Positions 1-64,000 of a stretch of DNA of 64,000 nt are shown one piece after another. The notes under the pieces were generated by a model that had not been told where the DNA came from, searched no databases, and saw only the letters and a program-made list of their open reading frames with translations. Source of the stretch: a bacterium (GTDB lineage: Bacteria; Hinthialibacterota; Hinthialibacteria; OLB16). The stretch lies in contig JAJVIK010000025.1 of the NCBI GenBank assembly GCA_022072055.1, forward strand, positions 7,766-71,765, in the 5' to 3' direction. The position numbers and the translations under genes were made by a program. How positions within the stretch are numbered: the stretch's first letter is position 1; each line of letters begins with the position of its first letter.

Positions 1-2
1 GT

Positions 3-557
3 TTTGAGCGGGTGGTCGGGATGGATCTTTCCGCGGATCTGCTCCAAGCGGCGCGTGAGAGTGGAGATTCCCCCCCCATCCTTGTTCGCGGGGACATGCG
101 CGCGCTTCCGTTCGGTCCGTCTTTCGACAGCGTCGTTTCCCTCTTCACCAGCTTCGGGTACTTCCTGGAAGAGGGCGAGAACCGGCGCGTGTTGGAGGAG
201 ATTCGACGGATCCTGCGTCCGCGCGGGAAGTTCCTGCTTGACCTGGTCCCGGCGCAGATCGTGGATTCACTGGTGCCGTCAAGCGAGCGGAAGGTGGATG
301 GCCTGGTTGTCCGGGAGCGGAGGCGGTATGTGGAAACGACCAAACGGATTGAAAAGGAAATCCGCATTGAGGGGCCCGATGGGGTTCGGGAGTTTGTCGA
401 GTCGGTGCGTGTCTATTCCTTCAGTGAGATCAGTCGGATGTTGGCGCAAGCCGGGCTGTCGATCACCGATGTGCGGGGGGACTTTCAGGGAGGGGGATTT
501 GTGCCGGAGAGCGAGCGGATGATCCTCCTCGGGACCACAGACCTGGTGGGCCGTTGA
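3..557 (+). CDS. Class I SAM-dependent methyltransferase, 5' end truncated by the window edge
   Basis: Frame is open from base 3 and reads VVGMDLS..LL..A, VRGDMRALPF..SFDSVVSLFTSFGY and L.PRGKFLLD, typical of Methyltransf_25/11. Confidence 0.85.
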   Translation, partial: FERVVGMDLSADLLQAARESGDSPPILVRGDMRALPFGPSFDSVVSLFTSFGYFLEEGENRRVLEEIRRILRPRGKFLLDLVPAQIVDSLVPSSERKVDGLVVRERRRYVETTKRIEKEIRIEGPDGVREFVESVRVYSFSEISRMLAQAGLSITDVRGDFQGGGFVPESERMILLGTTDLVGR

Positions 558-579
558 AAGATGGGGCTTAAGGACTTTA

Positions 580-743
580 CCGAGCCGCGACCGAAAGGGA
601 GCGGTCGCGGGAAGGAGTCGGAAGCGGAGTGCAATTCCGGGATCAAGGTTCCGCCCAGCAGTGCAACTGCTGGGCGAGCGGGAAAGCGTAGGACAGGTCT
701 CCGTGCCTGTCCGGCGCCTGTCCGGGCGGGTGTGGACTCCGCC
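580..743. repeat. Cluster of REP-like palindromic elements
   Basis: CCGAGCCGCGACCGAAAGGGAGCGGTC (580-606) and CCGCCCAGCAGTGCAACTGCTGGGCGAGC (651-679) are near reverse complements of units at 31356-31477. GTAGGACAGG..GCCTGTCC (688-711) matches elements at 31500 and 56963. Confidence 0.75.
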
Positions 744-788
744 GGCGTGGGGATTGTACCCTCTCGGTCGAGGGGAGGTTCTGGTTCC

Positions 789-3386
789 GTGCCTGCTCGA
801 TTTTTTCTTCCTTTGCTTTTGCTGATTTCGTCGCCGGCGGAGGCGGCCTATGAGCGCCCGGTGTGGGTTACCTCCAAGGATTTCGGCCAGTTCCATGTGG
901 TGGTGTCTGACCAGGCCACCGCTGTCGAGAAGTTCGCCGCCGAGGAGTTCCGCTCGCTCTGGAAACTGTCGACCGGGAAAGAGATTGAGATCTCCGGCAG
1001 ACCCCAGGGCGCGGTCAATGTCTGGATCGGCCTCGCCGGACTCCCCGCGCAACTCCAGGAATGGCTCGACCTCTCGGATCTCGGCGAGGATGGGGTTGTC
1101 ATCCGGACCCGAACCAAGGGCGAGACCCGCAAGATGACCGCGAACCACCTGATCCTGGTGGGAGGGAAAAAGCGCGGGGCGCTCTACGCGGTCCATCAAT
1201 TCTTCGAGGATGCGATGGGGGTCCGCTGGCTGACTCCCGAGTTCACTTATTTCCCCCCGGAGCCGGTGGAGCACATCCATGAGATGGTTTACCGGCATGT
1301 CCCTCCCTTTGCGTATCGCGACACCAATTATCGCGCCTTCGTGGAGAACCCCAAGTTCGCCCTCGCGCACCGTCTCAACGGCAACTCCACCCGGATCCCG
1401 GAGGAATGGGGCGGCCACACCGCTTACACCCGCTGCGGGTTCGGCCACACCTTCCACTGGTTTGTGTCGCCGGAGGAACACGGGGCGTCCCATCCGGAGT
1501 ATTTCTCCGAAATCGACGGCAAACGTCAAACCAATCCGCAAGCAACCCAGCTGGACCTCACCCACCCGGATGTCCTGGCCATCACCAAACGGAAGGTGGC
1601 GGAGGCGCTCGCCGACAGCGCGACCCATGAGCGGATTGTCAGCATCACCCAGATGGACTGGCCCTTCTGGAACGAATCCTGGCCTCAGAAGGCGATTGAT
1701 GAGCTTGAAGGCTCCCCTTCGGGGAGCCTGATCCGCTTTGTCAACGAAGTGGCGCGCTCGATTGAAAAGCCGTTCCCACGCGCTTTCATTGACACCTTCG
1801 CGTACACTTACACCCGCCGTCCGCCAAACACGGTCAAACCCCGCGACAACGTGATCGTGCGGCTGTGCTCCATCGAGTGCGATTTTTCGCGCCCCTTTCA
1901 GGATTCCACCTCCAAGCTCAACCGCGCTTTTCGGAAGGACCTTCAAGGGTGGGCCAAAGGCGCCAAGAATCTGTGGATCTGGGATTACACCCAAAACTGG
2001 CATGCCTTTCAGGGACCGCATCCGAATTTCCATGTCCTCCAACCCAATCTGAGCTTCCTGGCGAGCAACGGAGTCACTGGCGTGTTTGAACAGGCCAGCC
2101 CGAGCTCGCCGCATTCCGATTTCGAGTATCTCAAGGGGTACATCCTCGCGCACGCCCTGTGGGATCCGGAGGTGGACTGGCATCGCCTCTACACCGAGTT
2201 CCTGGCCCTCTATTACCGGGAGGCCTCGCCCTTCATTCATGAATACATCGAGCTGATCACCAAGAAAGCCCAGGCGCACCCCGAACCGATGACCATCTTC
2301 TCGAAGATGGAGTGGATGGATTACGACACGGTGATGAACGCCGAGGGGATCTTCCGCAAGGCCTTCGACTCCGTCCGGGATCCGGAAGTCCGCGCGAGAG
2401 TCGATTCGGCCTATCTCCCGGTTCAATACTCCGCGCTGGTTTGTCCGCCCAAGATCGAGGTCGCCACCACCTGCTACCGCCTGCGCCGCCCACCCAGTCT
2501 GACCTTCGATGAGTATTGGGAGCGCCTGAGAAGCCTGGGGGTCACCTATTTGAACGACTACCCGATAGAGGAGTTCCGGACTCGCTTGGAGGGGAAGACC
2601 CCCCCGCGCTATGAAGAGATTCCCATTGCTCGTCTGGAAAATGAGAACTACGAACTATGGGTCACCCCAACCCTGGGAGGAGCGATCCAGCGGTTCCGGG
2701 ATAAGCGCTCAGATATCGACTTGCTCAAGGGCTTCGAAAGCCCCCTCGAAGGGCGCTGGGTCTGGCAGGAGTGGACCATCCTGGACCCCGAGGCCCCCGC
2801 CGTGGAGGTCCCTGTCGCGAAATCGTACGAGATCATTGAGAGTTCGGGCGCTCGGCTCAGCTTGCGGACCAAGCTGGCCAATGGACTGGCGATCACTCGG
2901 ACTCTGGGCCTCCCCGCGGGGGCCACAATCCTCGATCTGACATTGGAAATGCGTAACGAGTCCTCTTCCGCGATCACGCCCCGGGTCAAGCTGCATCCGG
3001 AGTTCTGGACTCAGGGCGGCTATAACCCGGAGATCTGGGTGGAGACCGAGAAGGGGTGGGAAGAAGTCGATCCGGACCGTCGGATGGGTCAGGAAGTGCT
3101 GGCCGGGAGATTGGACCAGGAGGGGATTCGCCGCTGGGGGTTCCGCCTGATCGGGAAGGGAGCGGTGCTCATGAACACAGTCCGCTCGGAGGAGATCTCT
3201 CAGCTCTCCTACTTCCACAATCGGGCCAGGGACCACTTCAATCTCGAGGTTTACCCGGACCAGAGTCCGATTGAGCCGGGAGGCCGGCGAGTGGTGCACT
3301 CCCAATACGAGATTCTGGAGCGTTTGCCGTACGAAGGTCCGGTGACTCTGTATGGCCTCAATCGCCCAAAATCGAGAAGATACTGA
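789..3386 (+). CDS. Secreted DUF4838-domain protein (putative glycoside hydrolase) with an extra C-terminal beta-sandwich
   Basis: GTG at 789 follows GGAGG (774-778) and starts a signal peptide (FFLPLLLLISSPAEA). Motifs GALYAVHQFFED.MGVRWLTP, PPFAYRD, GHTF, HPEYF and FLASNGVTGVFEQ match DUF4838. The ORF-track start at 561 runs through repeats and is rejected. Confidence 0.8.
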   Translation: MPARFFLPLLLLISSPAEAAYERPVWVTSKDFGQFHVVVSDQATAVEKFAAEEFRSLWKLSTGKEIEISGRPQGAVNVWIGLAGLPAQLQEWLDLSDLGEDGVVIRTRTKGETRKMTANHLILVGGKKRGALYAVHQFFEDAMGVRWLTPEFTYFPPEPVEHIHEMVYRHVPPFAYRDTNYRAFVENPKFALAHRLNGNSTRIPEEWGGHTAYTRCGFGHTFHWFVSPEEHGASHPEYFSEIDGKRQTNPQATQLDLTHPDVLAITKRKVAEALADSATHERIVSITQMDWPFWNESWPQKAIDELEGSPSGSLIRFVNEVARSIEKPFPRAFIDTFAYTYTRRPPNTVKPRDNVIVRLCSIECDFSRPFQDSTSKLNRAFRKDLQGWAKGAKNLWIWDYTQNWHAFQGPHPNFHVLQPNLSFLASNGVTGVFEQASPSSPHSDFEYLKGYILAHALWDPEVDWHRLYTEFLALYYREASPFIHEYIELITKKAQAHPEPMTIFSKMEWMDYDTVMNAEGIFRKAFDSVRDPEVRARVDSAYLPVQYSALVCPPKIEVATTCYRLRRPPSLTFDEYWERLRSLGVTYLNDYPIEEFRTRLEGKTPPRYEEIPIARLENENYELWVTPTLGGAIQRFRDKRSDIDLLKGFESPLEGRWVWQEWTILDPEAPAVEVPVAKSYEIIESSGARLSLRTKLANGLAITRTLGLPAGATILDLTLEMRNESSSAITPRVKLHPEFWTQGGYNPEIWVETEKGWEEVDPDRRMGQEVLAGRLDQEGIRRWGFRLIGKGAVLMNTVRSEEISQLSYFHNRARDHFNLEVYPDQSPIEPGGRRVVHSQYEILERLPYEGPVTLYGLNRPKSRRY

Positions 3387-3408
3387 CCCCAGACCGATCG
3401 GCAGCCTC

Positions 3409-4185
3409 ATGCAAGAATCGCCCGTGGCCGTGGTTACCGGAGGAAGCCGAGGAATCGGGCGGGGAATCGCCCTCGCGCTGGCTTCCTGCGGACATGACAT
3501 CGTTTTGAACTACGCCCGAAACGAGGAGGCCGCGCGCGCGACCGCGGCCCAGATCACAGAGCGCGGGCGGGTGTGCCGGATGGTGCGGGGGGATGTCAGC
3601 CGCATCGAGGACCATCCAGGGATCCTGGAAGCCGCATCTCGTGGGTTTGGCCGGGTCGATCTGCTGGTGAACAACGCGGGGATCGCGCCGCGGGTGCGCC
3701 TTGACCTGCTGGAGACTTCCCCCGAGAGCTACGACGAAGTGATGTCAACCAACCTGCGCGGCCCGATGTTTCTCACCCAGGCCTTCGCGCGCCGCATGCT
3801 CGAGCTGAAGAAGGGGGGAACTGTCCCCCACCCCCGAATCGTGTTCATTTCCTCGATCAGCGCCTATGTCGCCTCTCCCAGCCGGGGGGAATACTGCATC
3901 TCAAAGGCCGGTCTTGCGATGCTGGCGCAGCTTTTCGCGGCGCGCCTGGCCGGCGAGGGAATCCCGGTGTTCGAGGTTCGGCCCGGGATCATCGCCACCG
4001 ACATGACCGCCAAGGTGAAGGGAAAATACGACACCCTGATCGCCGAGGGCCTGGTTCCTCAAGGTCGCTGGGGGACTCCGGAGGATGTGGGGCGCGCGGT
4101 GGCCGCGATCGCGCGAGGCGACCTCGATTTTTCCACCGGCCAGGTGATTGAGGTCGGTGGCGGCTTCTCGATGCGCGTCCTATGA
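3409..4185 (+). CDS. SDR-family oxidoreductase (3-ketoacyl-ACP reductase-like, PRK12745 type)
   Basis: VTGGSRGIG, LVNNAG and catalytic YCISK; ends with EVGGGFSMRVL. ATG at 3409. Confidence 0.9.
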   Translation: MQESPVAVVTGGSRGIGRGIALALASCGHDIVLNYARNEEAARATAAQITERGRVCRMVRGDVSRIEDHPGILEAASRGFGRVDLLVNNAGIAPRVRLDLLETSPESYDEVMSTNLRGPMFLTQAFARRMLELKKGGTVPHPRIVFISSISAYVASPSRGEYCISKAGLAMLAQLFAARLAGEGIPVFEVRPGIIATDMTAKVKGKYDTLIAEGLVPQGRWGTPEDVGRAVAAIARGDLDFSTGQVIEVGGGFSMRVL

Positions 4186-5492
4186 GCGGCGGGCTCCTCC
4201 GGCTGCGAACCATTGCCCCTCAGTTCTTGCTTTTCGCGGTCTCCTTTGCGTGGTTGTGGTTCTGGCGCCCCTATGGCTTCCACGGCGGGGATTCCGAGTA
4301 CCTGGACCGTCAGATCGATGGAGGTCTGTGGTTTCGAAAGCGTGAGCCGCTGGCGGTGGCGGCCATGCAGCTCTCCCGACTCGTGCTTCAGCCGGTCACC
4401 CTGTGGCCGACCGCGCTGTGCCTCTCCTTCGCCTCCTGCGTCGCGGGCGCGGTCACCGTGATCGTTCTCTGGAAACTGTGCCGGGAAAGCAAGGGGACGG
4501 TCCTCTTGTTCAGCCTGACCCTCAGTTCGGGGTATGCCCTCCTGTTCCATGGGCATATCGAGGCTTACGCCCTTCCGACCTGCCTCCTGGCCGTGTGGGT
4601 TCTTGCGATCCGTCGAGCGGATCAGGGGCGCTGGTCCTCGGGCGCGCCGGCGCTCGCGTTTTCCGGGATGGCGTGGTGCCACACGATGGCGTTGTGTCTC
4701 TCGCCCGCTCTTCTTGTGACCGCATGGGTGCATCGCGGGCGCTTGCCCCAAGACTCGCGAATTTGGATCTTGGCGGGGCTGGCGTTGGTCGGGCTTTATG
4801 TCTTCACCGATGTCCTCCAAGTCGGGCATGGACCGGGGTTTGAGACTCTTCCGGCGATGCTCGGGTCAAGCGCCGCCAAGGAATACGCACCGCTGCTCTC
4901 GGCGAAGCATCTCGCAATCAAGTTTCATTTCCTGTGGGTGGCCACCCATGTGACCATCCCCTTCGCGCTTCTTGGGCTCCGGAGCTCGCGGCGATCTCCG
5001 GAGGCGCTCCAGCTCGCCGGCCTTGCCCTCTGCGCGTTAATCTTTCTGGCTCTGTTTCACCCGGATGCAGGCTATCTGGACTGGGACCTGTTCCTTTTGC
5101 CGAGTCTCCCCTGCGCGATCTTGGGGGCGCGGTATGTGACCGGCTCCAAGCGCGCCATGGCTTTAAGCGCGCTTTGGATCGCGGGTTTCTTGGCGGTGTG
5201 GGCGCCGAGAACTCCGATTTGGGCGCGGCTCGCGGAACGTGGACTGGCGCGGGTCGAAGTGAAGAATTTCCCAACGGACGCCACGGTTAAGTTGGATGAC
5301 CGGGGGCAAATCCATCGCTCCGTCTTCAAAGTCCAGGGAGGGATACACTCCCTTTCCGTTCTCCGCAGGGGCGAGCGCACGCGGTGGAAGGTTTTTCGGG
5401 CTTCTCCCGGCGCCCGGATCGAAATCCGCCTTCCCGAAGGACGCGCCCTGCTCCGAGGGACTCGCGGGCTTGAAACTCACGGGGGGGTCTGA
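4182..5492 (+). CDS. Polytopic membrane protein, GT-C/DUF2723-like, with a C-terminal PEGA-like domain
   Basis: About 10 hydrophobic segments and an early acidic loop (GGDSEYLD). Tail EVKNFPTDATVKLDD..GGIHSLSV is PEGA-like. ATGA overlap with the SDR gene. Confidence 0.55.
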   Translation: MSGGLLRLRTIAPQFLLFAVSFAWLWFWRPYGFHGGDSEYLDRQIDGGLWFRKREPLAVAAMQLSRLVLQPVTLWPTALCLSFASCVAGAVTVIVLWKLCRESKGTVLLFSLTLSSGYALLFHGHIEAYALPTCLLAVWVLAIRRADQGRWSSGAPALAFSGMAWCHTMALCLSPALLVTAWVHRGRLPQDSRIWILAGLALVGLYVFTDVLQVGHGPGFETLPAMLGSSAAKEYAPLLSAKHLAIKFHFLWVATHVTIPFALLGLRSSRRSPEALQLAGLALCALIFLALFHPDAGYLDWDLFLLPSLPCAILGARYVTGSKRAMALSALWIAGFLAVWAPRTPIWARLAERGLARVEVKNFPTDATVKLDDRGQIHRSVFKVQGGIHSLSVLRRGERTRWKVFRASPGARIEIRLPEGRALLRGTRGLETHGGV

Positions 5493-5561
5493 TAGCAATT
5501 TCCCCTCTCGGCTGGATCGCCCTGGAGCCGACGCAATTCCTTTGGAAGTTGAGAGATGTGC

Positions 5562-7373
5562 ATGTCGACCTCGGTCACGGTCAAACCTTCGCTGAACCCC
5601 CTTCTGCCTTACCGCACCCATTATTCCTCGGACCTGGCCGCGCTTTCCGTGGGCGCTGAGGTCCGACTCGCCGGTTGGGCGCATCGCTGCCGGGACCATG
5701 GGGGGTTGATCTTTATCGACCTCCGCGATCCGCGCGGGCTGGTCCAACTGAGGATCACCCCGGATGCCCCCGGCGACTCCCACGACATCGCCGCCAAGGT
5801 GCGCCCCGAATGGGTCCTTCAGGTGGTGGGGGTGATTAAGCCCCGCCCCGAGGGAACCGAGAACCCGTCCCTCGCCACGGGAAAGATCGAAATCGAGGTC
5901 AGTCGGATCGAGATCCTCAATGTGGCGGCGGACATGCCCTTCGATGTCGCCGACGAAACCCCGATCACCGAGCAGCAGAACATCGAGTTCCGGTACATCG
6001 CCCTCCGCCGCGAGAGCGTGGCCAAGGTCGTGCGCTTCCGCCATGAGCTCGTGCGGATGGTCCGCGAGTACTTTTACGAGAATAACTTCCTTGAGGTGGA
6101 GACCCCGCTGCTTTCCAAGAGCACCCCGGAGGGGGCGCGAGATTGCCTTGTCCCTTCGCGCGTCTTCCCAGGCAAATTCTACGCCCTCCCGCAATCCCCC
6201 CAGCAATACAAGCAGCTCCTGGTGATCGGGGGCGTGGAGCGCTATTTCCAGATCGCCCGCTGCCTTCGCGACGAAGACACCCGCGCGGACCGTCTCTTGG
6301 AGCACACCCAGATCGACTTCGAGATGTCCTATGTTCAACGCGATGACATCATGAACATGCTGGAGGGATTGATCATCCGCCTGGTGACCAAGCTCACCCC
6401 GGAAAAGCGTCTCCTCTCCAACCCTCTCCAGCGCTTCACCTACCGCGAGCTGATGGACCGCTTTGGCTCCGACAAGCCCGACCTTCGTTTCGGTCTTGAG
6501 ATTCGCGACTGCACGGACCTGTTCTCGGAAATCGAATTCCAGGTTTTCCGTTCGGTCATTGAGAAGGGTGGAACCATCCGCGGCTTCTGGTGTCCCGCGC
6601 CGCCGTCGTTCAGCCGGAAGGAAATGGATGAGCTCACCGGGGTGGCGATGGAGCTGGGCGCTGAGGGACTGGTGTGGATTTCGTGCGGGGCGGAGGACTT
6701 TTCCTCCCCGATCAAGCGCTTCCTCTCCCCGGATTTGCTCGCCCGACTGCGGGATCGGGTCGAAGCCGCGCCCGGTGAGGGGTCGCTGTTCCTCATGGCG
6801 GGGCAGGTGCATGACACGGTGCTCGACCGTCTGGGACGATTTCGCGTGAAGATCTCCGAGCGCGCCAACCTGCAGGACCCGAACCTGCTCGCGTTCGCCT
6901 ATGTGATCGACTTCCCATACTTCTTCTGGGATGAGGACAACAAGCGTTACGACCCCTGCCACCACATGTTCGTCATGCCCAAGCGGGAATACATCAACAC
7001 GGTCCTGACCGATCCGCTCCCGACGCTTTCGACTCAGTTCGACATGATCTGCAACGGCTACGAGATGTGCAGCGGCAGCGAGCGTATTCACTTCCGCCGG
7101 CTCCAGTCCGGAATCATGCAGCTGGTGGGCATCGGACCGGAGGAGCAGGAGGAGAAATTCGGGCATCTTCTGCGCGCGCTGGACTCCGGCGCTCCGCCCC
7201 ACGGCGGCGTGGCGCCGGGAGTGGACCGGCTGGTGATGGTGCTGATGGGGCTTCCGTTCGTGCGCGACACGATTGCGTTTCCGAAATCGCAGCGCGGAGA
7301 AGACCTGATGATGAAATCTCCGTCCCATGTGGATGAACAGCAGCTGCGGGAGTTGGGGATTAAGCTGCGATAG
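5562..7373 (+). CDS. aspS: Aspartate--tRNA ligase, probably non-discriminating Asp/Asn type
   Basis: RDHGGLIFIDLRD, FYALPQSPQQYKQLL, YFQIARC.RDED, GAD insertion and PPHGG..PGVDRLVM..IAFPK. Confidence 0.97.
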   Translation: MSTSVTVKPSLNPLLPYRTHYSSDLAALSVGAEVRLAGWAHRCRDHGGLIFIDLRDPRGLVQLRITPDAPGDSHDIAAKVRPEWVLQVVGVIKPRPEGTENPSLATGKIEIEVSRIEILNVAADMPFDVADETPITEQQNIEFRYIALRRESVAKVVRFRHELVRMVREYFYENNFLEVETPLLSKSTPEGARDCLVPSRVFPGKFYALPQSPQQYKQLLVIGGVERYFQIARCLRDEDTRADRLLEHTQIDFEMSYVQRDDIMNMLEGLIIRLVTKLTPEKRLLSNPLQRFTYRELMDRFGSDKPDLRFGLEIRDCTDLFSEIEFQVFRSVIEKGGTIRGFWCPAPPSFSRKEMDELTGVAMELGAEGLVWISCGAEDFSSPIKRFLSPDLLARLRDRVEAAPGEGSLFLMAGQVHDTVLDRLGRFRVKISERANLQDPNLLAFAYVIDFPYFFWDEDNKRYDPCHHMFVMPKREYINTVLTDPLPTLSTQFDMICNGYEMCSGSERIHFRRLQSGIMQLVGIGPEEQEEKFGHLLRALDSGAPPHGGVAPGVDRLVMVLMGLPFVRDTIAFPKSQRGEDLMMKSPSHVDEQQLRELGIKLR

Positions 7374-7435
7374 CCCAAGCGCATGTCTCGTCCAACGGTC
7401 ATCCGGACTTACCCCAGAACCACCGCGAGGACTCT

Positions 7436-7753
7436 ATGGACCTCCTGGAGATTGGGCGGTGGGGAACAATTCGTGAGTGTTACCGCCCCTTCCTCCGAGA
7501 GGTTGAGGAGAGCAGGAGGGTCCTACCCGGTCAGACATTCGGCGCAAGAAGGCTAGATCGCCAAGTTCTGAATGACACGGTGGATACTCAGGCGCGGGCA
7601 GGCTACCGTTCTCGATCTTTCCGCGCGGTCTTTATCGAGGGAAATCGTGCGTTCTCAAATTCAGAGCTGTTCGATTTGGCTCATGTGCAACGAGCGGTCA
7701 GGGATCCATCCGTGATAAACTCGATTAGACTTATCCTTCCCGGGAAGCAGTGA
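7436..7753 (+). CDS. Hypothetical protein (105 aa)
   Basis: ATG preceded by GAGG; lower GC than the flanks; stop overlaps the next start (GTGA). No recognised motif. Confidence 0.45.
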   Translation: MDLLEIGRWGTIRECYRPFLREVEESRRVLPGQTFGARRLDRQVLNDTVDTQARAGYRSRSFRAVFIEGNRAFSNSELFDLAHVQRAVRDPSVINSIRLILPGKQ

Positions 7754-7959
7754 GTCGGACCATGACCTCTCCCAAACGCGCAACGGAAATAATCAAGGAC
7801 CACTTTGAACGAATCACACCCGAGCAGTTCCATGCAAACCTCCACCGGGTTTGCCCTGAGCTATTCGAGCAGCCCACGGGGAATGGAAAACAAAACACCA
7901 GGCGAAATGAGGCCCTCAGACCCTCCGCTCAACGGCGGTCCAAGAAGAACACTCTCTGA
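7750..7959 (+). CDS. Hypothetical small protein (69 aa)
   Basis: Coupled to the upstream ORF; helical N-half and basic tail; alternative ATG at 7762. Confidence 0.4.
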   Translation: MSRTMTSPKRATEIIKDHFERITPEQFHANLHRVCPELFEQPTGNGKQNTRRNEALRPSAQRRSKKNTL

Positions 7960-7989
7960 CCGGAATCCGAGGCGCGAAGGCCCGCCGCT

Positions 7990-10419
7990 CTACCGGAGCT
8001 GCTTCATTTGAATCGAATAAGCGGGGAGTGTCTCGCTCTCATTCCAGGGAAACTCGATTTGCGCCTCTTGATCGCGATAGTTGAGCATCACCAACCGTCC
8101 GTTCTCCAGCACGCTAAGGTGAACTCTTTCCGGATGACCGATCCGTAAGGCGGTTTGAGTCCACCGACTCAAGCGAGGATCATCCAGGAGGACTTGCTTC
8201 ACAAAATCGCCATACAGCGAGATCGGCTCCATGTCTCCCTTAAACCGGTAAAAGGCGCCCGAACCGGTGTCCCCTCTCGCCCAGGAACGGAAAAAGGTCG
8301 CCTCCCCATCCACGGTCTCGTAAGCTCCTCGCGGGTAGCTCGGACAGATCACGGTCCCTCCCGCATGAATCCATCGATTCAGTGTTTCCAACACATCCGC
8401 TTCCAGGATATTGCCCCAGCAGAACACCAGAACCTTGTACCGATCCAGAAACCCCGCGCGGATCAGGCGTTCATCCAGAAAATCGATATCCACCCGGCGA
8501 CGGATCTCCGCCGCGCGCGCATTGAAACCCCAGGCGTACAAGTGGCGGAAGCCGGAGTCATCGAGTTGATTGGAGGTTTCGGGGTAGTAGATCGCCACCT
8601 CCACGAGCGGGTCGGCGCGAAGGTCCAGGAGGGGATAGTCCCGAAGCCAGTTTCGGATGGAGAGCGGATCGCTGAATAGGACCCCGTGCCGCGTGTAAAG
8701 GTTGTCCACGTTGGCGGTGATGGCGTTGTAAAAGCGCGCGACTGTCCCGCGCGCGCTGTGGTATCCGGCCGGTTCCGATCCCAGCGCGATGTCATACAAC
8801 CGCGCGGCCGTGGCCGCCAACCGCGTGGCGTAGATGTTCTGCTCGAAGCTGTCGGTCTCATTGGTGAGCCGAATACCCCCGGAGACCTTCTTCATGGACT
8901 CGGCCTGGGAGCTGAAATCGGTCCCGGATTCACGGAACCCCCACCCCCCCGAGGACTGATAGATCCTGGTGTTGGGAAGCGCCTTGCGGGCTTCCTCGGC
9001 CCAGAACGCGCACCACTCGCTCATCGAGTCGGTGTACCAGGCGGTCATGTCCAGTCGAGCCCTTTTCGTTCGATAGGTTTCCGGCAAGCGCGGCGCGATT
9101 TCCTCGAAGGACGCGAAGGGTTCGCCCCAAGCCTCGCCGAGGCGCTCGATCGAACCGTATCGTCGCGCGAGGAAACGCCCGAACGACTCTCGCGCAAGAG
9201 GGTCTCCGGCCCACCAACCGATGTGGGCGTGCATCTTTCTTCCCTGATATCCCAGCACGCTTCCAGCGCCGGCGGGAAACTGCGCCTCGCCGAAATTCCC
9301 GCTCGGTCCGAGACGCACCGCCTCCAGGATTCCCTTACCCTCGTAGCGCTTCCCAAACGCTTCCAGGACTCTGGAAACATGACGGCGGTTCGCGGTGTTC
9401 CAAATGCTCGGCACATCATTGGCTTGGCCATGCTCGAGACAGACCAGCCCGGTGTTCTCCGCGCTCTCGTAATACCAGCTCGGGAGCGAATAACCCGAGG
9501 TGATGACCAGATTGGGGAACCATCGGAGCCCACGAGCGCGGATGGCCTCGACAATCTGGTCGTAATGCGAGAAATCAAACTCGCGCTCGCGCGGTTCGAG
9601 CATGTCCCAGCGCACAAAGCATTCGACCGAGGTGAAACCCAGGAGCCTCGCCAAGGGGACATATTCGCGGACATTGGCGAGAGAGTTCGCGAGCGAGGGG
9701 GGATTTCCGATGTCCTCGATTCCCACCGTGCAGGTGATTTCCATCGGACGCTCCAGGCGGACCAACGGCTCCACCTGAATCGGAACCGAATCCTCCGCTT
9801 CTTTCCACTCCGCCTCGGGGAGTTGAGGATAAGCCCATATGGAAACCAACCCTTGAAGACCGGAAATCCTCAGGTGGGTCAGGCCGGGAGCGACCCACTC
9901 CAGGGCCGGGACTTCAAACTCGAAGAGCGCCCTTCGGAGCTGATGGGTGTTCAATCGGGTGAACGAGACCCTCCGGGTCGGCTCGCTCCACTCGCCACTC
10001 GGATGGTTGTCGCGCGGGAGCAAGGGCCGGATCACTCCCGCTCCTTCATCCGCGTGGTCGATCGCCAGAACCAAGCGGTCCCAATCCTTAAGAAACCCTT
10101 CCTTGAACCGAAATCGCCATTCGGACTGCTGGTAGGGATCGGTGCTTTCCATGATGTCGAGCGCGGCGACACCCTCCCCCCGCGCCTGCCGGATCTGTTC
10201 AGGGTTGAGCAGCTCCGCCGCCGATTCCGGATCGGGAGTGGAAGCGAACAGTAAGACCGGCTTGGCCAGAGCCGTGGGGGCCTCTTGAGCAAAACCCCTC
10301 ACATCCCCTTGAAAGGAGAGCAAGAGCGGAAGGAGAACGACAAGCAGGTTGGGGAACAGGCTCGGTCGGTTGCGCGGAATCGGTTTGCGAGGGAAGCGAC
10401 CGCTCGGCGGGAAGCTCAT
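7990..10419 (-). CDS. Secreted glycoside hydrolase, GH14/GH42-like TIM barrel with a C-terminal trimerisation-type domain
   Basis: VRWDMLEPREREFDFSHYD, RLGPSGNFGEAQFP (compare beta-amylase GP.GELRYP) and DERLIRAGFLDRYKVLVF. Hydrophobic signal; ATGA coupling to the upstream gene. Confidence 0.7.
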   Translation of the reverse strand: MSFPPSGRFPRKPIPRNRPSLFPNLLVVLLPLLLSFQGDVRGFAQEAPTALAKPVLLFASTPDPESAAELLNPEQIRQARGEGVAALDIMESTDPYQQSEWRFRFKEGFLKDWDRLVLAIDHADEGAGVIRPLLPRDNHPSGEWSEPTRRVSFTRLNTHQLRRALFEFEVPALEWVAPGLTHLRISGLQGLVSIWAYPQLPEAEWKEAEDSVPIQVEPLVRLERPMEITCTVGIEDIGNPPSLANSLANVREYVPLARLLGFTSVECFVRWDMLEPREREFDFSHYDQIVEAIRARGLRWFPNLVITSGYSLPSWYYESAENTGLVCLEHGQANDVPSIWNTANRRHVSRVLEAFGKRYEGKGILEAVRLGPSGNFGEAQFPAGAGSVLGYQGRKMHAHIGWWAGDPLARESFGRFLARRYGSIERLGEAWGEPFASFEEIAPRLPETYRTKRARLDMTAWYTDSMSEWCAFWAEEARKALPNTRIYQSSGGWGFRESGTDFSSQAESMKKVSGGIRLTNETDSFEQNIYATRLAATAARLYDIALGSEPAGYHSARGTVARFYNAITANVDNLYTRHGVLFSDPLSIRNWLRDYPLLDLRADPLVEVAIYYPETSNQLDDSGFRHLYAWGFNARAAEIRRRVDIDFLDERLIRAGFLDRYKVLVFCWGNILEADVLETLNRWIHAGGTVICPSYPRGAYETVDGEATFFRSWARGDTGSGAFYRFKGDMEPISLYGDFVKQVLLDDPRLSRWTQTALRIGHPERVHLSVLENGRLVMLNYRDQEAQIEFPWNESETLPAYSIQMKQLR

Positions 10420-11345
10420 GGATTGGGAAACCAGCCCTTGAGGAAATCCTGTTCGGTTCCCTGATAGTAGGCTTCGGCCAGATGCTCAATCCCCTGCTGG
10501 TTCCCCCAGGAATAGTAGATCACCAATCGTCCGTTGTGTTCACAGAAGTCAATGTCGGAGTTGTTCAGGTTGACCGCCTGGGCGATCCGTTCCCTCTGAT
10601 CCGCACTGAGCTTGGGATTGGCCGCCTTTCGGTCTTCCTCGGAGTGATGCAGAACCGGGTTCAGCGGGCTGCTTTCCCAGTGGATCAGGTCCTTTGAGCG
10701 GACCACGCGCATCTCATAGAAGCCGGGGCCGGCCTCCAAGTAAAAATCAAAATACCACCCATCGAGCCAGCGAAGACAGTGAGGGGCGGTATAACGGTCC
10801 TTGGCGTAGTTGCACTCGGGCGGGGTCAAGTTCCAACGGACAAGATCGGATGATTCCAAAAATCGCGCGGTGAAGGCGGCGCCCGCCTGATCCGCCGGTT
10901 TATCGATCTCAAACATGAGGACATACTTGCCGTCGGCCTTGCACAGCGAGGTGTTGAAAATCCCCCACTCCGGGCCTCCGTGCACGCTCCGGGTTTCCCA
11001 ATGCTCAAGGTCCCTGGAAACGAACAGGTCGATCCGATCCCCGCTGTCGCTCTTGAGGGTTCCGGTCACATAAGCCGTGTCGTTTTCGACAAAGGCGCTC
11101 CCAAACATGTAGCCCTTGGCGAACGGGGGAGTGGCGGTCTGCCTTTCAACATCCACCAGTCGGAAGTGGTTTCCGATTTCGTTGCCGCTGTAATTCGCGC
11201 GGACCCACTCGAAGCGGTATAGATGACCCTTAAAAACCACAGGCGTGGTTTCAACCAGGTCGCAATCAATCGTGCCCATCTTCACAATCTCCGGTTGGGC
11301 GACCGCCGAGGCGCAAAGCAGAAGCGCGAGTGTGAAGGCTTTCAT
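10416..11345 (-). CDS. Secreted five-bladed beta-propeller glycosidase-like protein (GH32/43/130-like fold)
   Basis: Signal MKAFTLALLLCASAVA; ETTPVVFKG; repeated SxDLxxW blades (SRDLEHW, SSDLVRW, SKDLIHW). Confidence 0.65.
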   Translation of the reverse strand: MKAFTLALLLCASAVAQPEIVKMGTIDCDLVETTPVVFKGHLYRFEWVRANYSGNEIGNHFRLVDVERQTATPPFAKGYMFGSAFVENDTAYVTGTLKSDSGDRIDLFVSRDLEHWETRSVHGGPEWGIFNTSLCKADGKYVLMFEIDKPADQAGAAFTARFLESSDLVRWNLTPPECNYAKDRYTAPHCLRWLDGWYFDFYLEAGPGFYEMRVVRSKDLIHWESSPLNPVLHHSEEDRKAANPKLSADQRERIAQAVNLNNSDIDFCEHNGRLVIYYSWGNQQGIEHLAEAYYQGTEQDFLKGWFPNP

Positions 11346-12304
11346 TTGAATGTGTTCGCCTGCGCGAGCGGCGGCTCCCCATTCAGCGCTCGAATCAGGT
11401 TTTCCACGGCCATGCCCGCTTGACGGACCACGCTTTCAAAGGTTCGGGAGCCGATGTGGGGGGTGAGCACCACATTCTCGATCCCGATCAACGGATTGTC
11501 CGGAGCGATCGGTTCGGGTTCGACCACATCCGCCCCATACCCGCCGAGCCTGCCGGATTTGACCGCCTCGGCCACATCCCGCTCGTGGATGAGCGCCCCG
11601 CGCGAGGTGTTGATGACCACGGCGCCTTCCTTCATCAGCGCGATCCGCGAGGCGTTGAGGAATTCCCGATTATCATGGGTGAGGTTCATGTGCAGCGCCA
11701 CGATGTCCGCTTCCTGGAGCGCCTCCTCGGCGGTGGCGCGCCGCTCCACCTCATGCTGCTTGGCAAAGGCCTCGTCCCAAAAGGGGTCGAAGGCGATTAC
11801 CCTCATCTCAAAGGCCCGCGCCCGCTTGGCCACTTCCTTGCCGATTCGCCCAAGGCCGAGGATGCCGAGGGTCTTTCCGAGCAGCTCATGGCCGGTCATT
11901 CGTTTCCACTTACCCTGGTGGACCAAGGCGTTCTGCTGAGGGATCTGACGATAGAGAGACAGCATCAACCCGAACGAATGCTCGGCGACCGTGGTGTGGT
12001 TGACCCCCGGGCAGTAGGTCACCGGGATGCGCAGGTCGGTCGCGGCCTGCAGATCGATCTTGTCCACTCCAATGCCATACTTGGACAAAACCTTCAGGCG
12101 CGGCAGGGACTTCTCCAGCACCTTGCGTGTGAAGGCGTCATCCCCGCACAGGATGGCGTCATATTCGCCCACCAGCTCCAGCATCCGCGCCTCGGGGAGC
12201 GGACCGCGCTCACGGTCGATCTCAAAGCCCTGGGAGGCCAGCCGCTCATGGTGGGGGCCGGGGGTGTCTTGAAAAGAAGTGGTGGTGACAAGGACGCGAG
12301 TCAT
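11342..12304 (-). CDS. D-2-hydroxyacid dehydrogenase (phosphoglycerate dehydrogenase-like, no ACT domain)
   Basis: MTRVLVTT start at 12304; GIGVDKID, GLGRIG, INTSRG, DVVEPEP and TPHIG. Confidence 0.9.
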   Translation of the reverse strand: MTRVLVTTTSFQDTPGPHHERLASQGFEIDRERGPLPEARMLELVGEYDAILCGDDAFTRKVLEKSLPRLKVLSKYGIGVDKIDLQAATDLRIPVTYCPGVNHTTVAEHSFGLMLSLYRQIPQQNALVHQGKWKRMTGHELLGKTLGILGLGRIGKEVAKRARAFEMRVIAFDPFWDEAFAKQHEVERRATAEEALQEADIVALHMNLTHDNREFLNASRIALMKEGAVVINTSRGALIHERDVAEAVKSGRLGGYGADVVEPEPIAPDNPLIGIENVVLTPHIGSRTFESVVRQAGMAVENLIRALNGEPPLAQANTFK

Positions 12305-12341
12305 GGCGGGCAACCTCCGAGAACGGGACGAGGCGAGTGTA

Positions 12342-13019
12342 TCAGCCTTCGGGGCCGCGGTTGGTGGTGACAATGTCCCCCACTGAGCGAACCCCATTGG
12401 TGGGACTGTAAATCGGCGAAGAGGGAATGTAAGTCCGGGTACCCAAGGTCAGCCAGCCGTTTTCCCAGTCGTAGTTCGGTCCGAGGTCCGGCCCCATGCT
12501 GATCATCACATACCCAAGGCCATACCGCTTGGCGGTCTCGTAGGAAAAACTCCCGGGACCGTTCCCTTGATGGCGAGGGGTTGAGTACTCGAAGAAAGCC
12601 AGTTTCTTGTTCCCCGGGATGGCCGAACGGTCGGTGCGTCCAATGAACGGCTCGAAGCAAAACTCCTTCATGTAAGCGATTGGCGTGGTCAGCATCATGT
12701 AGGTGCAAATCTCGCTGTCGCACGGGTTCAAGTAAGGCAGACGTCTCCACATGTCTTTCCAGGTCCAAAAACTTCCCGGCACACGCTCGTTTCCGTCCAC
12801 ATCCGGGGCGTAATAGCGAAAGTCGGCGTGGTAGGCCTCGTTGGCGGTTCGAATCGTCCGCTGGCAGCCGCGCACATCGGCCACCTTGGCGCGCAGCTGC
12901 GCGCTGAGGAAATTGGGCAATGCGATCGCGATCAAGATCAGGATGATGGCGATCACGATCAACAGCTCGATCAGGGTGAAACCGGGTTTGTCGGACAGTC
13001 GTCTTAGAGACCGTAACAC
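12342..13019 (-). CDS. Prepilin-type N-terminal cleavage/methylation domain protein
   Basis: G|FTLIELLIVIAIILILIAIALPNFL; C-terminal YSPTNG.RS.GDI; GTG start with AGGAGG upstream. Confidence 0.9.
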   Translation of the reverse strand: MLRSLRRLSDKPGFTLIELLIVIAIILILIAIALPNFLSAQLRAKVADVRGCQRTIRTANEAYHADFRYYAPDVDGNERVPGSFWTWKDMWRRLPYLNPCDSEICTYMMLTTPIAYMKEFCFEPFIGRTDRSAIPGNKKLAFFEYSTPRHQGNGPGSFSYETAKRYGLGYVMISMGPDLGPNYDWENGWLTLGTRTYIPSSPIYSPTNGVRSVGDIVTTNRGPEG

Positions 13020-13047
13020 GGGGGGAGCCTCCTAAATCTGGTCGAAT

Positions 13048-13077
13048 AAAATACTCTTCTCCCGGGGGGACCGTCAA
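13048..13077 (-). promoter_or_regulatory. Putative sigma70 promoter of the prepilin gene
   Basis: TTGACG-18 nt-TATTTT on the minus strand, about 30 nt ahead of the start. Confidence 0.4.
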
Positions 13078-13152
13078 TCGAAAAAGAAGCCGACTTCGGC
13101 TATTCGTTTCCCTGTTCGCGCGGACGGTTTTTGATACCTTTCCGGCGAAATC

Positions 13153-14160
13153 ATGAAGACCCTTGTCCGGATCGCCCTTCTGACCCTGTCGCTTGCGACC
13201 GCGTTTGCCGCCATGGGGCAGACCGAGACCCCCAGTCCCACCCTGACCCTGGGCGCAACGATCACCGCCACTTGGACCCCCACCGTGACTCCAACGCCGA
13301 TTGTCCTGGGGTTCAATCCGGACCTCGACCAGGATGGTCAAATCGACCCGGATGACATCCTCTTACTGATTCGGGTCTGGCAAATTCGGGATTTCCTGGT
13401 TGTGACCCCCACGGCAACTCCGCCGTTTGTCGAGGCGCGAGGCTTTGTCACCTCCGCCTCGGACAGCCAGGTCCTCGCGGGCGCCTCGATCCTTGCCGGG
13501 ACCGCGTCCGCGACCACCAACCTCAACGGCCTTTTTGAACTGGCCATGGTGCGGTCCGACTCCACGTTGCTCAGAGCGGGGAAGGAGGGCTTTCAGGTCC
13601 TGACAGTCCCCTTCGTGGTTCAGTTCCCGGTTGTCCTGTTTAACCTGTCGCTTTATCCCGTGGGTTTCCCCACACGGACAACCACGGCCACGCCCACCGG
13701 GACCCTGGCCGCAACCGCGACGCCGACCCCAAGCGGGGGAACGCTCACGCGGACCCCTACATCCACCCGAACGCTCACTCGCACCCCCTCGCCCTCCGCC
13801 ACCCCCACCCGAACTCGAACCCGGACCGTGACCCGCACGCCGACTCCGGTTCAGCTCCTCGGAACCTGGAACGGTGATCTGAACGGCTCGCTCTTCAACG
13901 GCACCGACCTGGTCTGGACAGTCACCAGCGGGACCCAGGCCACCGCGCAGATCGGGAAGCCCAATCCCATCGCCGTCTTCTCCGGAACTTACACGATCTC
14001 GGGCGGCAGCTCGGTCAGTTACAACGGCGCGGATGGGGCCGGCGACCTGCACCTGCAGATGACCTGGGATGGAGCGGACGCGATGTTTAACGCCACCTTT
14101 TCGACCACCATCGAGGGCTTCGGCTCCGACAGTGGAACGGTCACCAACTTCACGCGATGA
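13153..14160 (+). CDS. Secreted protein with a dockerin-like/EF-hand motif, carboxypeptidase-regulatory-like domain, Thr/Pro linkers and a C-terminal beta domain
   Basis: Signal peptide; NPDLDQDGQIDPDDILLLIRVW; GFVT....QVLAGASI....ATTNLNGLFEL; long TPT/TRT repeat. Confidence 0.75.
   Translation: MKTLVRIALLTLSLATAFAAMGQTETPSPTLTLGATITATWTPTVTPTPIVLGFNPDLDQDGQIDPDDILLLIRVWQIRDFLVVTPTATPPFVEARGFVTSASDSQVLAGASILAGTASATTNLNGLFELAMVRSDSTLLRAGKEGFQVLTVPFVVQFPVVLFNLSLYPVGFPTRTTTATPTGTLAATATPTPSGGTLTRTPTSTRTLTRTPSPSATPTRTRTRTVTRTPTPVQLLGTWNGDLNGSLFNGTDLVWTVTSGTQATAQIGKPNPIAVFSGTYTISGGSSVSYNGADGAGDLHLQMTWDGADAMFNATFSTTIEGFGSDSGTVTNFTR
13675..13850 (+). repeat. Low-complexity Thr/Pro/Arg linker-coding repeat
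   Basis: Encodes TTTATPTGTLAATATPTPSGGTLTRTPTSTRTLTRTPSPSATPTRTRTRTVTRTPTP. Confidence 0.8.
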
Positions 14161-14639
14161 ATCCCGACCTCAGCGAACTGCGGATTACAGGAGAGGCGCT
14201 TGAGCGGATGCTTGAGCACTTCCGCCGGGAGCTTCCTCGCGAGGGTTGTGGATTTCTCGCGGGCAGGGGGGGCCTCGCGCACCGCTTCTACCCGATTCAC
14301 AACATCAATCCGGACCTACGCCGCTTTCTGATGGACCCGCTTCATGCCCACCGAACAGAGGTTTCCATCCTCCGGCGTGGGCAGAGGATCCTCGGCATCT
14401 GTCACTCGCACCCGGAGGGTGAATGCGTCCCCTCGCGCTGGGACATTTCCGGTTCGTTTTTTGACGCGGACCTGCGGCTGCCGATGTGGATCGAGGAGGT
14501 CCAAGTCATTGCCCTTATGGTCCCCACCGAAAACCCGGTGGTGCGTGGCTTCCGGATCGAGGCGGGGGGCAAGGTGACCGAGGTTCCGCTGCGAATCGAG
14601 GAGTCCGAACCATTGGCATCCGGAGCGGAAGTGGGGTAA
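14157..14639 (+). CDS. JAB/MPN+ (M67) metallo-isopeptidase
   Basis: Catalytic Glu in EGCGFL plus the HxH-x7-S-x2-D motif (HSHPEGECVPSRWD). Confidence 0.88.
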   Translation: MNPDLSELRITGEALERMLEHFRRELPREGCGFLAGRGGLAHRFYPIHNINPDLRRFLMDPLHAHRTEVSILRRGQRILGICHSHPEGECVPSRWDISGSFFDADLRLPMWIEEVQVIALMVPTENPVVRGFRIEAGGKVTEVPLRIEESEPLASGAEVG

Positions 14640-14717
14640 CCTTCGGGGAGTGGCTCCCACGGTCCGCACGGGACCGGTCACTCGGGAGCTGCAACGTTCC
14701 ATTGGGGGGAATGGATC

Positions 14718-15926
14718 ATGGCTTCCAGGCTACTCGCCGGGTGTCTCGCGCTGTTGTTGTTCCTCACCCTGATCGGTGGGGGCGTTCTGTATTTTCTTCA
14801 GTACCAGCAGAAGGTGGCGGTGGATCAGGCCCACACCCGCGCCCTCGAGCTCTACCACCAGACCAAGCGTCCCAAGAACACGGACATAGATCCCGCCAAG
14901 CGCGCCGAGGCGCTCGCGGTCTGGCGGAATGAGGTGATCCCCAAGGGGGGACGGAAGCCCTTTGTGGCCGAAGCGCTCTACCTGGTCGCCCAGAACATCG
15001 CCGAAACCGAACCCGACACCGCGCGCGATTATTACCAGCGGATTGTGAATGAATTCCCCGAGAGCGACCGTCACGGCGAGGCCACCGCCAAGCTCGCCGG
15101 GTTCCGATTGCGCACCAACCCTGAAGAGGCCAAGACTCTCTATTCCAAGGTGCTGGACGCCTCCGGGGACCAGAATCTCAAGGCCGAGGCGCTATGGGGC
15201 ATGATCCGCGTGGAGGATAATCCCGAGGAAACCCCCTCCGCGGAGATCCGCGAGCGCTACCAGGAGATCATTGTCCAGTATCCGGATTCCGAGGCCGCCG
15301 GGAAGGCGCGCGAGCGCCTCAACGCCGTGCACCGTCAAATGATCTTCGAGGACCCGAACCCGAACGAGTTCAAGAAGGTTCACATCATCAGCAAAGGCGA
15401 AAACCTGCTCAAGATCGCCAACGCTTATGAAACCACGGTTTACATCATCGAGATGCTCAATGGCGTGTCCTCAACCAGTCTGCGCCAGAACCAGCAGATC
15501 CTGGTCCCCACCTGGGGCAAGGTCCTCGCGGTGGTGGACAAGTCGGACTATGAGCTGCGGGTCTATCGGGATTCGGATAAGCACTTCCTGATCCAGTATA
15601 AGGTGGGGATCGGCGAGAAGGAGTGGAAGACCAAGCGCGGCGAATACATCATCACCAACAAACAGAAGCATCCCCCCTGGCCTGATCCCAAGACCGGGAA
15701 GATGCTCAAGTACGAGGACCCGGAATACCCGCTTGGAGAGCGCTGGTTGGGACTCTCTCCGCCCAACAATCCGAACGCGCGCACCGGACTCGGCATCCAC
15801 GGCACCAACCAGCCGGAGACCATCGGGACTTCCTCCAGCGCGGGCTGTGTCCGTCTCACCAACGAGGATGTCATCGAGGCCTTCGCGGTCCTGCGCGAGA
15901 AGTCGAGGGTGATTATCCAGGAATAG
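14718..15926 (+). CDS. L,D-transpeptidase with an N-terminal TM anchor, TPR repeats, LysM and YkuD domains
   Basis: TM at residues 5-27; YQRIVNEFPES and YQEIIVQYPDSEAA TPRs; HIISKGENLLKIANAY..LN LysM; GIHGTNQPETIGTSSSAGCVRL. Confidence 0.9.
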   Translation: MASRLLAGCLALLLFLTLIGGGVLYFLQYQQKVAVDQAHTRALELYHQTKRPKNTDIDPAKRAEALAVWRNEVIPKGGRKPFVAEALYLVAQNIAETEPDTARDYYQRIVNEFPESDRHGEATAKLAGFRLRTNPEEAKTLYSKVLDASGDQNLKAEALWGMIRVEDNPEETPSAEIRERYQEIIVQYPDSEAAGKARERLNAVHRQMIFEDPNPNEFKKVHIISKGENLLKIANAYETTVYIIEMLNGVSSTSLRQNQQILVPTWGKVLAVVDKSDYELRVYRDSDKHFLIQYKVGIGEKEWKTKRGEYIITNKQKHPPWPDPKTGKMLKYEDPEYPLGERWLGLSPPNNPNARTGLGIHGTNQPETIGTSSSAGCVRLTNEDVIEAFAVLREKSRVIIQE

Positions 15927-16785
15927 AGAGGATCCGGGCCGCCTCGAGGAGAGCCCTCTCCACCGAGGGCCATCTCTCCGTTTCGTCGGGCGCGAGGAAT
16001 CGCGCCCGGGGACCCCAGGGGGCCCACATGCGAGGATCAGTCGGTCCGAAGATTGTCAGGGTGCGTAGCCCCATCAGCGCCGCCAAGTGCCCCGGGCCGC
16101 TGTCGTTCCCCACAAACAAATTCTCCGCTCGGAAGAGCCGCGCAAGGGCCAGAGGATCATCCGGCTGATCGACCGCGATGCCATGCGCGGCGATGGTTTC
16201 CACCCATCCCGCCTCCGCTTCCCCCACCAAGAACCTCACTTCCATCTGTTCCTGGCGGAGTGTCTCGCCGAGGGCCAAGAACCTCTCCAACGGCCAGCGC
16301 TTAAACTCCCCGCCGCCACCCGGATGCATCCAGATCCGATTCTCCACATCATCCCGCCGCCAATCTAAGAGGATCGCCAACGGGGCGCTCTTGGGGTGGG
16401 CGAGGGTGACCCCCAGTGACAAGGCCAGATGATCGGCGACGTGGATTCCCGAACCCGGATCGGGGGCAGGGGGATGGATACGAACCGCAAGCCTCTTCGG
16501 AAGCGAGTCTGGAAGACGGTCGAAGAAGGATTCGATGGCGCACCGCTCCGGGTCTTCGACCGAACCTTGCTCGGCAAGAACGCCCAGGACTCCCTCCGGC
16601 GAGCTCATCCACCTGTCCAACGACCATGTGCGCGAGACCAAGCCGGCCGCGCGCAACGGCTCCAGGCGTTCCGGATAGCCCACGAGGTGGATCGATCTCT
16701 CTCCGGCCTCGCGCAGCGCCGCGAGCGCGGGCGCAAGCAGAACGGTGTCGCCCAAACCGCCCGGGCGGATGATCAGGCGCGGCAT
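15913..16785 (-). CDS. GT9 glycosyltransferase (heptosyltransferase-like)
   Basis: RPGGLGD, HPGGGGEFKRWP, FVGNDSGPGHLAA and TIFGPTDP..WAP. Confidence 0.9.
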   Translation of the reverse strand: MPRLIIRPGGLGDTVLLAPALAALREAGERSIHLVGYPERLEPLRAAGLVSRTWSLDRWMSSPEGVLGVLAEQGSVEDPERCAIESFFDRLPDSLPKRLAVRIHPPAPDPGSGIHVADHLALSLGVTLAHPKSAPLAILLDWRRDDVENRIWMHPGGGGEFKRWPLERFLALGETLRQEQMEVRFLVGEAEAGWVETIAAHGIAVDQPDDPLALARLFRAENLFVGNDSGPGHLAALMGLRTLTIFGPTDPRMWAPWGPRARFLAPDETERWPSVERALLEAARILSIPG

Positions 16786-16799
16786 CCCTCAAGTCCGCC

Positions 16800-18830
16800 T
16801 CACCGCGCCCGGTGATACCGGATCACCGCCGCCGAAGCGGGGCTATCCAGTCTCACCTCGAGTCCCTCCTCCACCAGGTTCTTGCCCGTCATTTCGGTCG
16901 CTTGGTCTGGGCCTTCAATTGAGGCCACGCGATACTTGGCGCCGACCTCAAGGTCATGCAATTTGAGACGGATCGCGCCTTCCCGGCACTCGGGTCGCCG
17001 AAACGCCTGCACAAGCCCCTCCTGCTTCTCCGGGTCATGGAACTGCCAGGCGATCCAGACATTCTTTTCCTGGCTGTATCCGGTGAGCGGATAATAGTCC
17101 TTGAGGTAAAGGGGAGTGATCTCGCGCCATTGAGCGAATAGATGACGGATCGCCTCATAGTCGAGGTCCTTTTCCCGCATGTCAAAACCGCAGGCGATGG
17201 CCGGGGCGGCATTGCTCCAGAAGGCATAAGGCTCGATCGGATGCAACCCAGTCCCGTAGTAAGGCGCGCCCGCATAGCACACAGTCCCGGTTCCGAAATA
17301 GGGAATCCAAAGCGGAATCCCATAGTTCATCCCCTGGGTTCCAATCGGCTCATAGGCATAGTCGCTCTTCCAGAGCGGCACCGCTCGACGCATGGTCTCC
17401 AGGTCGTTCCGCCTCCCACCCGAGGCGCAGGCGTCGATCAACATGCCGGGGTGACGGCGCAGGAGTTCATCCCAGTAGGCCAAGTAACCCATCACGTGTT
17501 TGATCTCGGTGATTCCCTGGCGGTCCTCCGGGTCGTTCTTCCGCCAGTGCTCCAGCGGATCCATGTTGAAATCCTGGCGATACAGGTCAATGCCTTGATC
17601 CACCAGGATCGTGTCCACGTGCCCGACCAGCCAGTTCCAAGCCTCGGGATTGCCGAGGTTGAGGAGGCCCCCTTCCTTGCCTCCCAGAATCCATTCGGGG
17701 TGGTTCTCGGCGAGCCATGTCCCCGGCGCGACGCGTTCCGGTTCAAACCAAACCAGAACCTTAAAGCCCTTGGAGTGAGCGTAGTCGCTGACCTCCCTCA
17801 GCCCCTTCGGAAACCGCTTGAGGTCCACCTCCCAGGTTCCGACCTGCGGCCAGCCCTTTTCCTGAATGTACCAGCCCGCGTCCATCCACCAGTAATCGAG
17901 GGGGAGGCGCTCCTCCAGGTAGCGGTCGATGAAGAATTTCTGCTTCTCGGTGTCGGCCTTGATCATCTCCTCGTAGGCGCGTGAGGAAGAGGCCAACATG
18001 AGGCTTGAGGGAAGCTTTCCGCCCGGTCTCGGCATCCCGTGCGCCATCATCCACCGACGCCACTGGTTCTGCGAGCGAAGCCAGTCGCCCTTCCAGAACT
18101 GAAGGACAATCAGCGGCGAACGGACTTCCTCGCCGGGGACCAGCTTGAAATGAGTGAGCTCCTGGCCCGCGGAAAGATGAAGCCCGTGCGGGCCCTCGCG
18201 GACCATGTCGGACGCCCATTGCCCCGGCCAGCCTACCGACACGATGAGCCCGCCGCCGTCCCATTCCAAGTTGAAGTACGACATGTCGGCGTTCGTGGGA
18301 CGTCCCCCGGCGCCGGAGAGACGCTTCGAGGCCCCCGGCCCCAGCGCGGTCTCCTGCGGGGCGTAATCCGTGATCTTGGCCTGGGACCCAAGCGAGTGGT
18401 GAAGGAGGAAGTCGCTTGAACCCTCGGACTGGAGGTGGAGGTCAAGCGCCTCGATCTTTTCCAGGATGGGGGTCTCCGAGGCGCCTTGGTTCTTGAAATG
18501 CAGGGTCCATTCCACGGCGGGGAAATCGAGGTATTCGACGGCCTCGCAGCGCGCGAGAAGTCCTGTCTTCGGGTCGGTGAAAAGAAGGGTGTGGCGCTTT
18601 CGATTCGAGTCGATCTCCTTGGAGGTCTTCTCGAAACGCCAGCTCTTAACCTGCTCCGCGAAAGGGATTCCGTTGTAGATGAACGAGAAGGGGAGGGTTT
18701 CGGGTGACCCGGAGAGATGGGTCTCAATCCATCCCTTGGCGCGCGTCATCTCGGCCTCGGTCGGCGCTGTCACCGCAACGGACTGGGATGCAAACAAAAT
18801 GAACCAGCTGATGCCCGCGAGGAGCCGCAT
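16800..18830 (-). CDS. Alpha-galactosidase-like GH36 protein
   Basis: Signal peptide; WWMDAGW, LVWFEPE, DLYRQDFN and IDACASGGRR.DLE. Confidence 0.85.
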   Translation of the reverse strand: MRLLAGISWFILFASQSVAVTAPTEAEMTRAKGWIETHLSGSPETLPFSFIYNGIPFAEQVKSWRFEKTSKEIDSNRKRHTLLFTDPKTGLLARCEAVEYLDFPAVEWTLHFKNQGASETPILEKIEALDLHLQSEGSSDFLLHHSLGSQAKITDYAPQETALGPGASKRLSGAGGRPTNADMSYFNLEWDGGGLIVSVGWPGQWASDMVREGPHGLHLSAGQELTHFKLVPGEEVRSPLIVLQFWKGDWLRSQNQWRRWMMAHGMPRPGGKLPSSLMLASSSRAYEEMIKADTEKQKFFIDRYLEERLPLDYWWMDAGWYIQEKGWPQVGTWEVDLKRFPKGLREVSDYAHSKGFKVLVWFEPERVAPGTWLAENHPEWILGGKEGGLLNLGNPEAWNWLVGHVDTILVDQGIDLYRQDFNMDPLEHWRKNDPEDRQGITEIKHVMGYLAYWDELLRRHPGMLIDACASGGRRNDLETMRRAVPLWKSDYAYEPIGTQGMNYGIPLWIPYFGTGTVCYAGAPYYGTGLHPIEPYAFWSNAAPAIACGFDMREKDLDYEAIRHLFAQWREITPLYLKDYYPLTGYSQEKNVWIAWQFHDPEKQEGLVQAFRRPECREGAIRLKLHDLEVGAKYRVASIEGPDQATEMTGKNLVEEGLEVRLDSPASAAVIRYHRAR

Positions 18831-18878
18831 GGGAGTTTCTCCTTTCCCCCGCGCGCCTCGGGTGTCGGCTTTAAAGCC

Positions 18879-19667
18879 TTATCTCAAGGCGCTGTTTTCG
18901 GCGGGAGGGCGGTAGTTTACCAGATTTGCGCTGAAACTCCCAAACTCGATGTCCACAAGAATCTTGACCGGGATGGATCGCCCATCGGCGGTCAGCCAAA
19001 TCTTGTAAGCCCGCTTTCCGACCGGTTTGCCCTGCCATAGGAGTTGAGGCGAAACCTCCAGGGTGTCCATGGTTCCAAAAAGGGTCTCCAGGGCGGGTCC
19101 GCGCGAAACCTCCCCGATGGCGGTGTAGACATCCTTTCCGTCCGTCACCGGTAATTCGAAACATTCACCAATCCGGAGGTCGCGCTGGAGAAAACAGACC
19201 CCCGCGCTGACCGGATCGTAGGTTCCCTCCGGGACCGCGAGCTCCCCGCGCAAGCCCTTGCGGTTGTAACGACGGACCAGCCCCTCGTTGGGGCTGATCT
19301 CGAGCCAGCCATCCAGCTCCCAGCGTTTCTTCTTCTCCCATTCCTCGTAGAGCCAGGGCTTGCCGCTCGGGGAAAGGTACCCCAGGAACTTGTATTGAGC
19401 GCTGTACAGGTTCTCGATCGAACCGGTGGTCCGGGCATGCGCCTCGACTTGGTGGCACTCTTGGCCCCCGCGGGTTCGAGCGCCCAAATTGGAGACCGCG
19501 AGCTTCCCCACCAAGAGATCGATCCAGTACACATCAAAGGCCATCGCCTCGCCCGCGCGCGAGGGGGGCATCGCGCTGGGAGCGGGGCAGGACAAGAGGA
19601 GGGTGACCAGCGCAAGAGCGCCGGAGACGATACGAGTTCGGATGATGGGACACCTCCCAAACGACAT
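18879..19667 (-). CDS. DUF3108-domain exported protein
   Basis: Signal-like N-terminus; FDVYWIDLLVG, YDPVSA, TDGKDVY and IWLTADGRSIPVKI...FGSF.A.L. Confidence 0.8.
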   Translation of the reverse strand: MSFGRCPIIRTRIVSGALALVTLLLSCPAPSAMPPSRAGEAMAFDVYWIDLLVGKLAVSNLGARTRGGQECHQVEAHARTTGSIENLYSAQYKFLGYLSPSGKPWLYEEWEKKKRWELDGWLEISPNEGLVRRYNRKGLRGELAVPEGTYDPVSAGVCFLQRDLRIGECFELPVTDGKDVYTAIGEVSRGPALETLFGTMDTLEVSPQLLWQGKPVGKRAYKIWLTADGRSIPVKILVDIEFGSFSANLVNYRPPAENSALR

Positions 19668-19784
19668 GCCTGTGGGAATGCGACGTCGCCCCCACGGACT
19701 CCATTCAATCTCCTTTACCGATTCCTGGCAACCGCGCCCCCGTTACCCCACATCCGCCCGACCCGTTTGTATGAGTGACAGACG

Positions 19785-19887
19785 CAGTGCTCCCAGTTCA
19801 AATCCCAGAACTGGAGCCACACCAACCCTAAGTAAGCCTCCTCTTAGGACTCGCCGGTCATCCCACCCCCTTGACCGGCTTTTTTTT
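19785..19887 (+). ncRNA. Candidate small RNA with three C-rich-loop hairpins ending in an intrinsic terminator
   Basis: Hairpins at 19789-19817 (loop AAAUCCCA), 19827-19848 (loop UAAGCCUCCU) and 19853-19879 (loop UCCCACCCCCU), then T8. No + strand gene upstream needs this terminator. The 5' end is unknown. Confidence 0.45.
19853..19887 (+). terminator. Rho-independent terminator
   Basis: GCCGGTCA/TGACCGGC 8-bp stem followed by eight T. Confidence 0.8.
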
Positions 19888-19924
19888 GTCCAGACATTCC
19901 CCAGATTCTACCCCAAAATGACAC

Positions 19925-19964
19925 TTGACAGTCACAAGCGAACTGGTCTACAGTGATAGTAGTC
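19925..19964 (+). promoter_or_regulatory. Sigma70 promoter of the blaI-like operon with an overlapping candidate operator
   Basis: TTGACA (19925-30), 18 nt, TACAGT (19949-54). Imperfect palindrome GTCTACAGTGATAGTAGTC (CTAC-N7-GTAG) overlaps the -10. Confidence 0.55.
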
Positions 19965-20004
19965 GTGCTGCTGTCCCCATTCGTTCTGTAGGAGGTGCAA
20001 GTCT

Positions 20005-20391
20005 GTGGTCAACACTCCAAACAAAATCGCCCCTTTAAGCCGCCTCGAGGGCCTGATCATGGGGGTCCTGTGGGAGCGTGGCGATTCCACGGCGAAGGAG
20101 GTCCGGGAGTATCTCGAGGAAACCAAGCCGATGGCCCACACAACGGTTCTTACGATCCTTTCCCGCCTGCAGGAAAAGGGTTATATCAAACAGATCCCTT
20201 CCCTGGGGCGCTCGCTTCTGTTTCGCCCGATTGTTTCCAAGGAGAAGGTCGCGCGCACCAGCGTGCTTGAACTCCTGGCGCGGTTTTTTGGCGGCTCCCC
20301 CGAGAAATTGGTGGCCCATTTGGTGGAGGAGGCCGACATCACCACCAAGGAACTGGACACGATTCGGCGCAAGTTGGATGAAACAAAATAA
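20005..20391 (+). CDS. BlaI/MecI/CopY family transcriptional repressor
   Basis: LSRLEGLIMGVLWE, TTVLTILSRLQEKGYI and FFGGSPEKLVAHLVE; GGAGG RBS. Confidence 0.93.
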   Translation: MVNTPNKIAPLSRLEGLIMGVLWERGDSTAKEVREYLEETKPMAHTTVLTILSRLQEKGYIKQIPSLGRSLLFRPIVSKEKVARTSVLELLARFFGGSPEKLVAHLVEEADITTKELDTIRRKLDETK

Positions 20392-20534
20392 TCCGACCCG
20401 AGCGCGGAAGAGCGGGAAACCCGGCTCTTGGGGTTGCGCGAGGCCGGGCGGTCAAGGTCGGGAAACGGGGAAGGGGTGTCCCGGATCGAACGGGACGGAG
20501 CCGGAGGTGGATTGAAGTTTGACGAGGGCTTCGG

Positions 20535-21752
20535 ATGCCAAGTGACTTCCTGTCCCACCTGCTCTCCAGCAATGTCCAGATCGAAGTGGGTCTGCGCGTG
20601 GTGGTCGCCGCGGTTGAACTCGCGTTTCTGGCCGCGGTGATCGGGGGAGTCGAGTTCCTGCTGCGGGGACGCATCCCCAGGCTGATCGCCTCCCTTTGGG
20701 CCCTCGTCTTGGTGAAATCCCTTTTCACCTTGGTGATCGGGTCCCCGCTGCTGCTCGCGCGGATTGAAATCACTCCGCCGCCGGTTCCCACGGAGCTCCC
20801 GCTGGCCGGGGACAGGGGGGAGTTTCGCAATGTCTCGGCCTCCAACGAGTTCATTTTGAGAAATTCGGAAGATTGGATCGTCACCGTTGAAGACCCCCTT
20901 TCCGAAGAGAAGCGCCATGCGCTATTCGTCTGGGTCTTCAGAGAGTCCGCGTTCCTCAAATGGGCCGCGCTGATTTGGGTGGCGGGGATCCTCTTGGGCG
21001 CGCTGCGGTGGACGCTCGCGGGGTATGCTCTCCGGTGCGTTATCGCGCGCGGGGCCGAGCCGGATGCGCGCCTGCTTGAGACCTATGAGGCCGAAGTGGC
21101 GCGACGGGGGATGGCCTTCGCTCCCAGGCTTTGCCTGAGCTCGGAGGTCGAATCCCCCGTTCTTTTCGGGGCGTTCAAGCCCACCATCCTCCTGCCGGTG
21201 TGGCTTTCGGAAGCCGACCGGCCGATGCTCCGCCATGTTTTCGCGCACGAGTTGATGCACCACTCCCACCGGGATGCCTTTGTGCTTGCGCTCGGACAGC
21301 TTGCCAAGCTGCTCCTGTTCTTCCATCCCGTGGCTCATTGGGTGTTTCAGCGCTGGCTGTTCAACGCGGAACTCGCCTGTGACCGCGCGCTGGTCCGATC
21401 CGAGAGCGAGGCTCGCCAATACGCGCGGGAACTGCTGGAGGTCATGGAGCGCATGCGCCACAGAAGAGGCGCGCTGAGCGGCCTCTACGCCACCCGCTTC
21501 CAACTCACCGCGCGCATGAACGCCCTCTTGAAGGATCCCCTGACCATCCGACCGATCCTTACGGGCTGGGAGTGGGCCGTGATTCTCTCCTTCGGCCTCG
21601 GTGTGCTTCTGTTCGGAATCCGAGTGGACATCAAGACCCTGGATTTTCTCGACTATGACACGCTCTTCTATGGCTCTTGGGAGATTCGCGGTCCCAAGGC
21701 CGCGCCGCTTCCCAAGCTTCCGAGCGATGATCTCACATCCTTCTCGAATTGA
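20535..21752 (+). CDS. M56 (BlaR1/MecR1-type) membrane metallopeptidase without a C-terminal sensor domain
   Basis: SPVLFGAFKPTILLP, AHELMH, FFHPVAHW and ELACD; only about 40 aa follow the last TM. Confidence 0.88.
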   Translation: MPSDFLSHLLSSNVQIEVGLRVVVAAVELAFLAAVIGGVEFLLRGRIPRLIASLWALVLVKSLFTLVIGSPLLLARIEITPPPVPTELPLAGDRGEFRNVSASNEFILRNSEDWIVTVEDPLSEEKRHALFVWVFRESAFLKWAALIWVAGILLGALRWTLAGYALRCVIARGAEPDARLLETYEAEVARRGMAFAPRLCLSSEVESPVLFGAFKPTILLPVWLSEADRPMLRHVFAHELMHHSHRDAFVLALGQLAKLLLFFHPVAHWVFQRWLFNAELACDRALVRSESEARQYARELLEVMERMRHRRGALSGLYATRFQLTARMNALLKDPLTIRPILTGWEWAVILSFGLGVLLFGIRVDIKTLDFLDYDTLFYGSWEIRGPKAAPLPKLPSDDLTSFSN

Positions 21753-21758
21753 GCCCGC

Positions 21759-22733
21759 TCACAGCCCTGACTTCGCCCGCATCTCGGCGGTCACATCCTT
21801 GAGGATATCCTCCAAGCTCCGCTTCGGCTGGTAGCCGATCAGGCTCCTGGCGCGGGAGAGGTCGGGAATCCGGCGCAGCATGTCCTCGAATCCCTCTGAG
21901 TAGGCTTGGTCGTAGGGGATAAGGCGGATTGTGGAGGAGGAGCCGGTGAGCGCGATGACCCGCTCGGCCAGATCCCGGATGGAGACCTCCTCTTGAGATC
22001 CGACGTTGAACACCTTGCCGCGCGCGTCGGGGTGTTCGAGAAGCCCCACCAGCGCGGGGACCACATCGCTCACATGCGCGAAGCAACGTGTCTGGCCGCC
22101 ATCCCCGAACACGGTGAGCGGCTCCCCGCGAAGCGCCTGCCTCACAAAGTTCGGGATCACCATGCCGTAACGCCCCGTCTGCCGCGGCCCGACCGTGTTG
22201 AACAATCGGACAATCACCGTGGGGAGGGCCTTCTCCTCATGGTATGCCAGGGCCAGAAACTCATCGATCGCCTTGGAGGCCGCATACCCCCAGCGCGACT
22301 TGCAGGTCGGCCCCATGATGCTGTCATCGCTTTCCTCAAAGGTCCCCTTGTTGCTCTTCCCGTACACCTCGGAGGTGGAGGTGATCAGCGCCGGACGCCG
22401 GTAGCGGCAGGCAAACTTGAGGACAATCTCGGTCCCGAAGATGTTGTTGATCAGGCATTCAGTGGGGCGCTCGATAACCAGGCGCACTCCCACGCTCGCC
22501 GCCAGATGGTAGACATGATCCGCCTCGCGGATGAGCGTTTCCACCAAGGCCTCGTTGCGGAGATCGTCGATGAAGCAGCGAAACCGGGGATTCCCCTCAA
22601 GGTGAGAAATGTTCCGGTAATCGCCGGTGGAAAGGTCATCCAGAATCGAAACCTCATCTCCCCGCGCGAGGAGAAAATCTGAAAGATGGGAGCCGATGAA
22701 CCCGGCCCCGCCGGTGATAAAGATTTTGGACAT
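21759..22733 (-). CDS. NAD-dependent epimerase/dehydratase (nucleotide-sugar)
   Basis: ITGGAGFIGSHL, TSTSEVYG, YAASK, RLFNTVGPRQ and QTRCF.HVSD. Confidence 0.92.
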   Translation of the reverse strand: MSKIFITGGAGFIGSHLSDFLLARGDEVSILDDLSTGDYRNISHLEGNPRFRCFIDDLRNEALVETLIREADHVYHLAASVGVRLVIERPTECLINNIFGTEIVLKFACRYRRPALITSTSEVYGKSNKGTFEESDDSIMGPTCKSRWGYAASKAIDEFLALAYHEEKALPTVIVRLFNTVGPRQTGRYGMVIPNFVRQALRGEPLTVFGDGGQTRCFAHVSDVVPALVGLLEHPDARGKVFNVGSQEEVSIRDLAERVIALTGSSSTIRLIPYDQAYSEGFEDMLRRIPDLSRARSLIGYQPKRSLEDILKDVTAEMRAKSGL

Positions 22734-22783
22734 GGTGACTCCCCGTGGATCGGTTTTCGCGGGCGTTCTCGCCGGCGGTTTCC

Positions 22784-24250
22784 TCAGGTTTCTTCCTCGG
22801 CCGGGCGAGGTTCCATCAAAATCGGTCGGTTTCGAACCAGCGCGGCCTCCAAGGCGCCAACCGCGACATACGCCACCAAAGCCGAGGCCAACGAAAAGAG
22901 GTACGGGTACTCGATCGGCTCAAGCAGCCGCGCGGAGGCGCCCTCGGAATCGGATCCCAGTGGAAACGGCGGAATCCCGTAGCAGCCGAGAACATAGACC
23001 GTGACCCCGACCAAGAGCGAGGAGTATGCCGCCAGCAGCCCGCCATAGCGCGTGAACAACCCGAAAACCACGACCACGAACACTCCCGTGCTGCCGAAAG
23101 CCGAGGCCTCCTCGACCAAATCCCTCACCCTCCCGCCGTGGAGCGCGAGCAAATAAGCGACGATCCCAAACGCAAACACGGAGATTCGTGAAACACGGAG
23201 CTTGATCCTCTCGTCCCGCGTCTTCAGGATCGGCAACAGGAGGTTATGGGAGAATAGCGATCCGGCGGCGAGCAGCGCGCTGTCCACCGTGGAGAGGATC
23301 GCGGAAACCAACGCCCCGGCGAACAGAACATAGAGAAACTTGTTCAGATGCGCCTGAGCCAGGGCCGGAAGGAAATGTTCCGGGTTTTCGAGGTTGGGCA
23401 TCAGGCTGGGACCGAGAATCCCGAGCGTCACCGGGATCATCCCAACCGCGAGGTAAAGGCCCGCCGAGGAGAAGCACGCCGCGCGCGCCACGCCGGCGGA
23501 CCGCGCCGCCAGCGCCCGCGCCACCAGTTCCTGCGAGAGGACCGACCCGATCAGAGGGATGCACCATGCCTCCATTTGGGCGAGCGGCGCCTCCTCTTCC
23601 GCGCCGAACGGCTTCAGCCGAACCGGGTCCACGGGAGGATAATCCCCGCCGCTATAGCCGTAGATCACGATTCCGAGCAGAAGCAGCAGCCCACCGATCA
23701 GGACCCCTCCCTGGAGAACATCCGTGATCGCGTCCGCCCGAAGCCCGCCCATGGTCGTGTACAGGATCACGGCGGCCGCGGACAGGAAGATGGCCACCGA
23801 GAGGCTGAGTTCCGAGGAGGCGGAGAGGACATGCCCAAAGGCGAGGATCTGCGCGCCCGCCCAGATGACCGAGGTCGGGACAAGCAGGATCACTCCCAGT
23901 CGCTCCACGCCGGTCGAAAAGCGCTCGCGGAACAGGTCGGCGAGGGTTGTGAACCCGCGCTTCCAAAGCGGGACCGCGAAGAACAGGCCCATCATCACCA
24001 GGCAAGTGGTGTAACCGAAGGGGTCCAGACGGGCCCCCACAAGACCTTGGGAGTACACTTCTCCCGAAGACCCCAGACAGGTTTCCGCCCCGAACCAAGT
24101 GGCGAAAAGGGTCATCGTGAGAACACCGGGCCCGAAACTCCTTCCCGCCAGGAGGTAGTCCGATTCGCTGTGGGTTCGCCGCGCCACGAACAGACCGATT
24201 GCGAGCTGCGCCAGGACATACAAAAGAATTCCCGCGAGAACCAGGTTCAC
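22784..24250 (-). CDS. Sodium:solute symporter (SSS family)
   Basis: DYLLAGRS, TLFATWFGAET, YTTMGGLRA..TD and SAILSTVDS; about 13 TMs. Confidence 0.92.
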   Translation of the reverse strand: MNLVLAGILLYVLAQLAIGLFVARRTHSESDYLLAGRSFGPGVLTMTLFATWFGAETCLGSSGEVYSQGLVGARLDPFGYTTCLVMMGLFFAVPLWKRGFTTLADLFRERFSTGVERLGVILLVPTSVIWAGAQILAFGHVLSASSELSLSVAIFLSAAAVILYTTMGGLRADAITDVLQGGVLIGGLLLLLGIVIYGYSGGDYPPVDPVRLKPFGAEEEAPLAQMEAWCIPLIGSVLSQELVARALAARSAGVARAACFSSAGLYLAVGMIPVTLGILGPSLMPNLENPEHFLPALAQAHLNKFLYVLFAGALVSAILSTVDSALLAAGSLFSHNLLLPILKTRDERIKLRVSRISVFAFGIVAYLLALHGGRVRDLVEEASAFGSTGVFVVVVFGLFTRYGGLLAAYSSLLVGVTVYVLGCYGIPPFPLGSDSEGASARLLEPIEYPYLFSLASALVAYVAVGALEAALVRNRPILMEPRPAEEET

Positions 24251-24338
24251 TTCGGTCCGAATCTCCTTGTCGCGACTGAAAATACCAATTCTTGCCCCGG
24301 ACTCAATCCCTCAGTGCGAGAGCCCTGCTGAGCCGGGC

Positions 24339-25184
24339 TTACAGGTCCAGGTTGTGGTGTTTCTTGAAGTGGCGAGCGATCTCGCGCGCCTCGCGTCGCG
24401 AGCGTTTCCATTCGGCGTAGAGGTTGTCATCCAAGAGCTTGGCCGTGGTGGAGAGGGTCATCTTCCCGGGGGTTTGTGAGGCCAGTCGAGCGTGAATGCG
24501 CTTCCCCACCAGTTTCCACCAGATTGCCAGCCCGATTGGCAGACGCGCCCCCTCCAGGTTTGCCCCGCGGAGCTTGGCCCCCGCGAGGCCGGCTCCCAGC
24601 AAATGCGCTTCTCCAAGGTCCGCTCCTTCCAAATGGGTTCCGGAAAGATTGGCCTTGTAGAGGTTGGCTCCCCGCAAATCCGCCCCCTCCAGATTGGCCT
24701 CGCGCAGGTCCTTCCATTCCAGCGCGGATTTGCCCAGATGCGCCCCTCGCATCATCAGTCCGCGCAACTGCACCCCTTCCAGGTTGCACCCCTCCAATGT
24801 GGCCCGGTCGAGCAGCGCCTTCTCCAGGTTGGCCCGGGTCAGATTGCCGCCCCGCAGGTTTGCCTGATGGAGGTTTGCCCCCTTGAGATCGGCCTCCGTG
24901 AGATCGGCCTTCTCAAGGTTCGCGGAGGCGAAGTTCACCCCGGCCAGGCGCGCCCCCCGCAGATTCGCGCCCGACAGGTTGCTCTCCTCGAAATCGGAGC
25001 CTTCAAGGTTGGCGCCGGATAGGTTCACCCCTGAGAGGTCGTTCGAACCGAGCTCCGTCATCCTCAGATCGATTCCCGCGAGGAGCGCTCGTTCCAGGGC
25101 CGCCGCGAGGCTCTTCGAATCGATCCGGGTGACCACTTCCCCGAAGAGGTCTCGAATCTCATGCAACTGGGTTTCTCCCGCCAT
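24339..25184 (-). CDS. Pentapeptide-repeat protein
   Basis: About 30 tandem A(N/D)LxG-type pentapeptides (ANLEG, ADLRG, ANLSG) between unique N- and C-terminal segments. Confidence 0.92.
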   Translation of the reverse strand: MAGETQLHEIRDLFGEVVTRIDSKSLAAALERALLAGIDLRMTELGSNDLSGVNLSGANLEGSDFEESNLSGANLRGARLAGVNFASANLEKADLTEADLKGANLHQANLRGGNLTRANLEKALLDRATLEGCNLEGVQLRGLMMRGAHLGKSALEWKDLREANLEGADLRGANLYKANLSGTHLEGADLGEAHLLGAGLAGAKLRGANLEGARLPIGLAIWWKLVGKRIHARLASQTPGKMTLSTTAKLLDDNLYAEWKRSRREAREIARHFKKHHNLDL

Positions 25185-25583
25185 TCAAAGCCACTCCACG
25201 AATTCAAGGATGTTACCATCCGGGTCGCTGAAGTAGAGCCACTTGACCTTCCCCGGGATTTCCAAGGGTCCCTTCAGAATCGGCACGCCCCGGTCGGCAA
25301 GCGCCTCGAGGATCTTCTCGATGTTCTCGGTGGCCAGGGCCACATGAGGAGTATAGGGTGGTTCGGGGATCCGCGCCTCAAGGGGAATCGGTGAGTTATC
25401 CTCGGAAAGCCTCTGAAGGAGTTCGAGGTTGCCTCCCTCCAGGCGTAGGAACGCGAAGGCCTCGTGGTGAACCGGGTCGAGCTCCCGGAACAGGAGCTCC
25501 AGACCGAGGGTCCGGGTGTAGAAATCGATGGCGGCGGACAGATCCGACACCTGCACGGCCACATGGTCGAGTTTCAAATTCAT
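25185..25583 (-). CDS. VOC family protein (glyoxalase/methylmalonyl-CoA epimerase-like)
   Basis: LDHVAVQVSDL..AIDFY..TLG, LELLQ, HVALAT and FSDPDGNILEF. Confidence 0.9.
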   Translation of the reverse strand: MNLKLDHVAVQVSDLSAAIDFYTRTLGLELLFRELDPVHHEAFAFLRLEGGNLELLQRLSEDNSPIPLEARIPEPPYTPHVALATENIEKILEALADRGVPILKGPLEIPGKVKWLYFSDPDGNILEFVEWL

Positions 25584-25588
25584 GATCG

Positions 25589-25629
25589 CAAAAACAAAAA
25601 GAGCGGAGGCTTGTTGTGCCCTCCGCTCT
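25589..25629 (-). terminator. Intrinsic terminator immediately upstream of the VOC start codon
   Basis: Minus strand reads AGAGCGGAGG-loop-CCTCCGCTCT then TTTTGTTTTT; the ATG follows 6 nt after the T-tract. Confidence 0.7.
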
Positions 25630-25646
25630 GCCGAGGATCTTGAGGA

Positions 25647-25696
25647 GGAGTGCGGTGCCCGGCTCGCTTGCTCAAGGCGGGTCGGGCCCCGCACTC
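25647..25696. repeat. REP-like hairpin of the GGAGTGCGG...CCGCACTC class
   Basis: GAGTGCGG (25648-55) pairs with CCGCACTC (25689-96); inner GCCCGGC/GTCGGGC pairing. Confidence 0.55.
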
Positions 25697-25802
25697 TGAA
25701 ACGGGTACTAGGGGAATTCTTGCTGATTTCTTATTGAGCAGCTTGGATGCCAACGCGGAAAAAAGTCGGGCCACCACCATTAACTCCTTTAACATGAGTT
25801 GG

Positions 25803-27368
25803 TTACTCGCCTTGGCCTGGATTCCCCGACGGAGCAGACCCAGGATCTTCCGGCTTTGGAGTGGTAGAAATACCCAGAACAGGACCGGGCTGCGGGATTG
25901 AGGTGTGGTTCTTTTGCCGCATGGAGCGAAGATGGACCTTCCAGAGCTCCACCCCAAGGTCTCCCACAAAGACCTCCACCCGGAAGGTCTGTCTGATTTG
26001 CTCCAAAGGCTCCCCTGCGTCTCCCACCAGGCTAGCCAAGGCGCGTGGCTCGACCCAGAGCGCCGGGTGGTCTGTTGCCAAACGCTCCAGGTTCGCTGTC
26101 CACCGGGTTGAGTCGGTCTCAAACGGATTCCGGGTGGGCTTCGGGAAGTCCAGCGAGGGTTGCAGGGCTTTCAGGTATTCGAGAATCGGATCCAGGCGAA
26201 ACAGGATGATCGGTTGCCCCGGGCCGACACGTTCGAGCACCAGACGGGCGAGCGCGGCTTCGCTCTGGGCAAATCCCTGCCAGGCGCGAACGGATTCCAG
26301 CCCCGTGAAGTAGGAGTGATATGCCAGAACTCCAACCAGCAGAGTCGGAAGCAGGAGGCGTTCGGTCCGGCTGACAAACACGTTCCCTAGAACACTCAAC
26401 CCCTCCAGGCCATAGAGCGCCAACCCCGGCAGCGCGAGAGAGGTCCAAACCGGATCGGCGATTCCGAACACAACGAGAGGAATCACCGGCCAGCTCAGTG
26501 TCATGGCCCATCTGGTCCCTCCGTGGGGCCGAGCGATCCTCTCGCCCAGGATCCCGACCAGGACGAGCACACAGGCAAACCGTCCCCAGCCGTGGGTGAA
26601 GGTCTCGAAGATTTGCGGAAGCTTGGAGGGGGCCAGAGTCTCCAAACGGAGGCCAAGGTCACGGGGGACTCCGGAATCTCCTCCGAACGCCCACGCTATC
26701 CCCGGAGCCGCGCCGAGGAGGAGTCCCGCCCAGAAGCCCGAATCCAGTCTCCGAGCCAAGTCCCGCGAAAAGGCCGCCCGCAGGGGGAGCGAGGCCACAA
26801 ACAACCATGCCCACGGAGCTGCGAAAGCGGAAACTCCCAGGAGAAGCCCCCCTCCGGTGATCTCCGCCCCGCCGGTTTTGGACCACGGTCTTCCCAGCAC
26901 TAGGGCAAATCCCCAAACCAAGGGTCCCAGCGCCAGACCCTGCGGGGCAAGCGCGATGCCGGCGTGACGCGGTGGGAGCAGGGAAAGGACAAGAAGCGCG
27001 GTCCAAAAACCCTTGGCCCACCCCAACCCTCGACCGATCCAAACCACCATGCCGACCAGCGCGGCGGTCACCGAGGTCCGCCGAAGGACCTGGAGAATGG
27101 CGTAAGGGCTTTCCGGAAACAGACGGGCCGCGATGGGGTCAAGAAACTCCGCAATCCAGGAGTCCCGGGGCGCGAGAACTTCTCCGCCGGCCGCGAGAGC
27201 GGCGCGCAACTGGTCATCCGCTCCATGTGGGAACGGGAGCCATTGGTCCGAGAGTAGGACCCATGCGAGCAGGGCGTATCCAAGAACGAGCCACGGACCG
27301 AGCCCCCAGTCCTTGACCATGGGGCGATTCGTTCCGGTGCGCTCTCGCTCCTCCAGGGACGATTGCAT
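25803..27368 (-). CDS. Polytopic membrane protein, GT-C fold-like glycosyltransferase candidate
   Basis: About 11 TMs with an acidic first loop (GADDQ) and a soluble C-terminal domain. Alternative start at 27320. Confidence 0.5.
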   Translation of the reverse strand: MQSSLEERERTGTNRPMVKDWGLGPWLVLGYALLAWVLLSDQWLPFPHGADDQLRAALAAGGEVLAPRDSWIAEFLDPIAARLFPESPYAILQVLRRTSVTAALVGMVVWIGRGLGWAKGFWTALLVLSLLPPRHAGIALAPQGLALGPLVWGFALVLGRPWSKTGGAEITGGGLLLGVSAFAAPWAWLFVASLPLRAAFSRDLARRLDSGFWAGLLLGAAPGIAWAFGGDSGVPRDLGLRLETLAPSKLPQIFETFTHGWGRFACVLVLVGILGERIARPHGGTRWAMTLSWPVIPLVVFGIADPVWTSLALPGLALYGLEGLSVLGNVFVSRTERLLLPTLLVGVLAYHSYFTGLESVRAWQGFAQSEAALARLVLERVGPGQPIILFRLDPILEYLKALQPSLDFPKPTRNPFETDSTRWTANLERLATDHPALWVEPRALASLVGDAGEPLEQIRQTFRVEVFVGDLGVELWKVHLRSMRQKNHTSIPQPGPVLGISTTPKPEDPGSAPSGNPGQGE

Positions 27369-27376
27369 GGGTCTTC

Positions 27377-29002
27377 TCAGCGTGATTCCCGTCGGTGGAG
27401 ATCAAGGATCTCCTCGGCGGACAGGGCGCGTGGGTAAACCCGAATGTCACGCATCTTTCCGTGGAAGAAGTCATGAGATCCCCTTCCGATGGAAAAGGGG
27501 GCGCTGTTGGCGAGGTCCACCCGTTCCGGCCGGGCGGCTTCCCGCTCGGAAGCCGGCTTCCCATTCACGAACAGGCGCGCCCGGTTCCCATCGCGGACCG
27601 CGACCACATGGCATGGGCCGGAACCGATATCGTAGTCATACCCGGCGCAGACCCCCGCGGACAGGGAATGAACATGGCCTGATGGTAGGACACCGCAGAA
27701 CAGACTCCCGTCATAAACCGCCATCGACCAAGCGCGACGGTATTTCACATCCTGGGTCCAATCCAGCCGTCCGGTCGGAGTCCATTTCGTTCCGCCATCG
27801 AATCGGTAGACCTCCGCGAGCGGAAGACTGCCCGCATAGAGCTTGCCGTTGTAGACCGCCATGCCCATGGTCTCGAGCTCCTCCCCCAATCGTCCCGCGT
27901 GCCACCAGGTCCTCTCGCCTCCGTAACGGAAGACTCCCGCTTCCGGCCAGGTTCCCGCGAAGAGCTCGCCGCCGTACACGGCGAAGGAGTACACCTGATC
28001 CACTCCCGCCTGTCCCCCCGCGAAACTCCATTCCGACGGTTCCCGGAAGGTGTGGACCGCCCCTTGCTTGTTCCCCTCATTTCCGGCCAGAAAGAACTCC
28101 CCGTTGAAAACCCCCATCGACATCAAACGTCTCCCAGGGCTGCCCACAAGCGTCCAAGTTTTCTCACCATCGAATCGGTAAAGCCCCTGGTGGTAAATCG
28201 GGATGGCGTAAAGCCGGCCCGCGAAGGCGCCCATGCAATAGACCGTGTCGGCTTCCCCCAGGCCTCCGCAATCACTCCACTGCTTGCCGCCTTCATACCG
28301 GAACACATGGCCACCCGGCGTTTGGTTGGGGGAATCCGGAAGGGCCGAACCGCCCGCGCGGTATCTCCCGGTTCCGGCATGGAGGCGCCCCTGATAGACC
28401 GCCAGCGAAAGAACCGAATTGCTACCATCGGGGTTCCCGCAATCCTCCCAATCGCCCCCCCCGAGGAAGCGGTACACCTTGCCGCGCCCCTCGGGCCCCG
28501 GTTCATAGGTCCCGGCGAAGAGGCTCCCCTGGAAGACGGTCAAAGCGGCCACCCAGGCGGCGTTTCCAGGGCGACCCCGGTCGGTCCAGATCGGTTCGGA
28601 GCCCCAGTCGATTCCGAATAGGACATTTCCCCAATTGGACTGGGAGGAGGTGACCCCGGCGAAATTCTCGACGAGCAGGTTGAATCCGCGCCGAGCGGTC
28701 GGATCGAACCCCCCCAGGATGTCCCCGGGAACATCATCGCCCCGGTCGTCCAATTGAATCCAGGCCGAGAGGGTGAAGTCTTGCGTACCCATCGGGATCG
28801 AACCGGGGGCGACTTCCACAAAGGCTCGCCGTCCATCAAAGACCGCCCAGCCCTCCTCGAAGGCGACCCCTCGATTGGCCCCGTGACGCTGGTTTCCCGA
28901 CACATCCAGGCAGTCCTGGTGGAGCGGCCAGTGGGCGATGGGGTCCGCGCCGGGGTCGGCGGCGAGCGCGAGGGCAAGCGAACACAGAAGGTGGGTCATC
29001 AT
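27377..29002 (-). CDS. Secreted LamG-like jellyroll protein interrupted by a beta-propeller
   Basis: LamG N-half (AHWPL..DVSG...FDG..FTLSAWI); six or seven repeats of S(L/M)AVY.G.L(F/Y)AG; LamG C-half (HVVAVRDG..RLFVNG...FHGKMRDIRVYPRALS). Confidence 0.8.
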   Translation of the reverse strand: MMTHLLCSLALALAADPGADPIAHWPLHQDCLDVSGNQRHGANRGVAFEEGWAVFDGRRAFVEVAPGSIPMGTQDFTLSAWIQLDDRGDDVPGDILGGFDPTARRGFNLLVENFAGVTSSQSNWGNVLFGIDWGSEPIWTDRGRPGNAAWVAALTVFQGSLFAGTYEPGPEGRGKVYRFLGGGDWEDCGNPDGSNSVLSLAVYQGRLHAGTGRYRAGGSALPDSPNQTPGGHVFRYEGGKQWSDCGGLGEADTVYCMGAFAGRLYAIPIYHQGLYRFDGEKTWTLVGSPGRRLMSMGVFNGEFFLAGNEGNKQGAVHTFREPSEWSFAGGQAGVDQVYSFAVYGGELFAGTWPEAGVFRYGGERTWWHAGRLGEELETMGMAVYNGKLYAGSLPLAEVYRFDGGTKWTPTGRLDWTQDVKYRRAWSMAVYDGSLFCGVLPSGHVHSLSAGVCAGYDYDIGSGPCHVVAVRDGNRARLFVNGKPASEREAARPERVDLANSAPFSIGRGSHDFFHGKMRDIRVYPRALSAEEILDLHRRESR

Positions 29003-29251
29003 GGTCCCGGCTCCTGATCTTGGTCTTGGAACAGAAACATAGCACAAGGAAGCGGCGGTCTGGGATAAGTCGCCCTTTGAGGCCACCGAGCCTGGCCATC
29101 CCATGCGTCGCGGGTTGGTTGCGTCGCGGGACGGATAAATGTCCCCACATCCCCGCACGCATCAGAAACTACCTGTCCATCTCCCCCATTTCTGCTATAC
29201 TTCTCCTTGAACTCGCCGCCCCCGACACTTCTGATGCCCGGAGGCTGTCCG

Positions 29252-31195
29252 ATGCCCAATCCCACGCGCTTCTTTCTGGTCGTCACCCTGCTTGCTGTTC
29301 CAGGTCCCCTCCCCGCTGGGATTCTCCGTGTCTCCCCCGATGGGAATGGAACAGATCCCGCCACGTGGGAGGGAGCTCACGCGACCATCACGGCGGCGAT
29401 TGACTCCGCTCAAGCTGGTGACCAGATTTGGGTGCGACAGGGGCGGTACAATGAATCCCTGACACTGAAGTCAGGGATTGCCCTATACGGTGGATTCGAG
29501 GGAGATGAGTCTAATTCGGAGTTCGGGCAGAGGGACTGGGAAGCAAATGAGACCATCCTTGATGGAACTGGGCTTAGCAAGAGTCTCATATACGTAGCCA
29601 ATCTTTCCTTCGCAACAGTCGATGGTGTGACAGCCACGAACGTGGACTTTTTTCACAACCATCCTACCCTCCCGAACCAGTTTGGTGGAGCATTCTCAAT
29701 CAAGGAATCTAATAACATTCTAATTCGTAATTGCTACATTTCCAACAACCATGTAATATTCACGGATTCCGAGAGTGGCGGTGGGATTGCCTGTAGGAAT
29801 TCCGATCTACAATTGTTTTCAACTGTTCTCACGGGAAATAGGGCCTATGGGAATGGCAGTGGATTGTTTCTCGATAGCTCATCTGCAGAAATAAGAAATT
29901 GTACATTTAACGCGAATTTAGAGAGTGTGGCAGGCTCCCTCTTTGTGAAAGGACGGTCTGGATCGATTACCGTCGATTCGTGCTGCTTCAACGCTAATCG
30001 GTCCTCCGATGGTCCGGGCATATCCATCGTGGCTGATCCTTTATCACCACTTATTGTTAATTGCACTAAATGTTGCTTTGTTAATAACCGCTCCCTGGCC
30101 ACGGCCTTTGCGACTGGAGGTGCTGTTGCTATAACCAGCGGAAGGTTAGCACTGCAGAATTGTTTCTTTGTCGGGAATGGCTTTGAGGTTTTCCAAGCCG
30201 GATCCGGTGGCGCGGTGTACGTGAGCATTACCGACGACGTCCTGATTGAGGACTGCACCTTCACCGAGAACTTCGCCAATTTTGGTGGCGCGGTGTACTT
30301 CTATGGTTCCGAGGGGGTCATCCGGCGGTGTCTCTTTGAAGGAAACCACGCCAGGAAGGGTGGGGCTGGATATTTCGTTGCGGAAGGTATCGTGGAGGAT
30401 TCCCTGTTCATGCGGAACATGTCTGATGTCGCCGGAGGCGCCGTTCAGCTTGACATCTTTGGCATCGGGTCCAGCTTTTCGATGGAACGCTGCCAGTTAA
30501 TTGCGAACCACTCCAATGGAGATGGCGGTGCGTTTGAATGTGATATTCCTGGCGCGACAGTTTCAAATTGTTTGATTGCCTCCAACACGGCTGAGGGGTT
30601 TGGCGGAGGAATTCTGCAGGAAGATGGGGATGACACGCGCTTCGTCAACTGCACGATTGTGGATAATCACTGCGCTGAGGAGGGCGGAGGCGTCTATCGG
30701 ATTGAGGATCAACCATTTGATTTTGGGATCGACTGGAGCAACTGCATCCTATTCGCCAATGGGCCGGAGCAGATCGCTGGGGTGGGTCCGGACAACCTCC
30801 GCCTCACCTACTCCCTCGTGCAAGGCGGGTGGGCGGGAAAGGGGAATATCGACGCCGACCCGTTGTTTCAGGATGCGGGCGGGGGAGACTATCGACTGCA
30901 ACTCGCCTCCCCATGCATTGACACCGCGTCCGGGACCGGTCCCAGTGAGGACCTGCCGGGGAATCCACGCCCGGTGGACATCCCCGGCGTCGGGCATGAT
31001 GGGGAGGGGACCTTTGACATGGGGGCCTATGAGTTTCAGATCGCGGAGATGCCCACACCCACCCCGACGCTCACCGAAACTCCGATCCCGGCACCCACCC
31101 TGCATCCGGGGACGGACATCAATCGGAGCGGGAAGGTGGACGTGGAGGATTTGCTGCTGCTGATTCGGGATTGGCGGAAAGTGAGCGGGCCGTAG
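29252..31195 (+). CDS. Secreted right-handed parallel beta-helix protein (DUF1565/choice-of-anchor Q type) with a Pro/Thr linker and C-terminal dockerin-like motif
   Basis: ATG at 29252 after GGAGG; TITAAIDSAQAGDQIWVRQGRY; repeated F..N.A..GGA; NIDADPLF..DYRLQLASPCID, DMGAYE and DINRSGKVDVEDLLLLIRDW. Confidence 0.88.
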   Translation: MPNPTRFFLVVTLLAVPGPLPAGILRVSPDGNGTDPATWEGAHATITAAIDSAQAGDQIWVRQGRYNESLTLKSGIALYGGFEGDESNSEFGQRDWEANETILDGTGLSKSLIYVANLSFATVDGVTATNVDFFHNHPTLPNQFGGAFSIKESNNILIRNCYISNNHVIFTDSESGGGIACRNSDLQLFSTVLTGNRAYGNGSGLFLDSSSAEIRNCTFNANLESVAGSLFVKGRSGSITVDSCCFNANRSSDGPGISIVADPLSPLIVNCTKCCFVNNRSLATAFATGGAVAITSGRLALQNCFFVGNGFEVFQAGSGGAVYVSITDDVLIEDCTFTENFANFGGAVYFYGSEGVIRRCLFEGNHARKGGAGYFVAEGIVEDSLFMRNMSDVAGGAVQLDIFGIGSSFSMERCQLIANHSNGDGGAFECDIPGATVSNCLIASNTAEGFGGGILQEDGDDTRFVNCTIVDNHCAEEGGGVYRIEDQPFDFGIDWSNCILFANGPEQIAGVGPDNLRLTYSLVQGGWAGKGNIDADPLFQDAGGGDYRLQLASPCIDTASGTGPSEDLPGNPRPVDIPGVGHDGEGTFDMGAYEFQIAEMPTPTPTLTETPIPAPTLHPGTDINRSGKVDVEDLLLLIRDWRKVSGP

Positions 31196-31596
31196 CGAGA
31201 GGACCCTCACCCCGGCCCTCTTACGCGAGCGGGAGAGGGAGAAGTGTCCGAGCCGCGCGCGTGAGCAAGCGGGCGGGTCGTGACACGGAGTCGAGGCTTC
31301 AGCCTCACCGGTCGCGCCGCACACGGGGCTGAAGCCCCTACTCCGACAGGGACGACTTGCTCGCCCATGAGTTGCACTCCTGGGCGGGACCGCTCCCTCA
31401 CGGTCGCGGCTCGGTTACCTTGCTCGCCCATGAGTTGCGCTCATGGGCGGGACCGCTCCCTCACGGTCGCGGCTCGGAGGCGCGCGCGGGAACGGGGATG
31501 TAGGACAAGCATCTTGCCTGTCAGTCCGTGTGGCCCAAGGTGTAGGCTGGGACTCACCCCAGCGCCCCGCGGGCCAAGGTGGGGGAACCCCCACCC
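31192..31596. repeat. Composite array of at least six REP-like hairpin classes (BIME-like)
   Basis: CCCTCACCCCGGCCCTC..GGGAGAGGG; GAGCCGCG..GTGAG..AGCGG; GGCTTCAGCC..GGCTGAAGCC; two 59-bp direct repeats; GTAGGACAAGCATCTTGCCTGTC; GTAGGCTGGG..CCCAGC; GGTGGGGGAACCCCCACC. Confidence 0.8.
31356..31477 (+). repeat. Tandem 59-bp direct repeat, period 63 bp, two mismatches
   Basis: CTTGCTCGCCCATGAGTTGC(A/G)CTC(C/A)TGGGCGGGACCGCTCCCTCACGGTCGCGGCTCGG at 31356-31414 and 31419-31477. Confidence 0.9.
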
Positions 31597-31709
31597 GATA
31601 TCCTCGGGCGTTGTTCCAAGTCGAGAGAAGTCCGGCTAGAATGGTTTCCTTCCGGGTGATGCGGGGCTGACTCGGAGAGACCCTTTTTCAGTATCTGAGG
31701 ACCGATTTC

Positions 31710-33284
31710 ATGGAGAACCAGACATTAGGTCTGAGCGGGCCGAATCCCGTCGCCGAGGAGCAGTTTCGCAAGGGATTTGAACTCGCCAAGCAGGGGGATG
31801 CGGATGGCGCCTGTCTGGCGATCGAGGCCGCCATCGCGATCTCCCCCGACGACAGCAGGTATCATGACCTTCTCGGGACCTTGTACGCCAAGCGCGGGGT
31901 TTACGAAATGGCGGTGGCGGAGTGGAAGCGGTCCATCGAATGCGACCCGGACCACGCGGAGGTTTTCAGGCGAATCGAGACCGCCGAGAAGATGCGCGCG
32001 CGGGCTCAGGTTGCGGGGAACCGCCTGAACTGGTTGGCCCTTTCCGTGCTCGCGGTCGCCGTGGTGGCGGGCGCCGCCGCGGCCACTTGGTTCCATCGTT
32101 CGGCGCGGAACGCGAAGGCCCAACTCGCGGATGCCCTCGAACAAGTCGCGAGCGCCCAGGAGGGGATGGTGGACATGGGAACGCACGAGGCGCTCCTTGC
32201 CGAAAAGGTCCAGGCGGCCTCCAAGGTGACCGAGCTTGCCGCGCGAGTGGGAGAGCTCACCAAGAAGGTCGAGGAATACCAGACAAGCAGCGTTCCCAAG
32301 TCGGAGCTGGATCGTGAAAAAGAGGTCCGCGCGAAGATTCAGAGCGAACTCGCGGCGGCGCGCAAGATTGTGGATGAAATGAAACCTCAGATCGAAGCGA
32401 TTCGAAGCGCTTCGGGAGCCCAGTCGCTTGCGCTGCAAGTCCGGCAGAAGGAAGAGACAATCCAATCCTTGGACAAGCAGTACAAGTCTCTCTACGACCA
32501 ACACAAGCAAACCGAGGCGGAGCATGCCAAGACTAAGGAGCAGCTCGCCTCCCTGCGGGCTCATGTCGCGGACTTGGAGGAGCAGTCGGCCAAGCTCCTA
32601 TCAGCGACTGACAGCACAAAACTCCGGGCCGAAAACCGGCAGCTCAAGGATCAACTGGCACAGGGCGGGGGCGCGCCGCCGGGCGGAGCCGGCGACCGGG
32701 AGGTTTCGTTGCTGTTGAACCCGGTCCTGGAGGCGGTCCGTTACACCCTGGAGGGGCGCAAGGCGGAGGCGGCGGCGAAGCTGAAAAGTGTCCAGGCCAA
32801 GGTCCCGGAAGGGGTCCCGATCGTGGAGACCATCGCGGCGCTTTCTGCTCCGATCGGCCCGACTCCAACACCCGCCGCGGCCGCGGTTGAGAAGGCCGTC
32901 GAAAAGCCCACGGAGAAAGCCACTCCCAAGCCGACGAAAGTCCCCTCCAAGGAGCCCACCAAGGCGCGCGCAAAACCCGAGCCGGAGCCGACCAAGAAGG
33001 CCAAGCCCACGGCCAGTCCCACTCCGGGACGCGCAGTCGCCAGCGCCCGTCAGGTTCGCCGCTTGGATGAAAAGGAGCCGACCGGGCGTGAAGTGGAGAA
33101 ATCGGACCCCAAGGCCGAGCTCTATGAGCGCAAGAAGCGCCTCCGCGACCAGGCGCTTGCCCTGTACAAGCAGCGCAAGTTCGGCGAGGCCGCGCGGGTC
33201 ATCGACCAAGCCTACCGGATTGATCCGAAGGACCCTGGGGTCCTGCAGCTGCGGGATGCGATCCGCAATGCGGGCTCAAACTGA
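31710..33284 (+). CDS. TPR-TM-coiled-coil-Pro/Lys linker-TPR protein
   Basis: N-terminal TPRs (YHDLLGTLYAKRG); TM LALSVLAVAVVAGAAAATWF; about 220 aa of heptads; KPTEKATPKPTK linker; final TPR ALALYKQRKFGEA. Confidence 0.75.
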   Translation: MENQTLGLSGPNPVAEEQFRKGFELAKQGDADGACLAIEAAIAISPDDSRYHDLLGTLYAKRGVYEMAVAEWKRSIECDPDHAEVFRRIETAEKMRARAQVAGNRLNWLALSVLAVAVVAGAAAATWFHRSARNAKAQLADALEQVASAQEGMVDMGTHEALLAEKVQAASKVTELAARVGELTKKVEEYQTSSVPKSELDREKEVRAKIQSELAAARKIVDEMKPQIEAIRSASGAQSLALQVRQKEETIQSLDKQYKSLYDQHKQTEAEHAKTKEQLASLRAHVADLEEQSAKLLSATDSTKLRAENRQLKDQLAQGGGAPPGGAGDREVSLLLNPVLEAVRYTLEGRKAEAAAKLKSVQAKVPEGVPIVETIAALSAPIGPTPTPAAAAVEKAVEKPTEKATPKPTKVPSKEPTKARAKPEPEPTKKAKPTASPTPGRAVASARQVRRLDEKEPTGREVEKSDPKAELYERKKRLRDQALALYKQRKFGEAARVIDQAYRIDPKDPGVLQLRDAIRNAGSN

Positions 33285-33289
33285 AGCGC

Positions 33290-34072
33290 ATGGACTCCGC
33301 GGCCCTCTCCGAGTTTTTGGACCGAGTCCGGGAGGGAACCCTGACCAAGGAGGAGGCTCTCGCAAGGCTGTCAAACCTTCCCTTCGAGGATATCGGATAT
33401 GCGCGGGTCGACCACCATCGCGTCCTCCGGAAGGGTTTTCCCGAGGTGATATTCGCGGCGGGTAAGACAGCCGAGCAGACCGCCACCATCTTCGAGCGTC
33501 TCGCGGGCCGGAGCGACCGGGTGCTGGCCACGCATGTCTCCGCGGAGACCGCCGAACGAACCCTCGCCGCTGTCGCCGAGGCGCAATACCACGCCACCGC
33601 CCGGTGCCTCGCGCTGGACCGCAAGCCGGATGAGCCGCGCACTGGGAATGTCCTTGTGATTTGCGCGGGAACCTCCGACCTGCCAGTGGCCGAGGAGGCG
33701 GCGATCACCGCTTATCTGATGGGGGCCCGGGTGAACCGGATCGTCGATGCCGGAGTGGCGGGGATTCACCGCCTGCTCGCCGAGGGGGAGATGCTGAAAG
33801 AGGCGCGGGTGGTGGTGGTCGTGGCGGGAATGGAGGGAGCGCTTCCGAGCGTGGTGGGAGGTCTGGTCGCCGCGCCGGTGATCGCGGTTCCCACCAGCGT
33901 GGGCTATGGCGCGAGTTTCGGGGGACTGGCGGCGCTGCTCGCGATGCTCAACAGCTGCGCATCGGGGGTTTCGGTGGTCAATATCGACAACGGATTCGGC
34001 GCGGGATATCAAGCGGCGCTGATCAACCGGCTGCCGGAGATTATGTCCGGCGCGGAGAAACGAGATGCCTAA
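33290..34072 (+). CDS. larB: Nickel-pincer cofactor biosynthesis protein LarB
   Basis: DHHRVLRKGFPEVIF, AGTSDLPVAEEA, VAGMEGALPSVVGGL, PTSVGYGASFGG and VVNIDNGFGA. Confidence 0.93.
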   Translation: MDSAALSEFLDRVREGTLTKEEALARLSNLPFEDIGYARVDHHRVLRKGFPEVIFAAGKTAEQTATIFERLAGRSDRVLATHVSAETAERTLAAVAEAQYHATARCLALDRKPDEPRTGNVLVICAGTSDLPVAEEAAITAYLMGARVNRIVDAGVAGIHRLLAEGEMLKEARVVVVVAGMEGALPSVVGGLVAAPVIAVPTSVGYGASFGGLAALLAMLNSCASGVSVVNIDNGFGAGYQAALINRLPEIMSGAEKRDA

Positions 34073-35273
34073 GGAATACTCTCCGTTCAGCCCTGGAGTG
34101 CCGGTTCCGATTGAGTTCTTCATCGGAAGGACGGAGGAAATCAAGCACGTGATCGGAGCCGCGCGGAAATCCGTTTCACGCAGCTCCATCGAGCGCTGTT
34201 TTGTCACCGGCGATCGGGGGATCGGAAAGAGTTCCCTGTGTCGCTTCGCCCTTACTCTCGCGGAGCGGGACCTCAACCTCCTGGGTCTTCATGTCTTCCT
34301 CGGCGGGGTCCACACCCTTGAGGAGATGATCCGACGAATCCTCGAACGACTGATCCGGGAAAGCCGAGACCGCCCCTGGTTTGAGACCGTCCGGCGCATC
34401 TTCGGAGACCATGTGAAAGAGGTTGGTTTGTTCGGAATCACCCTGGAGCTTGACTCCTCCGATAAGTTTCTCGCGCGGGCCGTGAGCGATTTTGTCCCCA
34501 CCCTCAAACATCTTCTTAAACAAATCCGGGGACAACGGGAGGGAATCATCCTGGTCCTGGATGATCTCAACGGCTTGGCGGGGACCGACCCATTCGCGAA
34601 CTGGCTCAAGAGCATGGTGGACGAAATCGCCACCAGTCGCGACCCGATCCCGCTGACCCTTGTCTTGGTCGGCCTGGCCGAGAGACGCACGGAATTGATT
34701 CGTCGACAGCCTTCGTTGAACCGTGTCTTCGACCTGATTCTGATCGACAAGTTCTCAGCTCAAGAGGCCTCGGAGTTCTTCATTCAATTCTTCGCCGCGG
34801 TTGGCGTTCCAGTCGAGCGGGAAGCGCTCGCCCTCATGACCCGATATTCGGGTGGATATCCGGTGCTCATGCACGAGATCGGCGATTCCGTATTCCAGGT
34901 GGATGAGGACGATCATATCGATGAGAAAGACGCCTTCTCGGGGATTGTGCGCGCCGCTGAAGTCGTTGGCGCCAAGTACATCGAGCCGGGGATCACGAGC
35001 GCGGTGCGGAGCGAAAAATACAAATCGATTTTGAAGAAGATCGCTCGGACACCCTTCGGTCACCGGTTTCTCAGAAAGGAAGTGGTTTCAGGCCTCACGG
35101 AGGACGAGGCCAGGGTCTTCGACAACTTTTTGCGCCGGATGGAACGGCTCGGAGTTGTAGGCAAGGATCTCGAACGTGGGCCGGGGATCTACATTTTCAC
35201 GCGCGAAATCTACTACCTCTTTTTCTGGTTGCAGGCCCTCAGGGAGCTTCGGATCGAATCGAAAAGCGCCTGA
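34065..35273 (+). CDS. P-loop ATP-binding protein (AAA_16/STAND-like) with a C-terminal helical/wHTH region
   Basis: SPF.PG.P....FIGR, Walker A GDRGIGKS, Walker B LVLDDLN and SGGYP.LMH. Confidence 0.8.
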   Translation: MPKEYSPFSPGVPVPIEFFIGRTEEIKHVIGAARKSVSRSSIERCFVTGDRGIGKSSLCRFALTLAERDLNLLGLHVFLGGVHTLEEMIRRILERLIRESRDRPWFETVRRIFGDHVKEVGLFGITLELDSSDKFLARAVSDFVPTLKHLLKQIRGQREGIILVLDDLNGLAGTDPFANWLKSMVDEIATSRDPIPLTLVLVGLAERRTELIRRQPSLNRVFDLILIDKFSAQEASEFFIQFFAAVGVPVEREALALMTRYSGGYPVLMHEIGDSVFQVDEDDHIDEKDAFSGIVRAAEVVGAKYIEPGITSAVRSEKYKSILKKIARTPFGHRFLRKEVVSGLTEDEARVFDNFLRRMERLGVVGKDLERGPGIYIFTREIYYLFFWLQALRELRIESKSA

Positions 35274-37228
35274 GGAATCCCTGGCGCTTTCCGAACGCTC
35301 TTACCCGATCGAGTCTCACTGCTCTCGCGGCCAAGTTCCGTCAGTTCCTCGATGTCAAACTCCGCCAGGAGTCCGAAACAAAACAGCGCGGGTTGTTCGC
35401 TGTAATCGATCTCCTTTTCGATCAGCTCCTTGAGGCTCGCGAGGCCCTCCCGCGCCTCGACCTCCGCGATCCATCCCGGCTCAAGCGCCTTGGCGCACAG
35501 GGCCGCCACCTGAGTGGTGGGGCCATTCGCCATGATTCGAACCCTGTGGTCCGAAAACTCCCGTCGCGCCCAAGCCGCCGCCGCAAGGACTTGCCCGGTC
35601 TGAATTCCAAGGGGGCGTTCCCCCGCGCAAGCGACCATCTGAGCGTACTGCCACACGGCGGTCTTGCCTGGGAGACACTCCCCCATGAACAGCGGATCGA
35701 GCGCCACCACTCGCTCTCCCGCGTCGACAAGCGATCCCGCGAGGTCCGCGAGGGTGGCCTTCCCCTTGTCCGCGAGGAGCAGGGTGGTCCCCTTCGGGGT
35801 CCCCTTGGAGAGCGCCGCGACGGGAAGGGTCCACTCGCCGCCGACTCGGAGTTGAAAACTCCTTGCCTCAAGCCCCCCGATCCGCTCCTCTTTCAGTAGG
35901 GCCCCCTTCGCCTCGCCTCTCTCGAGCAGGATCGCCTTCTCAAGCCGTTTCCTTCCGCGCGCGCGCCAGCGGTCGAGACTTCCGGCGGTGGGGGGCCGAT
36001 TGGCGGGAAGGTCGGCCATCAATCCCTTGGCCAGGCTCGTGAAATTGTGATTGGACTCGGTAACTCCCATATAAAGGGTCTCGGGCGCGAGGATCTCCCC
36101 CGGGGCGTGACTCTCCTCAAGTGGGAGAGGTCGGTCCGGGACAAAGTGCTTGTTCAGGAAGGCGTACAGGGCGCGTCGATTGTCCAGGTCGTAGTTGTGC
36201 GTCCCGGGGTCGGCGTTGGCGTGGAACTCGAACGAGTCTCGCTTCCCATACAGGTCGAAAAACGGGATCAGCGGATCATAAACCGAGGGCTTGGCGCGCT
36301 CGGTCTGGAAGCAGCACTCATCCTTGTCATTGTAAAGCAGCAGGGTCGGGCGCGGCGCAAGGAGCCCGGTGAGGTGGGTGTAATCCGCCACGGTCATCAA
36401 ATTGACCGGGTTCTGCTCCAGATCGCCGATGTCCCCCTGGTTGTCCAGACGGCGCGCGAGTCCGATGTAACCCGCGTTCGGCGCGGAAAGGGTGATCCGG
36501 GTGTCCAGCGAGCTCAAGGTGATGGTCTGCCAGCCGCCCCCCGAGAGGCCGGTCATGGCCACCCGTTCGGGGTCCGCGTGGGGGTGGTCGAGCAGCGCAT
36601 CAAGGCCCCCACGCATGGCGAGGTAGAACACCGAAAGTCCCGCTCGCCCACAGAGGTCCAGATAGGCCAGGCGATTGTGCCCATACCCCTTGCCCTGGAG
36701 CTCCCCAAAGGAAAGCCATTCGGGGTGGAGGGAAACAATGCCGCCCCTGGCCAGGTGAATCATCCGGATCTGTTCGTAATCGATGGCCTTGCCGACAGGC
36801 CCCACATGGCCGTTGACATTGAGGACTACCGGAACTTTCCCCTCGAGCCTGTCCGGCTCGTACGCCACGGCGGGAATCCAGAGTCCCGGAAGCGCCTCGT
36901 AGCGGAGTTTGCGGATCCGGTATCCTCGACCCGATTCGATCACCGCCCCCCATTCCGCGCGCGCCTTCCAGCCCCTCCACTCCGCCGGACAATTCCGGAA
37001 GACCACCTCCGAAAGGACCCGCTCGCGGATTCCGGCGGCCTCGCGGTCCCAAGCCTTCGCGGTCTTGGGGAGTTCAAGCGGGGGGATCCGCTCGGCGATA
37101 AAGCGATTCAGCTCGTTGAGAGTGGTCTCCGGCTCGAGCATTGGGGCGTTCAGGCTGGAAACCAACGGGGAATTCGCCGAGGTTGAATTCAGGTAACAGA
37201 GAGCTAGAAGAGCCAGGAGTCCGCGCAT
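35213..37228 (-). CDS. Secreted alpha/beta-hydrolase (acetylxylan/glucuronoyl esterase-like) with a duplicated hydrolase-like C-half
   Basis: Signal peptide; VPVVLNVNGH, nucleophile GLSGGG and LLAPRPTLL. Confidence 0.75.
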   Translation of the reverse strand: MRGLLALLALCYLNSTSANSPLVSSLNAPMLEPETTLNELNRFIAERIPPLELPKTAKAWDREAAGIRERVLSEVVFRNCPAEWRGWKARAEWGAVIESGRGYRIRKLRYEALPGLWIPAVAYEPDRLEGKVPVVLNVNGHVGPVGKAIDYEQIRMIHLARGGIVSLHPEWLSFGELQGKGYGHNRLAYLDLCGRAGLSVFYLAMRGGLDALLDHPHADPERVAMTGLSGGGWQTITLSSLDTRITLSAPNAGYIGLARRLDNQGDIGDLEQNPVNLMTVADYTHLTGLLAPRPTLLLYNDKDECCFQTERAKPSVYDPLIPFFDLYGKRDSFEFHANADPGTHNYDLDNRRALYAFLNKHFVPDRPLPLEESHAPGEILAPETLYMGVTESNHNFTSLAKGLMADLPANRPPTAGSLDRWRARGRKRLEKAILLERGEAKGALLKEERIGGLEARSFQLRVGGEWTLPVAALSKGTPKGTTLLLADKGKATLADLAGSLVDAGERVVALDPLFMGECLPGKTAVWQYAQMVACAGERPLGIQTGQVLAAAAWARREFSDHRVRIMANGPTTQVAALCAKALEPGWIAEVEAREGLASLKELIEKEIDYSEQPALFCFGLLAEFDIEELTELGRESSETRSGKSVRKAPGIPQALFDSIRSSLRACNQKKR

Positions 37229-37297
37229 GGAAAAGCCTCCACCGGAAAGCAGTGGAGGCTTAGGCTAGCGGATCACTCGGAGGTTGCGAAGAGACCT

Positions 37298-38368
37298 TTA
37301 GCGGCCAAAGCGGTAAGGGAAATTGATTCGGGTCACCAGCTCGGTGTCGCCCTCCTCGAAGCCTCCCGCCACGGTGTGTTGAAGCCCAACCATCATCTGA
37401 GGGCAGCCGAAGACTCCACCCCAGTAGCCCATGTTGAACGACAGTCCGGTGGTCAGTTTGACCACCTCCTCGGCGTGGTCCGGTCCCTCGCTGCCGAAAT
37501 CATAGAGCTGGTCGCGCCACACCCCGCCGAAATGGAACCACAGGTGACCGGGGTCCGGCGCTCCCATGAGCTGCTCGATGTTGGTCTCGATCACCGCCCC
37601 GATGTAAGGGACATCATCCTGGGAACCGACTCCCACCCGGTCGAAAACATCCGCGTCGCCATGGGGAAACAGGCGCCCGGCATAGAGGATCCCGGCGAAC
37701 CCCCTCGGGAAATGCTTCTCCAGCTGCAGGCGGATATCCGAATCGACCCCATTTGTGGCGACATCATCATCAATCGGCCAGCCGAGGCTTCCTTGGAATG
37801 AAAGCGATGGGATGTAAGCGGTTTCCGGGATGATTCCGATTCGCAGCCCGGTCACCAGTTTGCCGAGGGCGACATCCTCGTCGAGCTCATCCACGAAAGT
37901 GAAACCCGCCGCGGTGTTGGGGCGCCCCCACGAGGAGATGTCCCCCGACAGGATGTATGCCGGCAGCTGAGCGTAAAGCTCGACCGGGAGACGAAGCCCG
38001 CCGATTTCGTTCAGGATCCCGACGCGGTAACCCAAGTTTGCATAGACCGAGTGCTCCGTGTCCTCATCGAGGTAGATCAGGGTTCCCGCCTTGCTCCCAT
38101 CCGTCCCGAAGGTTCCCAGGGAGAAATCGTAATCGAACTCTCCCGCCCGAAGGAAATCATTCGGGTACAGGAACGTGGGGTTCATGTGGAACGCATCCGC
38201 GATGTTCGAGGGGGTGAACACCGGGTCGGTGAGCAGGGCGCGGGTGTGGATCGGCTGCGGCACCGAATACCAGTCTCCGTTTCCGGCCCGGGCCCCTCCC
38301 ATGCACAGAACCATCCCCGCAAGGAGTGTCCCGGCGCGAAGCAAGCGCCTGATTCCCAAGTTCCTCAT
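37298..38368 (-). CDS. Probable outer-membrane beta-barrel protein (transporter/DUF3187-like)
   Basis: Signal ending GARA; amphipathic strands; C-terminal aromatic beta-signal INFPYRF. Confidence 0.5.
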   Translation of the reverse strand: MRNLGIRRLLRAGTLLAGMVLCMGGARAGNGDWYSVPQPIHTRALLTDPVFTPSNIADAFHMNPTFLYPNDFLRAGEFDYDFSLGTFGTDGSKAGTLIYLDEDTEHSVYANLGYRVGILNEIGGLRLPVELYAQLPAYILSGDISSWGRPNTAAGFTFVDELDEDVALGKLVTGLRIGIIPETAYIPSLSFQGSLGWPIDDDVATNGVDSDIRLQLEKHFPRGFAGILYAGRLFPHGDADVFDRVGVGSQDDVPYIGAVIETNIEQLMGAPDPGHLWFHFGGVWRDQLYDFGSEGPDHAEEVVKLTTGLSFNMGYWGGVFGCPQMMVGLQHTVAGGFEEGDTELVTRINFPYRFGR

Positions 38369-38417
38369 CTTACAGCTCCCTTCCACGAGCGGAGATCCAC
38401 CCAGCCTTTCCCGAATC

Positions 38418-39790
<1,373 letters not shown>

Positions 39791-39848
39791 TTCGGGCCAA
39801 AGGCGCCAAGGCCCTGACAGGACTCGCGGGCCAGGCGGATGATGACAA

Positions 39849-39923
39849 TGGTGACCCCACCGGGAATTGAACCCGGGCTTCAGCCTTGAGAGGGCCGTGT
39901 CCTAACCGCTAGACGATGGGGCC
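39849..39923 (-). tRNA. tRNA-Glu (anticodon CTC) with encoded CCA
   Basis: GGCCCCATCGTCTAGCGGTTAGGACACGGCCCTCTCAAGGCTGAAGCCCGGGTTCAATTCCCGGTGGGGTCACCA folds as a cloverleaf. Confidence 0.97.
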
Positions 39924-39948
39924 ACTGGGAATAACGAAGACAGCCCAA

Positions 39949-39976
39949 AGGCTATCAGCGGCGGGCCGAGTGTCAA
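39949..39976 (-). promoter_or_regulatory. Sigma70 promoter of tRNA-Glu
   Basis: TTGACA-16 nt-TAGCCT with an extended TGn, on the minus strand. Confidence 0.55.
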
Positions 39977-40107
39977 GGGTGGGGGGCGCTCCGCGCGTGT
40001 TCGTTTGGTCTTCCCGCGCCTGGCGTGATACAATCAGGTTACGCGCGCCCCGGCCGTCTGTGATCGCCCCGGGCCCTCGCAGGCGGGGGAGTTCACCCAC
40101 TGACAGG

Positions 40108-40839
40108 TCACAGGCGGTCGGGGTTTTGAAGCAACTCCTTGATGGTCATCATGAACTTGGCCGCGAGCACCCCATCCACCATCCGATGATCGGAGGAGAG
40201 GGTCAGCTTCATCCGTGTTCCGATCTCGATCCGATCCTCCACAACCACCGGAATCTTCTTGATCGAGCCCACCGCGAGGATCGCGCTCTGCGGCGGGTTG
40301 ATGATCGCGGTGAAGGAATCGACATCAAACATTCCGAGATTGGAGACGGTGATCCCGCCGCCCTGGAGCTCGGCCAGCTGCAACTTACCCGAGCGCGCCT
40401 TCTCGGCGAGTTCAACCGACTCGGCGGAGACCTGCTCAAGCGTCTTGCCATCGACCTCTCGGAGAACCGGCACGGTCAGCCCGTCATCCAGCGCCACGGC
40501 CATCCCGACATTGCACTTGTCGAGAATCTCGACCTCATCCCCCTTGAAGTAGGCGTTCACATGGGGGTGCTCTCGCAGCGCCATTCCAACCGCCTTGAGG
40601 ATGTAGTCGTTGAAGCTCAGCTTGGTTCCCTCGCCCTTCTTCTTCTCGCGATGCGCGGCGATGGGGGCCATGTCGATCTCGCCGGTCAGATAGAAATGCG
40701 GGGACTCCTGCATGCTGCTGGTGAGCCGTTTGGCGATCACCTTGCGCATTCCGGGAACAGGGTAGGTTCCCGGCTCCTTGGGGATGGTTTTCGCCGGGGG
40801 GCGACGGGGACGTTCGGGTTGGGGAGTGGATTCGGTCAT
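40108..40839 (-). CDS. 2-oxoacid dehydrogenase E2 catalytic domain only (no lipoyl or E1/E3-binding domain)
   Basis: MRKVIAKRL..S....PHFYL, NVGMAVAL..GLTVPV, ITVSNLGM, IINPPQSAILAVG and intact SDHRMVDG; 243 aa. Confidence 0.92.
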   Translation of the reverse strand: MTESTPQPERPRRPPAKTIPKEPGTYPVPGMRKVIAKRLTSSMQESPHFYLTGEIDMAPIAAHREKKKGEGTKLSFNDYILKAVGMALREHPHVNAYFKGDEVEILDKCNVGMAVALDDGLTVPVLREVDGKTLEQVSAESVELAEKARSGKLQLAELQGGGITVSNLGMFDVDSFTAIINPPQSAILAVGSIKKIPVVVEDRIEIGTRMKLTLSSDHRMVDGVLAAKFMMTIKELLQNPDRL

Positions 40840-40984
40840 GGTGTGGGGTCCTCTACGTCATGAAATAAGAGGGGCGATGGTAACGAGAAAACCGCCGTGG
40901 TTGAAGGAGGATGACCGAATTCACTTGAACTCAATGAGCGGGTCAAGGACTTGAGGGCGATCCGCTAAGGCGCCCTATTTCTAG

Positions 40985-41022
40985 TGGCGTCGGTCGGAGA
41001 GACAGCCCCCCGACCGACGCCA
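40985..41022. repeat. Strong 13-bp hairpin (REP-like or terminator) downstream of the redoxin gene
   Basis: TGGCGTCGGTCGG / CCGACCGACGCCA, preceded by CTAG. Confidence 0.6.
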
Positions 41023-41039
41023 ATTCCCATCAGCGGGAC

Positions 41040-41630
41040 TTACTTCGGGAACTTGATTCCGCAACCGAAGGCCTGAACCTCGCGGTCATCGGCGGGTATT
41101 TCTTTCCCGGCCAGGTGGTTCTCTATGGCCGAGGCGAGCAGCTTCTTGTCGATGTGCTGCGGGTCCTGGCTATCATCCAGGGGACCGTGATAGACCACCT
41201 TGCCATCCTTGCCGATCAGATAAAACTCGGGGGTCGCGGAAGCGCCGATTTTCTTGGCGGCATCCGAACCCTTATCGATTCCGACCGCGAACTTGAGGCC
41301 CTTTTCCTTGGCGTGGGTGGTCTGCTGGTCGCCGTTTTCGTTTGCGTTGGCGTTGAGCGCGATGAAGGGAACCTTGCCCTTGTGCTGCTCCGCCAGCTCG
41401 TTGATCCGCTCCTCATAGGCCAGCGCCACCGGGCAGGTGTAAGAGGTGAAGAACACGACCACGCCTTGGACCTCCTTCTTGGCGAGGGTGTCCTTGAGGT
41501 TCACCTTCGCTCCCGAGAGCAAGTCCACGGTGTCGACCGCCGGGAACTCCTGGCCCACCACATGGGTCATCTTGGCCGCCTGGGCGCTCACCGCCACGGC
41601 CAGCACCAACACCGCCGCTAGTTTCTTCAT
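41040..41630 (-). CDS. Exported thioredoxin-fold/redoxin protein (PRX-like)
   Basis: Signal MKKLAAVLVLAVAVSAQA; FFTSYTCP, ATPEFYL...G.VVYHGPLDD and AFGCGIK. Confidence 0.88.
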   Translation of the reverse strand: MKKLAAVLVLAVAVSAQAAKMTHVVGQEFPAVDTVDLLSGAKVNLKDTLAKKEVQGVVVFFTSYTCPVALAYEERINELAEQHKGKVPFIALNANANENGDQQTTHAKEKGLKFAVGIDKGSDAAKKIGASATPEFYLIGKDGKVVYHGPLDDSQDPQHIDKKLLASAIENHLAGKEIPADDREVQAFGCGIKFPK

Positions 41631-41725
41631 GTTGTTTCTCCTTGGGGATGGTTGTTTCAATTGGGCCGGACAAATGTCCGGAAGCACTCTTGTTAAACGG
41701 ACATCCCATACCCCTGTAACGACGC

Positions 41726-42538
41726 TCAGGAGGCGCCCCCAGACAGCTCCCTCGATCGCTCGCGGGCGGCCAAGACTCCGGCAATGAGGGCAGCCTCCAG
41801 CCCGGCCTTCTCCATCGCTTCGAGACCAGCCAGCGTGGTCCCTCCCGGCGAACAGACCTTCCGGCAAAGCGCTTCCGCCGTCTCGGGGGAAGCGGCCAGC
41901 ATTTCCGCCGCGCCGAGGAGGGTCTGGCGCACAAGCAAATCCGCTTGCTCTGCGGACAGTCCGGCCTCGACCCCGGCCCGAATCAGAATGTCCGCGATCC
42001 GAAACACATACCCCGGCCCGCTTCCACTGACCGCGGTGACCGCATCGAGGAGTTTCTCCGGCAGGCGCACGGTCGCCCCCACCGTGCCGAGAAGCGCCTC
42101 CGCCTCGACCAGAGCCTCGGTGGGAGTTCCTTCGCTTTCCGCGATGCCGGAGACCCCTTTTCCCAGGGTCGCCGGAAGATTGGGCATGGCTCGGACCACC
42201 CGGGTGTGTCCGCCAAGCCCTTCTCGCAAGACCGCGGTTCGGACACCCGCCAGGATCGAGATGACCGTTTGCCCCTCCCGGACCGCAGAGCGCAGTTCCG
42301 GGGCCACCGCCGGGAGGGTCTGCGGCTTGATCGCCAGCACGAGGCACTTGGCGCCGTGGGCCACCTCGACATTGGATTCCGTGACCGCGATACCGTACTC
42401 CGAGGCAAGCAAGGTCCTCCGCTCCGGCGCGACATCGCCGGCGATAATCTCGCCAGGCGTGCAGACCTGTTTGGCCAGCAGCCCCTTGATCAGCGCCGCC
42501 GCCATGTTCCCCGCACCGATGAAGCCGTATGCGCGCAT
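41726..42538 (-). CDS. proC: Pyrroline-5-carboxylate reductase
   Basis: GFIGAGNMA, LAIKPQ, RAMPN, TAVSGSGPGY and VCSPGGTT. Confidence 0.97.
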   Translation of the reverse strand: MRAYGFIGAGNMAAALIKGLLAKQVCTPGEIIAGDVAPERRTLLASEYGIAVTESNVEVAHGAKCLVLAIKPQTLPAVAPELRSAVREGQTVISILAGVRTAVLREGLGGHTRVVRAMPNLPATLGKGVSGIAESEGTPTEALVEAEALLGTVGATVRLPEKLLDAVTAVSGSGPGYVFRIADILIRAGVEAGLSAEQADLLVRQTLLGAAEMLAASPETAEALCRKVCSPGGTTLAGLEAMEKAGLEAALIAGVLAARERSRELSGGAS

Positions 42539-42540
42539 GG

Positions 42541-43578
42541 TCAGAACCCCAGCTCCCGAGCCACCAGATCCCGGTTCGCCTGAACCCACTCGTACAGACG
42601 AGCGATGCCATCCCGGGGAGTGATTGTCGGCCGCCAATCGAGCGCCTCCTCCGCGCGGCGGATGTCCGAGATGTACACCGGCTGGTCCCCAGGTCGCCAT
42701 TCGGCGTGCGTGACCGGGATCTCGCGCCCCAGAAGCTCCTCCAGCATCGGTCCGAATTCGGTCCAGATCGCCATCGCGTAACCCGGCCCGCCGCCGACAT
42801 TGAAGATTCGGCCCGCAACTTGGTCGCTCCGCTCCAACGCCGCTTTGTAAGCCCCAACAAGGTCCTCCACGTAAAGGACATCCCGGACTTGCTTGCCATC
42901 CCCATAGATGGTGATCGGCCTTCCGAAGGCGGCGGCGATCACAAACCACGCCACCCAGCCCTGATCCTCCACCCCGAACTGTCGGGTTCCGTAGATGCAG
43001 GATTGACGCAGCACGACGGTTGGGATGCCGTAAATCCGAGCATAGTCGCGCACATACTGGTCCGCCGCCCCCTTGGAGCAGCCATAGGGGGAATGGAAAT
43101 CGAGGGGGTGATTGGCCGGTATCCCACCCGGGAGATCACGGTAACGGTATCGGGTTTCGCCCTCGACCACCGCCACATCCTCCATCCCCCCATAGACCTT
43201 GTTCGTGGAGGCGTATAGGAGTGTCGGCGGTCTTGTCTGGGATCTCGCCACTTCCAGAACATTGAAAGTCCCCAAGGCGTTGATCTCAAAATCCTCGCGG
43301 GGGTGGGAGACCGAGGTGGTCACCGCCACCTGCGCGGCCAGGTGCAGAATCGCCTCAAACGGCCCACGCTTGGCCACGCAATCCCGCAAATCCCCGAAAC
43401 GGCGAACATCCCCCTCAAAAAGGGTGACCGAGAAATTCCCGGCTAGCCAATCCGCGTTGGCGCGGCTGCCGCGCCGGGAGAGGTTGTCGAACGCGGTGAC
43501 CTCATGCCCAGCCTGGGCAAAAGTGGAACAGGCGTGACAGCCGATAAACCCGGCCCCGCCAGTCACCAAAATCTTCAT
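42541..43578 (-). CDS. NAD-dependent epimerase, CDP-paratose 2-epimerase (RfbE)-like
   Basis: HLAAQVAVTTS..PREDFEINALGT, STNKVYG, DFHSPYGCSK, RQSCIYG and EDQGWVAWF. Confidence 0.88.
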   Translation of the reverse strand: MKILVTGGAGFIGCHACSTFAQAGHEVTAFDNLSRRGSRANADWLAGNFSVTLFEGDVRRFGDLRDCVAKRGPFEAILHLAAQVAVTTSVSHPREDFEINALGTFNVLEVARSQTRPPTLLYASTNKVYGGMEDVAVVEGETRYRYRDLPGGIPANHPLDFHSPYGCSKGAADQYVRDYARIYGIPTVVLRQSCIYGTRQFGVEDQGWVAWFVIAAAFGRPITIYGDGKQVRDVLYVEDLVGAYKAALERSDQVAGRIFNVGGGPGYAMAIWTEFGPMLEELLGREIPVTHAEWRPGDQPVYISDIRRAEEALDWRPTITPRDGIARLYEWVQANRDLVARELGF

Positions 43579-43763
43579 GATGGATCCTCCGGAAGAGGCT
43601 GGCATGGTGGCGAATCGGCCCGGAACTGTAAATCCCGTCGGGGCTTGAAGGGGCAAATGGGGTGTACAATGATGGGCAAGAAGCCGCTATACTTGGATTT
43701 GAAAACCGTCCACTATACCCCCTGCCCGCCTCCGCGGGGACCATTATTTGGAGAAGGATCGAC

Positions 43764-44504
43764 ATGTCACATCCATTATTTCCTAAAAGAAGCAAGAAGC
43801 GCGGTTTCACCCTCATCGAGCTGCTGATTGTCATCGCCATCGTCCTCATCTTGATCGCCATCGCCCTGCCGAACTTCCTCGAAGCCCAAGCGAGGTCCCG
43901 AGTTACGAAATCCCAGGCTGAGATGCGGACTCTGGCGACCGCCATTGAGGGGCTCCGCTCGGAGCGCGGGGTCTTGCTGATCGATTTCTGGGATGACCAC
44001 ACCACACAGGCAAACATCCGCATCAACACCAAGTTCAACAAGATCGGGCACTGGTTCCCCCCCTGCTCCATCGTGCATCCGGATCAGCGTTCCATGGCCT
44101 GCGTGTTGTATCCCCTGACCTCGCCGGTCAAGTACATCACCGAGGTTCCGCGTGACCCCTTCGCGCCGGAGCCGGGACAGTTCCGTAGCGGGAACACCGG
44201 CCACGACGAACATGTGAACTTGCCCGGAAACCAAACCTATCTCTACGCCGATCGGGATTCCGGGATTAACAGGGGGGATGGCGATTGGAACCAGACAACG
44301 TTCCCTCCGGTGCCGATTCCCGGCCAACTCCGCCCCTTGAAGATGGACGAGTTCACGCTCAGTGGGTTTGGCCCGGCGGTGGAAAAGAACCTGGATGGCA
44401 ATTCGGTCCGTCTGCCCTATGTCTATTCCCCGACCAACGGATCCAAGAGCATCGGGATGATCTACTACCGTTCGACCACCGGGTTTGGGAGCCCGAACAG
44501 CTGA
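43764..44504 (+). CDS. Prepilin-type N-terminal cleavage/methylation domain protein
   Basis: G|FTLIELLIVIAIVLILIAIALPNFLEAQ, LTSPVKYI, DPF and YSPTNGSKSIG; GGAGAAGG RBS. Confidence 0.9.
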   Translation: MSHPLFPKRSKKRGFTLIELLIVIAIVLILIAIALPNFLEAQARSRVTKSQAEMRTLATAIEGLRSERGVLLIDFWDDHTTQANIRINTKFNKIGHWFPPCSIVHPDQRSMACVLYPLTSPVKYITEVPRDPFAPEPGQFRSGNTGHDEHVNLPGNQTYLYADRDSGINRGDGDWNQTTFPPVPIPGQLRPLKMDEFTLSGFGPAVEKNLDGNSVRLPYVYSPTNGSKSIGMIYYRSTTGFGSPNS

Positions 44505-44520
44505 CGTACCGCAAAGAAGC

Positions 44521-44545
44521 AGGGGCGGAGTCACTCCGCCCCTAC
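44521..44545 (-). repeat. GTAG-type REP element whose TAG is the stop codon of the upstream gene
   Basis: Minus strand GTAGGGGCGGAGTGACTCCGCCCCT, with stem AGGGGCGGAG/CTCCGCCCCT. Confidence 0.75.
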
Positions 44546-45618
44546 TTTGTCTCCTCGCCCGCCTCTTCAAGGGTGTGCTTCGCCTCGGAGAAGGAGCTGA
44601 AGGACAAGCCCTCGATCGACATCGCCACAAAGCCGATCAGAATCACGGGCACAATCTGGAAGAAATGCGCGAGATAAGCGACCGCTGTGGCGATGGGGAT
44701 CGCGACTCCGTAGCAAATCGAAAGCGACATTTGAAATCCCAGGTGGAAGGGCCCCACATAGCCGGGAGCCTGCGGGAGTGAAACCGCGATGGCCACCAGG
44801 AAAACCACCATCCCCGCTTGCGCCCAAGAGAGCTCCACGCCGAACACGCTCCCCAGAATCTGAACGTTCAGGATCACCATCCACCACACCATCACGGTCC
44901 AAAAACCGGCGAGGACAAAATCCTTGGGGCTCCGGAACACCGCGATTCCGCCATGCAGATGATCCACCATGCGGTCGGTGAAATGGGACCAGCGGCTCCC
45001 CAGCGGACGGCTGAACACGCGCAGGAAGGCCTTCAGCTGTTCAGGGACCACGCACACGAGAACAATCCCCACCAGCGCCACGGCGAGCAGCGCCACCGAG
45101 GACTGCCGCGCCACCTCGACCAAGCCATCAAAGGTGTATTGCGTTCCGAACATATCCACCGGCCGGGCGCGGGATTCCGGGGCAATGGTGGAACCCGCGA
45201 ACCATAGCGAAAGAACCAGAAGCAAGAGCATCGCCAGCATGTCGAAGATACGGTCCGCGCCATGAAAGGCCATCGAGGTCGCCAGCGGGATCGAGTACAT
45301 CCGGTAAGGAAGGTAGACGCGAATGGCCTCACCGGCGCGCAGTGGGAGGATCGAGTTTCCCAGGAACATGATTGAGGTGATCGTGCAACTGCGCAGGAGA
45401 CTCACCTGAGGGTAGGCCGCGACAATTCGATGAAACCGAAAGCCGCGGAACACAATGTTCATCATCATGACTAGACCTGAAAGGAGAAACCAGGGCCAGG
45501 CATGGGCCTGTCCGCGAATGGTTCCGACCACCTCCCCGAAATCCACTCCTCGGAAGGTGAACACCAAGCAACCAACGCTGATGGAGATCAGAAGGCAGAC
45601 TACAATCAGTCGTTTCAT
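44542..45618 (-). CDS. Lysylphosphatidylglycerol synthase TM-region (flippase-like, UPF0104) protein
   Basis: NSILPLRAGEAIR, DRIFDML and PQAPGYVGPFH; about 8 TMs. Confidence 0.88.
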   Translation of the reverse strand: MKRLIVVCLLISISVGCLVFTFRGVDFGEVVGTIRGQAHAWPWFLLSGLVMMMNIVFRGFRFHRIVAAYPQVSLLRSCTITSIMFLGNSILPLRAGEAIRVYLPYRMYSIPLATSMAFHGADRIFDMLAMLLLLVLSLWFAGSTIAPESRARPVDMFGTQYTFDGLVEVARQSSVALLAVALVGIVLVCVVPEQLKAFLRVFSRPLGSRWSHFTDRMVDHLHGGIAVFRSPKDFVLAGFWTVMVWWMVILNVQILGSVFGVELSWAQAGMVVFLVAIAVSLPQAPGYVGPFHLGFQMSLSICYGVAIPIATAVAYLAHFFQIVPVILIGFVAMSIEGLSFSSFSEAKHTLEEAGEETK

Positions 45619-45697
45619 GAGGGATGTGAGCCGAGAGTACCGTTGAGCAAGGGATGTTGCAACCGGGATGTCTCTCCCCCACCATCCTCGCGCAGCC

Positions 45698-46804
45698 ATG
45701 ACTGAAAACGCTGGGATCGAGAGGGAGTTGGTGGCCTCCATCCGGAGCAAGCTCCTGGCTTGGTTCGGCGGGGCGCGACGGGACCTTCCCTGGCGCGGGA
45801 CTCATGACCCATATGCGATCCTGGTGTCGGAGCTCATGCTTCAGCAGACCCAGGTTCAGACAGTCATCCCCTTTTACGAGCGCTTCCTCTCCCGATTTCC
45901 CACACTGGCGAGCCTCGCCGAGGCGAGCGAGGAGGAGGTCCTTCGGCATTGGTCCGGGTTGGGATACTACCGTCGGGCGCGCCACCTCCACCATCTCGCG
46001 CGCGAGGTCCAGGGTTCCCATGGCGGCCGGATTCCGCGTGACAAACAAGCGGTCCTGGCCCTTCCGGGCATCGGTCCCTACACGGCGGGCGCGATCCTCA
46101 GCATCGCCCACGGTTTGCCCGAACCGCTTGTGGATGGGAATGTGGAGCGCGTGCTCGCGCGAGTCTTCCGGATCGACTCAGACCTCGCCATGGTCAAGGG
46201 AAGGAGACTCATTTGGGATCTGGCCAAGGAATTGGTGCCGGAAGACCAGCCCGGCGAGTTCAATCAGGCCCTCATGGAACTCGGTGCGACCCTGTGTCTC
46301 CCGAAGTCCCCCAAGTGCTCGGTCTGCCCTCTGGCCGGGTCCTGCGAGGCCTTCCGCGCGGGAGTGGCGGAAGAATTGCCCGTGAAAACCAGGAGCAAGC
46401 GCACGGAGCGGGTTGAGGAAGCGGTCCTTCTGGGAATTCACCAGGGACGCTGGCTGCTGGTGGACCGGAATCAGGAGAGGCTTTATTCCGGGATGTGGCA
46501 GTTCCCCTGGGTTTGGAGATCCCCGGCGGAAAGCTCCCTCAGGGAGACCCTCGCCCGCCTGGCGAATGCTTTCTCCTTCAAGGTGGATCGTGCCGAATCT
46601 TTCCACACCCTCAAGCACGCGGTCACTTTCCGCTCGATCCGGACCACGTTCTTTCGTGTGAAGCTCTCGAAGCCGAGCTGTCGCCCGGTTTCAAAGGGGC
46701 TGGAATGGCGGTTGCGTTGGCGGACAGCTGACGAGCTCCACCAGGAGGCTTTGCCCGGATATCAACGACGGGTTCTCCCGATCCTCGATAATCTGTCGGC
46801 GTAG
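45698..46804 (+). CDS. mutY: A/G-specific adenine glycosylase
   Basis: RDLPWR, VSELMLQQTQV, WSGLGYYRRA, LPGIGPYTA, VDGNVERV, and the 4Fe-4S motif C-X6-C-X2-C-X5-C. Confidence 0.97.
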   Translation: MTENAGIERELVASIRSKLLAWFGGARRDLPWRGTHDPYAILVSELMLQQTQVQTVIPFYERFLSRFPTLASLAEASEEEVLRHWSGLGYYRRARHLHHLAREVQGSHGGRIPRDKQAVLALPGIGPYTAGAILSIAHGLPEPLVDGNVERVLARVFRIDSDLAMVKGRRLIWDLAKELVPEDQPGEFNQALMELGATLCLPKSPKCSVCPLAGSCEAFRAGVAEELPVKTRSKRTERVEEAVLLGIHQGRWLLVDRNQERLYSGMWQFPWVWRSPAESSLRETLARLANAFSFKVDRAESFHTLKHAVTFRSIRTTFFRVKLSKPSCRPVSKGLEWRLRWRTADELHQEALPGYQRRVLPILDNLSA

Positions 46805-46875
46805 AGCATTCTTCACTCGAATGGAGCGTGTACCACCCAGCTGCCACAGGTGACGGAAATCTGCCCTGGCGCGCG

Positions 46876-48570
46876 CTACCCCTTTGCGCGCACGCTATCT
46901 CGAATCTCCAGTAGCTCTTTCATCACCGCGTAGAGGTTTCCGGTCCAGGTCTTGGTCCCGAAGGCGTCATGCAAGTCTCGGTAGAGACTGTAAACCCGAT
47001 TGTACACGGCTTGATTGGTGGGATTGGGTTTGAAAACAATCTCCTTGAGTCCGGTCATGGCGCGCTGCGCCTCGGCAAGGGTGACATGCCCCCCCTTGGC
47101 CTTGCCCGCCACGACCGCTCCGCAGATTGCCGCTCCCAGCGCGCAAGTCTGACCCGAGCGGGAGATGCGGAAGGGTAGCCCGGTGATATCCGCGTAGATG
47201 TGCATCACGAGCGGATTTTTCTCCGCGATCCCGCCCGCGTTGATGATCTCGCTGGGGCGGATCCCATATTCGGCGAAGCGCTCCAGGATTGCCCGCGCTC
47301 CAAAGGCGGTGGATTCGATCAGCGCGCGGTAGATCTCATGCGGCTTGGTGTGCAGGGTTTGACCGATCAGGAGGCCGGTGAGACGCGGATCGACCAGCAC
47401 ACAGCGATTTCCGTTGTTCCAGTCCAGGGCCAGCAGTCCGGTCTGTCCGGGAGCGAGCTCCCCCGCGAGGATGGTCAGTTCGGTGTGACTCCCTTTTTCG
47501 GGACCTCCCGGCTCGATCTCGTTCACCCACCAGTTGAAGATGTCGCCGGCGGCGGACTGCCCGGCCTCCAAGCCATAGCAATCCGGCAGAATGGATCCTT
47601 TGACAATTCCGCACAGACCGGGGATGTCCGGGAGTTCCCGATCCATTGGGGCCACCGCCATGTCGCAACTGGAGGTCCCGAGGATCTTGACCATGGCTCC
47701 CGCCGAAATCCCGGAGCCGATGGCCCCCATGTGCGCATCCAGCGCGCCCACCGCGACTGGGATTCCCGAAGGCAGACCGAGCTTTTCGGCCCACTCTTGG
47801 GTGAGGTTCCCGGCGGCTTTGTCGACAGTTTCGGCGGAATCAAACAAACGTTCGCGGAGCGCGCCGAGCTTGGGATCGAGGCTTGCGAGAAACTCCCGCG
47901 AGGGGAGACCGCCCCAGTCGGCGCTGTACATCGCCTTGTGTCCCGCCGCGCACACATTGCGCTTCATCCGCGCGGGGGCTTGGTTTCCGGTGAGGAACGC
48001 CGGGATCCAATCGGAGATCTCGGCCCAGCCGTGCGCAGCCTCGAAGACCTCCGGGGCGCTCTTGAGGCATCGCCAGATCTTCGAGAAGAACCACTCGGAG
48101 GAATACACCCCGCCGCACTTGGCGATGTACTGGGGGTGGGTTTCCGACGCTTGCTTGGTGATTGCGGCGGCCTCGGCGAAGCTGGTGTGGTCCTTCCACA
48201 GCCAAGCCATCGCCGCGAGGTTCTTGGCGAATCGTTCCTGGTAGGCGAGCGGAGCGCCATGCTCATCCAGCGGGAGTGGGGTTGAGCCGGTGGCATCCAC
48301 GCCGATTCCAATCACCCGGTCGGGAGAAAAGTCGCTGGTTTCCGAGGCGGCCTCGAGCGCCCCGCGAACCGCCTCGATGGCCCCGGTTTCGTAATCCCGA
48401 GGGTCTTGCCGCGCGAGGTTGGGGTCATCCGGATCGAGGAGAATCCCCGCCTCCCCATGGCTGTATTCGGCCACGGCGGTTCCAATTTCCTCCCCATCGG
48501 CGGTTCGCGCGATCAGGCAGCGCACTGAATTGGTGCCGAAATCAAGACCCATCGAATATGTGTCGGACAT
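46876..48570 (-). CDS. araB: Ribulokinase (FGGY family)
   Basis: GLDFGTNSVR, WKDHTS, YSSEWFFSKI, CAAGHKA, LDWNNGNR and GGIAEKNP. Confidence 0.92.
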   Translation of the reverse strand: MSDTYSMGLDFGTNSVRCLIARTADGEEIGTAVAEYSHGEAGILLDPDDPNLARQDPRDYETGAIEAVRGALEAASETSDFSPDRVIGIGVDATGSTPLPLDEHGAPLAYQERFAKNLAAMAWLWKDHTSFAEAAAITKQASETHPQYIAKCGGVYSSEWFFSKIWRCLKSAPEVFEAAHGWAEISDWIPAFLTGNQAPARMKRNVCAAGHKAMYSADWGGLPSREFLASLDPKLGALRERLFDSAETVDKAAGNLTQEWAEKLGLPSGIPVAVGALDAHMGAIGSGISAGAMVKILGTSSCDMAVAPMDRELPDIPGLCGIVKGSILPDCYGLEAGQSAAGDIFNWWVNEIEPGGPEKGSHTELTILAGELAPGQTGLLALDWNNGNRCVLVDPRLTGLLIGQTLHTKPHEIYRALIESTAFGARAILERFAEYGIRPSEIINAGGIAEKNPLVMHIYADITGLPFRISRSGQTCALGAAICGAVVAGKAKGGHVTLAEAQRAMTGLKEIVFKPNPTNQAVYNRVYSLYRDLHDAFGTKTWTGNLYAVMKELLEIRDSVRAKG

Positions 48571-48713
48571 GGGGGCAGCTCCCGGAGTAGGATCAGAGTT
48601 CTTTCAAAGATACTCCACGAGTAAAGGGATTGGAGGGGGGACGGCGCGGTAGGGTCCTTTCAGCGCGTGAAGGTCCTTTCTCCCTCCCACTCGATCAGAT
48701 AGAGTTGACACCC

Positions 48714-50069
48714 ATGATTCAGACGGCCCCGATAGACCTTTTCGCGGTCGCAAGCGCCGCCGAGCGCGTGGTCTCCCTCGTCGCCGGGAAGGCTACCGCG
48801 CTGGATCGCGCCTGGGACCCTTCCAAGGGCGCCCCGGTGTTCACCGTGGAAGGGCGATACACCGCGCGCGGCTGGACCGAATGGACCCAGGGTTTCCAGT
48901 TCGGAATTCCGCTGCTGGTCTTTGACGCCACCGCGGAGGAGGAGTTCCTCGAACTGGGGCGAAGACGAACCCTTGCGCACATGCCCGCGCACCTCACCCA
49001 TGTCGGGGTTCACGATCACGGATTCAACAATGTCTCGACCTATGGCGCGCTGCTGCGCCTCTTGAAGGAAGGCAAGATCGAAGACAACCCGTGGGAACAG
49101 CAAACCTATGAGACCGCGCTCAAGTGCTCGGCGGCGGTCCAGGCCATGCGCTGGAGCAAGACCGCTTATGGCAAGGGTTTTGTCTACTCCTTCAACGGTC
49201 CGCACTCCCTGTTCTGCGACACCCTGCGCTCGATGCGCTCCCTGGCCCTGGGACATGCCCTGGGGCACACCCTGTGCGCCGAGCATGATGAACGGATCTC
49301 CCTGCTCGACCGCTTGATGCAGCATGTCTGGACCACCGCCAAGTTCAGCGTGTACTACGGCAAGGGGCGGGATGCATACGACCGTCCCGGACGAGTGGCG
49401 CATGAATCGATCTTCAATCCGAGCGATGGACTCTACCGTTGTCCCTCCTCGCAGCAGGGCTATTCCCCCTTCTCCACCTGGAGCCGTGGGCATGCCTGGA
49501 TCCTGTGCGGGGCTGCGGAGCTCCTGGAGTGGGTGGACAGTCGCGCCGAATCCGAGTTCGCCGAGCTCGGAGGGGTTGAGGAGACGCGCGAGGTTCTGCG
49601 GCGGATGGCGGAGGTGACCGCCGACTTTTATTTGGAGGGGCTGACCGCCTCGGATGGGATTCCTTACTGGGATGATGGCGCGCCGGGGCTGGCGCGGATC
49701 CCGGATTGGCGCGACCGCCCGGCGGACCCCTACAATGACCATGAGCCGACGGATTCCAGCGCGGCGGCGATCTCGGCCCAGGGTCTGCTGCGTCTCGGCC
49801 TGCATCTCAAGAACGGTCGTTACCGGGACGCTGGCCTCGCGGTGGCGAGTGTCCTCTTCGCGGAACCGTACCTTTCGACCGATCCTTCCCACCAGGGATT
49901 ACTCCTCCATTCGGTGTATCATCGCCCGAACGGTTGGGATCACGTTCCGAGTGGGCGCAAGGTTCCTTGCGGCGAGTCTTCCATGTGGGGCGACTACCAT
50001 CTACTGGAGCTGGCGGTGATGGTCCTGCGCCTTGCCCGACGTGAGAGACCATACCGGTTCTTTGGTTGA
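48714..50069 (+). CDS. GH88/unsaturated glucuronyl hydrolase-like (alpha/alpha)6 protein
   Basis: WTEWTQGFQFG, HDHGFNNVSTYG, STWSRGHAW, PYWDDGAP, DSSAAAI and MWGDY. Confidence 0.78.
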   Translation: MIQTAPIDLFAVASAAERVVSLVAGKATALDRAWDPSKGAPVFTVEGRYTARGWTEWTQGFQFGIPLLVFDATAEEEFLELGRRRTLAHMPAHLTHVGVHDHGFNNVSTYGALLRLLKEGKIEDNPWEQQTYETALKCSAAVQAMRWSKTAYGKGFVYSFNGPHSLFCDTLRSMRSLALGHALGHTLCAEHDERISLLDRLMQHVWTTAKFSVYYGKGRDAYDRPGRVAHESIFNPSDGLYRCPSSQQGYSPFSTWSRGHAWILCGAAELLEWVDSRAESEFAELGGVEETREVLRRMAEVTADFYLEGLTASDGIPYWDDGAPGLARIPDWRDRPADPYNDHEPTDSSAAAISAQGLLRLGLHLKNGRYRDAGLAVASVLFAEPYLSTDPSHQGLLLHSVYHRPNGWDHVPSGRKVPCGESSMWGDYHLLELAVMVLRLARRERPYRFFG

Positions 50070-50167
50070 GCACGGCGCCCAAACGGAGGCGCAACTGTTT
50101 TCTGGCGCGAGAATCCTTCTCGCGCCGGGGGCCTGTCGAAGAATTCATTCCTCTTATCGGGGGAGCC

Positions 50168-50641
50168 ATGAAACAGAATCCCTCAACTCCCCAAATGTCG
50201 GGAAAACCATCCCGGTGCTTCAGCTGGGTTTGCTGGCTCTTCTTCGGAGTTCTCATCGCCATCGGAATCATCCTCTTGCTTGTTCCGCTTATTGCCGGAA
50301 ATTTTCTTCTCAAGTCCTTTACTGAACTCGAACGGATACGAGACACCGCGACGGAATCGGACATTCGTTCATTGTTTCCGTCCAAACAGTTTTTGTGGAA
50401 CGAGTTCGCAAGGTCCGATGGGGGCAAGATCATCATCATCTTTGGTTCGCGTCGGGGGAGACAAATTGAAATCCTCAAGTTGAAGGCCGAACGGCAGGTC
50501 TTCAGCTCCTGCCGTACCGTTCCATACACCTATGCTGCGCTTGTTGTGTCGATCGATCCCCAAGGAAGGTTGGATGGCTATAGCTGGGATGGCGAGGGTC
50601 CTTCTTACGGGACTTGTCCCAATGATCGAGGGATCCCATGA
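50168..50641 (+). CDS. Hypothetical membrane-anchored protein, lower GC
   Basis: GGGAG RBS; one TM (WLFFGVLIAIGIILLLVPLIAG); AT-richer codons than the neighbours. Confidence 0.55.
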   Translation: MKQNPSTPQMSGKPSRCFSWVCWLFFGVLIAIGIILLLVPLIAGNFLLKSFTELERIRDTATESDIRSLFPSKQFLWNEFARSDGGKIIIIFGSRRGRQIEILKLKAERQVFSSCRTVPYTYAALVVSIDPQGRLDGYSWDGEGPSYGTCPNDRGIP

Positions 50642-50706
50642 CGAACTAGGAAGACGAAGAAGGATCGGGATCCAGTGACGCTCCGTTCTGCTAAAGTCAC
50701 CCCACT

Positions 50707-53187
50707 ATGAGATCCGACAAAACCCACTCCTTCCCATGCCTCCTGGCTCTCCTTCTGGTTCTCACTACTGAGGCGATCCCCTCCCACGCAGCCGCGGTCG
50801 AAAAGACCTTCCGCGAGCTCCTCTGGGTCTGGGGGAATCCTGAGATGACCACTGAAGGAACCCACGACCCCGCCAGTTTCGCCCAGGCCGGTCCCGCCGA
50901 ACGCGCGCGATTGCTCGGAGTCCCCAATGTGGTGATGGCGGGCAACGGTCTCCCCTTGGACAGCAAGGCCGCGAACGCACTCATGCAGGGGGTCAAGGGC
51001 CACAATCGCGTGCTCTGGGAAATCATGCCGGATGCCGAACAAGGCGAGCAGGCGTTCACTTACACCCAGCGGATGCAGGTTCTTGCCGGGATTCTCCCCG
51101 AATATCCCAGCATCGAAGGTCTGCTCCTCGATGACATGAGCTCGGTGGCCGTGGATCGGGGCTTCAAACCGGAGCACATCCGCGCCCTTCGCGCGCAGCT
51201 TCCTCCGCGCCCGGATCCGCTTGAGGTTTGGGGCGTGGTCTATACCATGAACCTGGCCCGCCCGGGGATCGAAGACTATATCCGCGAGCTGGATGGCCTC
51301 CAGCTCTGGGTCTGGCACGCCAAGGACATCCCCGCGCTCGAGCAGCGAGTGGCCGAGTGCGAGGACCGCTTCCCCGATAAACCCATTGTGCTCGGAATCT
51401 ATCTCTACGATTTTGGAGAGGGCCGCCGGATGCCGCTCGACCTGCTCCGAAAGCAGTGTGAGATCGCGCTGGAGCTGGCTCGGGCCGGACGCATCCAAGG
51501 GGTGGTCTTCCTCACCATCGAGAATGATCCCGAGACAGTGAAATGGACCTCGACCTGGATCAAGCAGGTCGGTGGCACGCCCATCGCGGCAACCGTCGAG
51601 AATGTGCGCCGGGAAGACTTCCTTTCGATTGGCAAGGGCGACGGTTGGGCCTTCTCCGGGGACCCATGGACAGTGGACCCGGAAGGGGTCATTCGGCCCC
51701 CCGACAAACCCAACCTGCACAGCAGGGCATTTCTCACCGCCAAGATCTACGAACAGGTCCTCGCGGAGTTTGAGTTCAACGGGAGCTACCGGGAGACCGG
51801 CACCGGCAGCGCGGGCTTGATCCTCGGCGCGACCGACCCGCATCACTTTCACTATGTCTACTTCCCGTGGGGCGGGCAGCAACTCCGCGCCAAGCATTTC
51901 TGGGCGGCCATCGCCGACGTTAAGGGAGATGGCTACATCAGCAACCTCAAGATGGCCTGGATCCCGGGCGTGCCGAGCGAGACCGAGCGGTGGTATCGAG
52001 TGCGGGTGGTGGCCGAAGGATCGCGCATCGAGGTCGAAGTGGATGGGCGCAAGGCGCTTTCGCTGAGCGATGTCCCCCTCCGAGAGGGCGCGGTCGGGCT
52101 GGCGGGGTATGGCTGGTATGCCTTTCGGGATGTTCGCCTCAATGGGAGCGCAACCCCCCTAAGCGATTGGAACGGCGATGCGGATCTTCCGGTTCATTCG
52201 TTCACGGTCGGCCTGGGGAGCAAAATCATGCCCAGCGGCTGTGTGGCCCCGAATGGGGATGTGCTCCTTGCGGCGGGTTCGCAGTTGGTCCGCTCCAAGG
52301 ATCACGGTCGAACCTGGAGTCAACCCGAATCCCTGCCGGAAAAGCTGGGGGAGGTCGGGGACTATGGCAGCAGTCTGTTCAAGACCCGCTCCGGCAAGCT
52401 GCTGGTGATGGTCTTTCGGCGACAAGACCAGGTGAACAGCGCCACCCCTGAGATCGCCATTTCCGAATCCTTGGACAGCGGCCTCACCTGGTCGGACCCG
52501 GTTCCCTCCAAGGTGGCAAACGGATGGCCGAAAATGCCGCCGATCCTCTACCCCTATGGGCCGCCGGTCGAAACCGAGGAAGGGACCCTCCTGCGCTTCC
52601 TTCTCGGCGGGGTGAAGGAGGAGGGCGCGACCTTCACCGATGTGCGCACCTGGAGCGCCACTCACGCCAAGGCTTTCGCGGTTCGGAGCGCCGATGGCGG
52701 CGCGAGCTGGTCCGCGCCGATTGAGCTCGACCAACCCTCCTGGGTGGACCAGCCGAGGGGCAAGATTCCCGGATCGCTCGATTTCACCGAGCCGACCGGA
52801 GTGGCGCTTGGAAACACGGTCACGGTCCTCATCCGCCCGGTGTACAGCCCCACCATGTGGCAGTGCTGGTCCGCCGACAGCGGGGCCTCTTGGGATGCGG
52901 CCAGTCGCGCCACCTTCCCGGGATACGCGCAGTCGGCGGTGCGGACCCACAGCGGAGTGATCCTATGCGCCCACCGCTATCCGCATTATTCGGTCAATCT
53001 GAGCCGGGATGGCGGCCTCAATTGGGACGAAGGGACAGTCATTGATTACCCGGTGTGGGCGATGGGGTGCTTGGTCGAGGTCGAGCCGGATGTTGTCCTG
53101 TGCGCTTACATGAACGCCCGTCAGGACCTACCGCTCCTGGCGCAGCGCATTCGGGTGACGGGGGAAGGGTTGAGAGTGGAAGATTGA
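50707..53187 (+). CDS. Secreted multidomain protein: TIM-barrel-like, DUF1080/CBM66-like and BNR (Asp-box) sialidase-like propeller
   Basis: Five Asp-boxes (SKDHGRTW, SLDSGLTW, SADGGASW, SADSGASW, SRDGGLNW); middle domain WYRVRV..EGSRIEVEVDG...EGAVGL...FRDVRL. Confidence 0.75.
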   Translation: MRSDKTHSFPCLLALLLVLTTEAIPSHAAAVEKTFRELLWVWGNPEMTTEGTHDPASFAQAGPAERARLLGVPNVVMAGNGLPLDSKAANALMQGVKGHNRVLWEIMPDAEQGEQAFTYTQRMQVLAGILPEYPSIEGLLLDDMSSVAVDRGFKPEHIRALRAQLPPRPDPLEVWGVVYTMNLARPGIEDYIRELDGLQLWVWHAKDIPALEQRVAECEDRFPDKPIVLGIYLYDFGEGRRMPLDLLRKQCEIALELARAGRIQGVVFLTIENDPETVKWTSTWIKQVGGTPIAATVENVRREDFLSIGKGDGWAFSGDPWTVDPEGVIRPPDKPNLHSRAFLTAKIYEQVLAEFEFNGSYRETGTGSAGLILGATDPHHFHYVYFPWGGQQLRAKHFWAAIADVKGDGYISNLKMAWIPGVPSETERWYRVRVVAEGSRIEVEVDGRKALSLSDVPLREGAVGLAGYGWYAFRDVRLNGSATPLSDWNGDADLPVHSFTVGLGSKIMPSGCVAPNGDVLLAAGSQLVRSKDHGRTWSQPESLPEKLGEVGDYGSSLFKTRSGKLLVMVFRRQDQVNSATPEIAISESLDSGLTWSDPVPSKVANGWPKMPPILYPYGPPVETEEGTLLRFLLGGVKEEGATFTDVRTWSATHAKAFAVRSADGGASWSAPIELDQPSWVDQPRGKIPGSLDFTEPTGVALGNTVTVLIRPVYSPTMWQCWSADSGASWDAASRATFPGYAQSAVRTHSGVILCAHRYPHYSVNLSRDGGLNWDEGTVIDYPVWAMGCLVEVEPDVVLCAYMNARQDLPLLAQRIRVTGEGLRVED

Positions 53188-53222
53188 GTGTGAGTGTCGG
53201 ACCATCCGGGCTTAAAGCGGTC

Positions 53223-53591
53223 CTATTCGCCATCAGCCGCGTGTTCTTGATTGAGATTCGCGGCCAAGTGACCACAGAGGTTTCTGATCAGTCGTACGCG
53301 ACGCTCTCTGGAGATTGCACCGATTGCGCCCATGATCCGCCTCCGAGGCAGGACGGCCAGGAATCCGAGGCGGACAATTGACTCGGCCCGCAGGCCTGAT
53401 TCGGCGAAGTCAGGATCATCAGGGGAAATGACTTCATCGAATCCAGGCACGGCTTGATGTGTTTGGGTGCTCACGCCCGCAACGAGAAAGTCTCCGAAAG
53501 GAGGAAGCTCTCGGAGGAGGAGGGCTGGCCGCCTCTTCAAGACATTGCCCGCCTGAGGTAGAAGGGTCAGGATGATGTCGCCTTCCTTCAT
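53223..53591 (-). CDS. PemK/MazF-family type II toxin
   Basis: MKEGDIILTLLPQAG..LKRRPALLL, VAGVSTQ and SGL...S.VRL. Confidence 0.88.
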   Translation of the reverse strand: MKEGDIILTLLPQAGNVLKRRPALLLRELPPFGDFLVAGVSTQTHQAVPGFDEVISPDDPDFAESGLRAESIVRLGFLAVLPRRRIMGAIGAISRERRVRLIRNLCGHLAANLNQEHAADGE

Positions 53592-53824
53592 TCGACGAAG
53601 CCCGGATTGATTTCCTTGATAAGGGAGGAAGGGTATTCGGGTTCGGTGTCGGAGTACGCCATACGTAAGGAATCGGCGGAAAACCCAAACCAATCCTCTC
53701 TGTCTTCATCTTCACCCGAAGGGTCCGCCACGGCGATGAGCACGACATGCCCCTCATGTCCGACGAGAGGCTCGACGAGCTCCAGATGAGTGGGATCGAC
53801 CACTTTTGCCTGAATCAACACCAT
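53588..53824 (-). CDS. Probable antitoxin partner
   Basis: 78 aa directly upstream with an ATGA overlap; beta-rich N-terminus and acidic tail (EDREDW..AYSDTEPEY). Confidence 0.7.
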   Translation of the reverse strand: MVLIQAKVVDPTHLELVEPLVGHEGHVVLIAVADPSGEDEDREDWFGFSADSLRMAYSDTEPEYPSSLIKEINPGFVE

Positions 53825-54046
53825 TGTCGTCCTTCCTCCCTCCGATCCACCCCCAGGTTAGTGCAGCGACTGCTTGCCTTCAAGGCTCGGGTGAAAACAA
53901 GGATTCCTTGCCATCGCGAACCGCATCTGAACCGACCATCCACGATAGCGCCACCTTATCCTTCTCCGCCTTGACACCTTGAACGCCAGCTCGCAAGGTA
54001 TCTCCAGCCGGACCGGCACACCCCTGGCCGAAAGGAGATCAGCCTC

Positions 54047-54994
54047 ATGCGCGGCGCTTTACATGCCCTTCTCTTCATCCTTCTAGCCCTCATCACAGGA
54101 CCCGCGCCCCTCGCCGCCGAGGAGGAGATTTTTTACGCCTTGTGCCCCAAATCTCTGAACAACCCCTTCTGGGATGAGGTCAAGATCGGCATGGATCGAG
54201 CCGCCAAGGAGCTCGGGGTCAAGGCCGAGTTTGTCGGCCCCATCGAGGCCGATGCCGCGCAGCAGGTTCAGAGGATCGAGGCGCTGCTTGAGCGCAAGGT
54301 GGATGGCATCGGGATCTCCCCGAATGTCCCGGATAGCGTCATCCCGGTCATCGCCAAGGCGCGCGCCAAGGGGATCCCGGTCATCTGCTTTGATGCCGAC
54401 TCGCCCAACTCCGAGCGCCTCTGCTATGTCGGAACCTTCAACGAGCAAGCGGGCTATGAGGCCGGCATGCTTCTGAGGAAATACCTGCCGGAGGGCGGCA
54501 AGGTGCTCGCGATCAGCGGGGGGCCGGCTGCGTTGAATCTTCAGCAGAGGGTGGAGGGTTTCAAGCGCGCCCTTAAAGGCTCCAACATCGATCTCGCGCC
54601 GATCCTCTACTGCAACGACGACATGAACCGCGCGACCCAACAGATTGAAGGGTTTGTGGCCGCCAATCCCGATCTCAAGGGCTTTTTCGGAGTTGGACTC
54701 TGGAGCGCCATCCCCATGGCGCACATTCGCCGCGACAAGAACCTGGATATCATCGTGATCGGTTTCGACACCCTCGAGGTGGAATTGCAGCTCATCAAGG
54801 ATGGACTCATGGAGGGGGTGGTCGGGCAGAAGGCCATCGACATCGGGTATCAATCGATCATGACCCTCGACAAGCTCCGCAAGGCGGGGGACAAGATGGA
54901 GGAGATCGCGGACGATGTGGATACCGGCTCCGACACGGTCACCCGCGAGAATGTGGAGGAGTTCGCCAAGTCGAAGGGTTTCGAGTTGAAGTAA
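54047..54994 (+). CDS. Sugar ABC transporter substrate-binding protein (RbsB-like)
   Basis: Signal peptide; NNPFWDEVKIG, VDGIGISP, IPVICFDAD, YVGTFNEQAG, GFD and DTG. Confidence 0.93.
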   Translation: MRGALHALLFILLALITGPAPLAAEEEIFYALCPKSLNNPFWDEVKIGMDRAAKELGVKAEFVGPIEADAAQQVQRIEALLERKVDGIGISPNVPDSVIPVIAKARAKGIPVICFDADSPNSERLCYVGTFNEQAGYEAGMLLRKYLPEGGKVLAISGGPAALNLQQRVEGFKRALKGSNIDLAPILYCNDDMNRATQQIEGFVAANPDLKGFFGVGLWSAIPMAHIRRDKNLDIIVIGFDTLEVELQLIKDGLMEGVVGQKAIDIGYQSIMTLDKLRKAGDKMEEIADDVDTGSDTVTRENVEEFAKSKGFELK

Positions 54995-55016
54995 GACGGG
55001 GGACCCGGCGAACGCG

Positions 55017-56966
55017 ATGGGGAAAGAGAGCTCCGCTCAACCGGGTCCCGGCTTGGTCCCTCGAATTCTTTCCATCAAGGAGGTGGGAATCCTCCTCATC
55101 CTCGCCGTCATTTTCACCGCGATCTCGCTGTACACCCCCTCGTTCGCCTCACGCTCCAACCTTTCTTCAATCATCCAAGCCATCTCCCCGATCGCCCTGA
55201 TGGCGATCGGACAAACCTTCGTGATCCTCACCGCCGGGATCGACCTTTCGGTCGGCTCGGTGTGCGCGCTCTCCGCTTACATGATGTCGCTGGTCCTGAT
55301 TTCCGAGGATGGCTATCCGCTCTGGGTGGGGCTTGCGGTTGCCCTGGGAACGGGCGGTTTCTGCGGTCTCCTTTCGGGTCTGATCATCACCAAGCTGCGG
55401 GTCACCCCCTTTATTGTCACCCTGGGGATGCTGTCGGCCTGTAGTGGTCTCACTCTCGGCCTCTCCGGAGGGAAGCAGATTTCGCTGGGCAAGTTCGGCA
55501 GGGCGGTCGAGGAAAGCGCCTCGATCCTCTCTCCCACTGGGGAAGTGGCCGGTCAGCCCGCAGTGGAGCGAAGGTACTATGGGGAAAGCGCGAGCGTGGA
55601 CGCGATCCAACCCACGCGCGATGGGGGCGCTTGGCTGGGCGCCGCCTCTCCGGGGAGTGTGACCCTTCTCGGCGCGAACTGGGAACCGCGCTGCTCGGTT
55701 AACCTTAACCTTGAGGAGGTAAGCGCTCTGGCTCCGATTGAGGACGCGGCGGTCCTGGCGGCGGGCTCCCCCGGCGGCAAGGTCTACCGGATTGAGGTGG
55801 GAGGGGCCTCCACGCTCTTCTGTGACACCGGAGCGGGAGCGGTTGAAGCCATCACCCAGGACAACAAGGGGAGCTTCCGGGTCGGCACGCGGGAGCCGGC
55901 CGCGGTGCTTCAGGTTTCGCGCGAGGGCGAGGTCCTTTCGAGGATTCCCTTGGGGGAATCCAAGGCGGTCACCTCCCTGGCCCTCGACCGATCCGGGAAA
56001 CTCTTCATCGCCACCGAGGGGCCCGGATCCATCCTCGGAATGAATCCGGGGGCATCCCCGGAGGTGGTCTATAGCGCCACCGCCACGGTGGTGGAACAGC
56101 TCAAGATCGACTCGGAGAATCGACTCTGGTTTGTGGAGGGGGAAGAGAAGCCCAACCGATTGATGGTCCTCGATCAAGGCAAGGCCGATTTGGCCTGGAT
56201 CAGCCCCAAACCACCCATCCGGACCTTCCTCGCATATGCCGATCAGGTGGCCCTGGTTTCAACCGGCAATGTGGGGGCGCTGTACCTCCTCCGTCCCGGA
56301 TTTGAACCTTCGATGATCCACCCCATGACCACCTTTAAGGCGCGGACTCTGGTGGATGCGGGGCCAAGCGCCCCGATCTTTGTTGGGAATTCCGGGCCGG
56401 GGGGGCTTGCCACCCTGGAGACCACCGCCACGCTCACGCGCTATCCGGTCGCGGAGGCGTTCAATGAGATTCATCGCCTGGCGCCCCTCACCATGGCCGT
56501 GCTCATCTGTGTTGCCTGGCTCTTTCTCCGCTTCACGACTTGGGGGACCTATCTCTATGCCATCGGCGGGAACGAGCAGGCGGCGCGCCTTTCCGGCATT
56601 CGGGTGGACCGGATGAAGGTGTTTGTTTACACCGTGACCGGAGTCCTCTGCGGTCTGGCGAGCGTGTTCCTGACCTCCAAGCTCCACACCCTCGATCCAA
56701 ACTTGGCGAAGGGGTATGAGCTTAAGGTCATCGCCGCGGTGGTGATTGGGGGAACCAGCCTGATGGGAGGGCAGGGGTCGGTGTGGGGGACCCTGATCGG
56801 AGCGACCCTCTTGTATGTGCTCAATTACTCCCTGGTTCACCTGGGGATGGAGGACATCTGGTCGGATCTGTTCATCGGCATTGTCATCATCCTCGCGGCG
56901 ATCATCGACAGCCTGCGCTCCCGGTTTGGGGAGTGGATCGGCTTTTCACGTCGCCAAGCCCCGTAG
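55017..56966 (+). CDS. RbsC-type sugar ABC permease with a ~315-aa inserted beta-propeller domain
   Basis: N-half GQTFVILTAGIDLSVG and PFIVTLGM; soluble repeats between; C-half YAIGGNEQAARLSGI, GYEL.VIAAVVIGGTSL.GGQGS..GTLIG; 649 aa versus about 320 for a typical permease. Confidence 0.9.
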   Translation: MGKESSAQPGPGLVPRILSIKEVGILLILAVIFTAISLYTPSFASRSNLSSIIQAISPIALMAIGQTFVILTAGIDLSVGSVCALSAYMMSLVLISEDGYPLWVGLAVALGTGGFCGLLSGLIITKLRVTPFIVTLGMLSACSGLTLGLSGGKQISLGKFGRAVEESASILSPTGEVAGQPAVERRYYGESASVDAIQPTRDGGAWLGAASPGSVTLLGANWEPRCSVNLNLEEVSALAPIEDAAVLAAGSPGGKVYRIEVGGASTLFCDTGAGAVEAITQDNKGSFRVGTREPAAVLQVSREGEVLSRIPLGESKAVTSLALDRSGKLFIATEGPGSILGMNPGASPEVVYSATATVVEQLKIDSENRLWFVEGEEKPNRLMVLDQGKADLAWISPKPPIRTFLAYADQVALVSTGNVGALYLLRPGFEPSMIHPMTTFKARTLVDAGPSAPIFVGNSGPGGLATLETTATLTRYPVAEAFNEIHRLAPLTMAVLICVAWLFLRFTTWGTYLYAIGGNEQAARLSGIRVDRMKVFVYTVTGVLCGLASVFLTSKLHTLDPNLAKGYELKVIAAVVIGGTSLMGGQGSVWGTLIGATLLYVLNYSLVHLGMEDIWSDLFIGIVIILAAIIDSLRSRFGEWIGFSRRQAP

Positions 56967-56986
56967 GACAGGCATCCTGCCTGTCC
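56963..56986 (+). repeat. GTAG-type REP element whose TAG is the permease stop codon
   Basis: GTAGGACAGGCATCCTGCCTGTCC; the same class occurs at 688 and 31500. Confidence 0.75.
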
Positions 56987-57101
56987 CCGGGCAAGCTCCC
57001 GCCCCCACCGAAAAGCTGTGGCTTGGCTCCACTTCGTGGGGTATAGTAGCCCATTCCAGTTCCATGACCGGTTTCAGGACCGAAGCAGGAAGGAGAGCCA
57101 C

Positions 57102-58436
57102 ATGACCGAAGTCACTCGACGCGATTTCATGAAGAAGGGCGCAACCCTCACCGCCGGCGCGGCGCTGGGGCTTGGCGCTCTCAAACGATCCACCGCCGCT
57201 TGGGCGGGAGCTAATGACAGAGTCCGGATGGCGGTGATCGGCATTCGGGGACGGGGGTCCGGGCACCTCTCCGGTTTCGCCGGGCTGGATGGGGTCGAGG
57301 TGGCCACCATGTGCGATGTGGACACTCGACTGTTCGCGGGCCTGGCCAAGAGCATCTTCAGCGACAAGGGCCGGAAGGTCCCCAAAACCGAGCACGACAT
57401 GCGCCGTGTTTTTGAGGACAAGGACATCGATGCCGTGTCCGTCGCCACTCCCAACCACTGGCATTCGCTCGCGGGAATCTGGGCCTGCCAGGCCGGCAAG
57501 CATGTGTATGTCGAGAAACCCTGCTCGCACAATGTCTGGGAGGGCCGTCAGCTCGTCGAGGCCGCGCGCAAGCACAACCGGATTGTCCAGCATGGAACCC
57601 AAAGCCGGACCGCCCCCGCGATCCGCGAAGGGATGCAGAAAATCCGGGAGGGGCTGATCGGCGAGGTCTACATGGCCAAGGGCATGTGCTACAAGTGGCG
57701 CGACACCATCGGGAAGAAGCCGGATGCCCCGGTTCCGGAGGGCGTGCACTACGACATCTGGCTCGGACCCGCGCCGGAGCGCCCCTTCAGCGAGAACCGA
57801 TTCCACTACAACTGGCACTGGCATTGGGATTACGGCAACGGCGACATGGGCAATCAGGGTGTCCATCAGATGGACTTGGCGCGCTGGGGACTCGGAGTGG
57901 GGCTTCCCGCGAAGGTCTCCTCGATGGGCGCGCACTTCATGTTTGATGACGATCAGGAGACCCCCAACACCCTGATCTCCACCTTCTTCTACCCCGAGGA
58001 TGGACCGAAGGGAAAGATGCTGGTCTTTGAGACCCGTCACTGGATGACCAACCACGAGACCCGCCTCAACGAGAGCGAGCTCAACGACTGCGGAAACCTC
58101 TTCCTCGGCTCCGAGGGCTACATGGTGATGGATGGCGGGGGCTACAAGACCTTCCTCGGGAAGAACCGGGAGCCGGGTCCCTCCGGGGATGAGCCGGGCG
58201 ACCACTTCGCCAACTTCATCGCCGCGCTCCGCTCCGGCAAGCGCCAGGACCTCAACGCCGAGGTCGAGGAGGGCCACCTGTCCTCCGCGCTCTGCCACCT
58301 CGGCAACATCTCGTACCGGCTTGGAAGGTCGCTGGAGTTTGATCCCAAGACCGAGCGGTTCATCGGGGATGCCGAGGCGGATGCGATGCTCAGCCGCAAT
58401 TACAGAGCCCCGTTCGTGGTGCCGTCGGTTGTGTGA
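57102..58436 (+). CDS. Tat-exported Gfo/Idh/MocA family oxidoreductase
   Basis: TRRDFMKK Tat motif; AVIGIRGRG, VATPNHWH, VYVEKP, VQHGTQ and GNQGVHQMD. Confidence 0.93.
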   Translation: MTEVTRRDFMKKGATLTAGAALGLGALKRSTAAWAGANDRVRMAVIGIRGRGSGHLSGFAGLDGVEVATMCDVDTRLFAGLAKSIFSDKGRKVPKTEHDMRRVFEDKDIDAVSVATPNHWHSLAGIWACQAGKHVYVEKPCSHNVWEGRQLVEAARKHNRIVQHGTQSRTAPAIREGMQKIREGLIGEVYMAKGMCYKWRDTIGKKPDAPVPEGVHYDIWLGPAPERPFSENRFHYNWHWHWDYGNGDMGNQGVHQMDLARWGLGVGLPAKVSSMGAHFMFDDDQETPNTLISTFFYPEDGPKGKMLVFETRHWMTNHETRLNESELNDCGNLFLGSEGYMVMDGGGYKTFLGKNREPGPSGDEPGDHFANFIAALRSGKRQDLNAEVEEGHLSSALCHLGNISYRLGRSLEFDPKTERFIGDAEADAMLSRNYRAPFVVPSVV

Positions 58437-58451
58437 GAACCTCGGGCATGG

Positions 58452-58473
58452 GGTGGGGGCGACCCCACCCTAT
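58452..58473 (-). repeat. REP-like hairpin whose TAG foot is the stop codon of the aminotransferase gene
   Basis: Minus strand ATAGGGTGGGGTCGCCCCCACC; related to GGTGGGGGAACCCCCACC at about 31579. Confidence 0.6.
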
Positions 58474-59666
58474 GCCCGCAATTCCCGAATGCTCTTCGCC
58501 AGGTAATCCAAGGCTTCCGGGGTCTGGCGAGGATTGATCGGGAGCGTGACCAGCCTCTCGGCGAGTCTCTCCGCCACCGGGAACATCCCCTCCTTAAAGC
58601 CGCGCTTGCGAAAAGCCGTTGTCAGATGGATCGGGCTGTAGTGGGTCCCGAGCTTGATCCCCTTCTCATGCAGCATGGCGTAAACAAAGTCCACCTTGCT
58701 CATCCCGAAGCGCTCTGGGTCAACCCGGATGGGATAGAGGTGGAAGACATGCTTGCACCTCGGATCGAGCCTGGGCGTGGCGATTCCCGGAACATCCGCA
58801 AGCGCCTGGGTGAGGAATGCCGCGTGGTCGATCCGTTTCCGGTTGAGCGCGTCGAGCTTGCGGAGCTGGATGCGCCCGACCGCCGCTTGGATGTCGGTCA
58901 TCCGGAAGTTGTATCCGCAGTCATCAAAGTCCTGCCGCCAGAAGCGCTTGCCCATCGGGAAACGGGTCTCATCCAGGCTGCAATACTTGGTGCTCTTGCC
59001 GTAGACACGGGTGCAATGCGAACGGTAGAGAGCGATTCGCTCGAACAGGGAGTCGTCATCGGTGACAATCATCCCCCCTTCTCCGAGCGTGGACATGTTC
59101 TTCTGCTCGTGGAAACTGAAGCAGCCGGTGGCGCCGAAGCTTCCGGCCTTCCTCCCCTGGAACTCCCCCCCGACCGTGTGGCAGGCATCCTCCACGATGG
59201 CGAAGCCGTGGTTCCGAGTCAGATCGCCAAGGGCCTCCATGTCGCAACATTGGCCGTACAGATGAACCGGCAGGACCGCCTTGGTGTTGGGGGTGAGCTT
59301 GGCTTTGAGGAGTTTCGGGTCGAGGTTGTAGGTCTCGGGATCGACATCCACGAAATCGACCTCCAATCCCAGGGTCACCGCGGCGGCGGCGGTGGCGATC
59401 CAGGTGATTGGGGTGGTGAGGACACGGTCCCCCGGTTTGAGATCGAGCGCCACCAGGGAAAGGAACAGCGCCGCGGTGCCGTTGCTCACCGCCCGCGCGT
59501 GACGCGCCCCAGTGTATTCCGCGAATTCCCGCTCGAATTCGATGCACTCGTTTCCGCTGGTCGGCGCCCCCTTGCGGAGGACTTCAAGGATGGCGGCCTC
59601 CTCCTCGGCTCCATACTCGCTCCCAAACTTGATCTCAAGGTCGTGCAGGATTCTGGGACTGCTCAT
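58470..59666 (-). CDS. DegT/DnrJ/EryC1/StrS PLP-dependent sugar aminotransferase
   Basis: VSNGTAAL, LPVHLYGQ, VEDACH, SFHEQKNMSTLGEGG (PLP lysine) and GYNFRMTDIQAA. Confidence 0.93.
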   Translation of the reverse strand: MSSPRILHDLEIKFGSEYGAEEEAAILEVLRKGAPTSGNECIEFEREFAEYTGARHARAVSNGTAALFLSLVALDLKPGDRVLTTPITWIATAAAAVTLGLEVDFVDVDPETYNLDPKLLKAKLTPNTKAVLPVHLYGQCCDMEALGDLTRNHGFAIVEDACHTVGGEFQGRKAGSFGATGCFSFHEQKNMSTLGEGGMIVTDDDSLFERIALYRSHCTRVYGKSTKYCSLDETRFPMGKRFWRQDFDDCGYNFRMTDIQAAVGRIQLRKLDALNRKRIDHAAFLTQALADVPGIATPRLDPRCKHVFHLYPIRVDPERFGMSKVDFVYAMLHEKGIKLGTHYSPIHLTTAFRKRGFKEGMFPVAERLAERLVTLPINPRQTPEALDYLAKSIRELRA

Positions 59667-60568
59667 GGTGTTTCCTTTCCAGAGGGATCGAGGACCCTAT
59701 CCAAGGCCTCGTCGAGATTTCTCATGGGTGTCTTGAGGAGCGAGCGCGCCAGCGAATTGTCCAGGGAGGCGTCACGGGGCCGCCTTGCGCGGCCGGGGAT
59801 ATCGGCGCTGCTCTTGGGGACCACATAGCTCTCGGGGTGTCCGAGCCGCGCGGCGATCCGTCGCCCCAGGTCGCAACGAGACAGGGCCTCGCTCCCGGCG
59901 AGATGAACGATCCCGGTCCACTCCGAGGCGGCCAGCTCCAAGAGGGCGCGCGCGAGGGTCCGCACATCCACCGGGGTCCGGATCTCATCGGGAGGCGCGC
60001 CCACCGGCTTTCCCGCTTCCCACTCGCGCATCCATTTGGCGAGAAACGAATTGCCGCCCCCAAGCGCGGGGAGACCGAGGACCAGGGACAACCGCGCGAT
60101 CGCCCAGTTTCCCGGAAGCGACTGAATCAATCGTTCGGCCTTGACCTTGGTCTCGGCGTAGACATTGACTGGGTTGGGTGGGTCGGTCTCGCGGTAGTCC
60201 CCCCGCTCGCCGTCGAAAACCGTGTCCGTGGAGAGATGGATGATTCGCGCGCCCCGCCGCTCACTGAGCTCGACGACGGAGCGGGTAAGCTCCACGTTGA
60301 CACGCCGCGCCTCAGCGGGGTTGGCCTCGCAGGCATCGATGTCGGCCATCGCGGCGGCGTGAATCACGGCGTCCGGGACGATGGCTCCGAACAAGGACGA
60401 GAGGGTCTCGCTGTCCCCAAGATCGAGCGAGTGCCAGATGCAGTCTCCAACCGCCTCGGGGCGATTTCGCGAGGAGAGGGCGTGAACCTCCCATTCCCCT
60501 CCGACCCCGGCGAGAATTCTTCCCGCCACGAATCCGGACGCGCCGGTGATCACCAGTCGTTTTTTCAT
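59663..60568 (-). CDS. RmlD-like SDR (dTDP-4-dehydrorhamnose reductase family)
   Basis: ITGASGFVA, HLSTDTVFDG, PVNVYAETK and RTPVDV; ATGA coupling to the aminotransferase. Confidence 0.85.
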   Translation of the reverse strand: MKKRLVITGASGFVAGRILAGVGGEWEVHALSSRNRPEAVGDCIWHSLDLGDSETLSSLFGAIVPDAVIHAAAMADIDACEANPAEARRVNVELTRSVVELSERRGARIIHLSTDTVFDGERGDYRETDPPNPVNVYAETKVKAERLIQSLPGNWAIARLSLVLGLPALGGGNSFLAKWMREWEAGKPVGAPPDEIRTPVDVRTLARALLELAASEWTGIVHLAGSEALSRCDLGRRIAARLGHPESYVVPKSSADIPGRARRPRDASLDNSLARSLLKTPMRNLDEALDRVLDPSGKETP

Positions 60569-60770
60569 GTGCTTCCTTCGTTCTTGATCCGAATCCCGCG
60601 ATGGTTGACAACACCCCCCACGGTCCGGAAACTACCATTCGCTCCGATGCGAGGCCAAGTGTTCCGGCCCAACATCGGTTGTTGATTGATCCGCCCTCCG
60701 AAGACCCCCGACTGTCGATCCCAAGGCTCCCGGCACAAGGGCGGAGACACTCTTTTGCAGGAGTTCCAAC

Positions 60771-61277
60771 ATGGCCAAGACCGAGTCTTTCGACATCACC
60801 ACCGGAGTCGACCTTCAGGAGGTTGACAACGCCATCAATCAGGCGATGAAAGAAATCGGCCAGCGCTACGACTTCAAGAACCTGGTCGTCGAAATCACCT
60901 TGGATCGGAAGGAAAACAAGGTCCATCTCGACGCGCCGGATGAGTTCAAGCTCGGCGCGGTCTGGGAAATCCTGGCCGCCAAGATGATCAAGCGCTCGGT
61001 CCCGGTCAAGAACCTCCACCGCGGCAAGCCCGAGGTCGGCTCGCACGGGCGCGCCCGTCAAATGGTGGAGCTGGCCCAGGGCTTGGATTCCGACACAACC
61101 CGCAAAATCGCCAAGGCGATCAAGGACGCCGGCTTGAAGAAGGTGCAAGTCTCGATCCAAGGCGATCAGGTTCGGGTGAGCGGCCCTTCCCGCGATGAAC
61201 TCCAGAAGGTCATCCAGATGCTTCGCGCGGAGGACTGGGGGGTCGAACTCAAGTTTGGGAACTACCGCTCCAATTGA
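60771..61277 (+). CDS. yajQ: YajQ family nucleotide/c-di-GMP-binding protein
   Basis: SFDIT..VDLQEVDNAINQA.KEI..RYDFK, KVQVSIQGDQVRVSG..RDELQ and FGNYR. Confidence 0.96.
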   Translation: MAKTESFDITTGVDLQEVDNAINQAMKEIGQRYDFKNLVVEITLDRKENKVHLDAPDEFKLGAVWEILAAKMIKRSVPVKNLHRGKPEVGSHGRARQMVELAQGLDSDTTRKIAKAIKDAGLKKVQVSIQGDQVRVSGPSRDELQKVIQMLRAEDWGVELKFGNYRSN

Positions 61278-61285
61278 GCCTGCCT

Positions 61286-61738
61286 CTAATCCTTGGTTCC
61301 CACATCATCGCAGAAGACCCCGAGCACGAGCGAATTCTCTTCTTCCTCGTGACGGATCAGCGCCTCGATCAGGGAGCGCAACGCCGCCGGCGCCTTGGAG
61401 GATTCCATGGGCCCCAGTCCGCTCCCTCGAAGCGCCGTGAGCACATCATCCAGGATTTTCCGGTGAGCGCGGTGCTCCTCGCGCAGTTTTTCCACCTTGG
61501 GGGAAAGGGTTGGGCGAAGCTCCACCACCGGCTTCATGAACCCCCCTTCCTCCTCGAAGCGCGTGTGCTCCAACAGCGCGGTCCGGAAGGAGTCCGTCTC
61601 TTCCACCAGGGCGTGATGCGCGCGTTCAGCCTCCTCCAAGGTCTGAAGAAGGCGTCGGGTGCACGCCTGAAGCATTTCGTGCTCTTCTCGAGCGCGGTTC
61701 GCCACCTCGCGATATTCTTCCACCACCGCCATCGACAT
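61286..61738 (-). CDS. Hemerythrin/HHE cation-binding domain protein
   Basis: EEHEML, HTRFEEEGGF, REEHRAH and HEEEENSLV. Confidence 0.8.
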   Translation of the reverse strand: MSMAVVEEYREVANRAREEHEMLQACTRRLLQTLEEAERAHHALVEETDSFRTALLEHTRFEEEGGFMKPVVELRPTLSPKVEKLREEHRAHRKILDDVLTALRGSGLGPMESSKAPAALRSLIEALIRHEEEENSLVLGVFCDDVGTKD

Positions 61739-61848
61739 GGCCGGAGACCCCCTTTCACTCGAATGGGTCCCATCCTCAAGCGACCCGCATCGGGTATTAT
61801 ACCCCTTTCCGGTCTCAAAGAGACCCGTTTCCGGTCCGGGAGCCTGGC

Positions 61849-63786
61849 GTGACACCCCCTTCCAGAGCCACTCGTCCCTCGCGCGCGCGGGAAGACAGTC
61901 CCCGCAAGCGACGGATCCCGAGTAAAACCCTTCCTCTGGCCGCGCTCGCCTTCGCGATCCCATTGCTGGTTTATTCCCTTACGCTGGCCCCCTCCGTGAC
62001 CCTGGAGGACTCGGCGGAATACGCGAGCGTGGCGAAGGTGCTTGGAATCGCTCATCCGCCCGGTTCCCCAACCTGGACCCTGGCGGCGCACTTGTTCGGA
62101 CAGATTCCGATCGGGGAATTTGTCACCCGCACAAACTTTTTCTCCGCCTTGTGCGTCTCCCTGGCCGCGCTGTTCCTGTTTCTTTTCCTCCGGGATCGAG
62201 GGTGGAGTTGGGAGGCGGCCCTGGCCGCCGCCGGAACGGCCGCCTTCACACGGAGCGTCTGGGGCTTGGCCGTGGTGACCTACAACTACAGTCTCAATCT
62301 CACCCTGCTTTGGGCGTGCCTGTTCTTCGCGGGGCGATGGCGGAGGACCAGCGACCCGCGCTGGCTGGCCGGCGCGGCGCTCGCGGGGGGTCTCGGCGCG
62401 GGGGTCCACCACCTCTTTCTCCTCCTCTCGCCATTGGTCCTCTCATGGACCCTTTGGGGAGCCTGGAGAAAGGCTCTAACCATGCGGGCGCTCATGCTCT
62501 GTGTCCCTGCTCTGCTGATCGGGCTGGCGGTGTTCCTTTACCTTCCCATCCGCGCCGCCATGAATCCCCCGATTGCGTGGGGGAAAATCGAAACACCCCA
62601 GGATTTTCTCGACTATGTCTCCCGCAAGGTCTACAAGGAGGCGGAGGGCGGCATCTGGTATTCGGGCAAGACCGTGGACTCTCTGAAATTCCTGGGCGCA
62701 TTCCTTGCCGGGCTTCCGAGGGAGCAAGGAGGGCTGCTGGTGTTGTGCGCCCTGCCAGGCGCGCTCGCCCTGTGGAGGCGGGATCGAAGCCTCAGCCTTC
62801 TGCTCTTCGGCATGGTCGCCTTCAATGTTCCGCTGCTCCTATTCATGGGCGGCTCGCAATTCACTCCCACCTCGGAATACATCAATCGGCTCTACTACCT
62901 CCCGGCCCTGGCCTCCCTCGCGGCCCTCGCCGCGTTCGGATGGCGGCGGACCTTGATCTTCCTGTTCCGGAGAGTGCGTGAAAGACAGACGCGGAACCGC
63001 CTTCTCCCCGCTCTCGCGCTATGCGCCCCGATGCTCCTGGTGGGCATGAATTGGAAGGCCTGTGACCGCTCCGATTATCTGCTCCCCAAGGAGTATCTCC
63101 AAAACCTCCTCCGCTCGATTCCCCCCGGGGGCGCGGTGCTCCCGCTCACCAACAACGAGACTTTCCTCCTGCTGTATGCCCGTCATGTTGAGGGAAACGC
63201 CAAGGCGCGCCTGATGGACAGTCGTTTCGGCTGGAATCCGGGGGAGCCGACCACGGCTGTCCTGACCGCCTGGGATGTGGGCTTGGGGGCGGCCCACCCC
63301 ATTCCGGAGCTCTTCCCGGACTCGGTGACTCTTCCCCTGAACATTCTTTACATCGCCCTCAAGAGAGACATTCCGGAGGGACTCGAACGGTATCGCCTGG
63401 TTCAGAAGGTGGACTACTCCATCAAGAGCCTGCCCGGAGAATACCCCCACCTGAGTCCCTTTGAGCGGATGATTTTCGCCTCGTATTCGGCCTATTACTC
63501 CGCGCTCGGCGCGCGGATGCACCTCGAGGGGAAAACGGCGGAGCGTGATTCCGCCTGGAAACGATCCGAGGAACTCAACCCGGAGGACCCCTATTGCCAC
63601 TTCTTGCTGGGACACCTTTACGAACTCTCCGGCTCGCGCGGCAAGGGGGAGATCGCGCGCCACTATCAAGCCGCCTGGGATCGATATGACGAGGTCTTCG
63701 ATCCGCTCGACACGCGCTTCTACGGGGTCAGGAAGGAGACAATCCGCGCCGCGTTGGAGCGTCTTGGTCTTTCGCCCTCCGTGTGA
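61849..63786 (+). CDS. DUF2723 GT-C glycosyltransferase (TMEM260-like) with a C-terminal TPR
   Basis: TLAPSVTLEDSAE....LGIAHPPG, YLPIRA..NPPIAWG and a TPR-like EELNPEDPYCHFLLGHLY. Confidence 0.88.
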   Translation: MTPPSRATRPSRAREDSPRKRRIPSKTLPLAALAFAIPLLVYSLTLAPSVTLEDSAEYASVAKVLGIAHPPGSPTWTLAAHLFGQIPIGEFVTRTNFFSALCVSLAALFLFLFLRDRGWSWEAALAAAGTAAFTRSVWGLAVVTYNYSLNLTLLWACLFFAGRWRRTSDPRWLAGAALAGGLGAGVHHLFLLLSPLVLSWTLWGAWRKALTMRALMLCVPALLIGLAVFLYLPIRAAMNPPIAWGKIETPQDFLDYVSRKVYKEAEGGIWYSGKTVDSLKFLGAFLAGLPREQGGLLVLCALPGALALWRRDRSLSLLLFGMVAFNVPLLLFMGGSQFTPTSEYINRLYYLPALASLAALAAFGWRRTLIFLFRRVRERQTRNRLLPALALCAPMLLVGMNWKACDRSDYLLPKEYLQNLLRSIPPGGAVLPLTNNETFLLLYARHVEGNAKARLMDSRFGWNPGEPTTAVLTAWDVGLGAAHPIPELFPDSVTLPLNILYIALKRDIPEGLERYRLVQKVDYSIKSLPGEYPHLSPFERMIFASYSAYYSALGARMHLEGKTAERDSAWKRSEELNPEDPYCHFLLGHLYELSGSRGKGEIARHYQAAWDRYDEVFDPLDTRFYGVRKETIRAALERLGLSPSV

Positions 63787-63807
63787 ACGAGAATACAATC
63801 CGATTCC

Positions 63808-64000
63808 ATGAACCTGCTCATCATCCGGCTTTCCTCGATGGGGGATGTGATTCACACCCTCCCCGCCCTCCGGGCGCTCCGAGCCACCTTCCCGGGAGCG
63901 ACCATCGGATGGGTGGTGGAGGATGGCCACGCCTCGCTTCTGTCCGGGCTATCGGAAATCGACCGATTGTATCTTCTTCCGCGCAAGAAAGCTCGGGGGC
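63808..64000 (+). CDS. waaC: LPS heptosyltransferase I (GT9), 3' end truncated by the window edge
   Basis: MNLLIIRLSSMGDVIHTLPAL..LR..FPGATIGWVVE; no stop before 64000. Confidence 0.7.
   Translation, partial: MNLLIIRLSSMGDVIHTLPALRALRATFPGATIGWVVEDGHASLLSGLSEIDRLYLLPRKKARG

What the first reader, a model, noticed from the sequence alone, without database searches (positions are those of the whole stretch)
19785..19887. Candidate novel sRNA: three hairpins, each with a C-rich seed loop, including a perfect anti-Shine-Dalgarno
The + strand carries three hairpins with loops AAAUCCCA, UAAGCCUCCU and UCCCACCCCCU, followed by U8. It lies between divergent genes and ends ~40 nt before the blaI promoter, so no mRNA needs this terminator. 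Established precedent: C-rich-loop sRNAs (staphylococcal UCCC-motif RNAs, alphaproteobacterial CCUCCUCCC 'cuckoo' RNAs) repress translation by pairing with SD sequences. I know of no such RNA described for this kind of lineage. An alternative is a cis-antisense RNA to the DUF3108 leader or to a short minus-strand ORF (36 codons from a TTG near 19823) that follows the complementary AGGAGG.
Basis: partly seen in the sequence, partly recalled or inferred. Interest (0 to 1): 0.65.

Follow-up and report, generated by a model that had tools for sequence, protein, structure and literature searches.

The report
Family-specific small RNA with anti-Shine-Dalgarno seed
This is very probably a real, previously undescribed small regulatory RNA gene of about 110 nt, found only in one family of the uncultured phylum Hinthialibacterota; it has its own stress-type promoter, a terminator and an invariant C/U-rich stretch that can pair with ribosome-binding sites, so it is a new example of a well-known kind of regulator.

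Summary
The element is single-copy, so it is not a REP element. It matches no Rfam family and has no conserved ORF on either strand.

It is present in all 7 genomes of one Hinthialibacteria (OLB16) family, plus two divergent metagenome contigs. It is absent from the 28 other genomes of the class.

- **Structure:** hairpin 1 and the terminator stem covary. Hairpin 2 is not conserved as a structure.
- **Seed:** the 18-nt block AAGCCUCCUCUUAGGACU is invariant. It contains CCUCCU, the same hexamer as the 16S rRNA 3' tail.
- **Promoter:** every copy is preceded by GTTAC(C/T)-N15/16-CGTT, an ECF-sigma-like motif. The same motif sits upstream of orthologous genes for mostly exported proteins (cyclophilin, redoxin, fasciclin, SOUL, secretin).
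- **Chaperone:** the genome encodes Hfq.

The best reading is a stress-induced trans-acting sRNA that blocks ribosome-binding sites. The targets and the sigma factor remain unidentified. This is a new sRNA family of a known kind, of moderate interest.

The parts
19742..19747 (+). -35-like promoter element GTTACC
   Evidence: GTTAC(C/T) is present in all 9 full-length homologs at a fixed distance from the -10 element, with an unconserved spacer. The pattern occurs twice in the window against 0.19 expected.
19764..19767 (+). -10-like promoter element CGTT, 16 nt after GTTACC
   Evidence: It is invariant in 9 of 9 homologs with a 15-16 nt spacer. CGTT with 15-17 nt spacing is the -10 of sigma-T/EcfG promoters (PMC5869019).
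19777..19786 (+). Predicted unpaired 5' leader GACAGACGCA; the transcription start is inferred at about 19773-19777
   Evidence: GACAGA(C/U)(G/A)CA is conserved in g1, g2 and L047. The start site is inferred from the promoter geometry only.
19787..19820 (+). Hairpin 1 (loop AAAUCCCA at 19800-19807)
   Evidence: It folds in all 9 homologs with divergent stem sequences. Four of the 5 scored pairs have changes on both sides. The loop is C-rich in 6 of 9 homologs.
19827..19848 (+). Hairpin 2 (CCUAAG/CUUAGG stem, loop UAAGCCUCCU); specific to genera g1 and g2
   Evidence: It is predicted in g1 and g2. The 5' arm is absent or weak in g3, L047 and L048, which form an alternative small hairpin instead.
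19834..19851 (+). Invariant 18-nt block AAGCCUCCUCUUAGGACU with the anti-SD hexamer CCUCCU; the proposed seed
   Evidence: It is identical in all 9 full-length homologs and in one truncated copy. The GCCUCC part has a predicted unpaired probability of 0.8-0.9 in g1 and g2. The own 16S tail contains CCUCCU.
19853..19879 (+). Intrinsic terminator hairpin (8-bp GC-rich stem, loop UCCCACCCCCU at 19861-19871)
   Evidence: 100% of cells are paired across 9 sequences. There is one compensatory A-U to G-C change in 2 sequences and one U-A to U-G change. The loop always contains CCC(A/G)A.
19880..19887 (+). U8 tail (terminator T-run; a possible Hfq-binding 3' end)
   Evidence: There are 7-9 T residues in every homolog, and only on this strand. 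An Hfq homolog is encoded in the genome.
18879..19667 (-). Divergent neighbour: DUF3108 exported or lipoprotein-like gene (context, not part of the RNA)
   Evidence: Pfam PF11306, E = 2e-17. The same divergent neighbour is found in G001, G005, L047 and L048, but not in G006 or genus g3.
19925..20391 (+). Downstream neighbour: blaI promoter (19925-19954) and blaI gene (20005-20391) (context)
   Evidence: Promoter scan. Pfam Penicillinase_R, E = 6e-28. blaI lies downstream of the RNA only in the window and in L048.

Best explanation
Window ~19775-19887 (+) is a stand-alone gene for a trans-acting small RNA of about 110 nt. It is restricted to one family of Candidatus Hinthialibacteria (the OLB16 lineage).

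**Proposed mechanism.**
- Transcription starts a few nucleotides after a conserved bipartite promoter, GTTACC-N16-CGTT (19742-19767). This promoter has the -10 element and spacing of ECF-sigma promoters.
- The same motif heads genes for mostly exported or membrane proteins, so the RNA would be the non-coding member of an extracytoplasmic stress regulon.
- Transcription ends at the GC-rich hairpin plus U8. Together with the Hfq encoded in the genome, that 3' end would give a typical Hfq-binding module.
- The RNA has a structural 5' hairpin, followed by an invariant 18-nt C/U-rich block, AAGCCUCCUCUUAGGACU, whose CCUCCU copies the anti-SD of the 16S rRNA.
- This block, helped by the CCCA motif in the terminator loop, would pair with GGAGG-containing ribosome-binding regions of target mRNAs. 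That would exclude the 30S subunit and lower translation.

**Shown here:** the anatomy, single-copy status, family-wide conservation, covariation, lack of coding potential, the conserved promoter motif and its recurrence upstream of orthologous genes.

**Inferred:** transcription itself, the ECF nature of the promoter, Hfq dependence, SD pairing, the direction of regulation and the identity of the targets.
For: - **Fold:** the fold is far more stable than shuffled sequence.
- **Copy number:** there is one copy in the 5.86-Mb genome.
- **Distribution:** BLAST and a covariance model find it in 7 of 7 family genomes across 3 genera, and in 0 of 28 other genomes of the class. Two divergent metagenome homologs score 90-92 bits. 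Only the RNA aligns; the flanks do not.
- **Covariation:** 94% of cells are paired, 5 pairs change on both sides, and 0 of 500 shuffles reach the observed covariation score. Slid controls give 14-47% paired. Hairpin 1 and the terminator fold in every homolog.
- **Seed:** the 18-nt block is invariant while the rest varies.
- **Strand:** the U-run and the promoter motif lie on the + strand in 9 of 9 copies. Five G-U pairs would be C-A mismatches on the other strand.
- **Coding:** there is no conserved ORF on either strand.
- **Promoter:** GTTAC(C/T)-N15/16-CGTT lies 52-80 nt before the core in 9 of 9 copies.
- **Regulon:** the same motif, with diverged spacers, lies upstream of orthologous genes in several genomes. 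These encode cyclophilin PPIase, AhpC/TSA redoxin, fasciclin, SOUL, Zn_peptidase_2, a lipoprotein, a secretin and an unnamed exported protein. One instance lies elsewhere in this window.
- **Sigma-T comparison:** sigma-T promoters are GGAAC-N15-17-CGTT (PMC5869019).
- **Hfq and SD use:** an Hfq homolog is present. SD sequences such as AGGAGG are used, for example by blaI, and the 16S tail has CCUCCU.
Against:
- No sigma-70-family gene in this genome carries the motif within 2.5 kb upstream, so the cognate sigma factor is unknown and 'ECF' rests on resemblance. The -35 element is GTTAC, not GGAAC.
- Genome-wide, the motif is not more frequent than control patterns. Its enrichment in non-coding DNA is modest: 4 of 24 hits against 9 of 257 for controls.
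- Target searches gave nothing specific. Duplex ranking was dominated by G-rich sequences. Near-perfect complements of the seed are no more frequent than controls and are not at orthologous sites.
- An 18-nt invariant block is longer than a typical seed, so something other than SD pairing may constrain it.
- In g3, L047 and L048 part of the block is predicted to be paired.
Confidence: 0.55

Rival explanations
1. It is the same RNA gene but acts differently. The invariant 18-mer would be a binding site for a protein or for another RNA (a sponge or decoy). Alternatively, the RNA would activate or stabilise targets through G-rich leaders, as GsrN and PmaR do, rather than blocking the SD.
For: - An 18-nt invariance across three genera exceeds what SD pairing needs.
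- No specific SD-type target emerged.
- C-rich-loop sRNAs that activate targets are documented (PMC5869019; PMC6234868).
- CsrA and Hfq homologs exist in the genome, and the block contains one AGGA.
Against: - CsrA sponges carry many GGA motifs; this RNA has one.
- CCUCCU is an exact copy of the 16S anti-SD hexamer and is the most exposed part of the block in g1 and g2.
- No partner RNA with extended complementarity exists in the genome.
Confidence: 0.2
2. It is a cis-antisense or divergent-promoter regulator of the neighbouring DUF3108 gene. The + strand RNA would overlap or interfere with the DUF3108 5' UTR or promoter.
For: - DUF3108 is the divergent neighbour in the window, G001, G005, L047 and L048.
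- The gap between its start codon and the RNA's -35 element is only about 35-110 nt, so the promoters must lie close together or overlap.
Against: - Both g3 genomes and G006 keep the RNA, with an identical seed, but have no adjacent DUF3108.
- No sigma-70-like minus-strand promoter is found downstream of the RNA.
- The seed's complementarity to the DUF3108 5' region is within background in all 5 loci.
- Conservation is concentrated in the seed, not along the whole length as expected for an antisense RNA.
Confidence: 0.08
3. It is a conserved DNA or transcription element without a regulatory RNA function. Examples are an insulating terminator between divergent or convergent genes, or a decaying mobile or REP-like element.
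For: - In the g2 genomes a convergent radical-SAM-like gene ends about 20-30 nt beyond the U-run, so the hairpin could also serve as a terminator there.
Against: - It is single-copy.
- On the minus strand the hairpin is not followed by a U-run.
- A terminator does not explain the invariant 18-mer, the covarying hairpin 1 or the conserved upstream promoter motif.
Confidence: 0.07
4. The functional product is the short minus-strand ORF that follows the complementary AGGAGG (36 codons from TTG 19825). It would be, for example, a small protein or a type I toxin, with the + strand RNA as its antisense.
For: An AGGAGG lies 11 nt before a TTG on the minus strand, and a 36-codon ORF follows.
Against: - In the eight other homologs, the ORFs in that position run 1-36 codons, with unrelated sequences in nearly all of them, because hairpin 1 carries indels.
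- The peptide is not hydrophobic.
- There is no promoter-like site on that strand.
Confidence: 0.02

Closest known systems
GsrN of Caulobacter crescentus (sigma-T/EcfG-dependent sRNA; PMC5869019)
   Same: - It is a stand-alone sRNA gene driven by an ECF-type promoter with -10 CGTT and a 15-17 nt spacer.
- It has an exposed C-rich region that recognises G-rich mRNA sites.
- Its distribution is limited to one family, and the C-rich element is the most conserved part.
   Different: - The -35 element here is GTTAC, not GGAAC.
- No EcfG/NepR/PhyR locus or any sigma gene is linked to it.
- GsrN is processed and activates katG through the mRNA 5' end. Here the seed is an anti-SD, so repression is the expected outcome.
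- No sequence relationship is claimed.
Sigma-E-dependent sRNAs MicA, RybB and MicL of Enterobacteria (established knowledge)
   Same: These are the non-coding arm of an extracytoplasmic-stress ECF regulon. They are short RNAs ending in a Rho-independent terminator with a U-tail and depend on Hfq. Their regulons also contain periplasmic folding factors.
   Different: - Their seeds lie at the 5' end and are not anti-SD or C-rich.
- Their targets are OMP and Lpp mRNAs.
- No Rfam match to these families was found, even at E <= 10.
- The lineage is from a different phylum.
C-rich-region sRNAs of Firmicutes: RsaE/RoxS, FsrA, CsfG, RNAIII UCCC loops (PMC8216469; PMC4615179)
   Same: They carry several C-rich motifs (CCCC or UCCC) in loops or unpaired regions that pair with SD regions to repress translation.
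   Different: - They are controlled by other regulators (ResD/SrrA/Rex, Fur, sigma-F/G), not by an ECF-like motif.
- They act largely without Hfq.
- There is no Rfam hit.
- Here the main seed is a CU-rich linear block rather than repeated C-runs.
Cuckoo / alpha-r14 RNAs (CcsR, RSs0680a-d; Rfam ar14 RF02344; PMC4615179)
   Same: They carry an anti-SD-like CCUCC motif in hairpin loops. They are induced by stress sigma factors (RpoHI/HII) and bound by Hfq.
   Different: - The family is defined by 2-4 hairpins that each carry CCUCCUCCC, and it is multi-copy in Alphaproteobacteria.
- This RNA has a single CCUCCU, different loops and one copy per genome.
- The ar14 model scores 14.9 bits against a gathering score of 58.8.
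anti-hemB (RF02837), SorX (RF02784) and Betaproteobacteria toxic sRNA (RF02278)
   Same: These were the best sub-threshold Rfam alignments. They share a C-rich or CCUCC element followed by a GC-rich terminator and a U-run.
   Different: The scores are 22.6, 20.1 and 17.2 bits against gathering scores of 49.5, 46.6 and 50. The alignments rest on the generic terminator and on short C-rich words.

Membership tests
Stand-alone trans-acting bacterial sRNA gene (generic class) | Its own promoter and its own Rho-independent terminator, independent of the flanking genes | tested here: met
   The promoter motif is conserved in 9 of 9 copies. The hairpin plus U7-9 is present in 9 of 9. The flanking genes differ between genera. 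Promoter activity itself is inferred.
Stand-alone trans-acting bacterial sRNA gene (generic class) | No conserved coding potential; structure maintained by compensatory changes | tested here: met
   No conserved ORF on either strand. Five pairs change on both sides, and 0 of 500 shuffles reach the observed covariation score.
Stand-alone trans-acting bacterial sRNA gene (generic class) | A discrete transcript of the predicted size and strand | not testable with these tools
Hfq-dependent sRNAs | A 3' terminator hairpin followed by a U-run of at least 6, in a genome that encodes Hfq | tested here: met
   U8 lies at 19880-19887. tblastn finds an Hfq homolog at C2:211661-211876, E = 4e-12. Actual binding was not testable.
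ECF-sigma-dependent sRNAs (GsrN, MicA/RybB type) | A promoter matching an ECF consensus (AAC-type -35, CGT-type -10, about 16-17 nt spacer), shared with a regulon | tested here: inconclusive
   - The -10 CGTT and the spacing match sigma-T. The -35 is GTTAC, not GGAAC.
- The motif recurs upstream of orthologous exported-protein genes.
- No sigma gene is linked to it, and it is not over-represented genome-wide.
Cuckoo / ar14 family (RF02344) | 2-4 adjacent hairpins that each carry CCUCCUCCC in the loop; multi-copy; covariance model score at or above gathering | tested here: not met
   There is one CCUCCU only, and the loops differ. It is single-copy. It scores 14.9 bits against 58.8. The definition is taken from PMC4615179.
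RsaE/RoxS, 6C, MicA, RybB and all other Rfam 15 families | A covariance-model match at the gathering score | tested here: not met
   There is no gathering-level hit at this locus. At E <= 10 only anti-hemB, SorX, the Betaproteobacteria toxic sRNA and ar14 appear, all far below gathering.
REP / high-copy palindromic elements | Many copies per genome | tested here: not met
   BLAST and the covariance model each find one copy in the own genome.
tRNA-derived fragment / integration att site | A tRNA 3'-end-like sequence (TTCAAATCCCAGAACTGGAGCCA in hairpin 1) that is conserved or matches a tRNA gene | tested here: not met
   ARAGORN and Rfam find no tRNA at this locus. The resemblance is absent from all homologs, whose hairpin 1 sequences differ.

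The most novel reading that the evidence does not exclude
The RNA is not an ordinary target-specific repressor. It would be a stress-induced mimic of the 16S rRNA 3' tail. Made from an ECF-type promoter, its invariant CU-rich 18-mer would compete with ribosomes for strong Shine-Dalgarno sites across the transcriptome, or bind a conserved partner through the non-SD half, CUUAGGACU. This would dampen or re-prioritise translation of SD-led (mostly exported-protein) mRNAs during envelope stress in a phylum with no cultured member.
Probability: 0.1. Interest if true: 0.6.

Novelty: new member of a known kind. Interest (0 to 1): 0.4.

Why it matters
No regulatory RNA appears to have been described for Hinthialibacterota, a candidate phylum known only from metagenome-assembled genomes. 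Only 7 papers in the library mention the lineage.

This locus provides a well-supported sRNA family. It comes with a covariance model, a conserved promoter motif and a first sketch of the regulon that motif defines, which consists mainly of periplasmic folding and redox factors and other exported proteins. It is another independent case of a C-rich or anti-SD seed on a stress-controlled sRNA, which supports the view that this design evolves repeatedly.

In practical terms, the motif GTTACC-N15/16-CGTT and the RNA model can improve annotation of these genomes. They also give metatranscriptome studies a marker for a stress response in the field.

It does not open a new mechanism, and the organisms cannot yet be manipulated.

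Tried and rejected
- **tRNA remnant.** The 3' half of hairpin 1 looks like a tRNA T-arm, acceptor stem and CCA. I rejected this because there is no tRNA hit and the resemblance is absent in the homologs.
- **REP element.** Rejected, because the element is single-copy.
- **Paralog in G002 (C497, 28.7 bits).** This is only a similar terminator after a gene for a protein with a PEP-CTERM-like C-terminus.
- **Target prediction.**
  - Near-complements of the 18-mer in the own genome number 35 at up to 4 mismatches, and none is convincing.
  - RNAduplex against 38,281 SD-preceded candidate starts gave a ranking dominated by G-rich sequences.
  - A 14-mer complement with up to 2 mismatches, searched in 7 genomes, is not enriched over a reversed control and is not at orthologous sites.
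  - The neighbouring DUF3108 5' regions are at background level.
- **Cognate sigma factor.** None of the 23 Sigma70_r2 genes has the motif, or relaxed forms of it, within 350 nt to 2.5 kb upstream.
- **Genome-wide enrichment of the motif.** It is weak. The case for a promoter rests on orthologous conservation instead.
- **Peptides on either strand.** Rejected.
- **Earlier notes of this scan.** Nothing on this locus.

Full report
**1. Observation**

The + strand of window 19777-19887 reads GACAGACGCAGUGCUCCCAGUUCAAAUCCCAGAACUGGAGCCACACCAACCCUAAGUAAGCCUCCUCUUAGGACUCGCCGGUCAUCCCACCCCCUUGACCGGCUUUUUUUU. RNAfold gives three hairpins followed by U8 at 19880-19887:

- Hairpin 1 at 19787-19820, loop AAAUCCCA.
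- Hairpin 2 at 19827-19848, loop UAAGCCUCCU.
- A terminator hairpin at 19853-19879, loop UCCCACCCCCU.

The MFE is -39.6 kcal/mol against -23.8 +/- 3.2 for shuffles (z = -4.9; 0 of 200 shuffles fold as well).

The left neighbour is a DUF3108 gene on the minus strand (18879-19667). The right neighbours are blaI (20005-20391) and an M56 BlaR1-like gene (Pfam). The only sigma-70-like promoter in the region, TTGACA-18-TACAGT at 19925-19954, lies 38 nt after the U-run. The own 16S rRNA ends in GGAUCACCUCCUUUCU, so loop 2 carries the true anti-SD hexamer.

**2. What it is not**

- There is no Rfam family at gathering level. At E <= 10 only anti-hemB (22.6 bits against 49.5), SorX (20.1 against 46.6), a betaproteobacterial toxic sRNA (17.2 against 50) and ar14 (14.9 against 58.8) appear. 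These alignments rest on the terminator and short C-rich words.
- There is no tRNA or tmRNA. I noticed a tRNA-3'-end-like string in hairpin 1, but it is absent from all homologs.
- It is single-copy in the 5.86-Mb genome by BLAST and by covariance model, so it is not a REP element.

**3. Conservation**

Record titles place the relatives in 'Candidatus Hinthialibacteria bacterium OLB16', which is also labelled Omnitrophota. NCBI taxonomy lists the phylum Candidatus Hinthialibacterota.

BLAST finds the element in all six other genomes of the same family, across three genera, at 81-98% identity. Only the RNA aligns (query 25-163 of 221); the flanks do not. An exact-pattern scan of one genome from each of 185,579 bacterial and archaeal species finds the core only in these genomes. 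A metagenome scan adds two clearly more divergent full-length copies (L047, L048), one truncated copy and two near-identical copies of G001's.

A covariance model built from nine sequences scores 90-124 bits on all family members. It finds nothing at E <= 0.01 in the 28 other genomes of the class. The two metagenome copies score 90-92 bits. A weak second hit in G002 is only a similar terminator behind a gene whose product ends in a PEP-CTERM-like tail.

**4. Anatomy from the comparison**

- **Hairpin 1** is present in all nine homologs, with 6-11 bp stems of different sequence, for example CUUCGGAUUC/GAAUCCGAAG, AGCCUUC/GAAGGCU and CUAUGACCCG/CGGGUUGUAG. In the alignment, 4 of its 5 scored pairs change on both sides.
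- **The terminator stem** is 100% paired, with one compensatory A-U to G-C change.
- **Overall,** 94% of cells are paired and the covariation score is 0.239 against 0.141 +/- 0.023 (0 of 500 shuffles reach it). Sliding the partners by 1-3 columns gives 14-47% paired.
- **Hairpin 2 is not conserved.** Genus g3, L047 and L048 lack a good 5' arm and are predicted to form a small alternative hairpin, AAGCCU/AGG(A)CUU.
- **The invariant part is a linear block,** AAGCCUCCUCUUAGGACU (19834-19851). It is identical in all copies.
- **Loops.** The terminator loop always contains CCC(A/G)A. The hairpin 1 loop is C-rich (CCCA) in six of nine copies.

The family-wide picture is a structural hairpin, an invariant CU-rich seed and a terminator with a C-rich loop.

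**5. Strand and coding**

The U-run follows the hairpin only on the + strand, and the promoter motif (section 6) lies upstream on that strand in 9 of 9 copies. Five G-U pairs in three homologs would be C-A mismatches on the minus strand. MFE values do not discriminate between the strands.

The minus-strand ORF proposed as an alternative runs 1-36 codons in the homologs, with unrelated sequence in nearly all of them. No + strand ORF is conserved either.

**6. Promoter**

All nine full-length copies carry GTTAC(C/T)-N15/16-CGTT ending 52-80 nt before the core. The spacer is not conserved. In the window the motif lies at 19742-19767. That places the inferred start at about 19773-19777 and gives an RNA of about 110-115 nt.

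The -10 CGTT and the spacing equal those of sigma-T/EcfG promoters, GGAAC-N15-17-CGTT (PMC5869019). The -35 differs at two positions.

The motif occurs twice in the window (0.19 expected; 1 of 100 shuffles has two). The second instance, at 41696-41720 on the minus strand, lies 90 nt upstream of the ortholog of an AhpC/TSA redoxin gene.

In the own genome, 12 strict matches include sites 6-130 nt upstream of ORFs for a secretin (Pfam) and for several proteins with signal peptides or transmembrane segments.

In the six relatives, matches fall into orthologous sets in which the two boxes are kept while the spacer has diverged. They lie upstream of genes for:

- an exported cyclophilin PPIase (3 genomes);
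- an AhpC/TSA-redoxin protein (4 genomes, plus the own genome with GTTACA);
- a lipoprotein (2 genomes);
- a Zn_peptidase_2 membrane protease (2 genomes);
- fasciclin proteins (g2 and g3);
- SOUL proteins (g3);
- an unnamed exported 'PKYCVG' protein (g1 and g2).

Single instances lie before a CsoR-like repressor, a STAS protein and FolE2.

This is the signature of a real promoter class that serves mostly extracytoplasmic functions. I read it as ECF-type by resemblance. The caveats are these. No sigma-70-family gene of the genome has the motif upstream. The motif is not over-represented genome-wide. Its enrichment in non-coding DNA is modest, 4 of 24 against 9 of 257 for control patterns.

**7. 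Context**

The divergent DUF3108 neighbour is shared by the window, G001, G005, L047 and L048. It is lost in G006, cannot be assessed in G003 (contig end) and is absent in genus g3, where the RNA follows a co-oriented coiled-coil protein gene. blaI lies downstream only in the window and L048. In g2 a convergent radical-SAM-like gene ends 20-30 nt beyond the U-run. The unit that moves and is conserved is promoter, RNA and terminator together.

The seed has no above-background complementarity to the DUF3108 5' regions. No sigma-70-like minus-strand promoter lies beyond the RNA. A cis-antisense role is therefore unlikely, although it cannot be excluded without transcript maps.

**8. Mechanism**

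The genome encodes Hfq and CsrA homologs and uses SD sequences, for example AGGAGG 8 nt before the blaI GTG. The most economical reading runs as follows. A stress-responsive alternative sigma factor transcribes the RNA. Hfq binds the terminator and U-tail. The exposed CCUCCU-containing block pairs with GGAGG-containing ribosome-binding regions and blocks initiation. The CCCA loop or loops assist on G-rich sites.

This is inference from anatomy and from established precedents: RsaE/RoxS and other C-rich-region sRNAs (PMC8216469), cuckoo RNAs and RNAIII (PMC4615179), GsrN (PMC5869019), and the sigma-E sRNAs MicA and RybB.

I could not identify targets:

- Near-complements of the 18-mer are few and unconvincing.
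- Duplex ranking of 38,281 candidate starts is dominated by G-rich sequences.
- A 14-mer complement is not enriched and is not at orthologous sites across seven genomes.

The 18-nt invariance is longer than a usual seed. This leaves room for a second constraint, such as a protein or RNA partner or an alternative fold.

**9. Comparison and novelty**

It works like the C-rich or anti-SD sRNAs. In its control it most resembles GsrN and the sigma-E sRNAs. It is a member of none of them, since all covariance-model tests fail. The cuckoo definition, which requires each of 2-4 hairpin loops to carry CCUCCUCCC and multiple copies per genome, is not met.

Among the 7 papers that mention the lineage, none concerns sRNAs, judging from titles and abstracts. 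I class it as a new member (a new family) of a known kind.

**10. Limits**

No transcript evidence could therefore be obtained, and expression, ends, sigma factor and targets are all inferred.

**Verdict**

| Claim | Confidence |
|---|---|
| A conserved non-coding RNA gene is real | about 0.85 |
| The full mechanistic statement | about 0.55 |
| Interest | 0.4 |

Noticed in passing
window 41696-41720 (-), upstream of the ORF at about 41043-41630 (-): A second copy of the promoter motif in the window, GTTACA-N15-CGTT, lies 90 nt upstream of the ortholog (63% identity) of an AhpC/TSA-redoxin gene. That gene carries GTTACC-N15-CGTT in four relatives.
   Followed up: partly
L122 (G004:C76 ~186750-186868, minus) and L102 (G002:C388 ~1526-1640, plus): In genus g3 the same promoter motif precedes a second candidate sRNA of about 86 nt. 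It has a hairpin with a 14-nt C-rich loop (ACCCCCUAACACCCCA) followed by a terminator, GGCCCUCU..AGGAGGGCC-UUUCUCUUUUU. It is conserved between the two genomes and has no homolog in the own genome.
   Followed up: partly
own genome C2:153516 (-), C2:26803 (+), C10:24984 (+), C15:148637 (-), C18:75527 (+), C4:107455 (-); relatives L092-L130: GTTACC-N15/16-CGTT appears to define a regulon of mostly exported or membrane proteins: a secretin, cyclophilin PPIase, redoxin, fasciclin, SOUL, Zn_peptidase_2, lipoproteins, an unnamed 'PKYCVG' protein, and also CsoR-like, STAS and FolE2 genes. No cognate sigma gene was found next to any site.
   Followed up: partly
own genome C2:467813 (+), outside the window: A strict motif match is followed by at least 126 nt without a convincing ORF start. 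This may be another non-coding transcript or a long leader.
   Followed up: no
G005:C22:1-70 and G005:C86:21687-21741: The G005 assembly breaks inside the sRNA gene. The two contig ends overlap by 54 nt within the seed and terminator, which suggests strain variation or an assembly-graph fork at this locus.
   Followed up: no
L043 (G001) versus L041, L042 and L044 (G006, G005, G003): In genus g2 a convergent radical-SAM-like gene stops 20-30 nt beyond the sRNA's U-run. In G001 the same reading frame stays open through the antisense of the whole sRNA (the ORF ends 96 nt before the core). This is probably an ORF over-extension rather than real coding sequence.
   Followed up: no
window 18879-19667 (-): The N-terminus of the DUF3108 protein (…ALALVTLLLSC…) looks like a lipoprotein signal peptide with a lipobox. 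An internal GGGAGG lies just after the annotated ATG, so the true start codon is uncertain.
   Followed up: no
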